From positions 23,622,001 to 23,686,000 of the forward strand of contig NC_135667.1 in assembly GCF_964188315.1 (NCBI RefSeq): DNA of 64,000 bases. Direction: 5' to 3'. The notes beneath the pieces are model-generated. The model was not told the DNA's origin, ran no database searches, and was given only the letters and a program-made list of their open reading frames with translations. The stretch is from Podarcis muralis. Its lineage: Eukaryota. Below are positions 1 to 64,000 of this stretch, piece by piece (position 1 is the first letter of the stretch; each line of letters begins with the position of its first letter). Position numbers and translations under genes: made by a program.

Positions 1-812
1 AGGCACACAGGAACTACACATAAAAACTATTCAGTGATGCATTCTATCTTTCTAAACATTAGATGTTATTAATATCTGAAACATAATTAAATCAAAATGT
101 ACACCCTGGGTCTCTGATTCTTATATCAATGTCAAGGAACTTGTACATAAAAAGTGAAAAAGCAAACAGTAAGTAAAAGATCAAACTTGTTCATGTTAAT
201 AGTTACATTAAATCCTGACACTAAAACGCCTGTGAAGTCTCTCTTTCCATATTCTCCTGTTTTGTTTCATGGACTACACTTGTCTACTCAGAATTAAGCC
301 CTATGGATGGGCAAGAGTTTATTGGATTGCAGCTTTCTCCTAACCAATTCTAACTGCTTTGGAATGCTCTTGTCCATCACATTATACAGTTCCTTACCAA
401 CCTTCTAAGAGGGTCAACTCTTTTCAGTGTTGGAATGATAAATGCTCCCACTCTATAATAATAACAACACAACCAATGACATAATTATAACAAAAATTAA
501 AATAGCAAACCAATAAAAATATATTTCATATTTAAACAGATGACCATATTGGATTGCTGAACAGTATTTTTGGTTTTCCTTTAAATTTCATTTTTAGCTT
601 CAACAAAAAATCTGTTATCCAAAAAAGTGGGATATAAATGTAATAACAGTAATTAAAGCTTCTTTGCTTCTGAGAGAGAAACATGTGGTAGAATTGAAAA
701 GCGCTGCTTGGAAGTATAAAATTGTTTTACATTAACACTGTTCCTAATTTGTACTTCTTCACGTGTATTTATCTAATATCATTAAATGCATTCTAAATAT
801 TTTGAGAAAATA

Positions 813-1395
813 CAGTGGTGCCTTGGTTCTTAAATGCCGAAAACCCGGCTGTCAGCTATTGTTTCCAGGGCACCTGCACCAATCAGAAGCTGTGCCTTAG
901 TTTTCGAACATTTCAGAAATCAAACGGACTTCCGGAATAGATTAAGTTCAGCGCTTTTGTTTTTGCTATTTATTTTGCATTTTTGTTTTTGAGGCTTTTT
1001 CAGTTCACTTGTTTTTGTGACTGTGTGGAACCCAGTTCAGCTACTGATGGATTGTGTGACTGCGGAAATGGATAAAAGCCCCCCATTCAAACAATGACTA
1101 TCATCAGTGCAGGTAAGAAAAAAAATAATTTTTATTTTTATCATCTACAATACTGTCTTATTTATTTTATAGTACAGTATATTGATTATTGCTTTCATTT
1201 TATGGATCAATGGTCTCGTTAAGATAGTAAAATTCATGTTAAAATTGCTGTTTTAGAGGTTGTTTTTAAAAGTCTGGAACGGATTGATCTGTTTTGTATT
1301 ACTTTCTATGGGAAAGCACACCTTGGTTTTGGAATGCTTTGGTTTTGGAACAGACTTCTGGAATGGATTAAGTTTGAGAACCAAAGTACCACTGC
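813..1395. mobile_element. Tc1/mariner-superfamily (pogo/Tigger-like) non-autonomous element
   Basis: ta|CAGTGGTGCCTTGGTTCT ... AGAACCAAAGTACCACTG terminal inverted repeats. Confidence 0.75.
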
Positions 1396-1579
1396 ATTGT
1401 AAGAGTAAAACCAAAAGGCTCTTACTTAAAAGCACTGGTCTTCAGCAGATTTTATTGTGCATGTGTGGAATCTGGTATTCTGTGAAAATTTTGCATCCTG
1501 AGAGTTTCAAACTGCATTAAAAAGGGGGAGTAGTGTACAGTTTTGTCCATATACCAGTGCATACCCCAATGTGACTTAC

Positions 1580-2376
1580 CTTTTGGGGGCAGGCTCCTCT
1601 TCCAGGTGATTCTTCTCTGCTGCTTCTTTTCCAGGCTTTGTTTGTGCCAGGGGCTGGAAGAATGATCTGCCCAGATACAAATAAATATGGTTATGTCTGT
1701 TATCTTCCTCTACTCCTGGCAGCAGAGTTCACCTACTTCTTTCAACAACAGGACTGAAGTTATCAGTACTTCTGGCTGTTCGAAAAGCCAATAGCTCCCC
1801 CCCCCCCCCAATACCCAAGAGAGTTACACGGGTATCTTAGGCAGAAATAGTACACATGATGATACATGGCAAGTCAGTGGTGGTGGAGTGGTTAGAGTGG
1901 CAGACTAGGAACTAGGAGAGCAGGGTTCAAGTCCTCCCATGCAGTCATGAAGCTTGCTAAGTGACCTTGGGCCAACTAGTCCTTCTCAGCCTGACCTACC
2001 GCACAGGGTTGTTGTGAGGATAAAAATAGGGAGAATGAGAACCATGCACACAGTACTGGTGGGTTGGAACCCACTAGTGGGTTGTGGCCTGATCCAAGGT
2101 GGGTTGCTACAGGAAAACTACCACCGTGCAAATGTATGGTGAAAGATTAAGAAATGGGTCCCCAAATGCATGTTTGGGTTAAAAGCGGGTACTGGGTCTG
2201 AAAAGGCTGACAATACCTGCTCTCAAGAACGATCACACTGTTCAGCCCGGCAAAAAATATTTGATAAGGAAACATTTCCCCAAGTTGCCAATTTCTATGT
2301 TTGAACATTTGGGGGGGGGGGTAGTTCTCCTCATTCCCACATTCCAAGGTGATGCTTACCTTATAGTGCTTTGCAT
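1580..2376 (-). CDS. LIG1: DNA ligase 1, first two coding exons (2360-2376 and 1580-1666); the gene continues beyond the left edge
   Basis: ATGCAAAGCACTATAAG|gtaag (phase 2) spliced to cag|ATCATTCTTC...CCCAAAAG|gtaag (87 nt) gives MQSTIRSFFQPLAQTKPGKEAAEKNHLEEEPAPK. This matches the LIG1 N-terminal PIP box (human MQRSIMSFFHPK) and its phase-2 split; a ZSWIM9-like gene lies next door, as in mammals. Confidence 0.88.
1875..2050 (+). mobile_element. Old tRNA-derived (MIR/core-like) SINE
   Basis: GAGTGGTTAGAGTG A box, GGGTTCAAGTCC B box, GTGACCTTGGGC core, GGGTTGTTGTGAGGATAAAA tail. Confidence 0.6.
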
Positions 2377-3949
2377 TGTGCAGCTTTGCATAAGGGTAGT
2401 ACTGAACCTGCTGTCAGAATAACAACTCGACTGGCCACTTCCGCAAGGCAAAGAGAGCACAAATGGGGTTCATGGAACAGGTTGTTAGATTCTATCCTCT
2501 CATGGGCTATAGCTGATAAAAATGAAAAGAGGAAGCAGATGAACAAACAAGTGATGCATTAGTTCGAGCCTGAACTACTCCCAGAAGTACGGCAAGACCT
2601 CATCTGGGTTGATTTTAAAGCTCATGCAAATAAAGTATAAATATTAATCCATCTCATGATGCAGTACTTTATATTTTTCATGATCTTGCTTTAAGTGTTG
2701 ATATCCATTCCAAGTCATTGTGATATGACAATTAGAAATGAATATATATATATACAGTATATATATATTTAAAGGCACGACAGTGGGAGCATGCTACGGA
2801 GTATACACGACACCTCAAACATTCACACATACATACTTGTACTGTGGAGGAAACCCAAAAGCGTAGTATGAATAGCTAGTCTTATGAGACACAGCTGTCT
2901 GGTTCACAATACAGTGTCTCCACAGTTACAGTTCCCTCCTAGTCAGCTGAGAGACAGTGCTGTGAGCCTCCACAACCCTTTTGCTAGGTACAAAAAAAGA
3001 GGATGGAGTTGGCGAGGGACTGACAGAGGCACCTTAGGAAAAAGGAGAGCACTTCCTGTAGTGTCACTTGGCCCCAGTTGTCCTTGAGACTAAAATGAAT
3101 TTAAATAGGAAAGGGTGGTGGGGGGAAAATGCAGCTAACTTGTGCACCCTTCTACACATAATCTTACATGTATATAGTGAACTAATCAAGACTACTGTAC
3201 TAGCTAATGATTTTATATCCCCCGTCACTAACATGGATTAGAACTGTTTTACTCAACTGTGCATAAAACACCTCAACTACAATTTTGTGTGTGTGTGTGT
3301 GTGTGTGCGCGCGCAGTCCCCCTGTAAATCCCTCATAGTACTATGTGCCACAAGACAGCATAGAAGGGGATGGCAGCTACTGAATATATGTGTGTGAAAT
3401 TAAGGCTTTCTTTTTAAAAAAAGAAATTATGCTGAAACGCTTCCTGTGGCACTACACAGCGAAGAGCATGCAACCTAAAAAAAGGAAAGATCTGTGAAGC
3501 AAAAGCGACAGTGGAGAAGCTACATTATCTGGTGCCATGTCTTTTTCAGGGTCCACAGGAACATCCTTGTGCTTCAGCTGCATAGCAGAGAAGTGCTAGA
3601 CCTCTTATGATTAATCGACTTACAAAAAACACAGTAGGCAAAATTCCTTGCAGCTGCTACATATGTTGCCTGATAGAAAGCAGGGACAGGGTCCCTGAGC
3701 CTTTAAAAGTTGTGGAAAAGGAGAAGCTTCAGCAGGAGAGGCTTTCCTCTCCTTCCTAACTTTTGAAAGCGCAGGAACCTCAGCACCCAAACAGGCTCAC
3801 GTGCCCCACAGTTTTATCTAGTTTCTCGTGTCCTGCCACATTTTAAATGACCAAGAAACAGAACTCCGGATGTGGCAGGATTTGTTTCTTTCACCAGGAA
3901 CAGGCTGGTTGGCCCTTGTTGGCACAATAGTATCACTGCCTGCGCCCCT

Positions 3950-4830
3950 TCATTTTGTATGAACAAACGTCGCCACACCTTCTGTTGAAGAAAGGCGTGC
4001 GGGGGGGGGGGGGAGGGGAGAGATAGAAAAACGCCGCCCTCATAACGGCGAATGAGACAAACAACGAACGAATAAACCGATTTTCGTTTAAAGAACCCCA
4101 TCCGCTGAGAGGAGCTGAGGAGGTGAAAGGTAAAGGCCGCCCCCCTCAGCAGCCACCTCCAACGGAGGTGATGGTGGGTGTGATGGGAGCCAAAGAGAAT
4201 AATACCCGACGGCCTCTTGGGTCCCTGGGAAGAAGAGTAAGAAGAAAAAAGGGGGCAGGTGAGGGGGCGCCTCCTTGGAGAACTGGGGTGGGGGGAGGGG
4301 TTGCCACATTCCCGCCATTCCCCCCCCCTCGCGAAAGGGGGCCCCACTCTGCCTCGCGCTGCCCAGTGAATTCCCGCCAAAACTTTACCCCGCCCCTCCC
4401 CCCTCGTTGTGAAGGTTCCTTCAGCGGCCTGCACGCGACAGTTACCTGCACGAGCCTCTGCAACGTCGATATCGCTGTCTCTCTCTCTCTCTCTCTCTGC
4501 CGCTTTGCAAACCTTTCTATTTTTTTTCGCGCGAAAATCCAACTCTGACAGGCGGAGCGACGTCACACACTCGACAACCCTCAGCACGCTGGGAAACGTA
4601 GTTTTCTGGTGGTGGGGAATCACTCTTCCCCCGTTTCCATCCTTCATTCCGTGGGCATGCTGGGAAATGAAGTCCAATCTGAGGCAGCCGAAGCGCTTTG
4701 TACTACTCATAGTCGGGCGGCGGCATCCTAGAAAATGGATTTATTTATTTTTTTAGATCGCATTCCACTTTTTGACGTCCTGCACTCCGAACTGCTTAGC
4801 GAAGTGCGTGCTGGGAAATGTAGTCCATGT
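3950..4830. promoter_or_regulatory. CpG-island promoter of LIG1 with E2F, ZNF143/SBS-type and CRE-like motifs
   Basis: CpG-rich. Palindromic TTTTCGCGCGAAAA at 4524-4537; TTCCCGCCAAAA at 4371-4382; three ACTAC/ACTTC-N-TTTCCCAGC motifs on the minus strand at 4588-4603, 4655-4675 and 4806-4826; GACGTCA near 4559. Confidence 0.75.
4446..4540 (-). other. LIG1: Probable non-coding first exon of LIG1 (5' boundary approximate)
   Basis: Donor gtgcag|gtaact at 4446/4445 inside the CpG island; the first coding exon has an acceptor near 2407-2410. Confidence 0.55.
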
Positions 4831-5999
4831 TTGTGAGTTTGGGCAAGTGCTGCTGCAGTTGGTGAAGGCACCAATAAATGATTTAATTCCAGTTTTCAGT
4901 ACTGTACTCTTTTTATAGGACTGTGGCAGCTGCTCTTATTGGGAGAAAACAGACACTACTGATTTGAAGGTGTGTTAAAACATTCGGTATTAATGTAAAA
5001 TAGTGGCATGTAACCACGTTAACACTTTAGATCCAAACCAAATCCACTGTTTTTCTACTCAATCTTAAAACTGAGAAGGCTTAAGATCTGATCCTGGAAA
5101 CCTTTATTCCCAGTGTATTTTTCTTCAGACGATTTACCAGCAATATGAAAACAGAAATACAAAATGGTTCAAAACTCTAGCCTAGCCACTAATGTGCAAA
5201 TAGTCCTGCCTTGCAAGGTGCCATTTAACTAAGATCAGCCCATCCTTACCTTTTGGGGCCAGGGGGCATCTTTGAAAATCTAAAAAAACTGTTGTGGAAG
5301 CCACAAAATATCCATTCCACTGAAGAATAGTTGATGGTGCTTGGTGTTAACGGAAAAATCCGAGGGCTCCCTTGGACAAAAACAAAGACACCAACCAGGA
5401 TAACTTGGAGCAAAACAGCAGCCTGTAAGCTTGGCCTTTATTGAACTGTTGCAACAGGGTGCTCCCCTCACTTGCAGGAGAGAGGAAGGACACAGAAAAA
5501 ATGCTGTGCAAGGTCTTATAAAGACTTTTGAAATTCCCATCCTGTAGATCAAGACCACCCCCAGAAGCATCATGCATACATCACAGAAAGGAGGGGTTGA
5601 GGGAGTAGTTGTGGTGGTAACCTGAGTGTCCTGTCACCTGGCTGGTTCCCCCTTTCCCCCTCCCCATGAGTACTTTCCAGGTGACAGAGGGGAGTTTGCA
5701 GTTTCCTGCCCCCGGAGGGAAGAGCTGATTATTGTCCTTTGTTCCAGTGCTGAATCCACTCCCATATGCAAGTTCTTTGTGATCTTGATGGTCTTCTGTC
5801 TAGGACCATCAGGGTTGGCATAGCAACTGGGCAGGGCTCCTGTGGATGTGCTGGTGTGCTGAAGGGATTATGGGTGCCCTGTATCAAACCTTCCCCATTT
5901 TGTAGTCCTTCCTTCATGGAGTAAAATAAAAGTGGAACAGTGCAAATCCGATGTATGGTTGATTTTCTATGAATTTATAACAGAAGTGTAGCGTATGTG

Positions 6000-6030
<31 letters not shown>

Positions 6031-6069
6031 AAGTTTGTACAAACTGAATGTTTGGGGGGTGGGTTTCCT

Positions 6070-6240
6070 GCTACATTGGAAACTGCAATTGGTGCAGAAT
6101 GCAGCAGCAAGAATGTGGGAGCTCAGATATATTACACATGTTCTGTACTGGTTACATTGGCTACCTATTTGCTTCCATGTGCAATTCTACTGTATTTGCT
6201 GGCTTTGGCCTTTAAAGTACTAATGGTTTGCAACTGTGTT
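6070..6240 (+). mobile_element. L2 LINE ORF2 fragment
   Basis: WKLQLVQNAAAR...HVLYWLHWLPI is the typical L2 post-RT motif. Confidence 0.75.
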
Positions 6241-7396
6241 ATTGGAAGGATTGCTTGCTCCTGTTATGAGATTGCTTGAGCATTACATGTCTAGTTCCTG
6301 CTCTCTGGACTGCTGGTAGGAGCTTAGATTGCCAGGTATCAGAAACAGGATCTTCTCAGTGTCTGTTGGTTTTTAAGAAGCTTGAAAAAAATTCAGTCCA
6401 TTGTGGGTCTGAAATTTTTTAGTTGTTGCTGCCTATAAGCAAATCAATGCTTCATTTCTAATTGTTATTTTTATTTTTAAAAACTACATACATTTCCTTC
6501 TGAGAACACAACACTATGAAAGGCAAGATATAAATCTCTGAATGAATAAATAAATGAGTGAATTTATTAGATCAGATAGTCAGATAGCATGGTATACATC
6601 CATCCATTTAGATACATTGCTTATTCCTAGAGCTCTGTGCATCTGGCTACTAGGAGAACTAATACAAGGCATAAAATCCAGGTTCTGGAGTCAGTGGACA
6701 TATTCGAGGCGGGGTAATTAAGAAACTTAGGGGAAAGCTGAGCAGGACTGCTGTTGGTTGAAGGATAGCCTTTTGGCGACTTCCACCACTCTCTGCCTCC
6801 TCTTATAACTAACAAAATTAGAATATGCTTAACACCCTATCCTAGGCCGAGCTAGGCACACCTTTAGTCCACTGATTTCAGTAGATGGGTTCACGGAACT
6901 CTGCACAGGATTGTGCTGCAAATTGCATAAAGTAATGTATACAGAATTTAGCTTTCCTCAAAAAAATTGAGCTACCTTGGTGCACAATCTTTACATATTT
7001 TTTAAAGGCAGTGTGTACACAGATCTGCTCACTGAAAATGGTCAGAACTTGGCCTTTTTTAGCTGTGCTTTGACTTGCATAATGAACTAGCATCCTGGGA
7101 ACACTGAAAGCTGCCTTCTACTGAATAAGTCGATCGGTCCATTAGTATTGGTCCTAGAATGTGGCAGTGCTCATGTGATGTTTTGTAGTACCCACCAAAC
7201 CTTGGGCATATGGCTGGGTACTAGACGTCTGTCCAGCAACGGCTGGTCAGTAATTTGTCTAGTGCCCCAGGCTGGATCACTTCCACCCAAAGAGGTGTGG
7301 CAGCCAGCATCTTCCTCGTGCCAGAGTGGCAATTACTGAAGTGGTCACCGGGACTGTGTTCTGCCACTTTAATGGACCGGCACTTGGGCAACATAG

Positions 7397-9814
7397 TTAG
7401 CATTCCTCCTGGCCTGTGCAGTCTTGATGCCTATCTGGTGAGGTGGGAAGCAGGCAGGGGTCAAAGAGCGGCTCTCCGACCCAAAGGCGTGCGGCAAAGA
7501 TGTGCCGGCAGGGCAGCTGGTGAGCCATGTAGATGGAACAGCTGCAAGTGGCCAGGTCCTGGCTCACCAGGAAAGAGCAGGTGCTTCCCTCCAAGAGGTA
7601 GCCCTCAGGCGTGTCCTTGAGCTCATAGTGCGCATGGGGCACCAGGTCCAGTTCCTCGGCCACCAGATCAGCGCTGTCGGGCAGGCAGGCGGTGTGGTAC
7701 AGCTCAGCCACAGGTGCCACGTTGAACGTCGAGGTCTCCACATGCAGGGCTTGGAGATCTATCAGGCCCTGAACGCAGGTGGCCAACACCATAGGAGGGG
7801 TGAGTGCTGTCAGCAGCTTACGGCGGTGAGTGCTAAGGTGGTCGAGGAAGGAGCATTCCCGGTTCTTCTCAAAGGCCCAGCACTCTACCCACATGCCCTT
7901 GTGAGGGTGCCAGTGCTCCAGGAAGTACTGCAAAAAAGAAAGCGGGGCGACATCTTCCAGGTCGCTCAGGTACTGGCTGTAGACCCGCGGCGAGTCAGCA
8001 TTCGCCAGGTTGAGCAACAGGTTGCGGATCTGGTCCTCCTTCGGCACAGCCAGCTCGCAAGCTCTGCGGTAGAGGGCCTCCAAGACCTGCAGGCGGCAGA
8101 TCTGCACCCGGGCACATGGCAGGACCTCCTCCACCGCGTCCAGCCCTGTGACCCCAGCCCCTACTGTGACCACCTTCACCCTCAACTTGATGTCCGGGGC
8201 ACTCTGCACCAGCGAAGCCACAATGAATATAAGGAGGTCGGGCAGCCCCTGGCGTGCCAGGCAGTAGGCCACCTCACGCCCACGGCCATTGGCATCTTGG
8301 CAAAGCACAGTGTAGAGCTCAAAGTCCGCATCAAGGCAGGCAGCGCGTTCCAAGAAGAGGCGAGCCGGGAAATGTTGCACAAGCTTGCGCATGTGTGAGG
8401 TAGCCAGGAAGATGCTGTTGAGGACAGCCACATCCTCCTGGAAGACAAGTTTGACTTTGGCCCCTGGATCTGCCTTGAAGAGAGCGTCCAGAACAGCCAG
8501 GAGGTCGCACATGCCCTTGTCTTTGGCTTTGCTGTAGTCCTCCAGGTTCCAGATAAGGTCAGGTGCCAGAAAGCGCTTGGAGATGCTGTTGGTGATGCGG
8601 ATGGGCAGCCCTAGGCTGGCCCTCAGCTGGTGCCGCTTGAAGTGATGGGCAAACTCCAGCTCCGACAGGCGGTGGTTGTGCTCCAGGTTGGCCTCAATCA
8701 CCACCAAGCGGTCCTTCTTGGGGCCCAGGCGCAGAGTGATGGAGGCTGGGCAGTCAATCTTCTCACTGCTGCAAAGGAGGAGATGGTGGGGGGAAAGGGT
8801 GTTTGTTTAGTAAGAAGCGACAGCACTATTGACACTGGACTCCAATGGATGCTGGTAGGAACTGCTATCACTGCCAATCCCTCCCTGTCAGGGGCCCGTC
8901 CCCGCCCCCCCATGGAGGAAATGTTTCACATGGAGTGGGGGAAAATAAAACTATCTCAAGTATATTGTGGATTTTTCAAAAGAAATCTTCCATGGCTTCA
9001 TTAATTTTTTCCCCCCAATGTATTGTAGTTTAGCCACCCAGAGTGGCTGTGGCAACCCAGCCAGATGGACGGCGTATAAATATTATTATTATTATGACTA
9101 TGACTATTATTAGCAGTGCTTATGTCAAAAAAGGCAAAGTTGGCCAACCAATTCTGTAGGTTTTATTCAGAAAAGCATGCCTTAATTCTGCACTATACAC
9201 TTGGGATTTTGAATTCAGGAGTAATTACAGCACAAGGAATATCTTGTTTGGTGAGGACCTATGAAGAAATCCTAGGGTTTTGCTTTCTATAGAGCAGGGA
9301 TAAGCAGCCTGTGCCCCACCAGAGGTTGCTGGACTACAGCTCCCATCATCTTTGCCCACTGGCCATGCTGATTTGGGCTGGTGAAACCCAAAAACATCTG
9401 GAGGCTAAGCTATAGAGGAACAATCAGTGTCTCTTTGAGGGTCTCAATGATACTGGGGGAATGGGAATCGGAGAGAATTTTAGCTTGTAAACATCTCGGA
9501 GCATGGGGCCTGTGCAGCAACATGCATGCAGAAGGCATTATATAATCAAACACGCGATGGACTTACAGGCGGTTGCGTTGCACCGTGCTCTGCCCCACAT
9601 AAGTCCCGCTGTGCTTGCAGATGAGACGCACAAAACGGAAGCGGAGTGTCTCGGCGAGGCTGGGCTGATAGTGTGGCGGGTTCTGGCGCAGTGAGATCAG
9701 TGGCTTCAGGCTGGCGATGATGAAGAGCACTTTGTGCTTTTCGCACCAGTCGTCAAAGAACGTGCTGAACTGGTGCCAGGTGTGAAACTCCCGGCCCAGG
9801 CCGAGGTCCCCCAT
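7397..9814 (-). CDS. ZSWIM9: ZSWIM9-like protein (FAR1/WRKY-GCM1-type N-terminal domain, MULE transposase-derived core, C-terminal SWIM finger), about 539 aa; CDS join(9567-9814, 7397-8768)
   Basis: Kozak gccATGG just after a strong acceptor (9819). CT|gtaag ... ttgcag|C keeps the frame into the 7397-8707 ORF. Segments resembling mammalian ZSWIM9 as I recall it: EFHTWHQFSTFFDDWC, PIRITNSISKRF, DPGAKVKLVFQED, QSAPDIKLRV, VLPCARVQICR. SWIM motif CSC...LPCRH. Orthologue versus paralogue is not resolved. Confidence 0.85.
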
Positions 9815-10185
9815 GGCATCTGTGAGAAGAGGAGCACAGTCATTCAAATCATAAGAGAAAGCAGAAGGAGGAGGCAGTGAGATTGGCGGTTCCAGTGGTG
9901 GCATTTGTAGCCAGCAATTTCCACCCAAAAAACTTCATATGTCTCTTAAGACACCTTCTGCAATCTAACCTTTCCTACAAGATGCATATCTCCATATTAA
10001 AATGCAGGCTTTTGTATTTTGTTTTAGACACATTATGTAAAACACTATTTAGATGCCACAAATCTGGACACGTGTTCTTGTTAAGTAGTTAAAGTTGTAA
10101 TCCTATGCACACTTCTCTGGGGAATAAGACATATAAGGAACTGGACTGCAAATTTGGTACACAATTAAGGAAGCTAATACAGTAC

Positions 10186-10288
10186 CTGCCAAAGTGAATA
10201 TGCTTAAAGTCTTTTCTTTACAGAGATCCAGTATCCACTGGCAATCATGCCATGAAGACTTGTTGCCACTCTTTGGAGAAAAAGTAAC
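10186..10288 (-). other. Candidate 5' UTR exon of the ZSWIM9-like gene
   Basis: Flanked by tttttcttcag| and ggcag|gtactg; 103 nt; no useful ORF. Confidence 0.5.
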
Positions 10289-10879
10289 CTGAAGAAAAAT
10301 ATATATGAAGATTTATAAAAGTACCAAATATGGGAATATTTTGAACTACTAGTATTTACCATGCCCATGGGAGGTTGTTGGTGTCTCTGAATTAAGACTG
10401 TAAGTAGCAAGAGATGTGATGCAGTTTTGGGGGTGCCCATTGCAAAGCTGAGGCAGGGCAGGGGATGCACTGCAGCTGTCAGATCTAAGTTGTGACAATG
10501 TACTACAAGAAGTATGGCATGTCTGCGTACGCGTGCAAGAATGGAAAAGTTAATGGCACCTGTCACTTGGGCTCACCCAAGTGGACTGCAGTTAGTAGGA
10601 AACTGAAAACAGTTATTCCTGGGCTGGCACATATAAAACATGATGGTTTGCACAAATCTGAGCCCAGCCACCCACCCACTAATACATGCACACTCACTCA
10701 CTCACACTTATTCATGCATGCAGACACAACAAAAACATGCATCATATGCTGCAAGAGACATAAATGTGTGCATTTAATCCATACAGCAGTAAATGCAAAA
10801 ATATATATGCCTGTATGATGAGGAAGGGGAACATGCTTAAATGAAAGTGCACGTATTTATGCATGCATTTTATAAGCTC

Positions 10880-12560
10880 AGCCAATTCGGAGCTGTGCGC
10901 TATGGGGCCCTGACTCCCACCCTTCCAGCTTCAGAGAGCGCCCCCAGCTGTCTCTGGGAGTCCCAATCCGGTGTTACTCTCCGCACGACCCCCGCCCGGC
11001 AAAGGACCCCAAATCGGACCCATACCTGGCCGGCTGTCTCCTTACCCCCTCCAGCCACCTTGGATCTCTGCCTGTCCGGGATGCGGCCAGAGAGCCAGGC
11101 CCGCTCCCAGCGAAACAAACCCGGGCGCTCCGTCTCCCGCTTGCTGATTCCGGCTAGGCGACGGAGGCGAGCCGCGAGCTCCGCCTGCTGGAGCTTCCAG
11201 CAACGCAGCCTGCTCCGTGGACAGCAGCGCGGCGTTGCCAAGAAAGAGCAAAGTCTAGGTGGCTGGAGGAGTAGAAGGGAAAGGATCACGAGGAGGGCTG
11301 ACGAGGCAGGACGGCGCGGGAAGAAGGTGCCTCTGAGCATGTGCAGAGTGCGTTCCCATCGCTTACCTGGCCAACGCCAAGTCGCGCACTCGAGATTAGG
11401 AGCTGAACTTGGCTTGGAGCTGGGAAGGCGCAGTAGCTCGGCAGTCCCGGCGCGCCAGGTGATGACCGGAGGAAGCCGGGTTCAAACCCCGACTTAGCGA
11501 CGGGGGTTCAAGTTAGGCTAGTGACTTTCTCTTTCAGCCTTACAGACCTCAGATAAAGAGGGAAACTGCTGCGCCCCCCTGCGCTCCTCGAAGGAAGAGC
11601 AGGGCCAACATGTCACGATAGTAACACACGGGCTTCTTGCCGGAGGTTATGTAGTTAAATGAAATATTTTTGAAGGGAGGCTGGCTGATGCTCCCTTACT
11701 TTGCACGTGCTCACGAGGCCGTCTTTATTACCGTGGCGCGAAACAAGTTTTGTAGCTGTCGTCTTCTCTACAAACAAACTAGTAGAAAAGCTGCACTTGT
11801 TGAACTTCCGCCTGAGGGTCAGCCGCGAAAAAGCACAAGAGAAAAGATGGCATGGGCGTTTTATTGTGCGGCCCGACTTTACTGAGGGTGGTCCTCTTGT
11901 TTGAAAGGCTCTCTTGCCCTCGCCTAGTTTAAAAATTGCTCATCAGCGCAGGGACAGCCGACTGAGCGGGTACTCAAGCCCCTCCCTTGAGGTGAATTTC
12001 ATTTCGATTATAGAAACTATTTCAAAATGTACGCCAGTATAAATGAGTATATCCAAATCTGTTTCCTTCCTTTCTGAATCGTTAAGTGGCCACCTAGTGC
12101 ATTTAGGAAGTGCCTTCACTTTGCTCCTGGTGCAGAAGCGCTGTCGTCTTGACACGTTGCCGCACGGCACGCAATACAGGTGCAGGGGCGCACCTGACGA
12201 GCCAGGGAGAAGAGTCCGGACTGCAGCCGAAATGAATGGAGCTGGAGCTGCCGATGGAAGAAACAGCGCGCCAGAGCCAGCGAAAGGGAGCGAAGGATGA
12301 GCCTCGCCTCCCTCCCTCCCACCCCAGCGGATTGACAAGCATCTCGACCACTCGCGAGGGCGTATTTGGGAGAAAGATGCGCGATGCTGCTCTGGCCGGG
12401 GCGCAGCTCGCCTTGGCTTCATTACTACGCGAGCAGCTCTGGAAGGTGGGCGCGTGGAGAGATTCCTGAATGGGCTGCCAGGGCTCAATCCGCGCAAGGT
12501 TGGGTTCCTGGGCAGACGGACAAGGTGCCCCCTTTTGTGCCGGAGAAAAGAGAGCTGTGG
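10880..12560. promoter_or_regulatory. CpG island with the ZSWIM9-like promoter and first exon (donor at 11367/11366)
   Basis: High CpG density; donor ccag|gtaagc. E2F sites TTTCGCGCC (11735-11743, minus) and TTTTTCGCGG (11823-11832, minus); E-box CACGTG near 11704; YY1-like AAGATGGC near 11844. Confidence 0.7.
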
Positions 12561-14409
12561 TTGATGGGGGGAAATGTAGGATTTGTGCAGAAGGGTTATA
12601 GGGGTGTGTGAAGGAGACCACAGCCATCAAACGTGGAGAGTCCTTTGAGAAAGGCGTTTGTTATTCATTAAAACAATTCCTTCTATAACACTGACAGGAG
12701 ACTTTAAAATAAAACAGAGCATTTTTGAGGAGGAGGATTTGGTAATCATCTCAATATTACTATTCTTAAAACACTATGGCAGCTGGGCCCCGTACAGTGC
12801 AATTCTATATGCATGCCAACTCAGACTGAAGTCCATGCCCAGTAAGTTGAGTGGAACTTATTTCTAGGTAAGGTAAGTGTATACGGAATTGGGAGTCTTA
12901 ATTCTGCTTTGTGAGCTCTTTTCACGACAATTATGTAACACAGGTTGTATTCATTGTCCATGGATTATAAACTAAGAGATAACAACTGAAGGATGGTTGT
13001 AGCCATCTTAAGCAGGATATGTAGAATTAAACATTGCTATTACAACATTAAACTTTTTTTAATGTGCAAACTACACAAAAATAAAGCTTTAATAAAAAAT
13101 TTTTACGAAAACAATTCCTTTTTTTCTTTCTCTCTCTTTTTTTAAAAAAACCCTAAAATTTACATATGCAGCTATAACCATTGCAGGTTTCCAAACATGC
13201 AATTTTGGTGTATCAACAGTGTTACAGGGGTTAAAACTGGTAGTGTTAGAAAGGCTTGAAATACTGAAACGTGTTTTGACAGGCTTGTACAAATAAACAG
13301 AGGCAGACTTCCAAAAGCTACGTTAGCCATACGCAGTAGGATTTTTAAAAACTCCCCCCCACCCTTTTGAATACCAGACCGCCCATTTCTTATCACAAAC
13401 TACTTCTGAAATGCTTTAGTGGTATGGAAAGCTGTTATTTGAGGGAAAAAACACCAGTCCAAGGTCCCCCTTGGGCATGTGAAACTATGGAGACTCTTTT
13501 AATTCTTAAAAGTAAAAAAGAAAAGAAAAAAAGATGTAAAAGTAAATTAATTGGGTGGGGAGAGAAGTTTGAATGGACAACAAATTTTTTTTATGAATTG
13601 CTCCACTTCTAAATTGAGAGGCTATGAAAAAAGAAACACAAAGAAAAGTTGAATGTCCATAGAACAGATCTCCTCCACATTGCAATAGTGAGTATGTTTT
13701 GTTAAAGACCACCATGAAGGAGGAAGTGGTTTGAAGGCCTTTGAGGTGACACATTACCAGGAGTTTGCTCCAAACTAACAGAATTCTGACTATGTCATTT
13801 CGTAACCAAACTATGATTGGTTGGCACCATCCACATGGCTTTCCAGGTCATCCAATACAGATACTTTAGCTTGCATTCCTATTTATGATAATAAGTTTTG
13901 AGGGTGAAGCTTATCTTTTCACTGCTCAGATTTCAATATTCAGACAGCTATTCTGTCAGTTGAAAAGCGTGTGTGGATAAGATGCCATTCAATCACATTG
14001 CGTTTGTGTGTAGTTTTTACTAGTTCTGCATGTAGGTCCTGTGCAACTGACACAACAGGGATCCTTGTCCATCTTTCACTCTCTTTCACAACAGCATTAG
14101 GAGGAGCAAGTTCTTCCCACTGTAAATGCAGGTTGGGGCTTCTTTGCCTTCTTCCACCCCACTCCCCTCCATAAACTGACAAACATCCAAAGGAAAACAA
14201 ACAAACATGCAACCCATCTGAGCTGCTGAAGGCATTCTTTGCTTCGATTATGTTAAAGGTAACCGCCTCGTCATCAGAAGGCAGTTCCTGCTTCTAAAGA
14301 GTTCCAGGACAAAAATAAAAATAAAAAAGATCCCCTAGGTTTAGAGTATTTCCTAAAAAAAAAAATCTCTACATTCAAGTCAGCTACAATTCCCGCCTTT
14401 GCCTTCAAG

Positions 14410-17400
14410 TCAGCTGAAGGGCTCTTCTCTCTCCTGCATGCTCTGCTCTGCACTGAACTGCAGCCCGAAACTTTCTGCGCATTCGCAACACCCGGCCTTC
14501 CTGTCGTGGCCCCCCTGGCCCGAATTCCACTTTGCATTCTTCCCGCAAAGTGAACAGCGGCTCGCTTCCTCCCGCAGGTGGGTTCTCATGTGGTTCACCA
14601 GGTTGAATTTGTGCAGGAACCTTTTCCCGCATTCGGTGCACTGGTGGGGCTTGACCCCAGTGTGGACCCTCCGGTGCCTGGTGAGGGTTGATTTGCGAGA
14701 GAAGTTCTTCCCGCATTCAGGGCACGGGAAAAGCGCGTCTTGCTTATTCGCAGGCTGCTGGCCGTCGACGTTCTGGCAGGCAAACTGGGCTGGCTGCAAG
14801 GTGGGGAGCATCCGGCTTCTCTGCTTCTTTATGCTTTCCTGTATTAGAAAGCCTCCCTCGTTTTTGGTCTGGATCTCTTCACCTGCTGGATGGAAAGAAA
14901 AATTCCCATTTTAAGCAATCAGACTAGTAGAAACGCTTGATAATTTCGCTGCTGGAAAGAAGGTGGTGTGTGTGAGAGAGGGGTGCTAAAAGCTGAAGGG
15001 TCGCTGCTGGAAGGCATGCAATCTGATCCATAACCTATTAATTTGCCTCCCTTCCTAAATATGTGGGGACTAGTTAATATTCTATATTGGCAAGGGAGGC
15101 AGAAGTTTATTTAGGGTGGTCTACATGGTTCTTCTCTATCCTTTATAACCTCTCAATTAAGCATTTTAATTGCGCTCCGTTTTTTAAAAAAAAGGAAATA
15201 CTTATTACAGATTTGTTTGCTTTATCCTGAATTTAAATGTTGTTGGTGGTTTGCTCCTGTTGTGGAGCAGCTATATAAATGCAGCAAGTGAAACAAATAA
15301 TCCTGTAAGGTAGATCAGACTGAGAGCTGGAGGCTGCACAGTGACACAATGAGCTTCACAGCCGGGTGGGAATTTGAGTCCTATTTCAATACTATAATCA
15401 TTACTGAACACTGGCTGTCAACTCTGCACATGCCCTGGAGCTGTCACCTCCAGTTAGTTACTTATTTACATAATTTATAACCTGGACCTTCAACATAATT
15501 TAATGCATCCAGGGTGGTTAATAAAGTAGCAAGGAAAGTATACTTAAAAAAATAATAAATCATACAACAAACCATTCAAATAGACAGGAACCATCCAAAA
15601 TTGCACAGTGTTAAACATGCTAAGATTAGCAGCTCTTAACAGTCTGGGAAAACAGAAATGTTTCTGCCTGGTTTCTAAAGTATAGTACCAAGGGGGCTGC
15701 CTACGGAGGACATGCCAAGGCTAGGAGCCACCACTGAAAAGGCGCTCTCTCTGGTTGCCTTAATGGGGGAATCCTGAGAAATGCCTTATATATGATGATC
15801 TCAGTGGACAGGCATGATGATGCAGGAAGAAGGCAATGTAAAGGTATTTCAATCTTTAACCATGGAGGCTTCAAAGGCTAGGACCAACACTCTGAATTGC
15901 ACAAAGCTTAGAGAGAAACACTTAATATCATGTTAACACAATGAATGGTACTGGGTTGGATCCAGACTTGGGCTGCAATCTTATATCCCCGTCACTTGGG
16001 AGTAAGACCCATTGAACTTAATGGGACTTACTTCTGAGCACATGCACACAGTTTTGCACTACAAGCTAATTGCACTTGGTACCCACAGAAATCAAGTGGA
16101 TCTAAGTCTAACTAACTTTTCACTTGGGTTTTAATGGGAACTGAGTAAAACTAAGTTAGTCTGGATGCAGCCCATTACAAATATGAGTCTTAGCACTGAA
16201 AACAGGACTTAGCCTCATGACCTCTCTCAAATGCGTTCCACAAAAATATGCCATTTTAGACATGAATAACTGAGGCTAAGTGTGACTTCCTTGAAGCACA
16301 GAATGAATGCACAACAGAGGTGTCACGTGAGCCTATTTTTCTCCGATCCAAGGTACTGCACAACACACTGGCTGCCTTGTATTAATAATCCCAGAGCTGG
16401 GAACCCAGAGAGAAAGGGAGGAGATATTCCAAAGGGGTGGAGGGGAGAGAGAGAGAGACAGTGAAAAACAGTATAGGAGAGCAACCCGTTAATACTCTCA
16501 CCTGTACTAGAATGCTATTGCAAAATCCTTACCCAATGAAGTGGCATTTTCGTTCACCTCCTCCTTGGCATCTCTGCAAAGCATCGTCTGCCTGGTGTCC
16601 AAGGGCACTTGCTCAGTTTCTGGGAAGCTCACAGCCTCCTCGAGTACAAAAGGCCCCAGCACCTGAAAAAGCAGCAAGGACCCCATTCAAGCAAGAGAGG
16701 GGTATGTTCATAAGGTCATACCATTGTAGAATTGGACATGTCAGTTCAAAAAAGATAAAGGCTACAGGTTCAGTCCCCGGAGCCATCACTTTAAAAGGGG
16801 CACAGATTGGAAGGCAAGCAAGGAAAGAGCTCTGTCTGGAAAGCAACATTCAGTTGAGGGAGAGAGAGAGAGAGAAAATGTGCATGTGTACTGGACTAGG
16901 TGAGCAGAGGCCTGATTCAGGGCTCATTGAAATATGCACAATGAAGGGGGAGGCTTGAATTAACAGTGCAGGAGTTAAGGCATGGCTCCTGTTGCTTCCT
17001 CACATGCACTGCTGTCTCATTGCTAACAACAGAGAAACGAATCAGTTTAGCAAAGGACTTCACATTTAACAAAATGGAAGTTTCTACGTTGATGTCAGCC
17101 ATTTTGTTTGCAAGCCACTTTTAACCGCAGCGTACAGAAAAGTTAAAACGAAACAAACCTCCCCCACATACCCTTCCTGTGAATATAGCTTCCAAACGGG
17201 ACATGATTTCCACATCTATCACACAAATCTCTCTGTATGTGCAACTTGTAGTGGTATAGTCCCTCTGTCTGTGAGGACTGCACCACCTCAGTTATGTACA
17301 TTCTGTCATCTTGGTGTGTATTCTGGGACTGTGAGCATGTAGTACATACCAAGGGAAAAATTTAGAATCATGAATCAGCTTATAGTGTTTTTGGTTGTTG

Positions 17401-18535
17401 TTTTTTTTTAACAAAAAACTAGCATAAGCCTTACGAGATTTGTCCAATACTGGATGAAATATTACAAGCTCAAAAGAAAAGTTTATAGCCTTCAGAGCAT
17501 GGCACATCAGCACCCACATAGCAACCACTACTCTTAGGGTTTTATATGCATTCTTGTGCACAAATGGCAAAGAAAAGCTTTTTAATAAATATAAAATTGA
17601 TATTCCCCAGGGTTCTGTGCAAGCATTTCGATCTTGCGGTAGACCTCAGCAACATGATCTAAAACTTCCTCAGCTTCCTAAAACTTCCAGTTACTACTAC
17701 AAAAAGTTCTCACCTGCTGATCCCACCTCTCGCCTTCCTGCTGCTTCAGCAGGAAATGCTCTGCCAGGGTCACGGCCTGAACGCAGGTCTTGGGACGATA
17801 TTCCTGAACCCAGTCCTGCATTTCCTCTGGCAGGATGGTCAGGAACTGCTCCAGGACCAACAGCTCCACAATCTGCTCCTTGGTGCGGCTTTCTGGCTCC
17901 AGCCAGCGGTGGCAGAGCCCCCGCAGGCGGGCGCAGACCTCGCGAGGGCCCTCGGCCTCCTGGTAGCGGAAGTGCCTGAAGTTCTGGCGCTGCCTCTCCA
18001 GACTGACGGCATCCTCTCGCAAGATGGCGGCCTTCACTTTCCCATAATCCCCGCTCTCTCTGGGATCCAAGTTATTGTAGGCCTGGAGCGCGGCTCCGTT
18101 GAGGGCGGGCATGAGACGCGTCACCCACTGTTCCTTCGGCCACTTGCAGGCCTCAGCCACGTCCTCAAAGGTAGCCAGGTAGGTCTCAACATCTTCCGTC
18201 AATGTGAGTTCTGGCACTTGCAGGTTCCTCCACGCAGGCGACTGAACTGGCGTGAGATCTGGAGTTGGCAATTCCTGTTGCCCCTGAATCTCCCACCGCT
18301 GGGGTGTTTCCAGCCGTTCGCTCCTGGTCTGCTGAGGTGTTATGAGCCTAAGGCCGCCTCCAGCTGTCCCAACCTGCACAATACGGTAGGTTTTTACTGA
18401 ACCCTCTGATATCCCCAGTGCGTCAGAACCCATTGGGTCTGGCTCCTTCTCCATTTTCACCGACGGCTGCACTCTTTGCTCCAGTGGTGCTGGACACTGG
18501 AGATACTGAGCTACCATATTCCGCTTGGCTGCCAT
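14410..18535 (-). CDS. Extended-SCAN / degenerate-KRAB / C2H2 zinc-finger protein, about 474 aa; CDS join(17714-18535, 16533-16662, 14410-14882)
   Basis: SCAN domain ([19 protein letters not shown]...[26 protein letters not shown]) ending CAG|gtgag in phase 0. A 130-nt KRAB-A-like exon ([28 protein letters not shown]) ends in phase 1. The last exon has two intact fingers with an HTGVKP linker and two degenerate ones. The frame is continuous across the junctions; an alternative ATG lies at 18547 and the exon acceptor at 18661. Confidence 0.88.
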
Positions 18536-19039
18536 TTTCCTCCTCATTTTTGAATCGGTTTCTGAGTTTATGTGGCCTTTCACTAGGGTTTCCAACACCC
18601 AATTCGCCACCAGGAGAGCCTATCAGCTGCGGAAAACTCCTATGGCTGTCTTGATGCCAACCTGGAAGGGTGATAATTACACAAAAAATGGTAAGAATTA
18701 GAACCATTTAAATTGTAATTTCAGCAACATTATTAACAAGACAGAAGGCTTCAATCAATCCATAGGTCAGCAAGGGCTCTAAAAATCTACCAGTTTGCTA
18801 GTCTCATGAAAGAGATTTCTTATGCTTGAAATATCATATTAGCTAGAATGAAGGCACAGAAAGTTCAGGCAAAACAAACAAGCAACAACAATCTGATTCT
18901 GTCTTCTGAAAAGGGTGTGTAACAGTGGTATTTGAAAATAAGCAACACATTTCTTGCAAACCTCTTAGAGGTTTTACTACAGTCAATCAGTATATGTTTT
19001 GTAAAATAAGCAAGCACACATTTTGGCTCCTTCTGCATC

Positions 19040-19250
19040 AAAAAGCTGGCTTGGTTACATTTAAAACTGTCTTCAGAGGCAGCCCTACATGTAACACATT
19101 GCAGTAATCTATCCTAGAGGTTACCAGAGCGTAGTCGACATTAGTTGGGCTATCCTTGTCCAGATAGGGGTGCAGCTGCGCCACCAGCTGAAGCTGATGG
19201 AAGGCACACTGTGCCACTGAGGCCATCTGAGCCTCAAGCAACAGCAAGGG
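19040..19250 (-). mobile_element. L2 LINE ORF2 fragment
   Basis: ALVTSRIDYCNVLHVGLPLKT motif. Confidence 0.75.
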
Positions 19251-19499
19251 ATCCAGAATATGGTTACCAGATTTTTTTCAATGAATCTGGGGACTCTTTT
19301 ATTTTTTTTGACGCTGAGTAGCAACAGGAAGCCAGTAGTGGGGATGGTGAGGCAAAAAAAAGATCCTGGGCCCAAGCACACATGCATATTGTATAAAGGT
19401 GAAAAGCCCTTCTTTTGCACCCTGTGAAACATATATGCACAGAGTTTTTTTAAAAACTGGGCAATGGCCACCCGCCTGCAACTCCCGAGCTTTCCTCGA

Positions 19500-19880
19500 T
19501 CAGTCAAAACAAAGGGGGAAGGGGGCAGGAGATCTGTACCGCCGGATGTCCCCAGTTCCCCTTCGGCAGTGGCAGCAGCCCGGAGGCAGCCTGGTAGAGC
19601 AGTTGGCTCTGGCTGGCTTCAGCAGCTGCTTGCTGCTGTGGCGCCTGCCACTTTGCCTCCCGGAAGTCCCCATATGATGGGTCTTGTGCGCAACACATCA
19701 TATGGGGACTTCCGGCAAGGAAAAATGGAAGGCGCCATGGCAGCAAGCAGCTCCTGAAGCCTGCCAGAGCCAACTGTGCTACCAGGTTGGCTCTGGGCTG
19801 CTGCTGCCACAATTCCCAGGGACAGATTTGCAAATCTGGGGACTGTCCCCAGGAACCGGGGACATCTGGTAACCCTAATC
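19500..19880. mobile_element. hAT-like non-autonomous element with a long internal palindrome
   Basis: Right end GGGGACATCTGGTAACCCTA; degenerate left end CCGGATGTCCCAGTTCC; internal inverted repeat at 19569-19810. Confidence 0.5.
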
Positions 19881-20098
19881 CAGAAGTACCCCCAAGCTGC
19901 GTACCCGCTCCTTCATGGGGAGCATAACCCCATCAAGAGAAGGCAAACCTATTACTTTTTTTACACCAGAGAAATCTGGGAACACATAGTGCGATTCTGA
20001 GCCAGATCTTGGGGCTACCTTCTTTCCCCCTGCCCCCACACATTTGTTCACCTCAGTACGTGCAAATGTATTAACTGATACACTTGTTAGACCAACAT

Positions 20099-20102
<4 letters not shown>

Positions 20103-20186
<84 letters not shown>
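20103..20186. repeat. Compound (TG)n(TA)n microsatellite
   Basis: Read directly from the sequence. Confidence 0.95.
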
Positions 20187-20189
<3 letters not shown>

Positions 20190-22063
20190 CTAGCAATCCT
20201 ACTATGCCCTGTTCAAAAACCACTGCAATAAAATCAAACAAGAGAAGTAAAGGATGAAGTCAGGAAAGGACAGAAAAACGAAACACAGGGTGTTTTTTGA
20301 GGGGGGAGTGGGTAGCTCTTACTGGTCTGATTTCTCACGTGCAATGGTGCTTCTTGCCAACCAAGAAGTCCAGCGAACATCAGCTTGCACACTTCCAAGT
20401 CCACCCAAGTGTTCTCCACAGCTGCCTCAGATGGTCAATGCCTTACCCCCACTTCTTGCCTTTGCAATTCCCATTTCTTTCTGGAATGGATGGCACCACT
20501 CCTCTTCGCCCTCCCCCTACCCACCCACCCTGAGCATGCTCAGATCAAATGGGCTGTGCAACTGACTAGGCCTCATTGCACCCATGTGGTCACAGACCAC
20601 TTTGTATTTCCCACAAACAGTAGAGCACTGTTAAGAATGTATGCAATTGGCCGAGCATTGCAGACAAAAGGCCAGTCCAGGAGAGAGCATTGGCTTCACA
20701 AAAGAAGGCCATCAACTTAGCCGGACTGCCGGGCTCCTTTCTTTTACAGGATTCTGCCCCCACCCATGCACAATAACCACCTTCACAAATACATGCGCAT
20801 TATTATCTGCCCACAGTGCTTAGTTTCTATGGCCACATGCATACCAGAGTTTATACTTTTAAAAAAGTTGTTTAAGCCTCTAGGCAGGCCTAAAGTGGTG
20901 TTTTTTTTAGCCATCTATGTGCAGGGATTAGCACATTCTTAAGAACATTATCACTTAACTACAGCAAAAGATAAATTCTGTGCCTTTTAACAACCACATT
21001 AGAAGCACTTTCCTGCTATTGGGAGACTAAAAGCTTTACCAGTTGACTCCTGTTGGTCATGCAGCTGTGAAATACCTGAAACATTCACTTTTTAAAAGAG
21101 GGAGTATTGTTACCACATACACAACATCACATCCTTCTATTTCACATAATTAAACCTGAGTATTAATACCAGCCTCTGGTTCCACAGGTTTAACACAGAT
21201 TTTTAAAAAACCAACAAAATTCCCCCCTTGCACATAAGCACCTATTCAAAGGGTGAGGGAAATGGCTGGCTTTAACCACCCATTTTGGGATTTATAGGGG
21301 AGAGCTGCTCATTCTAAATACACCTGGGAAGGAGGTGGGGGTCACCACATACAGCAGAATGAGGTGGGGGTATCCTGGGTCACTAAAGGGCAGTATCATT
21401 TCTGATTGTGGGAATGGGCAACATTTGCACCTCGAATAGTAAGAAATTTAAAAGGTCAAAACAACAACAACCCATTGACACCCGGGAAGTTGACGCAGTA
21501 GGAAATGGTCTGGGATTGGCTCCTTAAATTGCTAAGTTTTTTTTGTTTTATCTGCAGGAAGCTTGGCAGTGGGAGAGCCAACAAAAATGCCCCCACCTTT
21601 GGTCTGAAGTGGTGTAACCCACCCCACCATCTCTAGATTCTACCACCAGCTCATCCTGCCACTTGAGGAGACCCAGGCCCTAGCGACAGCCTAATTGAGT
21701 TCAGCAAAACACCTGAGAAATTGCACACTGGATTGGCTTGTGAGAGCTCCTCAACGATGTATGCTGTGTCAAGTGCTGGATGGAGCTCTCAAGATTCCAA
21801 GAAACCTTTCCCTCCACTCGTTGAAGTCAGCTGTGCCTTTTTTCTGAGCTCCAATGCTCTTAACAACTACATGACAGGAAGCAATTGAACAGGTGCAGCA
21901 ATTCAGAGCCAGAAGAGGTTGATAGGGAAAAGTTTATTCGGCCAAGTTTCTGCCCCTTATGCAGAATCCCTGCCAGATGGTGGCTGCCCTAATGCTCAGG
22001 AAAAGGCACTTTGCACATGTTCAGAGGCACAGTCTATACATTTTATCAATAATAATAAGTTAC

Positions 22064-22067
<4 letters not shown>

Positions 22068-22131
<64 letters not shown>
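22068..22131. repeat. Compound (TA)n(GA)n microsatellite
   Basis: Read directly from the sequence. Confidence 0.95.
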
Positions 22132-22133
<2 letters not shown>

Positions 22134-23249
22134 CTCAAATAAATTACCTCAGCATAGGGTTAAGTATGATTTCCAGGTTCCATAATTAAAGCCTGGTTTA
22201 AGCTCTGAATGTGACTATGATTGGTGGGTTAATCAGATGCATCAAGAGGGAGGCTTTATTTACAACTGATAATAGGTAACATTTTAAACTTTCTGATGGT
22301 AAGAGCTGTTCAGCTGTGGAACAGACTTCTTTTGAAGGTGGTGGACTCCTCTTTTGGAGTTTTAGAAGCAGAGGTTCTAAACTCTACAATTCTACGTTTC
22401 TATGACTGTTTGAAATATAGCATGGTTTAGCTTCTTATAAGACACTGAGCCATTAGTCAGCATCTATTCCCTCTGGAAAACAGGAACAATATTTGAGTTA
22501 CATTGCATTATGGCTGAATGAGTTTTAATTGATTGTTTGATTTGCATATGAATAAAACAGTAGTTTTGGAGGGGGAAAGTATTCTTCCTTTGTTTGTATG
22601 TGACATTTTAGAAGAGGGATTAACTTCTGTGTGGGTGTGAAGGGGGAAAGCCCACCATTTAATATCTTGCCCCTGTTTGTCAGGGATGCCTTTGCAGCTT
22701 ATTAAATTGCAGTTAGTTAATCAATTACAGATTGCAGCTTTAGCTAATATCACAACAAGAAACACGAAATTCTAAAACACTTTGCATGCAGTTTATAACA
22801 AGGAAGGGTGCAAAATCCCCAACCCCCTTTCTCCTTACCTCATTTCCTTACATCTACCCGCCCCCCCCCCAGTAAACAGCATGACTCGCTTTACAGTGCC
22901 CAGTCCAGATTTCAAAACAGAAGATACAGTAAATGATTGCCATGCTGTGAATCAATAAATAATTCTTCGCACTTTAGGGGAGCTCTGCACATGTATTAAT
23001 TGTAGAAAAGGACATTTTGGCAGGTGCAATTCTTCCAACCCCTTCAGTACTATTGCACCAGAACACCCTGTCCCTGCAGAAACTTTCAGTCCAAAGCTCA
23101 CAAGCAATCCTATGCACGTTGACTCAGCAGGAAGCCCCACCGTGTTCAGTGGACCTTACTCCCTAGTAAGAATGTTTAGGATTGCAGCCTCAGTTTATCA
23201 AAACGCTAAACCAAAGAAAAAGTGCATGGTGTTCACTCTACAGAACACA

Positions 23250-24900
23250 TAGATGTAGCTACCTAGCCTTCACACCTTATTAAAGCTATAGCCTAAACAT
23301 ATCTGCCTGGGAGCAAGTCTCAATGAACCCGAATCTGATTTACTTCCGAGCAAGCGGGCGCAGGATCAGGTTGCACAGACCTAGGCGACCGGTTTAGTGG
23401 GGCTTGGTCCCAAAGAAGCGTGCATTAGGATTGCGGGCATATTTATTTAATGACTTGACTGAAGCCGCTTTCTTGCCAGCGTTACTGGTGAGCGCCCTTA
23501 ACTCCTCCCATTGCTCCCGCAGGGTCATAAAACAGGCTATTAAGAAGCATTTCTAAACCCTCCCTTGACAGCCGAAATAAATTAACGTTCCTTTCCGCAA
23601 GATTTTAAGTGGTCTGGACTAGACTCTCTCTGTTTCCCCACCCCGCTATCCTATCTAGTCAAAGAGAAGCAAGGGAGCACTTTTTAAAAGCGGCAGGTAG
23701 TAACGCCGGTAAATAAGGGACAGATGGTTTCCGCCTCCCCCCCCCCGCTCCCCGGAGAAATCATTTCTCCATCCAGCAAGTTTCCAGGTTATGCAGAACT
23801 CTTCGCCCGGCAGCTGATGCGCTGCTCACTTCTACTGTCTACGACTGCACAAAGCAAACGGGGGCAGAGGAGCAGGTGCAACCAGGTACCCAGAACATTG
23901 CAGCAGCTCAGGACGAGGCAACTATACCTTTGGTGAGCCCTGGCTGAAATTAAGTTCTGCCCGGCAGCATGCACTAAACACAAATCACGGCAGGGTGGCT
24001 AAAGGGTGCAACGCTCATCTGTGTCTAGTGGTTCTGAAAATGCAACTTTCGCCAGGGCGGCTGCTGCGGCTGCTGCTGCGGGCTGTTCTGCTTGAGCTTC
24101 TGCCGGCGGTTAATTTCCAAATAATAAAAAAAGAGGTACCGGGGCTCAGAGCTGCCCGGAAACCACATCCCTCTGACCTGGGAAGTCCTTCCCCCTGGTG
24201 ATCCCAGATGTGTGGGAAATTGGCCGTGGTTGTGCAGTGGCGTTGGCGAAGCACGTTCTCTGCGTTCAGAGGCACTTTCCTCTCGCTCGCTCTTTCATTT
24301 GTTCCCGGCGATGAGCTTCCCGGCGTTGGAAAAAAAGGCACTCGGCGCTCAGATCCGTTTCAAAGGAAGCCTTAAATTTTTGCTAATTAAGACGAGAAAG
24401 GGTTAACGGGCGGAGCTCTCTGGGTCCTAGAGCCGCCTCGGTTGTTTGGAAGTAGGAGCTTACTTTTCCCGCTGCACAGCTGGGGAATGCAAGAGCTTTT
24501 CAGGGTGAGTTGGGGTGGCTGTAACGGGGACACAATCAGTGTGTGTGTGTTAAAGAAAGCCAAACAGAACAGATAAGCTACAGCTGGGTTTTTTGTTTTG
24601 TTTTTTTACCAGTATGGAACAAACTGCGCTCCGGTTTTGCGCATATCGACTTGGAAGTTCCTCTAAGCTCCTTGGGTCTTATTCCAAGTAAATGTGAATA
24701 GGATCGCAGCCTCAAAGCGATTGCTCAAAAAAACCCCAAACCCCTCCTTGTTTGTGCTTGCTTTGTAAGTTTGCTGCCTAACAAGCGAATGTCCTACTTC
24801 CGTGCGCCAATGGTTTTATACAGTGCAAGTCGAGTTCAGAAAGTCTGCAAATTCTACCGTTTGGGAGCTAACTTTTAAGTGGAATTGTTTTCCCACACGC
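23250..24900. promoter_or_regulatory. CpG island, probable promoter/first exon of the SCAN-ZNF gene
   Basis: CpG-rich with no credible ORF; minus-strand donor gggaaaa|gtaagc at 24464/24463; it is the nearest island upstream of the 18661 acceptor. Confidence 0.5.
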
Positions 24901-25789
24901 CTTTTTTTTAAAAGGAGCAGCGTCAGGTAGAATTGCCAACTTTTCAAGTGGACTCTATGCAGCTCTGCCTTTCATAGCGACTTCCAGTGCAGACATTAGC
25001 AGTAGATAAAGTTTCATCTCCTTGATGTGTTTTGGGGGCGGGCAGGCCCGGATCACCTGTTGGATTGTTAAAGGCCACAAAAACCGCCAAGGCCCATTAG
25101 TTGGTTTGCTGGTGCCAGGACTCTGGTTTGACTAGGAAACCTGGAAGTCTTAGAATATGTAAGGATCAGAACTGTGGTTGTTCAGTGGGTGAAAGAAAGA
25201 TCCTCTTTGCATGTTCAAAGATAAAACATTTATGGACCAATTGGGAGGCTGCCCCCCCCGTTTGTTCTTCCACTATCATAATGTGCTGCTGTCACATGCC
25301 ACCCCAGTTTTATGCCGTGAATTGCAAGCAGAGACTTTGTAAAAGTAATAATAATGATATATTCTACCCTGTTTCCCAAGTAGTTCAGGGCATCATCAAC
25401 ATTAATTTCATTTAACACTTCCTTTTTGCGATGAAATCTCAAAGTGACTTGAAAACAGTAAAATACAGGATATAAAAACAATTTAAAACCAGAGAAGGTT
25501 TAATCACTAGTAACAATATACATAAAATGCTCATCCAATAATAAATGAATAAGGATCAAGTCCTACCCACCCCACTGAAAGATGAGCACCACCACATGAG
25601 GCAGAATGAATTAACCAGAGGCCTGGGTGAATGGAAAAGTCTTGGGCTGGTGACTGAACATTGACAGAGATGGGGCTAAGTCTGTCTCTCTGAGAATACA
25701 TGTTTCCCATCCTTTAATACAACAAGAACCCTCTGTAGTAGGGTAAACTGACAGACCATTGATCAAGTGATCTTTAATCACTCCCCCAC

Positions 25790-26350
25790 CCCAATCAAGC
25801 TTCCACAGCTCTAGCCTTTCTTTGTAGGGCAGGTGTTCCAGCCTAGCACCCAGCCCCAAATCACTTTGGTTCTCCTTTTCTCCCCCCTGTAAGTTTTTAC
25901 AATATCCTTCTTGAGATGAGGCAACCAGCACTATACATAGTGTTCCACATGTGGCCCCATCATAGATTGGTATGATATTGGCAATGTTCTTTGCCGTTCC
26001 TTTCCTAATAATTCCTAGCGTGGAATCCACCATCCTCATGGCTGCTGTACATTACACTGCCATTTCCATGGAGTTGTTTGTCACAACAGTCCCAAGATTT
26101 CTTTCCTGATCAGTCGCTGCCAGTTCAATATATGCGAAACTAAGATTGGGGGGGGGGGGGAGGTGGCTATTCTGTTTGCTTTTTGCCCCAGTGTGATCAC
26201 ACAGCACTTATACTGAACATCATTTGCCATTTATCTGGCTTTATTGTCCATTTACCCAGCTTGGAGAGATCTGTGTTTGGAGCTTTTCACGTTTGCCTTG
26301 AATTTTCACCACCTTAAATAACTTGGTATTGTTAGCAAACCTGATGACTT
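25790..26350 (-). mobile_element. CR1 LINE ORF2 fragment
   Basis: LGIIRKG...ANII...LEHLPYKERL, with frameshifts. Confidence 0.75.
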
Positions 26351-27551
26351 CACTGCTCACCTCCAGCTCCTGTTCACTTCCTAAGAAGTTTTGCAAAACT
26401 GAAATAAATAAAATCTCCTTTTATTTACATACACTCGGTATTGCCAGCACTATTCACCGTTCAATGCAAGTTGTGCCAGTACCACACACAAGTTTCTTTT
26501 TTGACATTTTTGAGGAATATGCATTACAAGCACAGTCCAGCTCTTACCAATGTTTACTGCACCGTTCCTATACTTCAAAATCACCTGCCAGAAAAGCTGT
26601 AAATACACCCTGCCCGGCACCTGCCCATTAAGTGTTATTGTGGTTAATTCTGCAGGCAGTGTCTGTTTCCTTATTACTAAACAGCTGTCAAGCATTACCA
26701 TTTCCTAAATATTTATATGCATGCCGGTGAGTGTAGAGAGACTGGCACAGAACAAAGGGCCCAGAGCTAGTTGCAGAGTGTAATTTGATACAGGTGCACT
26801 CGCCAAAACAGCATACCTGAGGCTGATAAAAAAGTCCTAGCTGAGTTTGGCACTGCCTCCCAGTAGTTCTAGGGACGTAGTTCTTCCTTTTTAAAACTCC
26901 TCGATTGTTTCTTTGTTTCATTTATTTATCATGTGTATATTGCACCATTCCTCCAGGATTATCCCATTTTTATCCTCAGAACAACCATGAGATAAAATAG
27001 AGCGTTGGCCATTGATGTATATGTTGCATTTTTAGCCCATATTTTGGGTGGCATGCATAGGACTTCCCTGCCCATCCTCATCTTCACAACAACCCTGTAG
27101 GATCCCGAATGGCCCAAGGCCATGCAAAGACCTTCATGGCAGGGTGAAGCTTTGAACTGAGGTCTCCATGGCCCAAACACAGCACTGTTCCTACAGCATA
27201 CTGGCTTTCAATAACTACTTGCTCAAGACCAATCAACAAGTACAGATTTGAACCTAGGTTTCCCTGCTCCCAAAGTTCCAACATCTGATCTACCACAAGT
27301 TTCTCTTGCTGTTTCTTCTGCTGTTTGCATGCCTCCTGTTTGGATTTATTTCTTTTTAACACTTTCTTGCTCTAAAGCCGAATATGCCTAGAGGCAGCTG
27401 GTTGCCATTACTGTATTAAATGTGTTCAACTTTATCTTTGCAAGAGTCCATCTTTAAGGGGCAGGGATGGAGGAAACTTGTTTCTGTGAGATTTGGAAGT
27501 AGATGGGGTTACACAGCATGTGTGATGGGGGACAAACAAGAAAAGCAGGTA

Positions 27552-27756
27552 CAGTGGTATCTCGAGTTACAAACGCTTCAGGTTACAAACTCCACTAACT
27601 TGGAAGTTACCTCGAGTTGAGAACTTTGCCTCAGGATGAGAACAGAAATTGTGTGCCGGTGGTGCCATTAGCGAAAGCACACCTCTAGTTAAGAACAGTT
27701 TCAGGTTAAGAACAGACCTCCAGAACGAATTAAGTTCATAACTAGAGGTACCACTG
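27552..27756. mobile_element. CAGTGGTACCTC-type MITE (TA TSD)
   Basis: TA-CAGTGGTATCTCGAGTT...ACTAGAGGTACCACTG-TA; same family as 31313, 42003 and 49436. Confidence 0.85.
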
Positions 27757-27820
27757 TAGTTGGAACTGAGGAATAGGTGAATATGCGCAAGAGATTAGAA
27801 ACAAAAGAATGCCCAGAGTA

Positions 27821-28187
27821 AGGTAAAGGTAAAGGTACCCCTGCCCGTATGGGCCAGTTGTGTCCGACTCTGGGGTTGCGTGCTCATCTCACTTAAGAGG
27901 CCGGGAGCCAGCGCTGTCCGAAGACATTTCCGGGTCACGTGGCCAGCGTGACGAAGCTGCTCTGGCGAGCCAGCAGCAGCACAGCACACGGAAACGCCAT
28001 TTACCTTCCCGCTATAAAGCGGTACCTATTTATCTACTTGCACTTAGGGGTGCTTTCGAACTGCTAGGTGGGCAGGAGCTGGGACCGAACGGCAGGAGCT
28101 CACCCCGCCGCGGGGATTCGAACCGCCGACCATACAATCGGCAAGTCCTAGGCACTGAGGTTTTACCCACAGCGCCACCCGCGTCCC
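27821..28187 (-). mobile_element. Sauria SINE, full length
   Basis: tRNA-like head GGGACGCGGGTGGCGCTGTGGG with GGTTCGAATCCC B box; (ACCTTT)n tail. Confidence 0.92.
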
Positions 28188-29587
28188 CTTCGCCACTGCG
28201 AATAGGTGAATATGCGCAAGAGATTAGAAACAAAAGAATGCCCAGAGTAGAATGGGAGTAATGGAAAAGATGAGGAACATCTGCAGGACAGCGGAGTGAG
28301 TGAGCATAATAGAGAACATTACAAAGTTAGGACTTCTTTAATTTGGCAGTCATCTGTGTTAGTTTCCCAGAAAAGGAGTAAATAATCCAGGCAGGATAAA
28401 GTGTGCAAGCTACCCAGGTGCAGCAATCTGTGTGCAGAAAAGGTGGTGCAAATACTTTTTTTGAATTTTATCCTCCTACATTGGTGAAGCATTCCTTGTT
28501 AAAAAACGAAGTTCTAAGTGTGTGCCTTGGGGCTACGCTGCCTTCACAAAACTGGCTGCTTCCAGTTGCTTCTCCCCGTGGTTTGTGAATGTGCTCTTTC
28601 ACACACAGCTGCTCCTATTGGCTCAGCAAGCTGCTTAAGCGGGTTTGTGTGGCTTGCGCCTTGCAGCTACTGCGAGCCTTTAAACCTGCACAGGCTCTTT
28701 AACTTCTTCGGTGGGTGGGGGCTGAGATGCCTTCCCACAAGCCCCTGGGGCTGAACATGAGATCGCCATAGACTTGGAAGGGTAGACTGACGCGCAGGGT
28801 CCATTTCCTGGTTTAGATGCTCGGGGAAAATCTACAGACCTTTCGGATGTTTGCTGTGATTGGGCAGAAACGTCCATCCCTCCCCACCAAACGATAGCAG
28901 CATAGACAGGAACTCTTTTCTGAACTCGTATTTCTTTTTTATATTTAAATTGTTTGTTTAGCTGTTAAACATTGAGTAGGACCGCATGCCTGCATTTAAG
29001 TTAAAGGAGCGCAAGGTTTCTGTAGGCAACTTAAGTGCTGGATTTGGGCTGGGAATCTGATGGTTGTTTGTTTGTTTCCTGGCTACAAATCAAAACCAAC
29101 CTCAGCCCCACGTTTGGCTTGCAGTATTAATAGTGGGCTGTGTTCCTTCTTGGTAACAGCCTACCATCTTGCATGAAGTAAGAACTAAGTTAGAAAGGCA
29201 CAGTATTGTGTGTTTACTGTTTTCTTTTGTTTCTGGGTGGGCATGCTGTATGCAATCATGACTATACTAAAATCTTGGATTTCTTCATCACTCCTAATAT
29301 CAAACTCAGGTAGTGTGTCCTAACAGGGTTGGAGCTAAAATGATGCCACCAAGAAGCAAAAGAGAAGTACTGATATGCTTTAGGGAACCCCAAGGTATGG
29401 GAAACTATTATTATTATTATTTAGCCCCCCCCCCCCCGAGAAACAAATACAAACAGCCCAATAAAGACTGGGTAGTAACCACAGAACGTTGAATGTCTGT
29501 TGGAAAAGAAAAACATAGCTTCTCCCCTGGGACAGTAAAAGAAAAAGATTTAACTAAAGGAACCAGGAAGTTTCAAATCTCTGTGAT

Positions 29588-29937
29588 GGTAAAGGTAAAG
29601 GCACCCCTGACTGTTAAGTCCAGTCGTGGATGAGGTTGTGCGCTCATCTCGCTCTATAGGCTGAGGGAGCCGGCGTTTGTCCGCAGACAGCTTCCGGGTC
29701 ATGTGGGCAGCATGACTAAGACACTTCTGGCGAACTGGAGCAGTGCATGGAAACACTGTTTACCTTCCCACCAGAGCGGTACCTATTTATCTACTTGCAC
29801 TTCATGCTTTCGAACTGCTAGGTTGGCAGGAGCAGGGACCGAGCAACGGGAGCTCACCCCGTCACGGGGATTCGAACCACCGACCTTCTGATTGGCAAGC
29901 CCTAGGCTCTGTGGTTTAGACCACAGCACCACCCGCG
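29588..29937 (-). mobile_element. Sauria SINE (different subfamily)
   Basis: Same head, body and ACCTTT tail, with diagnostic differences from the other copies. Confidence 0.9.
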
Positions 29938-31312
29938 TTACTAATTATTATTAGTAGTAATATTGTTATTAATAATAATTTTATTATCTCCTGAACAGAG
30001 GTGACATGATTGCTAAACCACCTGTGAGGGCATAGGGATCTTGCTCTTTTTAAAAAGTGAATGAATAAGTTATAAATTGAAGGATGAGATGGGGCCATTG
30101 CCGTGTTGCTGCAATTTCACATTTGAAATTGTGGCGAGGGGATGCATGCAGGTTAAGGATTAGACACAGTCTCTTTTGTTGGGTTTTGATCCAAATTCCA
30201 CTCTCCGCTTTAAAATAATAATAATTCTGGACTGTTACAGGTGTTTTCATATAGACAGTACTTGCCTCCTGAGAAGTACAGTCAGATTTGTTAAAAAATA
30301 AAAATCAATTCTGCAACAAGCTGTATGTGTTTAGCTCCCTCTGGTGTTTAGGTTTTAAAATGACAGGCTGTCAAGTATTTGCTGTCAAGTATTTGCTAAA
30401 TGGGAAAGAAGTCAGATGGAAAATACTGTGTTACATCAGAGACGTTTTCCAAAGTAAAGGTGCAAAACACTCTCATGGTCTCATTAGCAGTGTATTATTA
30501 TTATTATTTAAAAAAAATCTCTTGAAGCCACAGCTAGTCTTGGTCACGTAGCTCCATTGTTGCTCAGCCACTTAGCATCACTTCTTTTATCTTTGGCCCA
30601 GACTCCTTCTGTGAAATGTCACAACAAGCATGCACAGAGTGCCTTTTCATTGTGGCCAAAACTTGATCTCATGATTTCAGTGGTGCTGTTTAGGTAATTT
30701 TAGACCCTGGACTCCCAAACCCTGGACTCACTATGGAGAAGGCCTGCTTTTGGGGTGCTGCTGGATGATTTCAGCAAATTCTTATTTGATAATCTTGGTG
30801 AACTTTCTGGTCATGTGTTTTTGTGTGTGTGTGTGTGGTACTTTAGGTAACTGTCACACTTTTAATATCACTGCACCACCAATCAGAAGTTAGGTAGGCT
30901 AACATACTCAAATGAAGACCAAGGAATACAAGAAGAACATCATCATCATTTCATTGTTTATACTCCACCTATCTGGTTGGGTTGCCTCAGCCATTCTGGG
31001 CGGCTTCCAACACATATTAAAAACACAATAAAACATTAAACATGGACTGAGAATATGGACTGAGGAATCTACACACGTATAGTTTTGTGTGTAGACTTTT
31101 CTACATTTGAAAATCCTGATCTTGAAGGACTCTGTAACCCATCAAGGAACCTATGCATGTTCAGAAATTCACTTCGTTTGTGCTCCTCCTTCATCACAGA
31201 ACACAGGAGTCAGATTGGGCCAGAGACATTATTGAAAGGAGTGTTCTTTCCCATTTAAGAAGGTGTTGATTTTTTTGTACATTACTGTCAATGATTTTTT
31301 ATAAACCACATA

Positions 31313-31554
31313 CAGTGGTACCTCAGGTTACATACACTTCAGGTTACATATGCTTCAGGTTACAGACTCCGCTAACCCAGAAATAGTGCTTCAGGTTAAG
31401 AACTTTGCTTCAGGATGAGAACAGAAATCATGCTCCAGGGGCGTGGCAGCAGCAGGAGTCCCCATTAGCTAAAGCGGTGCTTCAGGTTAAGAACAGTTTC
31501 AGGTTAAGAATGGACCTCCGGAACGAATTAAGTACTTAACCTGAGGTACCACTG
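31313..31554. mobile_element. CAGTGGTACCTC-type MITE (TA TSD)
   Basis: Terminal inverted repeats flanked by TA; internal GGTTAAGAAC repeats. Confidence 0.85.
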
Positions 31555-32188
31555 TAATTAGTTTGTAATTTGGAGGTGCCCAAAAATACCTAGGAAGTGT
31601 CTTATTGAAGCTCAAGACTATTTGAGTGTGTGGTTTAGTATTGTCCATACTGATAGGTGATAGCTCTTCAGGGTGTTAAGAAGGTGGTCTGCCTTACCAG
31701 CTTCTCCCAGATTTCTTGAATGAAATATATGTATCTTTTGGAGCAAGAGGGCCCTGAAATTAGCTTACAAAATATCATTTTAGAAACAACAAACCAGTGA
31801 ATAAAACATCAATTTAATATAAGCAACGAAAACAAAAAATAAGTTACATTTACCCCATCATTGCTCTATTTATTAAGCTCAAATCATGTATCTTTCCACC
31901 ATCATTCCACCACAAAAAAGGAAAAAGTGAGGGAAGCTCTATTTTGCAAAAGATATACAATGGAAATTTAGAGCTGACTCTTCCCCATTCTTTATTATTT
32001 ATGAAGTGAACTGAATAACGCTTAGAGGACTTGGAATTCAATTTAATTAGAAGTATAATTGCTCATATATCTTCAGTTGGGAGGAAGGAAACCCTAGGAA
32101 CTGATAAGGTTCTTTACTGAGTCATCTGCAGTTCGACAGACTGCTCTTCTTCCCAGGCTGAGAGGAAAAATGTTGACAACAGGTAACA

Positions 32189-32504
32189 CAGTGGTGCCCC
32201 GCAAGACGAATGCCTCGCAAGACGAAAAACTCGCTAGACGAAAGGGTTTTCCGTTTTTTGAGTTGTTCCGCAAGACGAATTTCCCTATGGGCTTGCTTCG
32301 CAAGACGAAACGTCTTGCGAGTTCTTGCGAATTTGTTTCCTTTTTCTTAAAGCCGCTAAGCCGTTAATAGCCGCTAAGCCACTAATAGCCGCTAAGCCGC
32401 TAATAGCCGCTAAGCCGCTAATAGCCGTGCTTCGCAAGACGAAAAAACCGCAAGACGGAAGAGACTCGCGGGACGGATTAATTTCGTCTTGCGAGGCACC
32501 ACTG
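32189..32504. mobile_element. CpG-rich MITE with CAGTGGTGCC termini and an internal tandem repeat
   Basis: CAGTGGTGCCCCGCAAGACGAA ... TTCGTCTTGCGAGGCACCACTG-TA; internal AATAGCCGCTAAGCC-type repeats. Confidence 0.8.
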
Positions 32505-33075
32505 TATTTACTGGGACAGAGTGACTTTTGCAGCTGTTGTTAGAGTTGCAAAACAATGAAGCATGGGACGGAGCAAATGAGAAATTTCTGGAACAGTGGG
32601 ATATCAGCTTCACCCAAGGCAAGATGCATAACAGCAACAACCGGGGGAAGGAAAGACATAACACCTTACAAGGACAGGAAGGAACACCATGGACAGAATA
32701 ATTGCCGCACAAAGAAAGATATAGGATATAGTTTGAGTTCCTCACTTGTAGTTTCATAAATCATTTAATGTGTCAGCACAAATAGAAGTTATTAATATTG
32801 CAGTTGTTGCATGAGGGATGATTATTATGATTGGAATGTAATTGGAATTAATAAGATTTTGAATGCAGAAGTAAAGAAAACCATGAAACCATCACATCTA
32901 GCACATGGGGGGGGGGACTTTATCTAAATTATATAATTTGGTATTTGAACGATTGGTATTAATAATTGTATTCTAAATTGGTATTGTTATAATGAGGCTG
33001 TTATTGGACTGTAATTGAAAATTAATAAAACATTATTAATTAAAAACACACACAATTTAATTCCCAAAACATATA

Positions 33076-33317
33076 CAGTGGTACCTTGGTTCTCGAACGG
33101 CTTTGTTGTTGAACAAATTGGCTCCTGAATGCTGCAAACCCGGAAGTAAGTGTTCTGGTTTGCGAATGTTTTTCGGAAGTGGAATGTCCAACGCGGCTTC
33201 CGCTTGAGTGCAGGAAGCTCCTGCAGCCAATCGGAAGCTGTGGCTTGGTTTTCGAATGGTTTTGGGAGTCGAATGGACTCCCGGAATGAACTAAGTTCGA
33301 GAACCAAGGTACCACTG
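33076..33317. mobile_element. MITE with CAGTGGTACCTTGGTTCTCGAAC inverted repeats (TA TSD)
   Basis: Perfect terminal inverted repeats of about 23 bp flanked by TA; related to 813-1395. Confidence 0.85.
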
Positions 33318-33599
33318 TACAGACTGGGATAAAAATCTCCAGTTACAATGTTTGTTGGATAAGTCTTGAATCTGTCAAGTAAATTGCCCATGAGTAACTG
33401 TCAGGATCCACAAGAAATGCACATTCTTTATGGGTAATCTCACACGTTATGGTTCATCGAGGCAAGTCAAGACTTGCTTTGCTATTGGGGTTTGAGAACT
33501 TATCTGTGAGAAGTATATGCCAAATTATTCATCCATTATGCTGATGGAACTAAGGTGTGGCACGCCCTCTTCTCATCTTTCTGAACAATCTGCTTATCT

Positions 33600-34138
33600 T
33601 CAAACAATGGAATATTGATTTTTCCAGTGATCTATCTCTGCAGTTACGGGGCCCATGGACAAGACAGGATAAAGCTTGTCAGGACAGGAGGTACAGAAAG
33701 TGTGCAATTTACTTCTTGTGTGGACGTCATAAAAAGATAGGGTTCTGGAACTTTTCTCCTTATTTAGGAACATTCCTATATTTGTAAGATTTCCAGTCAC
33801 TTCTAGATGGGTCCTTGGCTTTGTCTGAGCCCAGTAATCTTTCCCACCATCAAGTCCTACGACCCAGTAGCCATTCTCAGGACACAGTTTGGCCTTCCCT
33901 TTTCTATGAACAGAGTGAGAAGCAACCCCTAAGTCCCAATTTTCTTTTCGGCCAACTTCCACTTCCCAGTATCATTTGTCTTCAGAAAAACTGTGTGCTG
34001 CCACAATGAAGGTATGGAGGGTTAACATATCACTGTAGTAAAAAAGCTTAGAAATATTTCCTGTGTCTGAAACACTTTTCCTAACTCTGGACACTTCCGG
34101 TTGTGAGGGAGCTGACTCGGGGTCGAAGACCACGTCAA
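33600..34138 (-). pseudogene. B30.2 (PRY/SPRY) exon of the butyrophilin-like gene, disabled
   Basis: Acceptor ttgcag| then DVVFDPESA...SEDK*YWEVEVGRKENWDLGVA...GYWVVGL...LSFYDV...LYPV, with an in-frame TGA at 33972-33974 just before YWEVEVG. Confidence 0.85.
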
Positions 34139-34599
34139 CTGCAAAGTAAAGAAAATGGATTTCATTAATTGGACAACGACACCACGTTCAACAAGCTGCC
34201 ATTGTACCATGTGATAAATAGAAATTTCAATTCAACATCCCTTGGCTAGGGATTTTCACTCAGAAGTAATCCGGTGGAGGTCAATGGGACATATTTCCTC
34301 ACGATCTCCAAAGTGCCTTCCAGGAAGGTGTCTGCTGACTGGAAAAAGGATGCGCCAGAGCAGAGGAAGGTGCTTTTGAGATTGTAAAAGGCTTGAGCCA
34401 AAGTTCCTCTGGGAGGCCGTTCCTGTAGGGCAGCAGTGGTGGAAGCATCAAGATGTGTATGGGAGCAAGCAAGCAAGCAAGTGGGTGGGAGGGCAAATGG
34501 TGCTGGCAAGATGGTGGCTGGGGGAAAAGAGGTGGCAGTACAGCATACCGGTGCATATCGCCTCAAAAAAAGCACTGATGACAAATAAAAGAATCATCC

Positions 34600-34830
34600 A
34601 TCTCTGAGGGCCTTCTGGCGGTTCCCTCATTGCGAGAAGTGAGGTTACAGGGAACCAGGCAGAAGGCCTTCTCGGTAGTGGCGACTGCCCTGTGGAATGT
34701 CCTCCCATCAGATATTAAGGAAATAAACAACTATCTGACTTTTAGAAGACATCTGAAAGCAGCCCTGTATAGGGAAGATTTTTATCTTTGATCTTTTCTC
34801 ACGTTTAGTGTTCTGTTGGGAGCTGGCCAT
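34600..34830 (+). mobile_element. L2 LINE 3' fragment
   Basis: Closely similar to 41285-41480. Confidence 0.75.
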
Positions 34831-35723
34831 TATTATTATTATTTATTATTTATTACTAGTACTACTTTTATGTATATTTCTCCTAATTTTTAGAATCCTA
34901 TCCACTGAATTGGAGAGAACAACCATGTGGTTTTAAACAGCTAAAGTGGTGCTTCAGTTTTAGGTTAAGAACGGACCTCTGGAACAAATTAAGTACTTAA
35001 CTCGAGGTACCACTGTAAGATTGCACCAACCTGCATCCAGCAATTCACTATTTCACTGTTTAACATAGTTGTTTGTTTGTTTTTGGAAGTCTGGACATTT
35101 TCTTCAGTGCTGCAGAGGAATCTCCTCCATTTTCATTTTTTTAAAAAACAAAACAAAAGCAAATTCACTTGCAGCTTTTGATGGCAAGTAAAAACATTTC
35201 CTAGATCTTTATTGCATCCTTTTGGGACTGGAAGGATGATTACAAAGGAAGATTTGGGTTGTGCTTTACAGGATCATCTGAATAAGCGGCACAACACAAG
35301 GTGTGCAGAACTTTATGATTCCCTCCCACCACTAAAGCCCATTGTCTTTGCTTGTGTACTGTGCTACTTATATGTACAAGTATGTCTATTGCAGAAGCGT
35401 CATCTTCCAAAGAACATGGAGGAAGCCCTGACATGAAGCTTGCTCTGTACCTGGCTCCATATTTGGCCTCAGCAGGGGAAGGGGGGGCAGCCCCCTAAAA
35501 AAAAGATTGGGAGAACTCACCGAGCCTTAGCCCCCTGGAGTTGGAGCGTTTGGTTTATTGACTATTTTATTTAGCAGACAAGTGGTTTTCCATATTTTTT
35601 GTTTTGTTTTGTTATGGTGTTCTGTTTTGTGGTATCTCCCAATGTACCTCTGCAAATACTCAATAAAGTCTAAAAAAAGAAAGAAAAAAGTATGTTGTTC
35701 TCACGTCTGAAGGAACAGGCCTC

Positions 35724-37854
35724 TCAGAACTCTGTGAATAAAGGAATGAAGAAAAGTCATTCTTAGTAAGTAGTTCTTTTCACATAACAACCAGCAATGT
35801 TGGCACAAGCTATCCAGCGAGCTGGTCCACAGCACTTCTCCACACACCACAGAGGTAATGATGATGATGATTATATATATATAGTGAATATGATGAAGGC
35901 AAGCTGTACAACTGAGGGGAATCTAGGTAGTGGCAGGTGGTGATCAAGGGAAGAACAAAATGCTCAGGCCAAGTGATCTTTAAAACTCTGTGCCAGTATC
36001 ATCATTGTGGCTTAATCAAAGCCCCTTCACTAAATGAATGCCGACTACTGAGAACCTTAACCCTCCAAACTGATACCTACTTTTTTCATGTGTTTTGCCA
36101 CAAACAAAGAGAAATGGAATATATGGCTATATTTTAATTGGATCAAATGTTTTTTTGAAAGTTGAAACATTTTATAAGGCAAACCTTTTTCTTCCTGCAA
36201 TTTTCTGTTTTCTTGTAATACTGTAGTCCTAAAAAAGAGAAGTGTATATGGTTTTCATTCTAAGCAATATCACCCGCCAATCAGGTCCCTTGAGGTGAGT
36301 GGCATAGATATGACAGGGGGATTTCTACAAATAACCAAATACCATTCAGAGTGGTATAGGCGTTATTTGTATATGTCTTTCGATGAACTGACTGGAAGAC
36401 TATAGACTCAGCTAAATTGGTAAAGAAAAAGCTATTTGTATGCATAGTATATGCAATATAACACTGTGACACCAGATGGCGATGTAGAGTCCTGTTTTTG
36501 CTAAGCTGATTTCTCATTAAAAAGTTTACAATGCACTTAACTAAAACTTGAAGCTTCTTTGATGCATCTAGATCCAGCCTGTGAGTCAAGGGGGGTGGGG
36601 CAGTGTGTGTGTATGAATTCAAATTCAAAAGTTTCCTTTTGTTGTTTGTTAATGTTGTTAATATTGTTTTGTGGATTATGAGTGCTGTCATGCTTTGTGA
36701 ATTTTAGATTATGACTTCTTTGTGGTTCTGCTGCTTAATCTGTTTTGTTAGTTATTTTGTTGCTTTGTTAGCTGTTATAGAAAGTGGTTGTTTTACTGAT
36801 GAGTTGTAAATTTTGTGTGATTTATGTTGTGATTGTGATGTTCTATTACGTTATTGTTAGTAAGCCACTTTGTGACTCATGGGAGTGAAAAGCAGCATAG
36901 AAATAGAATGAATACATGCATGAATTACATCATCTAACATTTAATTCAAAATCCAAAAGGTACGTGAAAAACAAAGGTAACTCTGTTAGCGCATCAAAAG
37001 AAACATCCACATCTACAACTGGGCAAAACTTTCATTAGGACCAGCCAAAAAGAAATGGCAACAGCTCCAGGGTTTCTTTTGTCACCTCAGCTGTGGACCA
37101 GAGCAGTAGACAAGGAAGTCCAAGTAAAGTAGTTACATGGCAGTTAAGAGATCTGAATAAGAAGATGCAGGAGATACTGGGGTGTCGGTCCTTAATAAGT
37201 AAAGACAGAACACCATGGAAACTGTGCATGGAGTGGGGCACTCAATCAGACTTAGCTTATTCTCTCACTACCACTTTGAATGTGTATATGACGAAGGCAA
37301 GCTATACAGCTGAGGGGAATCTAGGTAGTGGCAAGTGGTGATCAAGGGAAGAACAAAATGCTTAGGCCAAGTGATCTTTAAAACTCTGTGCCAGTATCAT
37401 CACTGTGGCTTAATCAAAGGTCCTTCACTAAATGAATGCCCACTACTGAGCACCTTAACCCTCCAAACTGATACCTACTTCTTTCATGTGTTTTTTCCAC
37501 AAAGAAAGAGAAATGGAATATGTGGTTATATTTTAATTGGATCAAATGGTTGTTTTAAAAAAAGAAACATTTTATAAGACATACCTTTTTCCTCCTGCAA
37601 TTTTCTGTTTTCTTTTAATCGTTCTAAAAAGAAAACTGCAAATAGTGAAAAGCATATGGTTTTCATTCTAAGCAATATGGCCTGCAATCCCCTAATAGAG
37701 AGAATGATCCAGGTCCCTTAGGGTTAGTGGCATGCCTAACAGGAGGGATTTGCCCGACAGAGAGGGTTGCTTCCCCTGCTGACAGCAATCATTAGCTGCA
37801 GACACAGGACAGGCAGACATCTAGTCTGTCTTTGAATCTCCTATACTATAAGTG

Positions 37855-37890
<36 letters not shown>

Positions 37891-40800
37891 GTTCTGTTTT
37901 GTGGAATCTCCTATTGTACCACTGCAGTAACTTAATAAAGGTTAAAAAGAAAGAAAGTATACCTTGTTTTTATGCGTTTCAAAGTACAACTATGCAGAAC
38001 ACAACGTGTTTCGTCACAAACAAAAGGAAAATGAAATATAGGGTTATATTTTAATCGGATCAAATGGTTGTTTGAAAGCGGAAACATTTTATAAGGCATA
38101 CCTTTTTTCTTCCTGCAATGTTCTGTTTTCTGGAAATAGTCCTAAAGAACAGAAATGCATATGGTTTTCATTCTAAGCAATATGGCCCACCAATCTCCTA
38201 ACAGAGGGAATGATCCAGGTCTTTCAGGGTGAGTGGCCTGCCTACAGCAGGGATTTGACTGACTGAGGGACTTTCCACAAATACCATTAGGAGTGGCATA
38301 GTTACTGGGTGTACACAAGCACCATCCTGCTTTACGTGTGGAGGGGGTTGATGGTGTGATTCTGGAGACATTGTTTCACACCACTTCCCTCTGATCGGTA
38401 GAGCTGATCAAGTCTCCATTCATCACAGGGCATTGTTTCTATTCAGTCCCTAACCCACAAATCAGTTACAGGGAGGTGCTTGGAACACCTACCCGCACCC
38501 CAGATAATGTCCCGGGTTTAACGTGGGGCTCAGGCTGGCAGAAAATGCCTCTTGGTTTAGCAAAGGGGTAATCTTGATGGTTCATATTTCTCCTTTTAAA
38601 TACAAAAATTGAATATGTGGCCGTGTTTTCAGTTGATCAAATGGTTGTTTACAAGCAAACAGATTTTACAAGACATACCTTCTTCTTCTTCCTTTATTTC
38701 CCCTTTTTCTTCTTTGGCACTCTGCTCTTCATTCCGTGAGAGAGTTTCCTTTTCTCTGGCACCTTAAGATGTGGGGCAGGGGTCGGGGGGAATCACAAGG
38801 AAGTCCAATTTAGCTTGGCATCTATGGGCACCACCAGAATAGAATACCCTAATGGATTTTTTTATTTGCAACCAACTATGGAATATAGAGTTGTAGGACT
38901 CTACGGTAAAAGTCCCAAGGCAAGGATGTAGGAGTGGATAAATTCTGTGGATTGGTGTAGTCTACTTGTGCCTGTTCAGATATTGCTGGACTCTAGCCTC
39001 AGCCAGCATCATCAGGGATGATGGGAATTGTAATCCAGCTACAGTACTGTTAAAATCACAGATTAGTCATCTGTGCTATAAGCCATTTGAGGGGGATTGT
39101 ACCCTCTGTTGGATTGTTTTTGTACATCTGCAGACCTTGTGCAGAGGCAGATCTAGGGGAGCATGACTGGTTCGGCCACACTGGGCACAGAGCTTCTGGG
39201 ACACTGCAGCACGTGACACAACTATGAAGTCCTACAGAAGGCCGGATTTGGGCGTCACACAGGATACCACTGAAATGTGAAAAACCAAGGTCCACCATTG
39301 CCTTGTAATTACTCTGAGCATGTAGATAAATCTCTCTTGGGTCTCTGCTTTGGCTGCAATCTTATCTGTGCTCATAGGAGCCAACTCCTAGGGGGCTGAG
39401 GGCTCTTTGCCCTCCAATAAAATATTTGAGGGGGCTGCCCCCCAAAATTGATGGGCATTGCCATGCAAATGGTGTGTGTACACTGCGTCTTGTGATCGAT
39501 TATGTGGAGAGGGGCTTACCTGGGGCCCCCAATATTTTATGCAAGTTGCCCCCACTGTCTGCACTCCACTCCTCACATGAATTCACTATTAGAGAGAGTA
39601 ATTTATACGTTACCTTTGTATATGACTGCCCAAACAGTGACTGCAAGAGCGAGAAGAGCGAGAAGAAGAAAGACAAACATCACCCAAAAGGCAGTGCAGG
39701 AGCAATAATTCTCTGAGGTACTGTTGCCTGAAAGAAAGAAATGGCAGAGAATAAGGGATGCCTTTTTACATGCTATGATAGTCAGACAATCAGGCAGTAT
39801 GATTAATCAACTGAAAACCTTTCCATTGATTAAAAATAGGTTCCTAATTGATCAGGCAGCAGTTATTTAAAAAATGTTAACCATTTTAAATGGAACCACT
39901 TGAGTTCTGAGATTTTTGGAGTCATTGACATCTATCCAGGGAATCAGTATCAGTCATGGCAGCAGGAACTCATGGAGGACAATGGAGAGGACTCTGCTAA
40001 CACATTATTCAGAAGTTCAGCCAGGTCCTTTCTTTGGTGATTAGATTATGATGTCGGAAAGAGAGTAGTGGGAAATATAGTTGTAAGGGGGCCTGTTTTC
40101 CTTTGTTACGCCCCCTCCTATGCCCACATGAACCAGCCAAAAAAGATAAAATACATTGTGCCACTTTATAAGCATAGATGCAAATTTGAAACTAACTGCT
40201 AAAATTTAATCAGAAATAGTATCCAATTCACCCTAGTGAATAGATGACCCAGGTTCCTGCTCAGTTTGTTGAGCAGTCACTAACTGTTAATGATCAAATT
40301 CAGGGCCACTGCTTTCCCTCTTATGGCTCTTCATCTTTAAACCAGTCTTGGACTGGGAAGCTTTTCAAAGAGAGGGTGCCTTCAAATAGGACTGTCCTTT
40401 GTGAAGGAGAGGTCATCTCTGGTGATTACTGTAGCTTTAAATTTTACACCACAAATGCAAAAGTTAGGCCTGAGCTATTTCCTCTGTGCCCGTCCTACTT
40501 TGTGATTCATACCTTTTGAAGATTCAACAACCAGAACAGTTTGGGTCTGAGCACCCCAGTCTTTGGTCTTGACAATGCAGCTGTAGCTTCCTTCATCAGA
40601 CTTTTTGGCCATTTTCAGCATCAAGGAAACATTTCCAGTGTCCAGTCCCTCTGTGGCAAACACTGCCCTGGACTCATAGCCTTGCCCAAATGTTTCCTGG
40701 CTAGTGAAAGCTGTGAACTGGTAGATGTTCTCCGTGTTGTCATCTACAGTTTTTTTCCACTGAACTTCCACGTTTTGTGGCAGAGCCCCAGAAGAGCTCT

Positions 40801-41548
40801 GGCATGGCAAGATGACATCTTGCCCCACATACCCAATGACAAATAGGGCAGAGTTCAGTTCAAAATGGTCTGGGAAAAAAATCACAAATATTAAAGGCAA
40901 CAACAGCACCACCATGTCTGAGGTTGAAACGTTTCCCCAAATGGTACATCTCGGGGTTTGGATTCCCTACAGAAGGGGCAAATATTTTCCCTCCACATGA
41001 CTTTGTGTACATGGACGTGAGCAGTGATATTGGGGAATATTCTGATTGAGAGGAACAGGCAGCCTTTACAAGGATCTCACTGGATGAATGGGCCAGACTT
41101 GTCTACAGACGTTTGGTGCACTGGCACTGAATACCATTTTAAAGGTTCATTTTGAGGTTATTTGCTGATGGCTACACTATCTGATTATCACTATTGGGGA
41201 AGGTATAAATTAAACAGCCTCGGCCCAGTATACCTTATGGAGTGTCTTCACCCCCATCATTTAGCCTGGACACTGAGGTCCAGCTCTGAGGGCCTTCTGG
41301 CGGTTCCCTCACTGCAAGAAGTGAAGTTACAGGAAACCAGGCAGAGGGCCTTCTTGTTAGTGGCGCCCGCCCTGTGGAACGCCCTCTTGTGAGATGTCAA
41401 GGAAATAAACAACTCTCTGACTTTTAGAGGACATTTGAAGTCAGCCCTGTTTAGGGAAGTTTTTAATGTTTGATGTTTTATCGTGTTTTAAATATTCTGT
41501 TGGGTGCCGCTCAGAGTGGCTGGGGAAATCCAACCAGATGGGCAGGGA

Positions 41549-41602
<54 letters not shown>

Positions 41603-42759
41603 TTATTAGAGTTCCTGTATTTACAGTAAACTCTCTTCAGCTGGCTTTTGGCCTGTTTGCAGTCTTTGTCAAACCAGCTGGAAGATCCCAACGATCTTTG
41701 TGAGCCACTACTCTTGATCTCAGTTCTCAAGTGGTCTTGCAATCTGTCAGTCAAGGTCTTAAATAAGTTCATAGCCTCAGCAGCAGAGGTAGCTGAGATG
41801 ATAGAAGCAGGAAAAGCCTTTAAATCATCTGTATGAAGGAGGTGAGTGTGTGTGGCTCAATAGTGGAGAATGCAGGTCTGAGATCCAATCCTCAGCATTG
41901 GCAGGTAGAGCTGGGAGAGAACCCTGTCTGAAATTCTGGAGAGCTGCTGCCAATCAGTGCAAACAATATTGAGCTAGATGGATCAGTAGTCTGAATTCAG
42001 TACAGTGGTACCTCGGGTTACATACGCTTCAGGTTACAGACTCCGCTAACCCAGAAATATTGCCTCGGGTTAAGAACTTTGCTTCAGGATGAGAACAGAA
42101 ATGGGTGGCGGCGGCAGCAGTGGGAGGCCCCATTAGCTAAAGTGGTGCTTCAGGTTAAGAACAGTTTCAGGTTCAGAATGGACCTCCAGAACGAATTAAG
42201 TTCTTAACCCGAGGTACCACTGTATAAGGTTAGGCTGCTATCAAACAAAACTAGTTTGCTCACTGAACTCTTCTCATGCCAAAGCCTCATCTGTTACTGA
42301 GACATCCTCCTGCTTAACAGTGACTGCCCCACCTTGTCTTTGAACATTTCATTGCTTACTCCTACTTGAAATGAGTGTAAGATGTAGGGAGGCAAAAAGA
42401 ATTAATTAGCTGTTCTGCAGGGCCACTGCAGCTCCTAGTTTCCCAATGAGAATCAGTCGTATAATGAGAACACAATCAAGATGGAGGCAGACACCTTTCC
42501 AAATTCTGCTATGGCTTCTCCACTGTTAAGCAGGAAAGGAGAAATTGCAAGGATCCACCAATAAGAACCCCACGCGCACATTGATTTCTGTGTCACAACA
42601 TGCCTAAAAGTCCTTCTTGGCTAAGTCCATGGCAACATAACATTTTGCTGCTGCTGCTTCTCTACACTTTTTACCTGATGAAGGGATCAGTGCCAGGACT
42701 ACAATGTAGAAAGAACCAAGAATGAGATGGACAATTTCTTGAGGTTTATAGACCCCCAT
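35724..42759 (-). CDS. Butyrophilin-like single-IgV membrane protein: signal 42675-42759, IgV 40513-40869, TM 39614-39727, cytoplasmic exons 38679-38762, 38102-38141, 37585-37623, 36185-36228, stop in exon 35705-35731; predicted 256 aa
   Basis: Signal MGVYKPQEIVHLILGSFYIVVLALIPSS. IgV with LPC...QW...SDEGSYSC. TM FWVMFVFLLLALLALAVTVWAVIY, then E/K-rich coiled-coil exons. All junctions are GT-AG, with phase-1 Ig/TM exons typical of BTN genes. The cytoplasmic exon set is my hand reconstruction. Confidence 0.72.
35885..38290. repeat. Tandem duplications of an exon-bearing unit (about 35885-36280, 37280-37680, partial 38010-38290)
   Basis: High identity by eye between copies, each holding one ENRKLQEEK-type exon. 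Confidence 0.85.
41205..41550 (+). mobile_element. L2 LINE 3' end with (AAT)n tail
   Basis: LNSLGPVYL...LRSSSEGLLAVP...RAFLLVAPALWNAL, then the 3' UTR and an AAT repeat; related fragments near 34600-34830, 9030-9100 and 30955-31030. Confidence 0.8.
42003..42222. mobile_element. CAGTGGTACCTC-type MITE (TA TSD)
   Basis: TA-CAGTGGTACCTCGGGTT...AACCCGAGGTACCACTG-TA. Confidence 0.88.
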
Positions 42760-45559
42760 CCTTCTTTAGACAGCTCCGATCTGAAATATGAGCAACAGCA
42801 CCAACAAACATAATTAGGAGCAAATGCTTTGTGTTTTGAAGCCCCTCTCTGTTACATTCCCATCTACCCCGACAAATCATAGCAATCCAGATGTCAAAGT
42901 CAAGGAAAATAATATGTTTTAATTCTGTGAAGTTTTTGTTTTTGCTTGTTAAAAAAACTCCCTTTTGTCAATAGCTACTTCCATGTGGAAATTTAATGTA
43001 GCAGGGATTTAGAAGTCCTTCTTGCTAATATGCACGACAAGATACGTCTCTTTACCTTGGCCTTTGACACTTCAGATATTTGCTTTTGGGGCTGATCTTA
43101 TTTTTCTGGTTGTAAAATGTTTTAACTGACTTTTCATAATGCATTTTTACATTGTTGAAATCTGACCTCAGACCATAGGGTAAAGTACAAGTGGGGCGGG
43201 GCGGGGTGGGGGGAGTGAAGACAAATGTAAAATAATGATTACGACAAAAGTATCAAAATCAACGACAATAATATCTGCTGGCATTCCGCAGATAGGGAGG
43301 TTTTGGATGGTGAGGGGTTTTGAAGAAGAAATCCTGTAACGCATTTTCTGAGGGGTTTTGAAGAAGAAATCCTGTCATGCACTTTCTGAGGTATTGCAGT
43401 GACAATAAGGGACATTGCCACATGAATAATGGGGACCTAAACAAATATTTGCAGAGCATTCCTGCCCTCTAACAGGACTGCTGCTGTTGTTTAGGAGTCC
43501 AGTCATTCTGGAGCAAGAGCCATGTAAAGCTTTTTTTTTTTGCAGTTTATAGAGGGAGGGCAGTTTCCAGAGTTGAAGCGAAATGGATACATTTTTATTT
43601 TCCGTCTTCCTGAAACCATGCAGTAAATAAACCTACAGGGATTAGGTTTGTTGTTGGTTGCCTCTCTCAGTCTGATTGTTTTGTTGTTATATAGTATTGG
43701 GTAGGGATGGGAGAGAAATTTGGTTTGGTTCATATTTCAATGCGAATGTACTTAATCTGCACTTGCTAAAAAGACACACAAACTGAAAAGCAGCGATCCT
43801 TCAAAATTCACACTGACTCATGTGATGCAGTTCTCCAGCCAAAATCTGTGTACAAAGATGCACACATTAGGGGAAAGCGAGCACTAAAAGGTCCGGTTCT
43901 TGTTGGCCGTTAGAAAACATACTGTAATACAAACCTCTGCAAAGTACACATACTTCACACCAGTACTGAGAATTGCACATTCATCCATTGGGAAAATAAC
44001 TACTTCCTGGATGCTTTCTCAAACGTAACTTCTATGTATTTTGCTGGGGAAAGAGAGAAACGAGAGAGAAAGAGAGCAATGCATTAAAATGCAGCATTTT
44101 ATACAGGATAGATATGGATAGTGGCTAACATTGTGTGTAGACCACCTCCTCAACCAACAGGGGTAGTGTTCTAGATGCAGAGGAAGTGGGGTGTGTGAAT
44201 ACAGCCCTCCCCTTTGGTATCTGTTTCAGTTCCTCCCACTAAAGAGTTGTAGGTAGCTCAAGTTCTTCAAATCTGTTCCACATATCCTCTCTTTCCTTTC
44301 TTCTCTCTCTTCTACAGGCAAATTATATATTAAACTGCTCAAGAAATTCAGAAAAGGTAATTTGAGACTAGGACATAATCTAACCACATTTTTAATCCGA
44401 TTTGATTTCAGGTTAGAATATCCAAGTATACACTTAATGTTCCTGCTGACAACAGTGGGGGTTATGTTAGGTCAATAATTCTGAGTGTATTGTGTCCTTA
44501 CATTGTGTGAACGGTGAAAAAGCTCAAGGGGATGATCATGAGAAGAAACCCCACTTGCTGACTGTGATAATGCACTTTGAATTATCCGTAAAAGCAGCTA
44601 TGCTGTCACACCCTTTGACAATAAAATAATATTAATTAAAAAAAATACAAGGAAGAAGTTACCTTTTCCTGGATTTAGAAGAAATCACGATCGTGATTAA
44701 AATGCTCTGCCCTTGACTACCAGAAACCAAACTGCGGTTGGTGTTTGTTTCGCTTCTATTCTTGGCAGGGTGAGAGCAGGTTCAGTGCTGCTGAACCTTG
44801 GCTAGAAAAAAACCAGATAAAATTACAGATTAATTTAGGGGAAGGGCTGAAGCTGAGTGGCAGAGCATTTCTCTTGCAGGCAGAGTTAGCACATGCTGAT
44901 TTTATGCAAATATGTGCCCTCTTTTGCCTCTTTTCTGGTGATGTGTAAGTAGCTACCCTACATTTCTTCTGCTTCAGTTGAGCAACCACCTCCCAGCAAT
45001 AAAACATAATGTTTGCATGAGCAGAATACTTTCCAATATGATAAATGGTGTATTGTAGAGGTAGGGTTTGCTTACTGCTAAGATCACTTAAAACTTCGGT
45101 TCACTATGAAATTCCTGCTAGTAAAGACACAGGTGTGGGGGACCTCCTGACAATGCTATTTGCAAGTACAATGTTTTAACTGGAGAAAGAAAATGACAAC
45201 TGCTGCAGAGAGGTTCTGTAAAAGAAGCAAATGGACAAAAAACATGCAGTCTGGGCAGGGCAGAGCCCTAATTTGGAGGGTTCAAGATCTTCCCTATTCA
45301 TGGGGGCATGTTTGCAGGCATCACTGCTGGTATAAGAGAAAAGCATTGGAAGGAAGCCTTGCTCGGAGGTCGTAGAGGAGAAAGGCATTGCAAAGAAGCC
45401 TTGCTCCGAGCACCTTGTGTATATGAACATGCCCAGTGTCCTGTAGCCCTGCTGCCCTGATGTTCACCTCAGCATGCAAGCCAATAATAAGAGCACCACC
45501 AATGATACCCAAAAAGTGTAGGCTGGCCAAGAGTGCCTTTAACCCAATATGACCTCAAT

Positions 45560-46600
45560 TGATCACCCCATCACTCTATCCAGTTCACGCCTTCTATAAA
45601 TAAAACCAAAATTCACAAACAGCCCTCTGCAGATCCTCAAGAAATAAGTCACAGCCTGCCTTGGACAGGTGAATCCCATCATCCTGAAAAATGGTGGGGA
45701 AGATCAACGTGGATCTTACCCCAAACAAAGTCCAAACAGGCAATTCACCTTCCTGTGGGCCCTATCCACCTTGATTGATTGGTAGGTGTGCCTCTTGCCA
45801 CACACAAGGCTCCAAGAATTCAGACCAAACCAAGGAAAGAAAGTATGGATCCAGCAAAGATCCTTCGTAACTCACTAGGATGTTAATTCCTGTCCATTGG
45901 ATGAAATAATTCTCACCCAAATGGATGTGTAAGATGTGAGAGAAGAACCCAGCCACCTCAAGGTGAGAAAATGTGACCAGCAGCTCTCCTCAAAGCATGC
46001 TTCTCCCAGTTATGCACTGGAAAGTAATATGGGCAGGCAAATGTAACTGCATACCAACAGCCGATGATGCATCCCTCAATTGCACACAGAACAAGAGAGA
46101 TTGCTCTCGTAGTGTAAGCTCTGAAAGCCTCTGGCAACAGGCCCAAATATGTCTAAAGAAAGGAGAGAGTTACCAGAGAGTACCTAACATGTAACTTGTA
46201 AACACTGGAATGCCATCTCTTGATGTCCTTGATAAGATCTGTAGGGATGCCCATCAAGGCACAACCTTGGCTCCAATACAGAATAAATGCATAGTCACAT
46301 CATCTGTTGGTGTAGGGCCTGGGGCAACACTGCCCCAAATTGAAACTGCATCAGTGCTGAGGAATCTTGATTAACCAAAAGATAAATGTGTCCCATAGGC
46401 CTATTGGCCAAATAAGCCATGTACAAACAGGCAACTATCAAGCATGACCTTGGAGCCAAAGCCTTGCTGGTCCATCATGACTCACTTCAACACTATGTGC
46501 TTCCATCCACCTGTTGCAGGAACATCCCTAAACAGCAATACCTGCAGGAGGAGTCTCACTGGGATGGAGGGAGCAGCTCACCCAGCTGGATTTTAATAGG
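45560..46600 (-). mobile_element. Decayed tyrosine-recombinase (DIRS/Ngaro-like) retrotransposon
   Basis: HLFCIGA...MGIPTDLIKDIKRWHSSVYKLHVR resembles YR box II (HSFRIGA...GRWxSxAYxxYVR); downstream HIHLGEN...VWSEFL resembles an SGNH-hydrolase ORF. Confidence 0.55.
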
Positions 46601-46796
46601 AAGCTTACCTGTCTGTCAGGTATGGTAGTTTCTCATTTCAGGCTGTCTGTCAGTGTGCTTTTTACTATGTTTTTATCATTGATGTTCTGTAATGTATTTT
46701 TAATGTTTTAATGTTGTACACCACCCTGGGATCTTTAGATAAAGGGCAGTATATAAATTGAATAAATAATTAATGGTAATAATAACAATACCTAAA

Positions 46797-47156
46797 GGTA
46801 AAGGTAAAGGTACCCCTGCCCGTACGGGCCAGTCTTGACAGACTCTGGGGTTGTGCGCCCATCTCACTTAAGAGGCCGGGGGCCAGCGCTGTCCGAAGAC
46901 ACTTCCGGGTCACGTGGCCAGCGTAACAAGCTGCATTTGGCGAGCCAGCGCAGCACACGGAACGCCGTTTACCTTCCCGCTGGTAAGCGGTCCCTATTTA
47001 TCTACTTGCACCCGAAGGTGCTTTCGAACTGCTAGGTTGGCAGGCGCTGGGACCGAACGACGGGAGTGCACCCCACCGCGGGGATTCGAACTGCTGACCT
47101 TTCGATCGGCAAGTCCTAGGTGCTGAGGCTTTAACCCACAGCGCCACCCGCGTCCC
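46797..47156 (-). mobile_element. Sauria SINE with 16-bp TSD
   Basis: TSD AATAACAATACCTAAA at 46781-46796 and 47159-47174. Confidence 0.92.
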
Positions 47157-48554
47157 ACAATAACAATACCTAAATCTCACTAATTACATGGATTAGGAGA
47201 AATTATGAAAGTTGTGTTGGCAAAACCCTCAGAAGGGGAACAGTAAAAAACAAACAAACTTCAGAATGTATTTTAGGCTGATTGTAGAACTGACCACATT
47301 GCTACAGCATAACATTTATTTTGGGACATTCGCTCATGTTTTGTCTTCCTTTGAGGTTTTCGTTAACGTACTGTTTAACCTGTTAGCGTAATCATTTTTT
47401 AAATAGCTTGAGCAAACACATACTATCCAGACTCATCTCTGCCTGTAATGTGGTCACTATGTCTGCAGAGAAGGGTATCTGCTCTTGCACTCTGCTTCAG
47501 CTTGTGGGCTTCAGACATGTATCTTGCGGTTGAACACAGCGAGAACAGAAAGCTAGGCCAGAAAGGCCTTTGGTTTGATCCAGCAATGCTCTTCTTATGT
47601 ATCTGTACATGACCTAAAGGCCATATAACAGTTCTTGAAAAAGGAACGCTAACAACTACATAAATTGAACGATTATGATGAAGTTGAAAGAAAACTCCAT
47701 GTGGCATTGGATGGAAGAGTCTCAACTTCTTCTGTGGTGCTTTCTCAGGTGGACTCGACAGAATTTCCAAAGATGCTTTAAAAAACCTAGTTTCACAAGA
47801 TAAAACCAAGGTGTGCTTTAACGCCTCATATTTTCTCCCTCACCTCAGATCCACAGACTTGTAACAGGTGGTCCAAGCAGGCTGAAAGTCTGGGTGTTCT
47901 TAATAAGGCCACAGTTGCCTTCTCTTCCAGGGAGAAAAATATGGTTGCTGCCATCATTATGCCCCCTTTTCATTATATGCTTGAGAGAACAACAGTGTTT
48001 TCACCTGGGATCTAAGAGTTAGAAGATCTGGTGCTAGTCAAGTTTCACCGAGAAGGGACATTCAACCAGGGATGCCAGCAGGATTTCCTGGGCTGAGTAC
48101 CACTGCCACACAAGCATGGGTGTAGCCAGGATGGCAGTAGCATGGGGTTTGGGGTGGCAGAACCTGAGTTAGTTAAGTATTTTTTATTGATTTACTTGAT
48201 TTGGGGCTACTTCTATATACAGACAGACCCTCCAAGAGTCCCTATTTTCCAGGGATGTCCCTATTTTCATTGGAGAAATGTTGATGGGGATGGAGTTATA
48301 CGACCCCCGAGCTGTCTGAAGGAAATCCTGTATAGGGAAGTTTTTTAATGTTGAATGTTTTTATTATGTTTTCATATATGTTGGAAGCAGCTGAGGCAAC
48401 CCAGTAAGATGTGTGGGGTATAAATAGTAAAAATTTCATTTCATTATGGAATGGGACAGCCCTATTTTCATCAGAGAAATGTTGGAGGGTATGTAGAGTA
48501 CGTATATAAACTTAGGAAAGCCTGCCTGTTGCAAAAGTAAAAAGGGGAGGGGAG

Positions 48555-48985
48555 AATAATTCATAGACCTTGAGCTCCTGTGTAGAAAAACAAGACATTC
48601 TGAGCACATGCAACTTCACAACTCTTGCATGGAGAGTTCCTACCCCACCCAGGTGGAAAAAATGACAGATGACACAATTATTAATGTTAATGGGCTAAAA
48701 AAGGCCACAACATTATTGGTTACAGGTGATGAGTGGTATTGGCTTAGACATTGGTCCTAACTGGCTATATCTGACTTCAGTCCGTCCGCTTGAAGTCTGG
48801 GAAGGGTTAACCACCAGTAGAGGGAGTCCTACTGATGCACATTAACTAGGAACTCCCCTGGGGTCACCGATAGGGGGTGTGCTTTAGACCCTCACCTCCC
48901 TAGGCTTCGGACTAATAATTCATAGATCTTGAGCTCCTGGGTGGAAAAACAAGACATTCTGAGCACATGCAACTTCACAACTCTT
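48555..48985 (+). repeat. 72-bp direct repeats (48555-48626 and 48914-48985) flanking a 287-bp segment
   Basis: Three mismatches between the copies. Confidence 0.85.
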
Positions 48986-49435
48986 AGCAGAACACACTCA
49001 ATATTTTGCCCTCATTGAGTAACAGAAAAGTATCATTGTTTATAGGAATTTTAACTTTATGCCCCTGTAATTTGTTCTATGATTTTATGGTTGTCTCTGC
49101 TGACAACCCCCCCCCCCACAACTTGTCACTCTGTATTAATACACCACAGTCCACTGATAACCAACTAACTAGTAGCCGCTGTGTGGAGGACATGCAAAGG
49201 TAAGCGGTGCACTACAATATTAACATTTCCCTCTGATTTCTTTCAAGTGTGTTATTGTTGAGTGAAACATTCAAAGCCAGCAAATTCTATTTTACACTGC
49301 AAAGGGTGCACACTTGGGGAGTGAATGGAATAATGTGAACAGTAATTAAACAGACATACATAGGGCAGACTCTCGTCTTCAATGCAGCCTCAGGCTACCA
49401 GGAACAGCAAAGGTGCTTCTGGCACCTTCATTATA

Positions 49436-49677
49436 CTGTGGTATCTTGGGTTAAGAACTTAATTCATTCCGGAGGTCCGTTCTTAACCTGAAACTGCTCT
49501 TAACCTGAGGTACCACTTTAGCTAATGGGGCCTTCCGCTGTTGCTGCGCCGCTGCCACACGATTTCTGTTCTCATCCTAAAGCAAAGTTCTTAAGCTGAG
49601 GTACTATTTCTGGGTTAGCAGAGTTTGTAACCTGAAGCATCTGTAACCTGAAGCGTCTGTAACCCGAGGTACCACTG
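49436..49677. mobile_element. CAGTGGTACCTC-type MITE, opposite orientation
   Basis: Reverse complement of the 31313/42003 family with TA flanks. Confidence 0.85.
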
Positions 49678-50277
49678 TACAGCTTCAAGCAAATGCTGAA
49701 TACCCATTTCTTTATCCTGGTCTTTGACATTTGAGGTGTATATTTTTAGGAACCGCCTCATTTTTGTGGCTGTAAGTGGTTTTAAACTGTTTTTCATGTT
49801 GTTGTTTTTAATCTTGTAACCCATCCTGTGACCTTAGGGTGAAGGGCGGGTAAATAACAACAACAACAACAACAACAACAAAATAAATAAATAAATAAAT
49901 AAATAAATAAATGTTATATTTGTCATTGTGGTGTTAAGTTAGTCACAAGAAATACTGTTTGTAAAACACATCTCACCACATTTTCTTAATGCTAAGAACC
50001 TAAAAGAATGTAATAAGGTTAAAACATATAGATTTCTCTTTTTATTCTTTGGGGTGAAATTTTTTATTATTATTTCATTTTATAAAATATATAAAAAAGA
50101 GAAGACAATGGTAATGAGAAGAAAACTAACAAATAAGAAACGTAACTATAAAATAGGCATGTCGAATGAGTAGTTGCGCATGAGTTAAAATAGCAAAGTA
50201 CAAGGAAAGAATATCCACGTTATCAGATCATCAAGTATAGTTCCAAATTTGACGACAGTTGTCTTGAAAATGAGCAC

Positions 50278-50425
50278 AACCGGACGCCTTCATCTGCCCC
50301 AACTGCAACAAAACACGTCTCTCCCATGTCAGTCTCTACAGCCATAGCAGGTACTGTAACTCTCCAGCTGTTTGACCTCAACCCTGAAGACACACCCTTC
50401 AATTGTCTTTTGAGACAGATGGTTG
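50278..50425 (+). mobile_element. RTE-clade LINE 3' end
   Basis: FICPNCNKTRLSHVSLYSHSRYC, a C2H2-like ORF end of RTE elements. Confidence 0.6.
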
Positions 50426-50554
50426 TAAAATACCTTTAAATATAACATAAAAAATTTAGGAAGAAGGAAATGAGCATACTTTATCCCAGTTTAACTTAAT
50501 GTCGTGCCAGCTTCTTTTGTATAGAATTTATAAAATCCTTGTCTAAGAAACAAA

Positions 50555-50594
<40 letters not shown>

Positions 50595-51707
50595 AGAAAA
50601 ATCTAGTGCAAGGACCCAAAAAACTCCATGAACAATTTTGATCACTGTTTCTCAGACAAGGACTTTCTAAATTATCTCAGGCAGGAGAATATTCCAAGGA
50701 CTAAGGTATTTATATATGACTCTATTAATCTCCATCTTAAAAACACATAGCATAAATAACCACGAGCAAATGTGTTTGTTGTGATTCCATATATAGAGAG
50801 ATGACTTAAAATAGCTACCTCAGATTAAGGTTGAGGTTAAGAATGCCATTGTTGCCCAGAAACGAAGCCAATGAATCCTGCCTCAAACTGTGTGTGAAAT
50901 TGGATTAAGTGAAAATTCTTACCCAAAAATTCACAGGCTCATTATCAGGCAGTGAATTCAGATGGCGGGGGGATTAGGTGTCTCTCTCTGTGTGTGCAAA
51001 AATCTTTGCAAGATTTGAGGGCTCCCCACTGGAAGTAAAAGTATTTCAATAGTTTTTTATTAAAAAAACCCCTTTATTCTTCTTTGCGGTCTTTGCAGTT
51101 CCATTTAAGAGTTCTGTGACTGTGCAGCTCAACATTTTGAAATGTTCTGTAGCTAGACATCAAAACATATTTAGACAACCAAAAAATGAAAATCTTTTTT
51201 TCAGATGTAGTGGGGAGGGGGGACTTCAATAACTTTCTATGTCTAATTTATTTTTTTGATTTACAATAAATCTACAATTCAACCCACAACAATAATGCAT
51301 GGTTTGTTTGTTTGTTTGTTTACATTTTCATTTTTACAATTGTTATTGCATAGATTTTACATTGTGTGTTAAAGGGCATTTCAGGATGAAGAGCTCCTAA
51401 ATGGCAAAGTCAAGCGTCAATAACATTTTGAATGTTCATTGTTGTTTCTCTTTAATAGTAAAATGCAATATCTCTTAGCTATGCCTGGGAAAGAAGGGCC
51501 TTTGCAAAGATAGAAAGAGGTGCCCAATTTTTCTGAGGGCTGATGGGCCATTGACAGCTGGTTGGTGTGCTGGATTCAGCCTATGGGCTGCAGGTTCCAA
51601 CCCGTGGTTTAATTATTCTGTGAATCAACTCTCATATGGATTTTAAAACTTTTATTGATGCATTTGCAAGCCTGCAGCCTACAGCCTGAAGCAGAAGTTC
51701 TGGACAC

Positions 51708-52759
51708 TTAGGTGCTTTTACTTGGCCTCTTCATTAGCTGTTCCCTGTTATTCATCTCTGGCTTCATGACAATAATATAGCATTTGGGGAAGAAGATGCA
51801 GCCCAGCAGCCCAGCACTGGAACCTAAGATAGAGAAAATCTCCACAGCCACCATGTATTTCCCTTTGGTGCTCAAGTAAGAGGGAACAAAGGACAGCCAA
51901 ACACTGCAAAACACCAACATGCTGAAAGTGATGAATTTGGCTTCATTGAAACTGTCAGGCAGTTTCCTGGCTAGGAAAGCCACCACCAAACTGACAATGG
52001 CCAGGAAACCCAGGTACCCAAGCACACAATAAAACAGAATAGGTGCCCCTTCATTACATTCAAGTACAATTTCTTCACTCATAGAGTGCATATCGACATC
52101 TGGGAATGGTGGGGAGGTTGCCAGCCACACAGTACAGATGCCTGCTTGGATAAGGGAGCAAGAAAGAACAATGAAGTTGGCCAGTCTTTTCCCTACCCAT
52201 TTCCTCATACTGGATCCTGGTTTGGTGGCCATGAAAGCCAGAACCACAGTGATGGTTTTGGCCAGCACACAGGAAACAGCCACTGAGAAGATGATGCCAA
52301 AAGCTGTTTGTCGGAGGAGGCATGTCACCGTATGAGGCTGTCCAATGAAGAGCAATGCACAGAGGAAGCAGAGCAGGAGGGAGACGAGGAGGGTGTAGGT
52401 GAGGTTTCGGTTGTTGGCTATGACTATGGGTGTGTCTTGGTGCTTCACAAATGTTGTTAGTACCAGCACTGTGATTAAAGAAAAGGAAAGAGAAAAAATG
52501 GCTAAATTGATTCCCAAAGGTTCTTCATATGACAAAAAGCTTATATCCTTAGGAATGCATGAATCATGTTTTTTGCCTGGATAGTGGTCTTCTGGGCATT
52601 TAATGCAGTCAGCCATGTCTGAAACAAAGGAAAAGTTGTGGATTTGGTTTTTCAAATTTTCATTTCATACCCTATTTTAGAAAAAATAATGGTTATCTTT
52701 TGTCAAATATTCATTTTCTTTTAAAAATAAAAAATCAGAGGTTCTCAAAGAGGCTTTCC

Positions 52760-52814
<55 letters not shown>

Positions 52815-55800
52815 CTCTCTCCCACCCACCCACCCACACCCCAACCCAATTATTGAAAGGGTATTTTGAATATTACAAGAATTACCTATCAAATATGGAT
52901 GTGTGTTTAGAATTACGATGCCAGTCAAAAGCATTTCTTTATCAGATTGGGTCAATTTCAGTAATTCTCCTCTCCCCACCTCTTCTGCACATGGCATTTC
53001 TTACCATTCTGGTCTGAAATCTTCCCTTCTGGGCATGGGGCACAGTCGTAGCAACAAAATGGTTCCCCCTCCTTCTTTTTCCTGCTGTAACCAGGATGGC
53101 AATAGTCATTACACACAGAGAGGGGCAGCACCTATTAAACGAAGGAAGAGGAAATTATTTTCCAATCAGGAAATGTACTTGGGGAATTTGTGTCTCATTG
53201 GGATGGAAATGGCCTTAAATATGTGACAGTGGTAGCTTTGAAGTTCCAGAAAGCACACAGGATGCCAGAGACAGTCTCTGCTTTTCTAAGGTTGATCAGT
53301 TGTATAGAACTGCAGTGCTTTGACCAGGTTTTAAATTGCTGGTGCAATTTTTTTTTTTTAACCTTAACTCTGTCTCCACTGAGATGAAATAAAAATAATT
53401 ATATGTGTTTCCAAGATTAGGGATAGTTAACCTCTGGTCTTTCAGGTGCTGTACGACTACAGCTCCCACTGTATTTGTCATGCTGGCTGGGCTGAAGAGA
53501 ATCAGAGTCCTGTAACATATGGAAGGCCACTATTTAGCCAACCCTGCCATTTATTTCCCTCCTTTAAAAGTGATCATTCATATCCTCCCACTTTAGGGAG
53601 TTTTTCAAAAGGGAGTTTTCTGTTTCTTACTCAGGATGGGCAAGTGCACAGGATCCAGGAAAAAACTTTAAGCAACCTCACTTACTACAGTAGTGAATCC
53701 ATTGTTCTACTTTAAATTGTGAAGTCTTTATTTTGAACAGTTCAGAGAAGCTATTGCTCCATGAAATTCAAGTTAGACTTCCGTAATTTTACTCAGCAAC
53801 AGGTTGACATAGGGGAATAAACCAGGCCTCACAAAGTGATGAATATAGCACATTGATGTCTGTGATTTTCTGGTGCACATGTACATAAAATTGTACGTAT
53901 ATTTAAAAGTAGAGTAATTAAGGCAAATATATGTGTAAGAATATTAGAGGAATTAATGTTAGGGAGGGATTGGTAAGAATGTCCTTGGAATGTAGGTAGT
54001 GAGTGGTGATTGGATGAGAGTTTGGAAAGGCTCCAAGGCACGTTCCCCCATTCAGCAGAGAATCCAGCACAGGGAAGTGATGAGATTTATGGCTACATCA
54101 CTATGCTTTATTTCTTACTACACAGACAGCAAAGAAATATACATCCTGTCTCTATGAAAGCAGAGAGCAACTGAACAACAAAGGAACAAAGGAAACAGGA
54201 AACCAGTACGTCACATCTGTCTCTAGTCTCCCGTGAGACTTCCAATAGCCTGGACTGTCTCTGGAATGTAAACAGAGCCTTGTGACTCTAAGCAGCTGCT
54301 CAGTGGCAAACAGAAACTAACATGGTTGTGGGTATGAAAGTTGGTGGTGGATGTGTTAGATCAGGCATAGGCAAACTTCGGCCCTCCAGATGTTTTGAGA
54401 CTACAATTCCCATCATCCCTGACCACTGGTCCTGCTAGCTAGGTATGATGGGAATTGTAGTTCCCAAACATCTGGAGGGCCGGAGTTTGCCCAAGCCTGT
54501 GTTAAATGGTAGCATTGTTGGTTCAGTATTGTGTTAGCCATTGTTGTAGGCATAACAAAGTAGCAAATTAGATAAAGCAAAACTGAAATGATATGCTTCT
54601 GTACACAAAGAGATCATAAAACCCTTTTTATTATTTCTGATTTATGTCAGCTATTGTATTGCACCACATGCCTCTTGTTTGGCTGTTAGGGTGGGATATT
54701 CAGGTACTTACAGAGCAGGAATAAAGGGAGATTACAGAAACACACATAAAAAAAAAACCCCAGCCCAGAACTCTGAATCTTACAAAGAGTAGGCAATGTT
54801 GTGGGTCGTGCCAGAGCACAAGAAGTTGAAGAGGGGTGCAGGAGGGTGCAGGGCTGGCATGCCAAATAGATTTGACAGGTTGAAGTTGGAGGCAGAGGAA
54901 TGGTGAGACAAGGGAAGAATATGCAGTAAAAAAACCTCCAGTTATGTTAGGTGTAAAGACTAATTAAACACCACTTTGACCCCTCAATCTGGCCCAAACA
55001 ATTTATAATGAGACCCTACCTGATTAAACCAGGTGTGCCAAGTGATGACATCATCCCTAATGGTGAATGCTTCCTCTGGAGGAAGCAGGGAATCCATCTT
55101 TCCAACTTCAACTTTGCGAAAGGATTGGTTTGGGAAAAAGACCCAGTTTATGACATCAAATCCAGTCACCGAGTCCCCATTGTGGTCAAAGGAAACCTCA
55201 TATCCAGCACTATTGTTAAAAGAGACACGTCTGAGAAAATGATGCAGCTGGTTGGAAAAAAGAAAAGAGACAGAACCATTTTATTTCCAAAGTGCAAAGG
55301 GCTTCAACTTTGGCTCTGAGAAATGCTAATGACTGCCCTTGCAGAAGATATCAAGTAACTATTTAATTACATCACACTAATCAAGAGAGCAGTGGAGTTC
55401 CGTCCATCCTTATTGTTCACAAAACTTTTGCTTTTACCCTGGAAAAATATTACAGATGTTCTGCTCCTGCTTCATGATGGCCTGCACCCCAAAGGGATGG
55501 GATCTTGCTCTCCTTTTTGTGGTTCCTGAGCTGAACTCTCTGTTCACTGTGCTTTCATTAGAGCCATTTTTGTAAGTTTATCCCTAACCTCCCTCCCCCA
55601 CCCCCAGCCAAGATATAACACTTTTTAATGTGGCTGTTTCACTTTGCTGCTATGTAAGGAGACCCTTTCCTTGTTATTATTTGAATTTTATCATTATAAT
55701 TTCAAATACAGTAGTTAATAAATAAAAGCACACACACTTATCAATTAGATGGCTTTGTGCTACTTCCACTATAACTTTTTTTTTTAAAACCAACAATATT

Positions 55801-58800
55801 TTTTAATTATAGATTTCTTGGTTTACAAAGTATGTGCAATGTCTCTTTTTTCAAGTTACATTTTCTACAGATCAGTTTCATTTGTTGAGACATTGGTGTT
55901 ACCTTAGGAAGAAAAGGGAAAAAGAGGTTTGGGGGGGGAAAATAGTGAGTGGGGGTGGGATCGGGTGGCAATGCTTCTATTCTGCTTAATGTATGTGTGG
56001 CGGTTTCTGTCAGAGTCGCTTGTGCGGGTTTTCTTTACTATTCACTTGTACTCCTTTGGTGGTGAGTGAGGTTGGGGTTGGCCTAGGGTGTGGTTGTTGT
56101 TTGTAGTTGGCTGTGGTGATCTTTGTTTTCACGTGTGAGTGGGGTGGGTGAATGTTTTTGAATCAGGTTAGCCCTATTGATTTGTATACTGTTAGTGGAT
56201 TCCTTTCATTGTATTGTTGGGCTGTGTTTGTGATAAAGGGGAAGCATACTGGGGTGAAGGTGTCTTCTTCTATTTGTCCTCGTATCCATTTCAGTTTATT
56301 GTTTAGTTTTTCTAATAAGGCTGTTTCCCATACTATTTTGTACCATTGGTCCATGCTTACTCATGACAGATCTCTCCAGTGTCTGGCTATGATGTTTCTG
56401 GCTGCTGAGAGTAGGTGGATTATGAGCTCTTTATGATGTGAGTGGGCATTATCTTGGAAGATTTTTAATAGGGCCAGTTATGGGGTGACTTCTAATACTT
56501 GCTTAGTTATTTTGCATATTTCTTGTATGATTGTTGTCCACAATAGTTGGATTTTGGGTCATTCCCACCACATGTGGAGGCATGTGCCTGTGGAGGTGCA
56601 CTATCTCCAGCATTTTGGTGAGGTTCCTAGGCTTATTAGCACTAGTTTCCTTTGTGTTAGGTACTACTTCTGCTATAACTATAAATACCAGTTGCTGGCA
56701 ATTACCAGTGGAGAGACCACTGTTGCCCTCAAGTTCTCCTTGTGGGCTTCTCATATGCACCTGCCTGACTGTTGTGAGACTAGAGTGCTAGACTAAATGG
56801 GCCTTTGGTCTGATCCAGCAGATGTATCCTTATCATAGCCATCTTCAAATATCTAAAGGGCTGTTGCATGGAAAATGGAACAAGCTTGTTTTCTCCTGCT
56901 CTGGAGGCGTGGACCCAAATTGATTGCTTCAAGTTTCAAGAAAGGAGATTCCAACTAAACACCAGGAAGAACTTTCTGACAGTAAGAGCTGTTCAACAGT
57001 GGAACTGACTCCTTTGGGAGGTTATGGACTCTCCCTTCATTGGAGGTTTTTTTAAGTCATCTGTCAGGGATGCTTTAGCTAAGATTCCTGCATTACAGTA
57101 TCCCCACCACAGCTATAGGCTAATAAAAACAGAAGACAGGAAAGATGCTCTTCAATACGTGAATTATTGTGGCCATCCCACCTTGCTTTTGGGAAGAGAA
57201 AGGAAGCTCATATTGAATACCCCTTAAGCATCCTGATTTGAGCAGGACATCCCAGATTACAGAAGCCATCTCAGTTTGGACTCCTGCAAGAGCTCAGGAA
57301 CAAAAAAACAAGCATTCCAATTTTGATCCATGGGATGTTGGAGGGTATGATATTTTGAGTGAATGAAATAACCATGAAGAAACGCTAGTCTACAAACAGT
57401 AGAGTGTGTTGTTCCCACCTGTAAATACTAGATAATTCATGATATTCTTACCTCCCATAGTTGTTCATTTGGAAGTGTCAGGCTCCCTCTATCCACCATT
57501 GCTTTGTGTTTTGATTTTAGAGAATGCATGGCTTGCAAAGCATGTGCTATAGCATAGACTGCATTGTAGATATTGTAACTGTGACCAGTCAAGCTCATTT
57601 CAAAAAACCCACCAGGAAGGTCGCTCAGGTTCTCCTCTCCGGTGCAGATTTCTGCTTCCATTTCACCCACCATAGAATTTGGGAATTTACATTTGAATGC
57701 ATTTTGCCAGAACTCCTTGATAAAACCATCTTCTTTTGCCCTGAAAACATTTCTTCCCAGAAGAAATTGTTGAAATCTCGGGAGTATATTTGAATGACTT
57801 GCGAAGGCTATAGCACCCTGAAAGACTTCGAAATCCCATTGAGTGTGAAAGTTAAAAGCTATAATATCAATTTGGGCTGACATAATCCATACTTTACCTT
57901 TAGGATTAACAGTCGCTGGGATGTATAGGAATGTTCTCCAAAGGATTATGGCCTGGATTTCTCCATAAAACACCAGTACATTCGCTTTTCTCTTCATAAT
58001 AACTTCATATATTCCCTGAAGCAAGTCTGCTGTATTCAAAGCTTCAGAGATAAAAGTGAACCTAGGGAGTCTGTCGATGAAGTCAAAACAAATACCCTTC
58101 TGTAAAAATAACGGGAGTGCAATTTGCAAAAATCTTTCTCCATCATCATCATCCACAGCAAGGATGCTAATCCAGATCCACCTGAAATGCAGAAGTAACT
58201 GCAGAATCCCCATATATTGATGGGCTTCCTTGGGAGCCATCTGGAAAGTGGGGAAAACTTGGGTTTTCTCACTCATTGCTGAAGTAGAGCCATACGAAAG
58301 CTAATGATGAAAGTGAGGAGGAGAGAAAAAGGAAAAAGTGATGAAGAGTCAGAAAAACATTAAGAATGCAAAATGAAATCTCATTCTGTGTGTGCTGCTA
58401 ATAATAGAGTTGTTATCTGCAACGTTTTGTTCAATATTGGTTTGAATCAGTTTTGGTTAAGCAAAAATGGCTATGATAGCATCCAGATTCCTACTTTCAT
58501 CAGCTGTCCAGGAGGAAGAGAGGTGTGTGTACAAGCCTGAAGTTCACCTAGGCTTGTTCATCTTATGAGGAACAGAAGGGAGAACATGGGACTTGCAGTC
58601 TATCAAGTTAGACAGGGGAGCTGGTCACTGACTTATCAGTTATATTTTTATTTCTTTGATAGTAATTGTGTCTCAGTTTACATCTATACATGTAAATTGG
58701 CCCATGCACACTAATTCAAATCAGTGTCATCTTTTGTTTTTTTCCCTTTGGGGGGGGCAATGAATAAATAAGAAGAACAGAGTTTCCCATGTAGGAATGA

Positions 58801-60564
58801 ACTATGATGACTGCTTTTCATCATTCTCATCCTGCTCATTTCATTCACTCTTATTTCAAACCCCCATAACCAAATTGTAAAAGGCAAGCAAATGGTGAAA
58901 TTTGTTAACATCCTCTTCTCTTCTTACCTGTGAAATCTTGTAGATTTGCAGGATGCTTGCAATGTGTAGAGAAGTTTCAGAGCTAAGTCCCCCAATGACA
59001 GCGACCAGATTACTCTGAGTGTCACATTTGTAGTTGGGCTTAAATCTGTTCAGTGTGGAAAGAAACTCGATGGTTGCATGACAGGTCCACATTGCACTGA
59101 AATAGCTGTCATAGATGTGGAACCCTAGGGTGACTTTGGGTAAGATCTGGCGGTTCTCATTGATCTCCTTTACTGCAAAGGCCAAGGCCAAGACATGCTG
59201 GTAATGTTTAGTCAGAAAGCTACAATGACAATGACAGGTTATCTCAAAGGGGCATTTCACTCTTGATAAAACAATTACTGCTGTTTTGCATGCCACCAAG
59301 ACCATCTGCTTTGGAGTAGGACACCAATACCACCCCACTGCTGCATGCCACCAAGACTGTCTGCTTTGGAGTAGGACACCAATACCACCCCATTGCAGCA
59401 GATTATTCATTTATCAGATTTATTTAAACTAGCATCTTGGACAATAATATGATGGACAAAATGGGCACACACGCACTTCGAGGAAGTATACAGAAAGAGC
59501 TGTTTCATTTTTCTGCATAGCATTGGTTCCATTGCATGAGTAGGTGCTTGCTGAGCCATTCATGAACATGCACATCCATGTCCAAAGGAAAGTTGAGATG
59601 TGGTCTTGATGGGGATGGGCTACATTAGAATATTAAAAGGAATTCAACCCTCCCCACAAATTTAAGTCCATGTGTTGCATTTCAAGGCAAGCATACAACA
59701 AAGGAGCCATTCTTTGAAGAGGTTAATGCTCTGTGTAGTTACTTAGCTAAAGGAAAGGAAATGCATGTTCACCATGATTTCCTTCCACATTTCCAGAATG
59801 TAGGGTTTGTTTGTTTTTTAACTACAGCATTGTTCTTTATTACTATTTCAATGGAGGAGATACATCTCAGATGTAGCTTGGAATTCATTTTTGTGGGGAG
59901 AAACAAGACAATTAGAAATACCATTCCAGTTCCCGTCTGTACAAATTATTCCTGCTGCTAGTCTCCTAAACTAATGTATTTATGGAACAGCTGTAATCCA
60001 GCGGGAAGGAGCAGTGGGAGGGAGAGTGAACTAAAATATTGTGCAGAAGAATTTTTTAATAGAATCATAGTGTTGGAAGGGACCCTGAGGATCATCTGGC
60101 CCAACTCCCTGTAATGCAGGAATATGCAGCTGTCCTATATGGGGATCGAACCTGCGATCTTGGCATTATCAGCACTGTGCTCTAACCAACATAGCTGGAA
60201 GGCTGGAACGCTGAACACGAGCCCTCCATACTGCTGGCACAATTTGTTGTAAGCACCACATGCCAGGTGATATATTTCCTAAAATATTCTTTACACATTT
60301 TTTCCCCTTACACAAAAGCCAATAACCAACAAGGGAGCATCCTTACACAGGTTCTCGATTCTGTTGCTGAATGGGGCCTTTTTTGAAAGTTTTCTCTTCA
60401 GAAAGCAGGATCATTTGAGAAGCAATGCCTCCGATGATGAAATCACCTAGTTGATAATATTTGTGAGGAATAGGGATGGGTTCACTGTTGGCACATTTAA
60501 GAGGATGCTGCTGGCACACTGCAGGAGGAAGCAGTGCTGCTAGCAACACTGCTAATATCACCAT
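51708..60564 (-). CDS. Vomeronasal type-2 receptor (class C GPCR), intact, about 874 aa; exons 60347-60564, 58928-59219, 57452-58300, 55020-55247, 53005-53131, 51708-52618
   Basis: Six-exon V2R layout (218/292/849/228/127/911 nt, total 2625) with consistent phases. Motifs: [25 protein letters not shown], cysteine-rich [11 protein letters not shown], and 7[13 protein letters not shown]...VAVEIFSIL...FFPKCYII. No stops found. Confidence 0.93.
52764..52820. repeat. (CT)n microsatellite in V2R intron 5
   Basis: Read directly from the sequence. Confidence 0.95.
54362..54499. mobile_element. hAT-type MITE with 8-bp TSD
   Basis: CAGGCATAGGCAAACT...AGTTTGCCCAAGCCTG inverted repeats; flanks TGTTAGAT / TGTTAAAT. 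Confidence 0.8.
55780..56700 (-). mobile_element. L1-clade LINE 3' fragment (decayed)
   Basis: [20 protein letters not shown]...[14 protein letters not shown]...[10 protein letters not shown]: the ORF2 C-terminal cysteine motif, with stops. Confidence 0.75.
56830..57100 (+). mobile_element. CR1 LINE 3' end
   Basis: AGGAAGAACTTTCTGACAGTAAGAGCTGTTCAACAGTGGAAC...GGAGGTT; a similar older fragment lies at 22280-22420. Confidence 0.75.
59287..59396 (+). repeat. 55-bp tandem duplication in V2R intron 1
   Basis: TGCATGCCACCAAGAC...CACCCCA(C/T)TGC occurs twice. Confidence 0.9.
60061..60197 (-). mobile_element. tRNA(Ile)-like SINE with CR1-type tail
   Basis: Minus strand reads GGTTAGAGCACAGTGCTGATAATGCCAAGATCGCAGGTTCGATCCCC, followed by a ...CCCTTCCAACACTATGATTCTA CR1-like 3' end. 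Confidence 0.7.
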
Positions 60565-61257
60565 GCTGAGGGCAAATTTGCGCCCTTGGCAGAAATGCCT
60601 TTGTTGTCACATTATCTCAGCCAGGTTTTGAACAGCTGCTCCTTGAGTCCTCAGTTATAAAATGTAACATTACTGAGATCTGATTGATGCCCTTCTTAGC
60701 CCCTAGGTCCAATTCAGAATGCAGCACATTTTAAAAATGATCACCCAGCCTTAATCACAAACTGAGCTAGTGACCACAGGAGCTTCAGGGCGACATATAT
60801 TAAATTAACATGAATCACAATCATTTTGATAATTACAAAGGAAGCCAGTAATTTCCCAGATATGGGTTCACTGTAGCACTACTGAAGAAAACATGTTTGT
60901 CACATCTCAGATCTCCTTATCCTCTTCTTATTGGCCCAGCTAAGTGTGTGTGGCAGTGGAATGACAAATGCAAGGTAAGACCATTGGAAATTTGATAGTT
61001 TGGTCAGGAGTCAGATCAGGGTTAGCAATTTAGACACTGAAGGAACTCTGCACCAGCCATCTCCAATAACTCCATCTCACCCAAATCCTGGTAAAGGGAA
61101 ACGCTGCTGATTTGCAGATCCTACAGTGGTTGTTGGAGAACCTAAGACATTTATCAACAGTGCCCAGCTTAAACGTGTTGGTCAGACATTCATAACTCTC
61201 ACTATCCCTAACTCTGGTGCAAACCGTAGATTGTACTTCCCCTCCTCTGTATTGTTA

Positions 61258-61620
61258 AGGTAAAGGTAAAGGTACCCCTGCCCGTACGGGCCAGTCTTGA
61301 CAGACTCTGGGGTTGGTGCGCCCATCTCACTCTATAGGCCGGGGGCCAGCGCTGTCCGGGGACACTTCCGGGTCACGTGGCCAGCGTGACATCGCTGCTC
61401 TGGCGAGCCAGAGCTGCACACGGAAATGCCGTTTACCTTCCCGCTAGAAAGCGGTCCCTATTTATCTACTTGCACCCGGGGGTGCTTTCGAACTGCTAGG
61501 TTGGCAGGCGCTGGGACCGAGCAACGGGAGCGCACCCCGCCGCGGGGATTCGAACCGCCGACCTTTCGATCGGCAAGCCCTAGGCGCTGAGGCTTTTACC
61601 CACAGCGCCACCTGCGTCCC
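61258..61620 (-). mobile_element. Sauria SINE with 12-bp TSD
   Basis: TSD TCTGTATTGTTA at 61246-61257 and 61623-61634; CpG-rich, so probably young. Confidence 0.92.
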
Positions 61621-63492
61621 TTTCTGTATTGTTACTGACATCTATTTAAATTATAACCAGATACCTAGAATTAGAATTAAATACAAAAAGTTACAATCAG
61701 TGGCAACTGATAACATTTTGAGTTACCAGGCCTGCAATTTTTAATCTTCTTTTTTTCATAATGGTAGGGCTTCTAGTGCTTATTTAGTATGCATAGTTCC
61801 ATTGAAACAAACAAGCAAGCAAGCAAGCAAGCAAATAAACAAGCAAACAAACAAACATTTTGTGCACATATTTGGACAGGGGAAGACCGTCCATGTAAGG
61901 GGGCCCAAGTATGATTTTCAGACAAGAGTGATTCCATATATAAAGCTTACCACAAGACATAATTTATTGAATTTGTGTATCCCTTGTCAACAAGTTCAAT
62001 ACAGTGTTTTAAAATGTGCATGGAACACTTGCTTCCAGTTGCATGCAGTTCTCCTCTCTACTAAAATCAATTTAACTTTTCAATATCCAAAGCACTTTAT
62101 CCCCTCCCTCTAGATTAAAAGAACAAAAGTCTTCCAACCAATAGATGACACACTGGTTGAAAACCAATGGATTATGGCATTAGTGCAGCTGGCATGAGTT
62201 TAATATGAAGTATACCTCTCATGAACTATCTGTGATGCTGGTACAAGCTCCTATCTAAGACATGACCTGGAAGGTATAGCAAATACCTGACCCTTAACAG
62301 TAGCAGTAAAGATCAGCGTACAAATCCTTGTATTTACCAGAAAGTTTAATTGTCACTTTCCTATATGCAGGAACCAGACTTCAGACAGACAATGAAATTC
62401 TGTTTCAAAAGTGAATTTATGAATCACATGCTTTGCTTGACCACAAACCAAGGAATGAGTAAGAGACACTGTTGCCTTGAAGGGGAGAACTTAACTTTTT
62501 CAAAAGGCACAGATCTCAAATCCCTCACATTGTGTTCTGCTTGCTTCTGGATCAGGAATACCCATCCGTTTTCTTTTCTTTTTCATGGGAGTCTGTAGCA
62601 CACAACGGCACTCAGTGTCTACTTAGGGACTCTGTTCTTTAGGGTAAAGGTGTCTGTACTTGCTGTACGAAGCAGCATCAATCTGCATTGCCTCTTTTCA
62701 TTTCCATGTAATAAACCAATATTTCCCTACTTCCTAGTGTCACAAGTTATTTTTGTTTTTGTTAAAATGATAATTCTAGTCACATATTGACTCCACACAA
62801 AAGGTACTAATCCTCTTGGACCTGGGCATTGAGTTGATGTGTGTGGTGTACAAGTGTGTTTGTTCAGTCATATATCTCATAACACTCTTTTTACCTTTTG
62901 CTCAGTTATGAAGACATCATCCCCTTCTTTTCTTCAGACAGTTGAATACCCCTGCTTTAATCTTTAACCCAATTTCCATGTCTCCCATTCTCTCCTTTTT
63001 TGCAACCCCTTTTGTTTCCCTATTTTCACATTCGCTCACTTTTCCCTTTCACCTTCTTTCTTACTTATCTCAACTCTTCCTTAAACACAGTTTGCCCCAT
63101 TTCAATCTCGACTCTGCTGCCTGCTTTGCACATGAACTCTACTACGTAAAGGCTTTCACTTGTGTGTGTGTGTGGGGGGGTGAGGACCCCACTATTAGCA
63201 TTCAACTCCCAACAAACTCTGTTTTTAGTATTTTAAATTTTTTTTAATTACAAATATGGCAAAGGCTCATACAGAAAGATGAAGGAAAATGTACAGTATG
63301 GTGGTTGAGTTGGTGCCATAAATGTACATCCATAGCAGTGGTTTTTAAAAACAAATAAAAGAAAAAGAAATGGCAAAAGCAAAGCAAAATATCCATCAGT
63401 TCAATCGTGCTAGTACTGTTTCCATTATTCTACCCTCCTTGTGAAGCCTGGGCATTTCATGCTAACAGTTCTTCCCTGAGAACTCTTCTTTT

Positions 63493-64000
63493 CTAGAAGT
63501 GTTTCTTTACAAAGTTTGAAAGATTTATCTTTAATGACTTGGGACCACTGTTTTCTGAAGCATTGCTTTTCTCTGATGGCTTTGGACCACTGTTTTCTGA
63601 AGCACTGCCATAAGCTAAAAATGGGTACAAGTTGTCCCTGGATTTAATGGGGATAGAATCTATAAGGAAATAGGCATCTCTGGAGTTATAAAATGAGATT
63701 TCCCATTTTTCTTGATCCAGTAACAAACCAATCACTGAATAAGACACATTTTGCTTCTTTTCAATCTCTTTCTCACATGGACTGGGAAAGAATTTTCCTT
63801 GGCTGCTTTTGAGAGCCCAGCAGCCTTCCTGAAAGGACTTAGCAACCTTTTTCTTTCGGAATTTGTCCTTTTCAGCCTGAGTCAGCACCCCCAGCTCCCA
63901 GTCCAACCTCTCTCCCACCTCCACCTCCCAGTAGTGTTTCCCAGCAGCATAACCTTCTTTCCCCACAAAAATCTGAGTTCCCATAGCAGTTTCTTCTTTC
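63493..64000 (-). CDS. Terminal B30.2/SPRY exon of a TRIM or butyrophilin gene (the rest lies beyond the right edge)
   Basis: GKHYWEVEVGERLDWELGV...GCWAL...VIGLLLDQEKWEISFYN...LYPFL; open to a stop at 63493. Confidence 0.85.
   Translation of the reverse strand, partial: KEETAMGTQIFVGKEGYAAGKHYWEVEVGERLDWELGVLTQAEKDKFRKKKVAKSFQEGCWALKSSQGKFFPSPCEKEIEKKQNVSYSVIGLLLDQEKWEISFYNSRDAYFLIDSIPIKSRDNLYPFLAYGSASENSGPKPSEKSNASENSGPKSLKINLSNFVKKHF

Follow-up and report, generated by a model that had tools for sequence, protein, structure and literature searches.

We found that the minus strand of the window, by which we mean the whole 64,000-nucleotide stretch of DNA analyzed here, carries a wall-lizard immune gene of the butyrophilin family that is probably alive and most likely yields an IgV-transmembrane (TM) protein without a B30.2 domain. 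The gene has at least five disabling changes, all of them downstream of the TM exon, and exons 1 to 3 contain no stop, frameshift or splice-site loss in any species seen. Judged from sequence comparison, the product would be a membrane-anchored IgV protein with its function in the ectodomain, while the cytoplasmic tail and the B30.2 exon drift neutrally.

Organization of the gene

The gene consists of nine exons of 85, 357, 114, 84, 40, 39, 44, 27 and 539 nt, with AG acceptors and GT donors present at all exons in the window sequence, and we could confirm the exon number, the lengths, both in-frame TGA codons and the 256-aa reading that a first-pass annotation of this DNA had put forward. Exon 1 (42675-42759, 85 nt) supplies the ATG and signal peptide and ends in phase 1; its four differences from Podarcis lilfordi are all nonsynonymous (4/4). 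Exon 2 (40513-40869, 357 nt) encodes the IgV domain (Pfam V-set, 3.4e-11) with its hallmark Cys pair, Trp and DEGSYSC motif, and its best solved relatives in the PDB are CD276 (6.5e-17), BTNL2 (1.3e-8), MOG (about 1e-6) and BTN3A. The IgV exon is followed directly by exon 3 (39614-39727, 114 nt), which encodes a stalk with two Cys and the TM helix; the 785-nt intron between the two contains no Ig-like open reading frame or IgC remnant, and the same layout without IgC is seen in Lacerta agilis and P. lilfordi. The hydrophobic core of the TM segment, VFLLLALLALAVTVW, is identical in L. agilis, with differences at its edges.

Downstream of the TM exon, the gene has the short cytoplasmic exons that are characteristic of butyrophilins, entered in phase 1 throughout in the L. 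agilis form. Exon 4 (38679-38762, 84 nt; 81 nt in its L. agilis counterpart) encodes a charged juxtamembrane segment and has an alternative GT donor 26 nt downstream. It is followed by three repeat units, A (exon 5, 38102-38141, 40 nt), B (exon 6, 37585-37623, 39 nt) and C (exon 7, 36185-36228, 44 nt), by exon 8 (35705-35731, 27 nt) and by the B30.2 (PRY-SPRY) exon 9 (33600-34138, 539 nt; Pfam SPRY, 1.2e-18), which is not translatable as a domain. The nearest solved relative of the latter in the PDB is the B30.2 domain of BTN3A1 (3.9e-23), with that of BTN3A3 likewise among the most similar. When we searched the remainder of the window for paralogues with tblastn, the sole match was a distant SPRY exon at 63598-63969.

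Lesions downstream of the transmembrane exon

Two of the repeat-unit exons carry insertions. Exon 5 equals a 39-nt exon plus one extra A, shifting the frame by +1, and exon 7 equals a 39-nt exon plus a 5-nt insertion, shifting it by +2, so that the pair jointly restores the frame, with exon 6 read in a non-native frame in between. We confirmed the earlier claim that the two exons compensate each other and that the shifted frame of exon 6 has no stop (phase 0 meets a TAA at codon 3); this open frame carries little weight, since of the two wrong frames one is free of stops in any case. The spliced reading then extends over 256 aa, with codon 257 being the TGA at 35726-35724 in exon 8, 19 nt before the donor. 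A second TGA (33974-33972), seen in no sequence but that of the window, falls on the Y/H position of the YWEVEV motif in the B30.2 exon. The last B30.2 strand is altered by a 4-nt insertion near 33617-33620 that is common to the window, P. lilfordi and P. muralis.

Comparison with two relatives placed these changes in order. In P. lilfordi, an independent assembly with a locus colinear with the window, the 40-nt and 44-nt exons are identical to those of the window, and the same exon-8 TGA and the same 4-nt insertion are present. The two frameshifting exons and the exon-8 TGA are thus no errors of assembly, and the two species inherited them from a common ancestor. The splice sites further downstream are canonical in both species, with the exon 7 donor reading GTTTGC in the window and GTATGC in P. 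lilfordi. In L. agilis, by contrast, the frame is open from IgV through B30.2, a single 39-nt exon stands in place of three, TCA and TAT occupy the positions of the exon-8 and B30.2 stops, respectively, and the 4-nt insertion is lacking. The L. agilis gene is orthologous (XP_033024367.1, "CD276 antigen homolog, partial"), with an IgV domain that is 98% identical and with matching exon order and splice sites. As this orthologue has a B30.2 exon with an intact frame, the loss is recent and occurred within lacertids.

That the lesions are assembly artefacts, with a miscounted homopolymer in the 40-nt exon or wrong base calls at the stops, is highly improbable. The +1 change does lie within a run of six A, against five in L. 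agilis and in units B and C, and the B30.2 TGA occurs in one assembly only; however, the six-T run on the plus strand (38103-38108) is present in the window and the exon that contains it is identical in P. lilfordi, so that the 40-nt length is not a homopolymer error, and two neighboring bases separate the B30.2 TGA from TAT, a pattern atypical for sequencing error. We hence rejected assembly error for the 40-nt exon and for the exon-8 TGA, both of which are found in P. lilfordi.

We suggest that, before the window species and P. lilfordi split, the TCA in the 27-nt exon would have mutated to TGA, two of the three tandem 39-nt exons would have received frameshifting insertions, and 4 nt would have been inserted at the end of the B30.2 exon, and that the second stop within B30.2 would have arisen later, in the window lineage alone.

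Selection differs between exons

We found that purifying selection has continued to act on the IgV exon since the truncation, and it is the only exon for which this could be demonstrated. Across three Podarcis-like lineages, nonsynonymous IgV sites changed at about one seventh of the rate of the flanking introns (2/275 vs 27/544, p=0.001), whereas synonymous sites changed at the flank rate (3/79), a contrast that is based on small counts of two nonsynonymous and three synonymous changes. The same conclusion was reached when all sites were counted (5/357 variable in IgV vs 27/544 in the flanks, p=0.005) and when the window was compared with P. lilfordi alone (4/354 differences vs 3.8% over 6468 intron sites, p=0.005).

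Speaking against a live gene, the TM exon taken whole has an omega of about 1 when compared with L. agilis. The exons downstream behave differently from IgV. In the Podarcis-like lineages, change in the cytoplasmic-tail exons (84 to 27 nt) and in the B30.2 exon proceeds as fast as in introns. Read in the 256-aa frame, the tail exons have a pN/pS of 1.39, at or above neutral, and in exon 6 all four changes relative to P. lilfordi are nonsynonymous in the shifted frame (4/4). For B30.2, pN/pS reaches 0.92 in the comparison with P. lilfordi and 0.82 in that with L. agilis, with nonsynonymous changes at the intron rate in both (10/416 and 28/402, respectively; introns 7.1% for the latter). The first-pass annotation had predicted purifying selection on IgV and neutral evolution of B30.2 among related lacertids, which is the pattern that we obtained; it had also assigned a coiled coil to the tail, and a functional coiled coil finds no support in a tail that evolves neutrally.

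A dead unitary pseudogene, whose low IgV divergence would reflect chance, slow change in this region or gene conversion, would account for the five or more disabling changes, but we consider it distinctly unlikely. Neutrality and lesions do not extend over the whole coding region as expected for such a pseudogene: the lesions are confined to the part beyond the TM exon, a distribution with P = 0.07 under uniform placement over the coding sequence, and the IgV exon, with its Cys pair, Trp and DEGSYSC motif intact, retained its slow nonsynonymous rate on lineages that already carry the stop. A functional paralogue at another genomic site may alternatively have kept the divergence low by converting the IgV exon. 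The first-pass annotation had described the locus as a live gene that lost its B30.2 domain rather than a dead pseudogene, and the constraint on IgV makes this likely.

Transcript and protein records are also in line with a pseudogene. None of the sequencing runs that contain the stretch is on record as RNA; four runs that were guessed to be RNA contained 0.36-0.43 of the sampled IgV-TM words, with an exon share of about 0.34-0.38, and none of them is recorded as such. In a collection of 15 billion proteins, neither the IgV exon nor the L. agilis IgV-TM protein retrieved a spliced transcript-derived product; the two queries hit just two clusters, and the matches for this gene were limited to two annotation models plus a single UniRef model and a single unspliced Logan contig. 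The B30.2 piece had no match there; as the protein searches ran exon by exon, products that match only in joined form could have escaped them. Neither the P. muralis model nor the window IgV open reading frame was on record when looked up by exact match. Furthermore, the annotation models are irregular in all three species, being partial, hopping between frames, or skipping the TM exon.

Candidate products of the gene

The live gene that we favor could be spliced or read through in five plausible ways, predicting proteins of 188 to 310 aa, and B30.2 is absent from 5/5 of them: the exon is kept, yet no splice form translates it as a domain. Besides the 256-aa reading, an acceptor created by the 5-nt insertion in exon 7, where a second AG yields a 36-nt form starting at 36220, as well as read-through of the TM donor and use of the alternative donor after exon 4, all lead to B30.2-less products, and none of these has an NMD-prone stop.

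In a narrower model, the 256-aa protein would be the main product, the frameshift pair would have been kept by selection, the stop would be placed to escape NMD, and the B30.2 exon would serve as 3' UTR. We regard this as possible, if doubtful. The frame arithmetic works, the stop lies just upstream of the last junction, and the frameshifting exons are 100% identical in P. lilfordi, next to canonical downstream splice sites in both species. Against it, identity over 84 nt has a chance probability of P = 0.04-0.07 and retention of the 22 splice-site bases one of about 0.13, the encoded tail evolves neutrally or faster, as described above, and the alternative forms yield B30.2-less products as well. 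Of the earlier claim of compensating frameshifts, the restoration of the frame thus holds, whereas selection for the pair does not follow from the exon identity. Likewise, the 256-aa IgV-TM protein stands as a reading and not as an established product, given the four other canonical B30.2-less forms.

A different C-terminus would result if the product were a nearly tailless IgV-TM protein of 188 aa, made by read-through of the weak TM donor or by polyadenylation in intron 3, with the downstream exons as relics, possibly since before the split of Lacerta and Podarcis. Read-through meets an in-frame TAA (39603-39605) 11 nt past the TM donor that is kept in all three species, and the NCBI model for L. 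agilis, XP_033024367.1, joins IgV to TM and ends at this same TAA, but that model is partial and may be an extension of the open reading frame rather than transcript-based. The evolutionary rates also point in this direction. Relative to L. agilis, no part of the gene beyond the TM core departs from the intron rate. The B30.2 divergence is better explained by neutrality on both lineages than by constraint on the L. agilis one, where an omega of 0.2-0.3 has P = 0.01-0.02, and Pfam PRY had no match in any of the three species. The L. agilis B30.2 seems to evolve neutrally too, despite its open frame. Against these points stands that the L. agilis frame is wholly open from IgV to B30.2, and that the AATAAA in intron 3 (38866), which could serve for polyadenylation, sits 750 nt inside the intron and is a candidate signal only. 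We treat the 188-aa product as a tentative proposal, on a par with the 256-aa model.

An extension of these ideas, which we consider rather unlikely, is that B30.2 became dispensable before the Lacerta/Podarcis split and that an entire lacertid lineage, without gamma-delta T cells, would have used the protein as an ectodomain-only surface ligand for tens of millions of years. The stops and frameshifts would then be late scars and not the cause of the loss, and the +1/+2 pair would have been selected, keeping the stop in the NMD-safe 27-nt exon.

Discussion

Squamates reportedly lack gamma-delta T cells yet retain butyrophilin genes, whose role is open (PMC12841164). An IgV domain under selection without the intracellular B30.2 sensor points to an ectodomain-driven function that would need neither B30.2 nor a gamma-delta receptor. 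The gene offers a stepwise, dated example of how family members without B30.2, among them BTN3A2, BG and MOG, can come about, and the L. agilis gene with its intact frame can be compared side by side with the decaying Podarcis one. We would rate the importance as moderate, because this route of B30.2 loss is already known from primates and expression of the lizard gene is a prediction.

The closest precedent is primate BTN3A2, which stays functional although a stop codon in one of its short heptad exons, ahead of the B30.2 exon, removes that domain (PMC6790196). The lizard gene, with its TGA at 35726-35724, similarly has its stop in one of the short cytoplasmic exons that precede a B30.2 exon still present in the gene, and we suggest that it would have become a B30.2-less member in the same mode; as in members of the BTN3A2 type, its ectodomain is under purifying selection after the truncation. 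The two genes are not orthologous. BTN3A2 has IgV and IgC whereas the lizard gene has IgV only, and the lizard gene differs further by its frameshifts and, in the window species, by the second stop inside B30.2. For BTN3A2, expression and a partnership with BTN3A1 are documented.

The BG-like architecture that had been proposed for the gene holds for the predicted product as far as an IgV-TM layout without B30.2 is concerned, with BTN3A2 as the nearest precedent and BG and MOG as analogies. For chicken BG genes, a butyrophilin-like ancestry has been proposed (PMC4046983, PMC8813856). Like the lizard gene, they combine a single IgV, a TM segment, a charged tail without B30.2, and possibly an interchain Cys in the stalk. 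Their very long tail, however, is built from many 21-nt heptad exons under selection (PMC4046983), whereas the lizard tail comprises about 70 aa from exons of 84, 40, 39, 44 and 27 nt and evolves neutrally, and unlike in BG, the B30.2 exon is still there. Like the predicted lizard protein, MOG belongs to this superfamily and has an IgV-TM layout that lacks B30.2, although CD276 and BTNL2 are closer matches to the lizard IgV domain. A second hydrophobic segment and a conserved neural role set MOG apart, whereas the lizard tail beyond the TM helix is strongly charged and has no hydrophobic stretch. The label "BG/MOG-like" is therefore best used as an analogy, next to the closer parallel with BTN3A2.

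Structure and family of the gene

Upon recutting the exons of the minus-strand butyrophilin-like gene (42759-33600) by script, we recovered nine, of 85, 357, 114, 84, 40, 39, 44, 27, and 539 nt, each with an AG acceptor and a GT donor, and the exon lengths, frame, and two TGA codons described by the first-pass annotation were all present. Codon 257 ends the spliced frame with a TGA (35726-35724) that lies 19 nt short of the donor of the 27-nt exon (35731-35705), and the B30.2 exon (34138-33600) carries its own TGA (33974-33972) at residue 1 of the YWEVEV motif. Among the tandem repeat exons 5 to 7 (units A, B, and C), the 40-nt exon equals a 39-nt exon plus a sixth A in its A-run, and the 44-nt exon equals a 39-nt exon plus five additional bases, from which a second AG arises that yields a 36-nt form. 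That the 39-nt exon stays free of stops when read in the shifted frame is unremarkable, because of its two wrong frames one lacks stops in any case.

The IgV exon matched Pfam V-set (3.4e-11) and, among solved structures, CD276, BTNL2, MOG, and BTN3A, while the portion of the B30.2 exon past its TGA matched Pfam SPRY (1.2e-18), with the BTN3A1 B30.2 domain as its best solved match (3.9e-23). We found no IgC exon, as the 785-nt IgV-TM intron held no Ig-like ORF, which together with the V-set and SPRY matches identifies the gene as a butyrophilin-family member with a single Ig domain. Pfam PRY had no match in any of the three lacertid B30.2 exons (window 33603-34136; 14783-15376 of L001, the orthologous Lacerta agilis locus; 20299-20832 of L003, the orthologous P. 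lilfordi locus), even where the frame was open, with SPRY alone being recognized.

Other coding features share the gene's neighborhood. Directly upstream lie minus-strand exons of a V2R-type vomeronasal or taste-like receptor (51708-52655 and 57437-58276; 7tm_3 1.4e-87, ANF_receptor 1.6e-16). A second, distant SPRY (B30.2) exon (63493-63984, minus strand) keeps an open frame of 163 aa and shares only about 29% identity with the gene's B30.2; it belongs to another gene with its 5' part past the window end. Also on the minus strand are a SCAN-domain ORF (17678-18610; 2.6e-39) and a ZSWIM-like ORF of 436 aa (7397-8707) with DUF5575/ZSWIM RNaseH-like and SWIM domains, which is either a mobile element or a gene derived from a transposase. 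Intron 1 contains a long (TTA)n microsatellite (41550-41610), and SINE-like copies with the common motif CAGTGGTACCTCGGGTTAAG occur in intron 1 (about 42040-42230) and intron 8 (34950-35020).

Lesions and repeat units among lacertids

Searching with IgV-exon words, we retrieved, besides a single unspliced Logan contig, an L. agilis protein of 98% identity (XP_033024367.1, annotated as "CD276 antigen homolog, partial"), and the clusters of these matches also included the P. muralis model A0A670JI37 and the P. lilfordi model CAI5790516.1. Both orthologous loci are colinear with the window, at an intron divergence of 3.8% for P. lilfordi and about 6-9% for L. agilis, which assigns the window to a third Podarcis-like species. 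Intron 1 of L. agilis is ~8.7 kb longer than that of the window (L001 555-9249), placing exon 1 outside the fetched locus, and this excess may explain the 5'-partial NCBI model. In the window's intron 1, an ATG opens a minus-strand frame (40475-40915) whose hydrophobic leader MVVLLLPLIFVIFF runs on past the acceptor and into IgV; it is probably a chance product of the pyrimidine tract, because the P. muralis model has L in place of the leader's M.

The 40-nt and 44-nt exons of P. lilfordi are identical to the window's at every base, which rules out a homopolymer assembly error in the 40-nt exon. P. lilfordi and the window also have in common the TGA of the 27-nt exon and a 4-nt insertion close to the end of the B30.2 exon. 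In L. agilis the 4-nt insertion is absent, the 27-nt exon reads TCA, B30.2 reads TAT, and only a single 39-nt exon is present, with an uninterrupted frame all the way from IgV through B30.2. At the site of the window's B30.2 TGA, P. lilfordi reads TAT and the P. muralis model Y, the latter with the same altered C-terminal end as the window and P. lilfordi. This distribution indicates that the frameshifts and the first stop were inherited by descent within Podarcis, and that the B30.2 TGA appears confined to the lineage of the window.

Mutual differences among units A, B, and C amount to 15-19%, whereas the L. agilis unit is only some 10% away from unit A; the triplication therefore predates the Lacerta-Podarcis split, and the three units collapsed into one in L. 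agilis. The single L. agilis unit (L001 12652-12690, against window 38141-36185) is unit A-like upstream and unit C-like downstream, the pattern that an unequal crossover would produce by removing two units, which would also leave an in-frame 39-nt exon.

Selection by exon

Comparing the window with P. lilfordi, both of which carry the first stop, we obtained 246/6468 differences in introns (3.8%, the baseline), 4/354 in the IgV exon (p=0.005 versus introns), 15/537 in the B30.2 exon (pN/pS 0.92), and 7/234, about the intron rate, in the tail exons. We then took three Podarcis-like lineages that form a near-polytomy and set their IgV exon against its own flanking sequence of about 540 nt: 27 of 544 flank sites were variable, compared with 5/357 IgV sites overall (p=0.005), 2/275 nonsynonymous sites (p=0.001), and 3/79 synonymous sites, the last equal to the flank rate. 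Since synonymous sites vary at the flank rate and nonsynonymous sites little, the mutation rate of this exon appears normal, with selection acting on the protein. This contrast of exons across related lacertids, for which the first-pass reading had called, came out as it predicted, with IgV constrained and B30.2 evolving at the neutral rate.

Between the window and L. agilis, omega was 0.19 for IgV, 1.07 for the TM exon, 0.87 for the 84-nt exon, and 0.82 for B30.2; despite the value for the TM exon, the helix has a hydrophobic core that is identical in L. agilis. The nonsynonymous B30.2 divergence, 28/402, equals the intron rate and exceeds the expectation under constraint in L. agilis (P about 0.01-0.02 for omega 0.2-0.3). 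Given this divergence and the missing PRY match, constraint on B30.2 may have been lost earlier than the visible lesions.

Possible products

Using canonical splice or read-through sites only, we computed five product forms: the 256-aa form first proposed; 261 aa, if exon 7 uses its 36-nt acceptor and the stop falls at codon 2 of the last exon; 188 aa, if the TM donor is read through to a conserved TAA, like the NCBI L. agilis model; 310 aa, if the 84-nt exon takes a donor 26 nt downstream, like the P. lilfordi annotation; and 309 aa, if the 27-nt exon is skipped and the B30.2 TGA is the stop. Residues 1-186 (signal, IgV, and TM) are common to all five, and none contains the B30.2 domain. Stops that precede the last junction by no more than about 50-55 nt usually escape NMD, and no spliced form has a stop farther upstream of the last junction used. 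NMD would thus spare all spliced forms; for the read-through form the outcome would depend on its 3' end. The 27-nt-exon TGA does sit in an NMD-safe position, but this is not special to the 256-aa form, because every spliced form is spared by the same rule.

Selection for a compensating frameshift pair was not demonstrated, as chance alone would leave both frameshifting exons identical between species with a probability of 0.04-0.07, and all downstream splice sites retained with one of about 0.13. A functional coiled coil likewise found no support, because the tail in the frame first proposed changes at the neutral rate or faster.

For this species, five raw RNA runs came up in a run search, plus four runs guessed to be RNA, whose contig totals of 100-140 Mb resemble those of transcriptomes. 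These four, none of them recorded as RNA, contain 0.36-0.43 of sampled IgV-TM words, against an exon share of the stretch of about 0.34-0.38, and so give only a hint of expression. Searching the protein collection with single exons and with the L. agilis protein, we found no transcript-derived product.

Comparison with known systems

Overall, the comparative evidence leans toward the view that the gene is not a dead pseudogene and has lost B30.2, whereas the 256-aa isoform proposed along with it is not established. Squamates are reported to be without gamma-delta T cells yet to retain butyrophilins (PMC12841164), which makes an ectodomain-only member mildly informative. The window gene has its IgV-TM outline in common with chicken BG and MOG. 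MOG has a second hydrophobic segment, which the window gene lacks. In chicken BG, numerous 21-nt exons make up a long tail (PMC4046983, PMC8813856), also absent here, and the BG-like framing was accordingly not established. The nearest precedent is primate BTN3A2, a gene still in use, whose B30.2 is removed by "a stop codon in exon 7", one of the heptad exons (PMC6790196), just as the stop of the window gene lies in its short 27-nt exon.
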